DNA of 20,000 bases, taken from sequence record DRR378314_253; one strand, 5' to 3'. The translations under genes and the position numbers were made by a program. Positions 1 through 20,000 of the stretch are shown here, piece by piece. Under the pieces are notes generated by a model, which saw nothing but the letters and a program-made list of their open reading frames with translations, was not told the DNA's origin and did not search any database. How positions within the stretch are numbered: position 1 is the first letter of the stretch; each line of letters starts with the position of its first letter.

Positions 1-1
1 A

Positions 2-55
2 ATTTTAACAGGCAAAAGAGTTAAAATTTTGTGGAATGGGAACGATTTAGGGTAA
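2..55 (+). CDS. Possible 3' end of an upstream CDS (…ILTGKRVKILWNGNDLG*), truncated by the window edge
   Basis: Frame is open from base 2 to TAA at 53-55 and ends 42 bp before the amidase ATG. Too short to identify. Confidence 0.3.
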   Translation: MLTGKRVKILWNGNDLG

Positions 56-97
56 ACGATGAAAATTGTGCAACACGCACTTTAAAATTTAAACAAA

Positions 98-742
98 ATG
101 AAACGCTTTTGGATAGTTTGCCTTTGGATTGGATTTTCGTTGTTTTGCAATCTCATACTGGCGCAGGAAAATAGACGACAAATGGTAGTCTTAGATCCTG
201 GACATGGGGGAGTGGATTCCGGAGCGATTGGAATTAATGGAATAAAGGAAAAGGATATCGTTCTGGAAGTTGCGAAGGAAGTGATCCGTTTGAACAGGTC
301 CCTGTTCGGGGACACCTTCGATATTTATTTGACCAGATATAACGACACATTAATTTCTCTGAAGGATAGGACCAAGTTGGTAGAAGTTTTACAACCAGAT
401 GTTTTTATTTCTATTCATTGCAATCAGGCAACAAGGAAGGCAGCACAAGGTATTGAAGTCTATGTACGGCAACCAAAGACTACCTTGAACTTAGATTTGC
501 AATCAAAGTCTGAAAACTTGTCGAAAAAATTACTGTCGAAATTCCATAAATCTTTGGGGTTTAAGGTCAGAGGAATGAAATATGCCAATTTTCAGGTGCT
601 CCGGGATACTCGAACAATTTGTCCAGGGGTATTGTTGGAACTGGGGTTCTTGTCCAATTGGGAGGAGGCGGAGCATTCAAGTAAGGTCTCGAGCATAAAA
701 GCATATGCATTGGTAATTTTGAGTGGGATAATTAAATATTGA
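98..742 (+). CDS. N-acetylmuramoyl-L-alanine amidase (Amidase_3 family), secreted, catalytic domain only
   Basis: Zn/catalytic motifs LDPGHGG, EKD, LTR, FISIHCN and LLELGFLSN are intact. Signal peptide ends ILA|Q. Confidence 0.93.
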   Translation: MKRFWIVCLWIGFSLFCNLILAQENRRQMVVLDPGHGGVDSGAIGINGIKEKDIVLEVAKEVIRLNRSLFGDTFDIYLTRYNDTLISLKDRTKLVEVLQPDVFISIHCNQATRKAAQGIEVYVRQPKTTLNLDLQSKSENLSKKLLSKFHKSLGFKVRGMKYANFQVLRDTRTICPGVLLELGFLSNWEEAEHSSKVSSIKAYALVILSGIIKY

Positions 743-885
743 GAATATTAAAGGGATACGGGAAAGGCAAATTACCTGTTGAAGTGTTGACATGCAAGCA
801 AAATTCTGAATGGCATTGCCTACAACTTACCTCCCCAATATCAACATTATTGACTGATAATAAAAATGGGAACTTTAAGATTGAA

Positions 886-1024
886 AATGTGTTTTTAAAA
901 AGGCACGCTGTAATTATAGCAAGTTTTTGTATACAATATTGATTATGAAATTCCACCATAAAGACAATTGACCAATGATTATAACGTTTATCCGGCTCAT
1001 AAATAATGTGTTTTTGAAATGGCA
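886..1024 (+). repeat. Two imperfect 20-bp direct repeats (886-905 and 1005-1024)
   Basis: AATGTGTTTTTAAAAAGGCA vs AATGTGTTTTTGAAATGGCA, 18/20 identical, starts 119 bp apart, in the convergent amidase/HTCS intergenic region. Confidence 0.7.
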
Positions 1025-1052
1025 ATAAAAGTTTAACCTATAATGGTACCGT

Positions 1053-4000
1053 CTAAGAATTCATATATTCTGTAGGTGTCATGTTGAACTGTTTCTGGAA
1101 ATTGCGACCAAAACTGGTTTGAGAATTGTATCCAACCATTTCAGAAACCTCATATATGCGGTATTCCCCTTTTTTAAGCAATTCCGCCGCTTTTTTTAAG
1201 CGCGCAATATTGATCAATTCATTTGGGCTAAGGTCGGACATTTCCTTAATTTTTCTGTACAGTGTAGATCTACTCATAAACATAATATCACTTAAGGTTT
1301 CAACGCTTAGGTCGGGATCTGATATATGTTTGGTAATTACCTCGTCCAATTTTTGTACAAAGGTTTCATCGGTTGCGGTAAGAGCAATGCTTTTAAGGTG
1401 AGCCAAAGGTGAACTGGAATAATAGGACATTATATTTTTACGGTTTTCGATCAAATTTTTAATTTGCACCCTAAGATGGGAAATAGAAAATGGCTTTTCC
1501 AGATAGGCGTCGGCACCGGATTCCAATCCCTCAATTTTGGCATTCAGTGCCTGTTTAGAGGTTAAGAAAATAACCGGAATATGACTGGATTCCAAGGTGC
1601 GTTTAATATTTCTACAGAGATCATAACCATCCATTACTGGCATCATTACATCGGTTACCACAAGTTGAATATTTTTTAATTCTATGATCCTTAGTGCCTC
1701 TTGTCCGTTTGTAGCCTTGTAAACGTTATATAATTCTTTTAAATCATTGGATATAAAATCCAAGAGGTCAATACTGTCCTCTGCTATTAAAATATTAGGT
1801 TTTTTTAAGTCCTCCTCGGTGTCAAGTATGGCCATTTCGGATCTAACATTCTCCAATGTTTGATCTTGTGAATAAAGTTTAAATTCCTTTTCTTGATGAA
1901 TAGGTAACTCTAAAACAAAGGTGTTAAAAGAACCATCGATGTTTGCCATTTCCAAATTGCCATTGTGCAGTTTGGTTAATGAATGTGCCAGGGCCAGACC
2001 AATACCGGTCCCATTCTGGTTTTCTACCCCTGATACCCTAAAAAAGGGTTCAAATATTTTTTTTGAAAGATGTTCCGGGATAATATCCCCATCATTTTGA
2101 ACTTTGAGTTTAAAGCTTTCCTCATTGATTTCCAAACTAACATTTACTTTTTGATGGGCGTATTTTATGGCATTTCCAAAAAGATTGCTCAATATCTTCT
2201 TCACGGCCTCGGCATCCACAAATGCAATTACTTCGGCTTCGCCCAGATTCAACTTAAAATCTATATTCTTATCATTAATAGCTTCAGTAAATCGACTACA
2301 GGTTTTTTTTATTAATTCAGTAATATTACATTCAACAAAGGTGAGACTTATACTCTCCATCTCGGTCTTTCTAAAATCCAACAATTGATTGACCAGATCG
2401 AGGAGTCTGGTAGTATTCTTTTTCATTATGGAAAGATGCCCCATGGCATCGACGGAGTGATTCCCATTCTTTATCAATTTATCCAGAGGACTTTTTATGA
2501 GGGTTAATGGTGTCCTTATTTCGTGGGAAATATTGGTAAAAAATTCAATTTTTGCCTGGTAAACTTCTTTCTCCTTTTTATTACTGAGTTCCTTTATCTT
2601 CTGGTTGTTTTTTGAAACCGTTCGCAAATGATAGAATCTTATTATAAAAAACGCCAATAATGCTAATAAAAGCATGTATAGGAAATAGGCTAGTTTACTT
2701 TTCCAAAAAATGGGCAACACTTCTATTGAGAGCGAATTGGACATGTCGTTCCATACACCATTATTGGTCAATGCTCTAATATTAAAGCTGTACTTACCAG
2801 CAGCCAATTCCGTAAAATGAACCCTATGTTCCTTGTTTAATGTAATCCAATCATTACTAATACCTTTCATTTGATACATATACTCCGTAGATTCCGGACC
2901 TATATAACTTAAGGCAGCAAAATCCAGACTAAAGGAAGACTGGTTAGAGTTTAGTACCATATTATCCAGAAAAGTTACCGATTTCTGTAAAGGGGAATCA
3001 TCCACTCCAACAATCGCCTCTTGATTATTTATTTGAAGACCAGTTATTAAAATGGGTGGCACATAAGTGTTGTTGGCAAAGTTTTTTGGATTAAAACTTA
3101 TCATTCCGTTAACGCTGCCAAAATACATAGTTCCGTCAGGGCTTTTGTAGCCTGAATTATAATTAAACTGATCGCTGAGCAAACCACTTTCCTTGGTATA
3201 GATTCTTTTATGACCCGTTAAAACTTCATATTCCACTAGTCCATTGGAGGTAGTAATCCAAAGTTCATTATCATTTCCCTCTAACAGGGAATAGAATGCA
3301 TTACTTGGGAATCCATCTTTGGTTCCATATTTCTTAAAGGATTTTTTAATCGGGTCGTATTGATTTAGTCCATTTTCTGTTGTAACCCAAATGGTATCAT
3401 TATTGTCTTGAAATATACCATTTATGTGGTTGTTACTTATAGCCTCCGCATTATGGCTGTCATATTTGAAATTACTGTTTTCGCCAGTTTTTGTATTGTA
3501 ATAAAATAATCCTTCAGAATAACTACCGGCCCAATATCCCCCATTGTTATCTTCAAAAAAGCAGGTATAATGTATATGTTGGGGAAAAGTCCCGACCAAG
3601 TCAAAATTATCGGTTTGAGGGTTATAGGATTGTATGGCGGAAGTGGATATGACAATGATATCATTTGATCTTGTTTTATGAAGTGAAAAAATAAAATTAT
3701 TACTGAGTGTACTCCTACCTCCCATATTGTAATGTGCTACAATTTTGTTCTGCCCAACGTCTAGTACATCCAATCCATGATCAAAAGTGCCTATCCATAC
3801 CTTGTCATCCATGGGCAGTATGCCGTGAATATTGTAATGTGACAAAATGCCTCCCTTATCCTTGGAGGTGTAATTTGTGAACTTCCCAGTTGCTATATTG
3901 AACTTATTTAATCCTGCATCCTCTGTTCCTATCCATAAATTCCCTTGATTGTCAGGACGAATTTCCCGTACGGCATTCCCGCTAATAGAATTTTCAGATG

Positions 4001-5006
4001 AAGACGGAAAATACTTCTTAAAGTAATTGTACTGGTTAGGATGGTAATTTACCCCGCCAAAATAAGTGCCTGCCCAAACACTGCCTTCGTCGTCCACTGT
4101 TAGCGCATAAACTGCGTTATCCGCCAAAGCATAAGGATTGTTATAGTTTTTCACCAAGTTTGTATAGGCTTTTTCTTTAAAATTATATAAATGAATGCCT
4201 GATTCCGAGGCAACCCAAAGCTCTTCGTTCCCTCTCATGGCAAAATCCCTTACATAAATAGGTCCCTTGAGTTCCTCAAGCATTTCCAAAATTTTGCCCT
4301 CCAGAATATCATATGCAAGTACGCCATGATTTTGGGTACCCAACAAGATTATATGGTCGTTTAAATTAAATAAGCGGTTAATTCGGAATGGTAATTTAGG
4401 ATCGCCCAGAACATTTAGATTATAGCCTTTAAAGATTTTGGATGCCTTATCATATATATAAAGCTCGTTACTGGATGCAGCTATAATTTCATTATCGTTT
4501 GTTTTTAGGATTGCTGTAGCATTAAAAAATAGGTCAGTTGGAAAGGTAACCGTTTTCTTGGTTTTGGTATCGTACTTGTTCATTGCACTATTCGCAATAT
4601 ACCATAGATTCCCATCAGCGTCATTCATAAGGCCCAAAATATGTTTAGTATTGGTGCCTTCCAACAAATCAAAATTTTCTTGTTTTTCGTTATAACTATA
4701 CAGACCATTGTCCGTACCTACCCAAAGAATGTCTTCATGTTCATGAAGACATTCTATATATGTCCCGCGTAAACTTTTTGCATCCTCTGAATTATTTTGA
4801 AACAATTTAAACGTATACCCATCAAATCTATTCAGTCCATTTTTTGTTCCAAACCACATGAATCCATTCTTGTCCTGTAACGAGCTTAGAACAGTATTAT
4901 GGGACAGACCATCTTCTACCTTATAATGTTCAAAGTAAAATTCCTGAGACCATATGAAATTGGAAACCAAGTAAGTAATTAGTAATAAAACAACATTCTT
5001 TTTCAC
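1053..5006 (-). CDS. Hybrid two-component system sensor kinase/response regulator (beta-propeller, Y_Y_Y, TM, HisKA, HATPase, REC, AraC HTH); PUL regulator
   Basis: GTG start and signal peptide (IWS|Q). Repeated propeller motifs (DGL…WFGT.NGL, LWIGT..GL). TM helix LAYFLYMLLLALLAFFII. H-box NISHEIRTPLTLI, N-box NLFGNAIKY, G-box GTGIGL, receiver TDVMMP…YLEKPF, AraC MSRSTLYRKIK…VGYNSQTSFGRNFQKQFNMTPTEY. Confidence 0.97.
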   Translation of the reverse strand: MKKNVVLLLITYLVSNFIWSQEFYFEHYKVEDGLSHNTVLSSLQDKNGFMWFGTKNGLNRFDGYTFKLFQNNSEDAKSLRGTYIECLHEHEDILWVGTDNGLYSYNEKQENFDLLEGTNTKHILGLMNDADGNLWYIANSAMNKYDTKTKKTVTFPTDLFFNATAILKTNDNEIIAASSNELYIYDKASKIFKGYNLNVLGDPKLPFRINRLFNLNDHIILLGTQNHGVLAYDILEGKILEMLEELKGPIYVRDFAMRGNEELWVASESGIHLYNFKEKAYTNLVKNYNNPYALADNAVYALTVDDEGSVWAGTYFGGVNYHPNQYNYFKKYFPSSSENSISGNAVREIRPDNQGNLWIGTEDAGLNKFNIATGKFTNYTSKDKGGILSHYNIHGILPMDDKVWIGTFDHGLDVLDVGQNKIVAHYNMGGRSTLSNNFIFSLHKTRSNDIIVISTSAIQSYNPQTDNFDLVGTFPQHIHYTCFFEDNNGGYWAGSYSEGLFYYNTKTGENSNFKYDSHNAEAISNNHINGIFQDNNDTIWVTTENGLNQYDPIKKSFKKYGTKDGFPSNAFYSLLEGNDNELWITTSNGLVEYEVLTGHKRIYTKESGLLSDQFNYNSGYKSPDGTMYFGSVNGMISFNPKNFANNTYVPPILITGLQINNQEAIVGVDDSPLQKSVTFLDNMVLNSNQSSFSLDFAALSYIGPESTEYMYQMKGISNDWITLNKEHRVHFTELAAGKYSFNIRALTNNGVWNDMSNSLSIEVLPIFWKSKLAYFLYMLLLALLAFFIIRFYHLRTVSKNNQKIKELSNKKEKEVYQAKIEFFTNISHEIRTPLTLIKSPLDKLIKNGNHSVDAMGHLSIMKKNTTRLLDLVNQLLDFRKTEMESISLTFVECNITELIKKTCSRFTEAINDKNIDFKLNLGEAEVIAFVDAEAVKKILSNLFGNAIKYAHQKVNVSLEINEESFKLKVQNDGDIIPEHLSKKIFEPFFRVSGVENQNGTGIGLALAHSLTKLHNGNLEMANIDGSFNTFVLELPIHQEKEFKLYSQDQTLENVRSEMAILDTEEDLKKPNILIAEDSIDLLDFISNDLKELYNVYKATNGQEALRIIELKNIQLVVTDVMMPVMDGYDLCRNIKRTLESSHIPVIFLTSKQALNAKIEGLESGADAYLEKPFSISHLRVQIKNLIENRKNIMSYYSSSPLAHLKSIALTATDETFVQKLDEVITKHISDPDLSVETLSDIMFMSRSTLYRKIKEMSDLSPNELINIARLKKAAELLKKGEYRIYEVSEMVGYNSQTSFGRNFQKQFNMTPTEYMNS

Positions 5007-5111
5007 CGTTCAACAATTTTTGGAAAATATAAAACTTTTTGTTCTACATAATGTTTCACTATTCTACAATTTAGTTCAATAAGACCAATCGCCAAGACAA
5101 AGGGTGGATTA

Positions 5112-5140
5112 TGAATCAATTCGGAGAACTATTGAAACAA
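5112..5140 (+). promoter_or_regulatory. Candidate HTCS (AraC-type) binding site: direct repeat TGAATCAA / TGAAACAA with 21-bp period
   Basis: Half-sites at 5112-5119 and 5133-5140 are two helical turns apart and lie about 30 bp upstream of a -7-like element. This geometry is typical of Bacteroidota HTCS sites. Confidence 0.5.
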
Positions 5141-5169
5141 AATTAAAGTTAAAACCTTCTTAATTTTCT

Positions 5170-5177
5170 TCTATTTG
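5170..5177 (+). promoter_or_regulatory. Candidate non-consensus Bacteroidota -7 promoter element for susC (TCTATTTG; consensus TAnnTTTG)
   Basis: One mismatch to the consensus. No clear TTTG -33 box, consistent with an activator-dependent promoter. Confidence 0.35.
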
Positions 5178-5423
5178 CTTCAACTGCTAAATTGACAGTT
5201 TACAAAGATGAAGTAAATGTTATTGTCAACAGTAAAGTCATAAAATTATTATATCGGTAAAAAATTAACCAAATATTTAACCCATACCGATATGGCTTTT
5301 AGGTTGATGATGCACACTAAGCTTATATCTATAAATGTGAACTGTTGAATTTTGATCCATGCAGTGAATAAATAACATTTTAACAACTAACTAAAACTTA
5401 ATTACATTAAAAATGAAAACAAC

Positions 5424-8400
5424 ATGAAGACAATCTTAAAAAAATTATTTCAACAGTTCTGTTTGCTGGGTATCTTCTTAGTGGTTTCCCAATCCTATTC
5501 GCAGGATAAATTGAAGATTTCAGGAAATGTTAGTTCGGAAACGGACACCATGCCTTTGCCAGGCGTATCTGTAATTGTAAAGGGAACAAATAATGGTGTT
5601 TCCACTGATTTTGATGGAAACTACACTATTGAAGCTCCAACAAATGCGGTACTCGTCTTTAGTTACATTGGTTTCAAGACTACGGAGTTACCGGTAAACG
5701 GCCAGACTACAATTGATCTGCAAATATCAGATGACGTGGCTGCCTTGGATGAGGTAGTGGTAACGGGATATTCTTCTCAAGAGAAAAAATCCATTACGGC
5801 CGCTATATCCACGGTAACAAGTGAGGACTTGGAAAGTGTCCACGCCGGAGCATCCGTAAGTTCAGGGCTCGCAGGGAAAATTTCAGGGGTAACCTTTAAA
5901 ATGCCTGATGGCCGTCCCGGAGCTACTGCTGCCATTCAAATTCGAAATATGGGTAATCCTTTATATGTTATAGATGGGATACAGCAAGACGCCGGCCAGT
6001 TTAATAACATTTCGCCAGGGGATATCGAAAGCATTTCTGTTCTTAAGGATGCGTCTGCGGCAATTTATGGTGTCAGGGCCGCAAATGGGGTTGTTGTTGT
6101 AACCACAAAACGTGGTAAAAAGAACACCAAAAACGTGGTTAACGTTAATTCCTATTACGGAGGGCAAAACTGGTCAAGATTTCCTGAGACCGTAAATGAT
6201 TCCTATGTGTATATGTCCAAAAAGGCTGAGGCCGATCTGAACGAATTTGGGGAAACGCAAATCACGAATGAAGAATTGGAGAAATATCGTTTGGGCACAG
6301 AAGCAGGTTATAAATCATTTGATTGGAAAAACTTCATAATAAAGAAAGATGCCCCTCTGTATAGCTTAAATGTAAGTACTTCTGGAGGATCGGATAAAAT
6401 CAACTACTACATTTCTGGAACCCAATTAAAGCAGGAAGCCGTTTTGGGTCCTGAATTTAATTTTGAGCGTAATAACATTCAAAGTAATTTGGATGCCAAT
6501 ATTACTGATCGATTAAAGGTTGGAGTTCAGATTAACGGTAGAATAGAAACTACAGACAACCCTGGGATTCCTGGTGCCGATGATTATTGGCTTCCACGAT
6601 TTGCCATTTTACGAAACCGCCCCTTCGAACGTCCCTATGCCAATGACAACCCTGAATATCTTAACGATATTGGTCACAATGAGACCAACTGGGCATTGCA
6701 CAATAAGAAAATTGGAGGTTATTCGACCAATATCTGGAGAGTGTTACAAACGAACTTTAGTGGGGAATATAAATTTGGTGGCTTCGCAGAGGGTCTTACC
6801 GTTAAAGGAATGTATTCCTATTATATTGCCGATCAGGTTTTAAATGGACATGAATATACTTATGATGCATATACCTATGATGCGGCCAACGACGCCTATA
6901 ATGCTACAGGTGGTAGCTCCAACCCATGGAGGGAACGAAGAAATCGAAAGATTCTTAAAAATGTTTACCAAGGTCAAGCCACCTACAAAAAATCATTTGG
7001 GAATGATCATAATGTTGAAGGGCTATTTTTAGTAGAACGCCAAGAGCAACGTGACCAAAACCAATGGGTACGTTCTGTGCCTGAGACAAATATTTTGCCC
7101 TTGATCTATTTTGCGAACGTAGTAGAATTTCAAGATGCCGATAATGAAGAGGCACGGATAGGGTACATTGGCAAATTCAACTATAACTATAAGGACAAAT
7201 ATTATTTGGAGCTTTCTGGAAGACAGGATGCCTCATGGAAATTTGCCCCAAGTAAGCGAAAGGGCTTTTTCCCTTCGGGTTCAATTGGTTGGAGGATTAC
7301 CGAAGAAGACTGGTATAAAAATATTGCTGGGGAAGATGCATGGGTTTCGGAATTTAAAATAAGAGGTTCATATGGTGTTTTAGGTGATGACGATATTGGT
7401 ATCGGCGCCTATGACTATTTACCAGGTTATAATTATAATACGGGAACCGTAATTTTAGATGGCCAACCTATCGTAGGCGCACGGGATAAAGGCCAGATTG
7501 TGGACAACATATCTTGGTTTAAAAGTAAGATTACCGACATAGGGATGGATTTTACCCTTTTTGATGGAAAGATTAACGGATCATATGATTACTTCTACAG
7601 ATTACGAACAGGATTAAGGGGGCGGAAATATGATATTTTAATTCCTAGTGAATTAGGGTATGGTCTGCCGGATGAAAACGTAAATAGTGATGCACAGTCT
7701 GGTTTTGAAGGAGCCTTAAGTTACAGTGATAGTTTCGGGGACTTTAATTTGACTGTCTCAGGTAACGCTTCTTATTCCCGAGGTAAGTTTATAGAATCCT
7801 ACAAACCTAGATTTGAAAATTCCTGGCAGGAATACAGGGCTTCCAATGAAGGTCGGTTTAATGATATTAGATGGGGGTTTAACACTATTGGCCAATTTCA
7901 ATCTCAAGAAGAGATCAACAATTACCCTGTAGACATTGATGGTCAGGGTAACAGAACTTTGTTGCCAGGAGATTTGATATATGAAGATTTAAATGGCGAC
8001 GGAAGAATAAACGGATATGACGAGAAACCTATTGGTTACAATTTCGGGAAGCAGCCTTCTGTGAATTTTGGACTTAGTATCCGTATGGCCTACAAAGGAT
8101 TTGATTTTACTTCTGATTTTTCCGGAGGTTCCGGGTATTCATGGTCACAGGAATGGGAAACTAGATGGGCCTTCCAGAACCAAGGCGCATTGAACACCAT
8201 ATTTTTGGACAGCTGGAGCAGACAAGATCCTTCAGATCCTAACAGTGCTTGGAATCCTGGTAAATATCCGGCACTACGATATAATGCGTCTTATCACAGT
8301 AATTATAGAGGAGGTCAGGCATCTAGCTTCTGGATGCATAATGTCACTTATTTAAGGGCAAGAACAATAGAGCTGGGGTATTCATTACCAAAACCAATTC

Positions 8401-8567
8401 TAGAAAAAATAGGCCTGCAAAAGGCGAGGTTCTATATTAATGGTTATAACCTATTTTCCTTTGATAACCTATCCAAATTTGGTATCGACCCAGAGGTCAA
8501 TGATACTAATGGATTGCAGTACCCACAGAACAAATTCGTAAACGTTGGGGTAAACCTATCTATATAA
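5424..8567 (+). CDS. susC: SusC/RagA family TonB-dependent outer-membrane transporter
   Basis: Signal peptide (SYS|Q). CarboxypepD_reg-like N-domain (PLPGVSVIVKGT…TDFDGNY), LDEVVVTGY, plug motifs NPLYVIDG and IESISVLKDASAAIYGVRAANGVVVVTTK, C-terminal YPQNKFVNVGVNLSI. Confidence 0.97.
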   Translation: MKTILKKLFQQFCLLGIFLVVSQSYSQDKLKISGNVSSETDTMPLPGVSVIVKGTNNGVSTDFDGNYTIEAPTNAVLVFSYIGFKTTELPVNGQTTIDLQISDDVAALDEVVVTGYSSQEKKSITAAISTVTSEDLESVHAGASVSSGLAGKISGVTFKMPDGRPGATAAIQIRNMGNPLYVIDGIQQDAGQFNNISPGDIESISVLKDASAAIYGVRAANGVVVVTTKRGKKNTKNVVNVNSYYGGQNWSRFPETVNDSYVYMSKKAEADLNEFGETQITNEELEKYRLGTEAGYKSFDWKNFIIKKDAPLYSLNVSTSGGSDKINYYISGTQLKQEAVLGPEFNFERNNIQSNLDANITDRLKVGVQINGRIETTDNPGIPGADDYWLPRFAILRNRPFERPYANDNPEYLNDIGHNETNWALHNKKIGGYSTNIWRVLQTNFSGEYKFGGFAEGLTVKGMYSYYIADQVLNGHEYTYDAYTYDAANDAYNATGGSSNPWRERRNRKILKNVYQGQATYKKSFGNDHNVEGLFLVERQEQRDQNQWVRSVPETNILPLIYFANVVEFQDADNEEARIGYIGKFNYNYKDKYYLELSGRQDASWKFAPSKRKGFFPSGSIGWRITEEDWYKNIAGEDAWVSEFKIRGSYGVLGDDDIGIGAYDYLPGYNYNTGTVILDGQPIVGARDKGQIVDNISWFKSKITDIGMDFTLFDGKINGSYDYFYRLRTGLRGRKYDILIPSELGYGLPDENVNSDAQSGFEGALSYSDSFGDFNLTVSGNASYSRGKFIESYKPRFENSWQEYRASNEGRFNDIRWGFNTIGQFQSQEEINNYPVDIDGQGNRTLLPGDLIYEDLNGDGRINGYDEKPIGYNFGKQPSVNFGLSIRMAYKGFDFTSDFSGGSGYSWSQEWETRWAFQNQGALNTIFLDSWSRQDPSDPNSAWNPGKYPALRYNASYHSNYRGGQASSFWMHNVTYLRARTIELGYSLPKPILEKIGLQKARFYINGYNLFSFDNLSKFGIDPEVNDTNGLQYPQNKFVNVGVNLSI

Positions 8568-8587
8568 ATAGTAAAAATTTATACGCA

Positions 8588-10477
8588 ATGAAAAAATACA
8601 TATATACAATACTATTAGCCTTAATTCTGGCCATGGGCTGTTCTAAGAACGATGAGGAATTTTTGGATCGGCCGCCATCTTCGATATTAACGCAGGAACA
8701 AATTTTTACAGATCCAAGCGCAGTTCTCTCTGTTTTGGGAGATCTGTACAACAGATATGAGGATTTTGGTAGGCTGGATGATTGGGCTTCCGTAGCCGAT
8801 TTCAACATCGCATATTGGTCAGAGGCAGGTCGCTATCCTGCATTTCAAAATGATGGATGGGGATTTGGCAGCTGGGGTATTTGGAATTACGGATATATCC
8901 GTGAAATAAATCTATTCTTGGAAAGATGTGAAGAGGCTACCCAATTGGAAGCTTCCCAAAAAACACGGTTTTTGGCTGAAGCACGATTTTTACGTGCCTC
9001 TTATTACTTCGAAATGGTAAAACGGATGGGGGGGGTTCCTTTAATATTGGAATCCGAAACCTATGATTTTAGTGGTGATGCCTCTTACCTACAACATCCT
9101 AGGGAAACAGAAGCCGCTATTTATGATTTCGTAATAAGCGAGGCTGAAGCTATAAAGGATATATTGCCTACCGATGCCGATTCCAAGTCGAGAGCCACGA
9201 AAGGTGCAGCACTGGCCATGGAAACCAGAGCTGCCCTTTATGCGGGTTCCATTGCCAAATATGGAGCAACAACCCCTCAAGTGGCCCTTCCCGGAAACGA
9301 AGTTGGAATTCCAGCTTCAATGGCAGAAGGCTATTATACCAAGGCCCTTACAGCAGCCCAAGCCATTATCAGCGGAAGTGCCGGCGCCTATGCCTTATAT
9401 AATTCCAAACCAAACCTTTCCGAGAATTTCGAGGCCTTGTTTTATGATAAGGCAAACAATCCCGAAGCTATTTTTGTTGAGGATTACAAAGTTGGAGGAG
9501 GAAAGACACACTACTTCACAGGTTGGAACCAACCTCGTTTTGGAGCGGAGGAAGAAGAAGGAGGGAGGATAAACCCTAGTTTACAATTCGTTCAATCCTT
9601 TGAATTATTGGATGGCACTTATGCCCCTTTGGCAAATGAGGTAGGAGGTGACCCAGTTTATTATGATAATATTGGTGATATATTTCAAGGCAGGGATGCA
9701 CGTTTGGCCGGAACGGTAATTTTGCCTGGCACCACCTTTAAATCCAAACCCGTAGATATATGGGCAGGTATTGTACTGGCGGACGGATCAATAGTTAGTG
9801 GAGATTCAAGAGGACAGGAAAAAACATTGCCCGGAGGTTCGGAACAGGTTCAGGTAGTTGGCTTTGACGGTCCAATAGATGGCTTGGAATTTACTGCCCA
9901 GTCAGGATTCTATATTCGTAAATACCAAGATCCAAATACCGGGTCTGGTCGACGAGGAACCCAAAGTGATGTTTGGTTTATACGTTATAGGTTTGGGGAA
10001 GTTCTATTGAATGCTGCTGAGGCCGCTTTTGAATTGGGACAACCAGATGTTGCGGCTGGTTATTTAAATCAGGTACGTTCAAGAGCCGGGATTACTACAA
10101 CATTGACGGGGGCCGATGTTAATTTTGACAAAATTGCCCATGAGCGTTACGTAGAATTGGCATTTGAAGGTCTTCATTTTTTTGATTTAAAAAGATGGAG
10201 GTTGGCACATATCGTCTTAGACGGAAATCCTATCAACCCAACCGAAGTTACCCAAAATATAGGTGTAGCTACGAAAAGGGAAACCCAGCCATACAGTATC
10301 TGGCCTTATAAATATTACAACCCTGGAGACCCTAATGATGGTAAGTATCTGTACAAGATTTTAAGACTTTCCAGAATTACAGGCGCTGACCGTTTTCAGT
10401 TTGGGAACTATTATTCCGAAATAGGACAGGATTTAATCAATAACAACCCTAAATTGGTTAGAAACCCAAATCAATAA
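8588..10477 (+). CDS. susD: SusD/RagB family glycan-binding lipoprotein
   Basis: Lipobox LAMG-C18 followed by acidic SKNDEEF. Motifs AEARFLRASYYFEMVKRMGGVPLI, RFGEVLLNAAEA, ERYVELAFEG..FFDLKRW, NPKLVRNP. Directly follows susC. Confidence 0.97.
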   Translation: MKKYIYTILLALILAMGCSKNDEEFLDRPPSSILTQEQIFTDPSAVLSVLGDLYNRYEDFGRLDDWASVADFNIAYWSEAGRYPAFQNDGWGFGSWGIWNYGYIREINLFLERCEEATQLEASQKTRFLAEARFLRASYYFEMVKRMGGVPLILESETYDFSGDASYLQHPRETEAAIYDFVISEAEAIKDILPTDADSKSRATKGAALAMETRAALYAGSIAKYGATTPQVALPGNEVGIPASMAEGYYTKALTAAQAIISGSAGAYALYNSKPNLSENFEALFYDKANNPEAIFVEDYKVGGGKTHYFTGWNQPRFGAEEEEGGRINPSLQFVQSFELLDGTYAPLANEVGGDPVYYDNIGDIFQGRDARLAGTVILPGTTFKSKPVDIWAGIVLADGSIVSGDSRGQEKTLPGGSEQVQVVGFDGPIDGLEFTAQSGFYIRKYQDPNTGSGRRGTQSDVWFIRYRFGEVLLNAAEAAFELGQPDVAAGYLNQVRSRAGITTTLTGADVNFDKIAHERYVELAFEGLHFFDLKRWRLAHIVLDGNPINPTEVTQNIGVATKRETQPYSIWPYKYYNPGDPNDGKYLYKILRLSRITGADRFQFGNYYSEIGQDLINNNPKLVRNPNQ

Positions 10478-10497
10478 TCAATTTTAAAACAATAAAG

Positions 10498-11190
10498 ATG
10501 AAAGCTAAATTTTATATATTCATATTCAGCGCTCTATTATTGGTGACTTCTTGTTCACTTGATAATTTTGACGAACCAAATGCAATGTTCTCCGGAAATA
10601 TTGTCTATAACGGTGAAGCCATTCCTGTTGCAAGGAACCAAGTAAGGTTTCAATTATGGCAACCGGGCTATGCGCTTACAGCGCCAATAGACGTTACAAT
10701 TGCCCAAGATGGTAGTTACAGCAGCAGATTGTTTACCGGAGATTACAAACTTTCTTTTGTGCCTGGGCAAGGACCATTCAGAACCCCTTCAGATACCCTA
10801 TTTTTTGAATTATCAGGTAATAAGGCAATGGACATTGAGGTTACTCCCTATCATATGATCAGGAATTCCCAGTTCTCATATGCTGCTGGATCTGTAAATG
10901 CCAGTTGTGCGGTGGAGCAAATCATTACCGGTACCGATGCTAAAGCTGTAGAAAGAGTAACATTGATTATCAACAGAACTTTATTTGTTGATGCCAACAG
11001 TGGAGGAGAAGGTAGTATAGCTCAGGTCGATGCGGCAGACCTTTCCAATTTGGGTAACATCAATATGTCGGTAGAAATACCCAGTGACCCAAAGAAACCG
11101 GATCAAAGTTACATTTTTGCCCGTATAGGTGTTAAGGTTGCCGGGATTGAAGACATGATTTACACCCAAGTACAGAAAATAGAATTTTAA
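10498..11190 (+). CDS. DUF3823-like surface lipoprotein (PUL accessory protein at the SusE position)
   Basis: Lipobox VTS-C19, then DNFDEP, QDGSYS..LF.GDYKL, DIEVTPY and FARIG motifs, which I recognise as DUF3823-like. Position is directly after susD. Confidence 0.8.
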   Translation: MKAKFYIFIFSALLLVTSCSLDNFDEPNAMFSGNIVYNGEAIPVARNQVRFQLWQPGYALTAPIDVTIAQDGSYSSRLFTGDYKLSFVPGQGPFRTPSDTLFFELSGNKAMDIEVTPYHMIRNSQFSYAAGSVNASCAVEQIITGTDAKAVERVTLIINRTLFVDANSGGEGSIAQVDAADLSNLGNINMSVEIPSDPKKPDQSYIFARIGVKVAGIEDMIYTQVQKIEF

Positions 11191-11205
11191 TTATACTTAA
11201 TAAAC

Positions 11206-11239
11206 CCCTCGGAAACCATAAATTTTCGAGGGTTATATT
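11206..11239 (+). terminator. Hairpin after the susC-susD-DUF3823 block (weak terminator or mRNA-stabilising stem)
   Basis: CCCTCGGAAA (11206-11215) pairs with TTTTCGAGGG (11223-11232): 10 bp with one G:U and a 7-nt loop, followed by TTATATT. Confidence 0.6.
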
Positions 11240-11281
11240 GCCGCAATATTCCCTTGATTATCAAGATAAACGCATACCTAG

Positions 11282-12319
11282 ATGGGAACACCTAAAGTAA
11301 CATACATATTTTTGTTTTTTCTTCTTCTCACTATTTCGGTGTTTTCACAAGACAAAACATTTACTAATCCATTATTACCCTCTGGGGCCGACCCTTACAG
11401 TACCTATTACAATGGTTATTATTACTATACGAATACCTTACAGAACCGTTTGGTACTTTGGAAAACTAAAAATTTAGCGGCTCTTGACAAGGCCGAAAGT
11501 ATTACCGTATGGACACCACCAGAAGGAACGGATTACTCCAAGGATATATGGGCTCCGGAAGTCCATTTTATAAATAAAAAGTGGTATATCTATTTTGCCG
11601 CTGATGATGGTCATAATAAGACCCATCGAATGTATGTATTGGAGAATTCCTCTAAAGACCCTTTTAAAGGAAAATGGGGATTTAAAGGCAAAATTACGGC
11701 TAAAACGGACAAGTGGGCGATTGATGGCAATGTATTCAACCATAAAGGGCAGTTATATATGATCTGGTCTGGATGGGAAGGTGATACCAATGGGCAACAG
11801 GATATTTTCATTGCCAAGATGAAAAACCCTTGGGAGATAGATGGGGAAAGGGCGAAAATTTCTTCACCAACATATGAATGGGAAAAACACGGGGATTTGG
11901 ATGATCCTGATCTTCCCCATGTCAATGTAAATGAAGGGCCACAATTTTTGGCACATAAGGATCGAATTTTCATTGTTTACTCGGCAAGCGGCTGCTGGAC
12001 TGATAATTACAGTCTTGGACTTTTATCATTTAAAGGTGGTGACGATTTATTGGAGGCTACGGCTTGGGAAAAATCGGAGGAGCCGATTTTTACTCAGGCT
12101 CCGCAAAATGGAGTATATGCTCCTGGACATAATTCATTTTTTAAGTCTCCGGATGGTAAACAGGATTGGATTTTATATCATGCCAATTCTAAATCTGGGC
12201 AGGGTTGTGGTAGGTTTCGCTCTCCAAGAATGCAAAGGCTGTATTGGAATACCAGTGGAATGCCCTATTTGGGACCGCCGTTACCCGAGAATGTAATTCT
12301 GGATATACCAGGAGATTAA
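11282..12319 (+). CDS. Glycoside hydrolase family 43, probable alpha-L-arabinofuranosidase (GH43_26-like)
   Basis: Signal peptide (VFS|Q). GH43 catalytic motifs GADP, WAIDG and VNEGP, plus WAPEVH, HRMYVLE, WSGWEG and APGHNSFF. Subfamily is from motif recognition only. Confidence 0.88.
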   Translation: MGTPKVTYIFLFFLLLTISVFSQDKTFTNPLLPSGADPYSTYYNGYYYYTNTLQNRLVLWKTKNLAALDKAESITVWTPPEGTDYSKDIWAPEVHFINKKWYIYFAADDGHNKTHRMYVLENSSKDPFKGKWGFKGKITAKTDKWAIDGNVFNHKGQLYMIWSGWEGDTNGQQDIFIAKMKNPWEIDGERAKISSPTYEWEKHGDLDDPDLPHVNVNEGPQFLAHKDRIFIVYSASGCWTDNYSLGLLSFKGGDDLLEATAWEKSEEPIFTQAPQNGVYAPGHNSFFKSPDGKQDWILYHANSKSGQGCGRFRSPRMQRLYWNTSGMPYLGPPLPENVILDIPGD

Positions 12320-12345
12320 TTTATAAAGAATTTAAAATAATGAAA

Positions 12346-12410
12346 TTAATATTAGTTGAGTTGAGTTAGTTTCTTAAATTATCGGGTCTCTCATACGGCC
12401 CGGTAATTTT
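12346..12410 (+). ncRNA. Putative 3'-UTR-derived small RNA (AGTT-repeat seed plus terminator) antisense to the susC leader
   Basis: TTAATATTAGTTGAGTTGAGTTAGTT lies just 5' of the terminator and is complementary to 5385-5410. No expression data, so this is a hypothesis. Confidence 0.35.
12376..12410 (+). terminator. Rho-independent terminator-like hairpin
   Basis: AAATTATCGGGTC (12376-12388) pairs with GGCCCGGTAATTT (12397-12409): 13 bp with two G:U and an 8-nt loop, ending in TTTT. The wobbles pair only on the + strand. Confidence 0.7.
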
Positions 12411-12559
12411 ATCAAATGAAGTATGCTGTACAAAGTTAGATTTCTATTTAAAATAGTGATGCTATAGTGGAAGCATAAAGCCTTTCTTAACTCCAGACAT
12501 AAAAATAACTTCTTCCAATTCCTATTGGGAGTATCATCAAAACCAATAAAAATTAGCAG

Positions 12560-13633
12560 ATGAAAAAATTAATACTGATTGCTTACGTGCTTCTTATATC
12601 CTTTTCAGGGATATCACAAGAAGATGTTTTAACTAAGAATAAATGGTCCATTGATAAAGCCCAAGAATGGTATTCTCAACAAAAGTGGATGACCGGCGCA
12701 AATTTTAATCCCAGTACAGCCATTAATCAATTGGAAATGTGGCAAGAGAATACCTTCGACCCTGAAACAATTGATAAGGAATTGGGCTTTGCCGAAGGTA
12801 TTGGCTTCAATACGATGAGGGTATATCTTCATAGTTTGGCATACAAGGCAGATCCACAGGGATTTAAGCAACGTATGGATACCTATTTAAAAATAGCAAG
12901 CAATCACGGTATCAGAACAATGTTTGTCTTTTTTGATGATGTTTGGGGCAAAACTCCTAAAATCGGTGAACAACCGGAACCTATACCTGGAACCCATAAT
13001 TCAGGTTGGGTGCAAGATCCTGGAGACCCCGCATCAAAGGACGAGGAAAACTTCCCTGCTCTTGAGGTTTATGTCAAGGATATCCTCAAAACCTTTGGCA
13101 ATGATGAACGGATTGTCATGTGGGATTTGTACAACGAGCCAGGAAATACGGGAAAACTAACCAGTTCAATGCCGCTGTTAAAGAACGTATTCATATGGGC
13201 TAGGGAAATTAACCCTAGTCAGCCCCTAACTGCGGGCTTATGGGCGTGGGATTTTCAAGAACTCAACGCTTTCCAGGCTTTGAATTCTGATATATTGACC
13301 TATCACAACTATGAGGATGAAAAACACCATCAACATATAATCAACCTTTTAAAATCCCATGGCAGGCCAATGGTCTGCACAGAGTATATGGCACGGACCA
13401 ATAATAGCCGCTTCTCCAATATTTTGCCCATATTACAAAGAGAAAATATTGGCGCCATCAATTGGGGATTGGTAGCAGGAAAATCCAATACAAAATATGC
13501 TTGGAATACCCCTATCGAGGACGGAGGCGAACCAATCGAATGGTTTCATGAAGTTTTTAGAAAAGATGGAACTCCCTACAGACAGGACGAGGCGGATTTG
13601 ATAAAGAAATTGAATAAGGTGGCAAATAAATAA
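12560..13633 (+). CDS. Glycoside hydrolase family 5 (GH5_13-like; candidate beta-D-galactofuranosidase / alpha-L-arabinofuranosidase)
   Basis: Signal peptide (GIS|Q). Clan GH-A acid/base WDLYNEP and nucleophile CTEYMAR, with AINQLEMWQ, GFNTMRVYLH, HNSGWVQDPG and INWGLVAGK. Subfamily from recognition. Confidence 0.82.
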   Translation: MKKLILIAYVLLISFSGISQEDVLTKNKWSIDKAQEWYSQQKWMTGANFNPSTAINQLEMWQENTFDPETIDKELGFAEGIGFNTMRVYLHSLAYKADPQGFKQRMDTYLKIASNHGIRTMFVFFDDVWGKTPKIGEQPEPIPGTHNSGWVQDPGDPASKDEENFPALEVYVKDILKTFGNDERIVMWDLYNEPGNTGKLTSSMPLLKNVFIWAREINPSQPLTAGLWAWDFQELNAFQALNSDILTYHNYEDEKHHQHIINLLKSHGRPMVCTEYMARTNNSRFSNILPILQRENIGAINWGLVAGKSNTKYAWNTPIEDGGEPIEWFHEVFRKDGTPYRQDEADLIKKLNKVANK

Positions 13634-13699
13634 ATCGGCCATAGAAAAGGGGTCCCAAACGGCCATTTTATAAGTAGGGCATTTATATAAACTAAACAA

Positions 13700-14881
13700 A
13701 TGAAGAGAATAAAATGTAGTCAGATCTTGGTTGTGTTGGCTTTAATGGCAATGTCGGCCTGTAGGGATGTCAATAAAAAAGCAATAATTTCAGAAACGGC
13801 CGGAACAAATATGCAAACACCAATGGAAAGTACTTTGCAACAAACCAATTTTGACACCATCATTGATGGAAGGGCCGTAAAGCTATATTGGCTGGAAAAC
13901 AAGGATTTGAAAATGGCCATTACCAACTACGGGGGTAGGATAGTTGCTCTTTTGACTCCATATCAAGATGGCAATTATGTTGATGTTTCCATAGGTTATT
14001 CCAACATAAAGGACTACTTGGATTCTGCCGAAACCTACTTTGGAGCTACAATAGGCCGAGTAGGCAATAGGATTGCAAAAGGTAAATTTTCATTGGACGG
14101 CACCGAATATTCTGTAGTACCGAACAATAATGAAAATGCCCTTCATGGTGGGGAGAACGGATTTCAGGATAAGGTTTGGGACGCCGAACAACCTGATACC
14201 AAAACCCTGATCCTGAGATATACATCCCCTGATATGGAGGAGGGGTTTCCAGGGAATTTAACTGTAAAGGTAACTTACTCGCTAACCGATAACAGGGCTG
14301 TTAGAATGGAATACGAAGCCACTACTGATAAAGCTACTGTGGTAAATTTGACCAATCATACCTATTTCAACCTCAATGGAGAAGGAAGTGGAAGTATCCT
14401 AAACCATTCATTGCAACTTTATGCAGATCAATTTACACCTGTGGATCAAGGACTGATTCCTACTGGGGAATTGAAAAATGTAAAGGGAACACCTTTCGAT
14501 TTTAAAGATTTCAATACTATTGGATCACGTATAGACGAGGAGGATCGGCAATTGGCATTCGGCGGGGGTTATGACCATAATTTTGTTTTAAATGGCACCA
14601 AGTCCAATGGTATGAACCATGCCGCTACTGTGGTAGGGGATAAATCTGGCATTGTGATGGATGTATATACTCTAGAACCTGGAATTCAATTTTATTGTGG
14701 CAATTTTATGGACTCGGAAAACACTTTGAAATCTGGAGCCAAGGACGATTATAGGACTGCCTTTTGTCTGGAAACACAGCATTTTCCCGATTCCCCCAAC
14801 CAACAGGGTTTTCCATCAATTACGCTCCGTCCAGGTGAGGTTTACCATACAGTTTCCGAATATAAATTTAGCTTTAGATAG
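13700..14881 (+). CDS. galM: Aldose 1-epimerase (mutarotase) with lipoprotein signal peptide
   Basis: GATIGRVGNRI, NALHGG, NLTNHTYFNL, GYDHNF and CLETQHFPDSPN motifs. Lipobox MSA-C21. Confidence 0.95.
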   Translation: MKRIKCSQILVVLALMAMSACRDVNKKAIISETAGTNMQTPMESTLQQTNFDTIIDGRAVKLYWLENKDLKMAITNYGGRIVALLTPYQDGNYVDVSIGYSNIKDYLDSAETYFGATIGRVGNRIAKGKFSLDGTEYSVVPNNNENALHGGENGFQDKVWDAEQPDTKTLILRYTSPDMEEGFPGNLTVKVTYSLTDNRAVRMEYEATTDKATVVNLTNHTYFNLNGEGSGSILNHSLQLYADQFTPVDQGLIPTGELKNVKGTPFDFKDFNTIGSRIDEEDRQLAFGGGYDHNFVLNGTKSNGMNHAATVVGDKSGIVMDVYTLEPGIQFYCGNFMDSENTLKSGAKDDYRTAFCLETQHFPDSPNQQGFPSITLRPGEVYHTVSEYKFSFR

Positions 14882-14884
14882 GTT

Positions 14885-15865
14885 TTGAGAGCATTAGTCA
14901 TATTTATAGTTTCTATTGTTTTTTGGGGATGTAACGCCCAAAAGTTGACGGATATGGATTCTGGTCAAATCTATTTGGCGGATCCTACTATTTTTCATCA
15001 TGTAGATACTTATTATTTGTATGGAACTACTGGTGATCCCAAATGGGGAAAGAATAAAGGCTTTTTGGTATACACTTCCAAGGATTTAATACAGTGGTCA
15101 GGACCCAAAGGAGCCAAGAACGGCCTGTCCTTGGCAATGGGTGATTCCTATGGGGAAATAGGATTCTGGGCTCCTCAGGTTTTTGAGTACAAAGGTCTTT
15201 TTTATATGGCCTATACGGCAAATGAACACATAGCAATGGCAACCAGCAAAAGTCCATTAGGTCCATTTGTTAACACCTCAAAGGAAGCTCTTAAAGCCCA
15301 AGTTAAACAAATAGATCCCTTTGTATTCTTTGATGATGACGGTAGAAAATATTTATATCATGTTCGACTTACCCAAGGTAATAGAATTTACGTAGCTGAA
15401 TTGCAGGATGATCTCATGGCAATTAAACCGGAAACCTTGAGGGAATGTATTACTGGAGAACTTGAATGGGAAAATACACAAAAGACAGATTGGCCGGTAA
15501 CTGAAGGCCCCACAGTATTAAAACATAAAGGGCTCTATTATTTGATATATTCGGCAAATGATTTTAGAAACCCGGATTACGCGGTTGGCTATGCCATTAG
15601 TGAAAGCCCTCTTGGACCTTGGAAGAAGTTTGATAAAAGTCCCATTATGTATAAGGACCTCGTAGGCGAAAATGGCCCAGGGCATGGAGATGTATTTCTG
15701 GATCACCAAGGGGATATGCAATACGTTTTACATACCCATCTTAATGACTCTCTAACCCAACCACGAAGAACGGCAATAGTAAAAATAAAATTTGTAGAAG
15801 AAAAAGGCAGTCCGGATTATTTGGTAATGGAAAAAGACGGGTTCAGGTTTCTAAAAACCAAATAA
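14885..15865 (+). CDS. Glycoside hydrolase family 43 (furanosidase/xylosidase type, possibly GH43_31-like)
   Basis: TTG start 3 bp after the galM stop. Export signal (FWG-C16 lipobox or CNA|Q). GH43 motifs LADP, FWAPQV, SPLGPF, IDPFVF, TEGP and GPGHG. Confidence 0.85.
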   Translation: MRALVIFIVSIVFWGCNAQKLTDMDSGQIYLADPTIFHHVDTYYLYGTTGDPKWGKNKGFLVYTSKDLIQWSGPKGAKNGLSLAMGDSYGEIGFWAPQVFEYKGLFYMAYTANEHIAMATSKSPLGPFVNTSKEALKAQVKQIDPFVFFDDDGRKYLYHVRLTQGNRIYVAELQDDLMAIKPETLRECITGELEWENTQKTDWPVTEGPTVLKHKGLYYLIYSANDFRNPDYAVGYAISESPLGPWKKFDKSPIMYKDLVGENGPGHGDVFLDHQGDMQYVLHTHLNDSLTQPRRTAIVKIKFVEEKGSPDYLVMEKDGFRFLKTK

Positions 15866-15929
15866 GCAGGGTATTCAATGGTAATTTATGCTAAATGAAA
15901 ATGATTAATAAGGAACAAACCCACAGAAA

Positions 15930-17069
15930 ATGAAAATCGTTGTTGCCCCTGATTCATTTAAAGAATGTTTATCGGCCAAAGAGGTTGCGGAAAATATTGC
16001 CATAGGAATTAAGAAGGTACTGCCGGGTTCCCTAATCCATGAAAACCCAATCTCGGACGGTGGGGAAGGAGTATTGGACACCCTGCTGAACGGGGTTGGA
16101 GGTAAAAGAATTTCCGTTTTGGTAATGGATCCACTGATGAGGACCATTGAGGCTCAATATGGGATTTTGAAAGATAAAAAAACGGCTGTGATCGAAATGG
16201 CCAAGGCTTCGGGCTTGGAATTGTTAAAAGAGTACGAAAAGAACCCATTGCATACATCAACATTTGGCACAGGGCAAATGATCAAGGATGCCCTTAATAG
16301 GGGTTGTGATAAATTTATCATCGGTATTGGTGGAAGTGCCACCAATGACGGAGGAGCTGGAATGGTGAGGGCATTGGGAGCCAAATTTATGGATGATGAG
16401 GGGGACGATATTCCAGAGGGCGGTGGCAGTCTAAATCAATTGAACACCATAGATCTGACCTATTTTGATAAAAGAATTCAAAGTTGTGAGGTGGTGGTTG
16501 CCTGCGACGTTTCCAATCCCCTTACCGGGCCAAATGGAGCCTCTATGGTTTATGGAGGGCAAAAAGGGGGAAGTAAAAAAGATCTGCAAATATTGGATAC
16601 TAACCTTGCCCATTATGCCCATTGCATCGAAATAATGTTGGGCATCGATATCGACCAGATCCCGGGAGCTGGAGCGGCCGGAGGTACCGGTGCAGGACTA
16701 ATGGCATTTTTAAAGGGAAAGCTTGTAAATGGGATTGAATTAATACTACGGACCCTTAAAATTGAAGAGCATTTAAAGGAGGCCCACTTGGTATTTACAG
16801 GAGAGGGTAAGATTGATGGGCAAACATTACAGGGCAAGACCATATCCGGGATCGCAACATTGGCAAAAAAACACAATGTCCCCGTAATAGTGATTACCGG
16901 AAAAATTGGTGAGGATATGGAGGGTATTTATGACATGGGGGTAAATGCAGTGTTTTCTATTGTTAATCAGCCAATGGAATTAAAAGAGGCAATTGAGCAT
17001 GCTCCCCAACTTATTCAGGAATCCGCCATAAATATAATGGCCACCATTAAGTGTTTTAATAGAAATTAA
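15930..17069 (+). CDS. glxK: Glycerate kinase (GlxK/GarK family)
   Basis: MKIVVAPDSFKECL, PISDGGEG, IEMAKASGL, GIGGSATNDGGAG, ACDVSNPLTG, GAGAAGG and TGEGKIDGQT..GK motifs. Confidence 0.95.
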   Translation: MKIVVAPDSFKECLSAKEVAENIAIGIKKVLPGSLIHENPISDGGEGVLDTLLNGVGGKRISVLVMDPLMRTIEAQYGILKDKKTAVIEMAKASGLELLKEYEKNPLHTSTFGTGQMIKDALNRGCDKFIIGIGGSATNDGGAGMVRALGAKFMDDEGDDIPEGGGSLNQLNTIDLTYFDKRIQSCEVVVACDVSNPLTGPNGASMVYGGQKGGSKKDLQILDTNLAHYAHCIEIMLGIDIDQIPGAGAAGGTGAGLMAFLKGKLVNGIELILRTLKIEEHLKEAHLVFTGEGKIDGQTLQGKTISGIATLAKKHNVPVIVITGKIGEDMEGIYDMGVNAVFSIVNQPMELKEAIEHAPQLIQESAINIMATIKCFNRN

Positions 17070-17093
17070 GGGCTTCAGTTTTTTAGAACAACA

Positions 17094-18341
17094 ATGAACA
17101 AAAAAAGTAATACCAATGTGCAAAAAGAAGGAAGTATCATAATGGTTGGTTGTTTCGATACCAAAGGAGAAGACTTCGAATATCTGTATTACTGTCTTTT
17201 AGATTTGGGTGTCAAGGTAATTACCATCAATACCGGGGTACTTGGCTCTACTGATTTATTTCCGGTAAATTTTGAGGCCATGGAGGTGGCTTTAAGTGGT
17301 GGAAGTACCCTGACCAATCTTAGGGAAAATAAAGACCGTGGTAGAGCTATAGAAGTCATGGGAAATGGCGCTGCCGCTATTGTTGAAGATCTTTTCAAAA
17401 AGAAAAAAGCCAACGGCATAATAGGAATGGGCGGCGGTGGCGGGACTTTTATAGCACTAAAGGCAATGCAGACTTTACCTTTTGGATTTCCGAAAATTTG
17501 CATCAGCACCTTGGCTACCAAAGATTTGTCCATACATGTAGGCATTAAGGATATCACTTTGATGCCATCTGTTGTTGATGTTGCCGGACTAAATAGTATC
17601 AGCAAGGTAATAATGCGCCAAGGTGCGGGGGCGATAGTAGGAATGATGCATGTTTCTTGGTCGATTGATGAAAGGCAGAGCAAATCCATAGCCATTAGTG
17701 TTTTTGGCAATACTACACTTTGTGTAGATAAATGTTCGGAATTACTAAGGGATCTGGATTACGAGGTAATGGCCTTCCATTCGGTTGGAGTAGGAGGTAG
17801 GACCATGGAAGGATTAACTGTGGATGGATGTATTGATGCTATATTGGATATTACTACAACTGAATTGGCGGATGAACTTTGCGGTGGAATATGTAGCGCG
17901 GGGCCGGACCGCTTAACAGCTGCAGCCAAAATAGGTATTCCACAGGTCGTGGTACCGGGATGTTTGGACATGGTAAACTTTGGTCCTTTGGAAACCGTTC
18001 CAGAAAAATATAGGGACAGACAATTATTTAGTTGGGCACCGGATGTAACCCTTATGCGGACCAATGAAGAAGAGAACAGAATATTGGGAAAGACTTTAGC
18101 CGAAAAGATAAATAAGTCCAAGGCTCCTGTTACTGTATTGCTTCCATTAGGAGGCTTATCCAAAATTGGTGGGCCGGGAGAAGTATTTCACGCTCCGGCG
18201 ATAGACCAAGAATTGTTCAGTTCCCTAAAAAGTCATGCAAATAAAAATATCAAGATATTGGAGGTAAACTCAAATATAAATACCGATAGTTTTGCCGCAC
18301 AGGCGGTAAAATCCTTAATGGAAATTCTAATTAGTCAATAA
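17094..18341 (+). CDS. UPF0261 / Tm-1-like ATP-binding domain protein, function unknown
   Basis: GCFDTKGE, GIIGMGGGGGT, LPFGFPKI.ISTLA, SVVDVAGLN, FGNTT.CV, FHSVGVGG..ME, DITTTELAD, AGPDRL, PGCLDMVNFG and VTLMRT.EE motifs. Confidence 0.9.
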   Translation: MNKKSNTNVQKEGSIIMVGCFDTKGEDFEYLYYCLLDLGVKVITINTGVLGSTDLFPVNFEAMEVALSGGSTLTNLRENKDRGRAIEVMGNGAAAIVEDLFKKKKANGIIGMGGGGGTFIALKAMQTLPFGFPKICISTLATKDLSIHVGIKDITLMPSVVDVAGLNSISKVIMRQGAGAIVGMMHVSWSIDERQSKSIAISVFGNTTLCVDKCSELLRDLDYEVMAFHSVGVGGRTMEGLTVDGCIDAILDITTTELADELCGGICSAGPDRLTAAAKIGIPQVVVPGCLDMVNFGPLETVPEKYRDRQLFSWAPDVTLMRTNEEENRILGKTLAEKINKSKAPVTVLLPLGGLSKIGGPGEVFHAPAIDQELFSSLKSHANKNIKILEVNSNINTDSFAAQAVKSLMEILISQ

Positions 18342-18388
18342 ATTAAATCAGCCTAAGAAGAGCCGACAACTTATACTTAATATATAAA

Positions 18389-19906
18389 ATGATGGATGTA
18401 AATAAGATTAATAGAAATCGCTTATTATGGGCGAGTTTTTTTACTATCGTAACTGGCGGAGTTGGCTTTGCCGTACGTGGAGCGATTCTAGTAGATTGGG
18501 GGAATCAGTTTGGATTTACCATGACCGAATTGGGCTCCATTACGGGAGGTGGGTTTGTTGGTTTTGGTGTTATCATTATTCTCTTTAGTCTTATTGTAGA
18601 CAAGGTAGGTTATAAGCCTTTACTAATTTTGGCTTTTGTAATGCATTTTCTGTCCTTGGTCGTCACCGTGGCAACTGTATATGTGTTTGAAGTGATGGGA
18701 CGGGAAGCAGCCTATTGGTGCTTATACTGGGGCACGTTCCTATTTGCTGTAGGGAATGGTATATGCGAGTCGGTTGTAAATCCACTTGTAGCAACACTAT
18801 ACCCAAAAAACAAAACACACTACTTGAATATTTTGCACGCTGGTTGGCCAGGAGGAATGATTGTAGGAGGTTTATTGTCCATTGCCTTTCATAGCTTGGT
18901 TTCATGGGAGGTTTTAATGAGCTTCTTTCTGATTCCCGTACTTATTTATGGCTTTATCATACTTAAGGAAAAATTTCCAATTTCGGAGGCAAGGGCTGCA
19001 GGAGTTGGCTTTAGCGAGATGTTTCGTCAACTGGCTTCCCCATTATTAATTTCTTTGTTGATCTTGATGATGCTGGTAGGCTATGTAGAATTGGGTACTG
19101 ATAGTTGGATACAGAATATAACGGGTAATATTCTGGAAAATCCAACTAAAGGGGTCTTGTTGTTTATATACACATCTGCCCTAATGTTCGTACTTAGGTT
19201 TTTTGCAGGACCTATAGTCCATAGAATATCACCTTTAGGATTGCTCTTCGCCTGTTCAATTCTCGGAGCAATAGGACTGTATATCCTAGGAAACTCAACT
19301 ACCGGACTTGTAATGGTATTGGCGGTAACTATTTATGGAATAGCGAAAACTTTCTTTTGGCCCACCATGCTCGGTGTTGTCGGAGAACGATTTCCAAGGG
19401 GAGGTGCCGTAACCATGGGTATTGTTGGTGGAGTGGGAATGTTGTCGGCTGGTCTCTTGGGCGGACCTGGTATTGGATATAAACAAGATTACTTTGCTTC
19501 CAATAAAATTAGGGTGGAGTCTACTGAATCATATGACCGTTATAAGGCGGAACAGGAAAATGGATTCTTGTTCTTTAGGCCAATAAAAGGATTGGACGGT
19601 AGTAAAGTTGCGATCTTAAGGGATAATGGAGAGCAGTTGAAGGCAGATATTGAACGTTGGGAAAGCACTGGAAAAGAATTAAGTGACAACGCCAATCTGA
19701 GTAATTTGAAAAACTGGTGGGACAATGCCCAGACCATGGTTAATATAGACAAGGCACCTGTGGAACAGGCTGGTTTTTATGGTGCCGGAAGGGCATTGGT
19801 AATAACGGCATTGATACCCATAACGATGGCCCTGGGCTATCTAATCCTTATACTATATTTTAGAAAGCGTGGCGGATATAAACAAGTCGAAATAGAAGAA
19901 ACCTAA
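18389..19906 (+). CDS. MFS transporter (FucP-like sugar permease), about 12 TM, with a large loop before the last helix
   Basis: Multiple hydrophobic helices. MFS motif A-like DKVGYK, NG..ESVVNPLVATLYP, LNILHAGWPGG, ELGTDSWI and FFWPTMLG.VGERFP motifs. Confidence 0.9.
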   Translation: MMDVNKINRNRLLWASFFTIVTGGVGFAVRGAILVDWGNQFGFTMTELGSITGGGFVGFGVIIILFSLIVDKVGYKPLLILAFVMHFLSLVVTVATVYVFEVMGREAAYWCLYWGTFLFAVGNGICESVVNPLVATLYPKNKTHYLNILHAGWPGGMIVGGLLSIAFHSLVSWEVLMSFFLIPVLIYGFIILKEKFPISEARAAGVGFSEMFRQLASPLLISLLILMMLVGYVELGTDSWIQNITGNILENPTKGVLLFIYTSALMFVLRFFAGPIVHRISPLGLLFACSILGAIGLYILGNSTTGLVMVLAVTIYGIAKTFFWPTMLGVVGERFPRGGAVTMGIVGGVGMLSAGLLGGPGIGYKQDYFASNKIRVESTESYDRYKAEQENGFLFFRPIKGLDGSKVAILRDNGEQLKADIERWESTGKELSDNANLSNLKNWWDNAQTMVNIDKAPVEQAGFYGAGRALVITALIPITMALGYLILILYFRKRGGYKQVEIEET

Positions 19907-19973
19907 ACAATAGATTTAAAATTATAGAGATTGAAACTTAAATAAAAATAATTTAATAATAAAATAGAATATT

Positions 19974-20000
19974 ATGCCAAATCCATGGACGGGGAAAGGA
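19974..20000 (+). CDS. 5' end of the next CDS (MPNPWTGKG…), probably a PEP-hydrolase-family / TIM-barrel protein, the usual partner of UPF0261
   Basis: ATG follows an A-rich leader and the frame is open to the window end. The product guess comes from recalling this N-terminus and from the known UPF0261/TIM-barrel association. Only 9 codons are visible. Confidence 0.5.

Follow-up and report, generated by a model that had tools for sequence, protein, structure and literature searches.

Gene organization of the locus

The window analyzed here is the whole stretch of 20,000 nucleotides taken from sequence record DRR378314_253. It contains an amidase gene (98-742) and, on the minus strand, a gene for a hybrid two-component regulator (1053-5006), followed by a co-directional plus-strand array that begins with susC (5424-8567). 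The latter codes for a SusC-type TonB-dependent transporter with Pfam CarbopepD_reg_2 and Plug matches, and its mRNA is the proposed target in this study. Downstream of susC are susD (8588-10477), a gene for a DUF3823 protein (10498-11190), a GH43 gene (11282-12319; Pfam Glyco_hydro_43, 4.7e-59) and a TIM-barrel glycosidase-like gene (12560-13633) that is taken from the open reading frame list and has a weak Glyco_hydro_2_C match. After position 13633 the plus-strand array continues with genes for an aldose epimerase, a second GH43 enzyme, a glycerate kinase, a UPF0261 protein and an MFS transporter. As a proxy for the window's genome we used G001, which shares 96% and 99% identity with it in the two regions of interest and whose orthologue of the window susC scores 778.6 bits with TIGR04056. 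An additional terminator-like hairpin of 10 pairs is found at 11206-11232, between the DUF3823 and GH43 genes, and lacks the G/U-rich motif described below.

The element under study (12346-12410) is located within the 240-nt gap that separates the first GH43 gene from the TIM-barrel gene. As co-directional genes continue from 12560 on, this is an internal intergenic region and not the end of the locus, so the label of PUL 3' UTR or 3' end that an earlier note on this DNA had applied is inaccurate; the element occupies the 3' UTR of the GH43 gene. Contigs from 4 of 24 public runs were compared with the window, two of which (X1 and X2) are probably DNA. The RNA libraries X3 and X4 match the window as scattered pieces in susC, susD and the DUF3823 gene, with one X3 piece at 12689-12934. 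None of their pieces falls over 12320-12475, a result that is uninformative either way.

A G/U-rich motif upstream of a terminator-type hairpin

The element consists of a G/U-rich motif, GTTGAGTTGAGTTAGTTT (12355-12372, plus strand), which is the proposed antisense seed, and a stem-loop downstream of it. Within the motif resides a recurrent 15-mer, GAGTTGAGTTAGTTT (12358-12372), while positions 12346-12354, the 5' part of the seed as first drawn, are unconserved. The stem-loop (12376-12409) has 13-bp arms (12376-12388 and 12397-12409), an 8-nt loop (12389-12396) and TATC after it. Its presence right after the seed had been claimed before and is confirmed by our analysis: the stem includes two G.U pairs, which are valid on the plus strand only, and the 76-nt region folds with -22 kcal/mol (z -4.57). 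Judged as an intrinsic terminator, the hairpin has a strong 13-bp stem, yet it is followed by four U only, partly within the stem. A consensus terminator scan of the window did not list it, which is attributable to its pattern of a core stem and then only four U. We regard it as a hairpin that probably either terminates transcription intrinsically or protects a 3' end.

The element is laid out as a seed that directly precedes a terminator. It is far more conserved than its flanks, and its core runs antisense to a susC-leader box. As in 3' UTR-derived sRNAs, the motif lies behind a coding gene, 35 nt after the GH43 stop codon, and shares the terminator-type hairpin of that gene. In the window's own minimum free energy fold the motif pairs weakly with non-conserved upstream sequence. 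No Rfam family was matched at gathering score anywhere in the window, and the 12 module loci examined together with 12250-12600 gave sub-threshold chance matches only. The 22-nt junction between motif and stem occurs as one copy per genome in all five genomes searched with up to three mismatches. A dispersed repeat of the REP or MITE kind is thereby ruled out for hairpin 12376-12409, which is single-copy in each genome.

No consistent sigma-A -7 box, which is positioned at -12 to -5 (PMC9723704), was observed upstream of the motif in the orthologue alignments or in the inspected module loci. Some copies have a TAnnTTTG-like box that ends 5 nt before the motif core; this box is perfect in G015 and G016, with its TA mostly missing elsewhere. 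Given the inconsistency, the motif is most simply explained as part of the 3' UTR of the upstream gene, and a free-standing sRNA with its own promoter is not evident from the sequence.

The susC leader and its upstream reading frame

The leader segment complementary to the conserved core extends from 5379 to 5397 on the plus strand (-45 to -27 from the susC ATG). According to RNAduplex it comprises a AACTAACT box (5385-5392), TTTAA (5379-5383) and AAC (5395-5397). At -39 from the susC ATG the box is beyond the usual ribosome footprint. However, a 4-codon reading frame (MKTT-stop, 5413-5427, plus strand) precedes susC, with its stop codon overlapping the susC start as ATGA, and relative to the ATG of this uORF the box occupies -28 to -21. 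The uORF is invariant in the seven aligned orthologues that have susC; L077 in G014 keeps only its first three codons because a deletion joint comes next. That the box stands at the usual distance from the uORF start and not from the susC start suggests that the two are translationally coupled. Flanking both the leader and the susC start is a 35-nt inverted repeat (5315-5349 and 5449-5483, 71% complementary), which could place the initiation region inside a long-range stem.

The extended duplex is no better than chance

The reverse complement of 12346-12371 had been reported to align with 5385-5410, giving a duplex of about 23 bp. Both sequences read as quoted, 5410 is indeed 13 nt before the susC ATG at 5424, and RNAduplex reproduces the scheme of 8, 10 and 5 bp while adding a 5-bp helix between 5379-5383 and 12374-12378, for a total of -18.1 kcal/mol. 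Against controls, however, this energy is unexceptional. Dinucleotide-shuffled elements pair with the leader at least as well in 29 of 1000 cases, as do shuffled leaders with the element in 68 of 1000 and 60-nt windows of the same 20 kb with the leader in 135 of 3988 (about a dozen of these 135 being the leader's own antisense). Furthermore, the window has 473 inverted pairs of at least 14 nt, and the element/leader pair is not among the 25 longest. Taken alone, the full 23-bp duplex is no more than chance. When the element core is instead paired with the leaders of the window's 12 genes, susC is the best partner (-14.5, the next being -12.5), in agreement with the original choice of target.

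Conservation in orthologous loci

Orthologous loci are found in 6 of the 25 genomes of the genus. Exact-pattern scans yielded 6 Arenibacter or Flavobacteriaceae genome records and 5 metagenome contigs. Alignments reveal two sharply conserved islands, one in the leader and the other in the 3' gap. The leader island extends from about 5372 to 5440, past the ATG, and is nearly invariant, the exceptions being a T>C change in the box (L076 in G004) as well as C>T at 5383 and one inserted A in three others. The 3' island (12360-12407) comprises the last 13 nt of the motif, the spacer and the stem, and is invariant in seven genome orthologues and five metagenome contigs, with only loop bases varying, while both flanks diverge. 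One G.U pair of the hairpin becomes G-C in L077. Covariation within the hairpin was not found across the orthologues, as its sequence is too conserved to vary.

The two halves of the extended duplex thus have different fates. Whereas 12360-12407 is conserved, 12346-12359 is replaced by unrelated A/T-rich sequence of variable length (for 12346-12354, in G004, G020, G016, G015, G014, L082 and L086), so that the central and third helices are not maintained. The central helix is broken in G014, G015 and G016 with the leader unchanged. Moreover, the G004 leader (L076) reads AACCAACT, so that an uncompensated C.A mismatch interrupts the 8-bp helix. Positions 12346-12359 of the element vary freely against an invariant leader, and no covariation of the two motifs is seen across orthologues. 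The 23-bp duplex is therefore not supported as a unit. Nor is the argument that its G:U-compatible substitutions favor a function in RNA, since both G.U pairs are in the unconserved half. When each locus is paired with its own leader, the energy declines from -18.1 kcal/mol in the window (equaled by 5 of 300 shuffles) to -17.1 in L078 (5/300), -17.7 in L079 and L083 (31/300 and 29/300), -16.9 in L077 (24/300), -13.8 in L080 and L081 (93/300 and 48/300) and -12.3 in L076 (144/300).

Two of these loci are rearranged. In G014 (L077/L039) the distance from leader to module is 1520 nt as compared with 6979 nt in the window, owing to a natural deletion of susC, susD and the DUF3823 gene that joins the leader, through the third uORF codon, to other sequence upstream of the GH43 gene; leader and 3' module are both kept unchanged. 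In G015 (L081/L016) the GH43 stop codon and the motif are separated by roughly 200-300 nt of inserted sequence that includes a G+C-rich palindrome, with motif and hairpin intact.

The motif precedes unrelated terminators

Weak BLAST matches of the 81-nt element elsewhere could all be traced to this short motif, each time ahead of another G+C-rich hairpin with a T-run. Searched with at most one mismatch, the 15-mer occurs 76 times in the 25 Arenibacter genomes, as compared with 10 times for its reversed control; 24 of the 25 genomes have a match, with 0-6 per genome. Among 30 loci returned, 28 have the exact 12-mer core at the expected place, and in 26 of these 28 the 63 nt that follow have a fold energy of -15 kcal/mol or lower, which is also the case for 10.4% of 1000 windows taken at random and 15.7% of 318 taken behind stop codons in G001. 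The 26 hairpins form eight unrelated sequence classes, and long T-runs follow the hairpin in most of the other copies. Common to all copies are the motif and its place 1-10 nt upstream of the stem. It is thus the motif and not the hairpin that is shared.

Where the upstream protein was scanned (n=9), it was SusD at three loci, and GH31, a sulfatase, CstA, Laminin_G_3, an SDR and a BNR protein at the others, so that the modules mostly follow SusD or other genes of carbohydrate use. The nearest upstream frame ends 5-50 nt before the motif at 10 of 16 loci and 150-574 nt before it at the rest. In G001, four of five motif matches share their strand with a susC that ends 0.1-5 kb upstream of them, the fifth having a mismatch inside the core motif and falling outside the inspected loci. 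One copy in G002 is behind a susC/susD pair. In G154, which belongs to another genus, four loci have hairpins, two of them just downstream of a susC/susD pair and one about 8 kb downstream of a susC. More broadly, 108 of 301 genomes outside Arenibacter have the 15-mer with at most one mismatch, for which we claim no enrichment as the unsummed control columns look similar in size. The hairpin layout is present at 7 of the 28 loci inspected outside Arenibacter (L117, L126, L128, L129, L135, L138 and L141; 299 other genera). Modules of some genera have variant motifs such as GAGTTGAATTAGTTT or GATTTGAGTTAGTTT.

Several copies have features of their own. A class B hairpin with the motif is found behind different genes (CstA, sulfatase and GH31). 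For example, L103 (G001) and L111 (G007) share the module and its downstream flank, with a sulfatase gene upstream in one and CstA in the other, which places a rearrangement breakpoint at or beside the motif. At class A loci (L116, L095, L087 and others), where about 560 nt separate a susD stop codon from the module, the region downstream of susD is ORF-free for about 430-570 nt. At its end are an extra conserved hairpin, the motif and a terminator that looks bidirectional; the stretch has no Rfam match and is a candidate for a longer non-coding RNA. The motif core is repeated two or three times in tandem before one terminator in L242/L246 (G154) and L141 (G278), indicating that copy number per module varies.

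A complementary box is common in susC leaders

To determine how widely the motif is complementary to susC mRNAs, we compared the -70 to +20 regions of the 43 G001 SusC genes above the TIGR04056 cut-off with a background of 268 genes located in 400 kb of G001, taking the first in-frame ATG as the start and crude ORF calling for the background genes. RNAduplex energies with the motif average -9.31 kcal/mol for the susC leaders and -6.67 for the others (Mann-Whitney p 3.6e-11, with the reservation that susC leaders are paralogues and not independent samples). A reversed motif also favors susC leaders, with a smaller difference (-8.22 versus -6.41), so part of the signal is composition. Shuffled motifs provide a control that uses the same leaders and is unaffected by their paralogy or by crude start and background calls: the susC-minus-background difference of -3.10 was reached by none of 300 (mean -0.04, sd 0.63), and the susC mean energy by one of 300. 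Individual pairings between motif and leader are short and A/U-rich, at -10 to -14 kcal/mol. The window susC ranks 7th against the 43 G001 susC leaders, and 1.9% of the background leaders equal it.

An unbiased k-mer test led to the same sequence. AACTAA is the top susC-specific hexamer (23 of 43 leaders as opposed to 21 of 268, p 1e-11). Four of the top six hexamers match the reverse complement of the motif, and so do AACTAAC, ACTAACT, TAACTCA and AACTCAA among the heptamers. The box is strand-specific, being present in 23 of 43 leaders in the sense orientation and in 1 of 43 in antisense, and it is position-specific, with 23 of 32 occurrences starting between -30 and -10. Thus conservation of 12360-12407 and the family-level complementarity of motif and susC leaders are both beyond chance. 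A subclass of susC genes whose products are longer by about 110-140 aa at the N-terminus (L145, L147, L151, L152, L161, C43_115217, C171_55278 and C171_107354 in G001) mostly misses the AACTAAC box; several of its leaders share a 'cattccccg'-type word, and this subclass is probably driven by an ECF sigma factor.

The cognate susC leader has the AACTAA box in only two of the four module-bearing PULs of G001. Private feedback is thus not the rule, and a general rule of cis-pairing can be rejected. Outside G001 the excess over shuffled motifs is weak, with 3/60 shuffles as good in G002, 6/60 in G154, 8/60 in G030 and 1/60 in G125 (n=7). The box also occurs, less often than in Arenibacter, in G030 (3 of 13 leaders) and G125 (3 of 7), two sampled genomes in which none of seven core-motif matches has a hairpin. 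Since the box is present where core matches lack hairpins, it stands on its own, and a module with a regulatory role would make use of it. Across the sampled genomes no correlation was seen between module presence and leader complementarity.

Comparison with known systems

The closest parallel is FopS of Bacteroides thetaiotaomicron, a group of 14 paralogous sRNAs of about 65-70 nt with a shared seed that pairs near the SusC start codon and blocks translation, an action antagonized by RbpB (PMC11697453). According to the same source, one member is 3' UTR-derived and 13 of 14 are intergenic or antisense; they have sigma-ABfr promoters and a 5'-terminal seed, and are conserved within the Bacteroidaceae (PMC11697453). 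Like FopS and GibS, the module is multi-copy, linked to PULs and built from one single-stranded seed followed by a terminator hairpin. Its seed is, like that of FopS, complementary to SusC-like mRNA start regions (here in silico only), and several copies per genome share that seed (in Arenibacter 0-6 motif matches per genome, with eight hairpin classes). Unlike FopS, the module has no evident promoter, has its seed at another position, lies in most copies directly behind protein-coding genes and belongs to the Flavobacteriaceae rather than the Bacteroidaceae. Moreover, the FopS-10 5' end as given in the oligonucleotide table of the paper has no likeness to the motif (PMC11697453), and Rfam has no match. 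On these counts the module is not a FopS homologue.

Other comparisons are more distant. Hairpins in 3' intergenic regions with a short conserved flank are reminiscent of REP and terminator-associated repeats. In REPs, however, the hairpin itself is the repeat, while the module shares the flank and its hairpins differ, 12376-12409 being single-copy. DonS-type RNAs of Bacteroides are PUL-associated cis-antisense RNAs encoded opposite the susC 5' region. The module would resemble them in the proposed repression of susC-led PUL operons at the RNA level; it differs in being on the same strand, 6979 nt downstream, and in pairing through only about 8-13 nt. The 3' UTR-derived sRNAs of Proteobacteria (for example CpxQ, DapZ and SroC) exist as single copies, depend on Hfq and arise through RNase E or from an internal promoter. 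With these the module has in common a conserved seed in an mRNA 3' UTR, a terminator shared with the parental transcript and, as proposed, trans regulation of functionally related mRNAs, whereas it differs by having several copies per genome with one seed in a phylum that lacks Hfq.

Proposed function and alternatives

The original observation is real but was over-read. Its conserved half belongs to an uncatalogued PUL-associated module. As a tentative reading, which we consider plausible though short of probable, 12355-12409 would be one copy of a multi-copy 3'-end RNA module whose 3' UTR seed pairs with susC initiation regions in the manner of FopS. What the sequences show is the G/U-rich motif GAGUUGAGUUAGUUU directly 5' of an intrinsic-terminator-type hairpin in the 3' UTRs of PUL genes, and a complementarity, specific in sequence, between this motif and a sense-strand box at a set place in susC leaders. 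The module would be carried by Arenibacter and some other Flavobacteriaceae, also behind other genes for carbon uptake. RNA synthesis across susC-susD-DUF3823-GH43 would stop at the hairpin, or the transcript would be processed and protected there, so that the motif remains at the 3' end. Either on the full mRNA or on a processed fragment, the motif could then pair with the AACUAAC box that is present at -30 to -10 in about half of susC leaders. By analogy with FopS, this pairing may occlude the A-rich initiation region, which lacks a Shine-Dalgarno sequence, and so lower SusC synthesis. Since the window's susC is one predicted target among many, the likely outcome would be trans repression between PULs, including the module's own susC, rather than a private loop.

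Nearly as likely is that the module is a 3'-end RNA element with a role other than antisense pairing, the complementarity being a by-product of low-complexity, strand-biased motifs. Candidates include a binding site for an RNA-binding protein (for example one with an RRM), a stabilizer or processing signal that sets the ratio of susCD to enzyme transcripts, or three-frame back-up stops before the terminator. The fixed place of the motif, 1-10 nt ahead of terminators and in many cases 5-50 nt past a stop codon, would fit such a role, as would the leader box in genomes whose core-motif matches lack hairpins and the missing cognate box in two of four module-bearing G001 PULs. A protein site also has a precedent, in that RbpB of B. 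thetaiotaomicron binds to sRNAs and 3' UTRs at single-stranded regions (PMC11697453). Back-up stops are suggested by TGAgtTGAgtTAG, which has stops in all three frames. However, the variants TAGTTGAGTTAGTTT and AAGTTGAGTTAGTTT lose this property, and positions that do not contribute to stops (GTT and the final GTTT) are invariant. More generally, a non-antisense role does not account for the exact reverse complementarity between the motif and the leader words that are most specific to susC.

An explanation at the level of DNA is improbable. Here a DNA-binding protein or recombinase would recognize box and motif as one double-stranded site, or mobile terminator cassettes would have copied the motif as they spread. 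The motif/box pair does form an inverted repeat in DNA, the class B hairpin stands with the motif behind CstA, sulfatase and GH31 genes, and L103 and L111 share module and downstream flank with different upstream genes. Against this, the motif has a strict orientation relative to hairpin and T-run, the G.U pairs are possible on just one strand, one motif is common to eight unrelated hairpins with 12376-12409 itself being single-copy, the leader box is specific in strand and position relative to start codons, and the susCD deletion in G014 ends elsewhere than at the repeats.

Finally, the model of the earlier note, in which the 23-bp duplex serves as private negative feedback through a processed 3' fragment or intramolecular 5'-3' pairing, is highly unlikely: the duplex does exist, is roughly kept in the closest relatives (L078, L079 and L083) and involves the best leader in the window, but its energy is unexceptional against shuffles (in L076 no better than these), 12346-12359 is unconserved, the broken central helices of G014, G015 and G016 are uncompensated and the motif is common to other loci, where it precedes unrelated terminators. 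Judged by these sequences, feedback specifically on this PUL's own susC is not specifically supported.

Implications for glycan use

Returning to the antisense reading, a more speculative and on balance doubtful extension is that marine Flavobacteriaceae have a glycan priority written into the 3' UTRs of their PUL mRNAs, such that a module-bearing PUL, when transcribed, would damp the translation of susC mRNAs from many other loci. The 3' end of its mRNA, or a piece released from there, would bear a common G/U-rich seed for the AACUAAC boxes in the initiation regions of these susC mRNAs. To our knowledge, post-transcriptional control of polysaccharide use is known almost solely from gut Bacteroides (GibS, FopS, DonS and RbpB). 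Our full-text literature search found nothing comparable for the marine Flavobacteriaceae, which turn over algal glycans, and neither the literature nor Rfam yielded a description of this motif. Should the antisense reading fail, two uncatalogued features would remain, namely the AACTAAC box at -30 to -10 of susC and the motif-terminator module. If true, a seed in PUL 3' UTRs combined with a susC-specific leader box would offer a directly testable mechanism of glycan prioritization and, in motif and box, a simple sequence handle for finding regulators and their targets in genomes. The wider reading would amount to an Hfq-independent, FopS-like, mRNA-borne network of cross-PUL repression.
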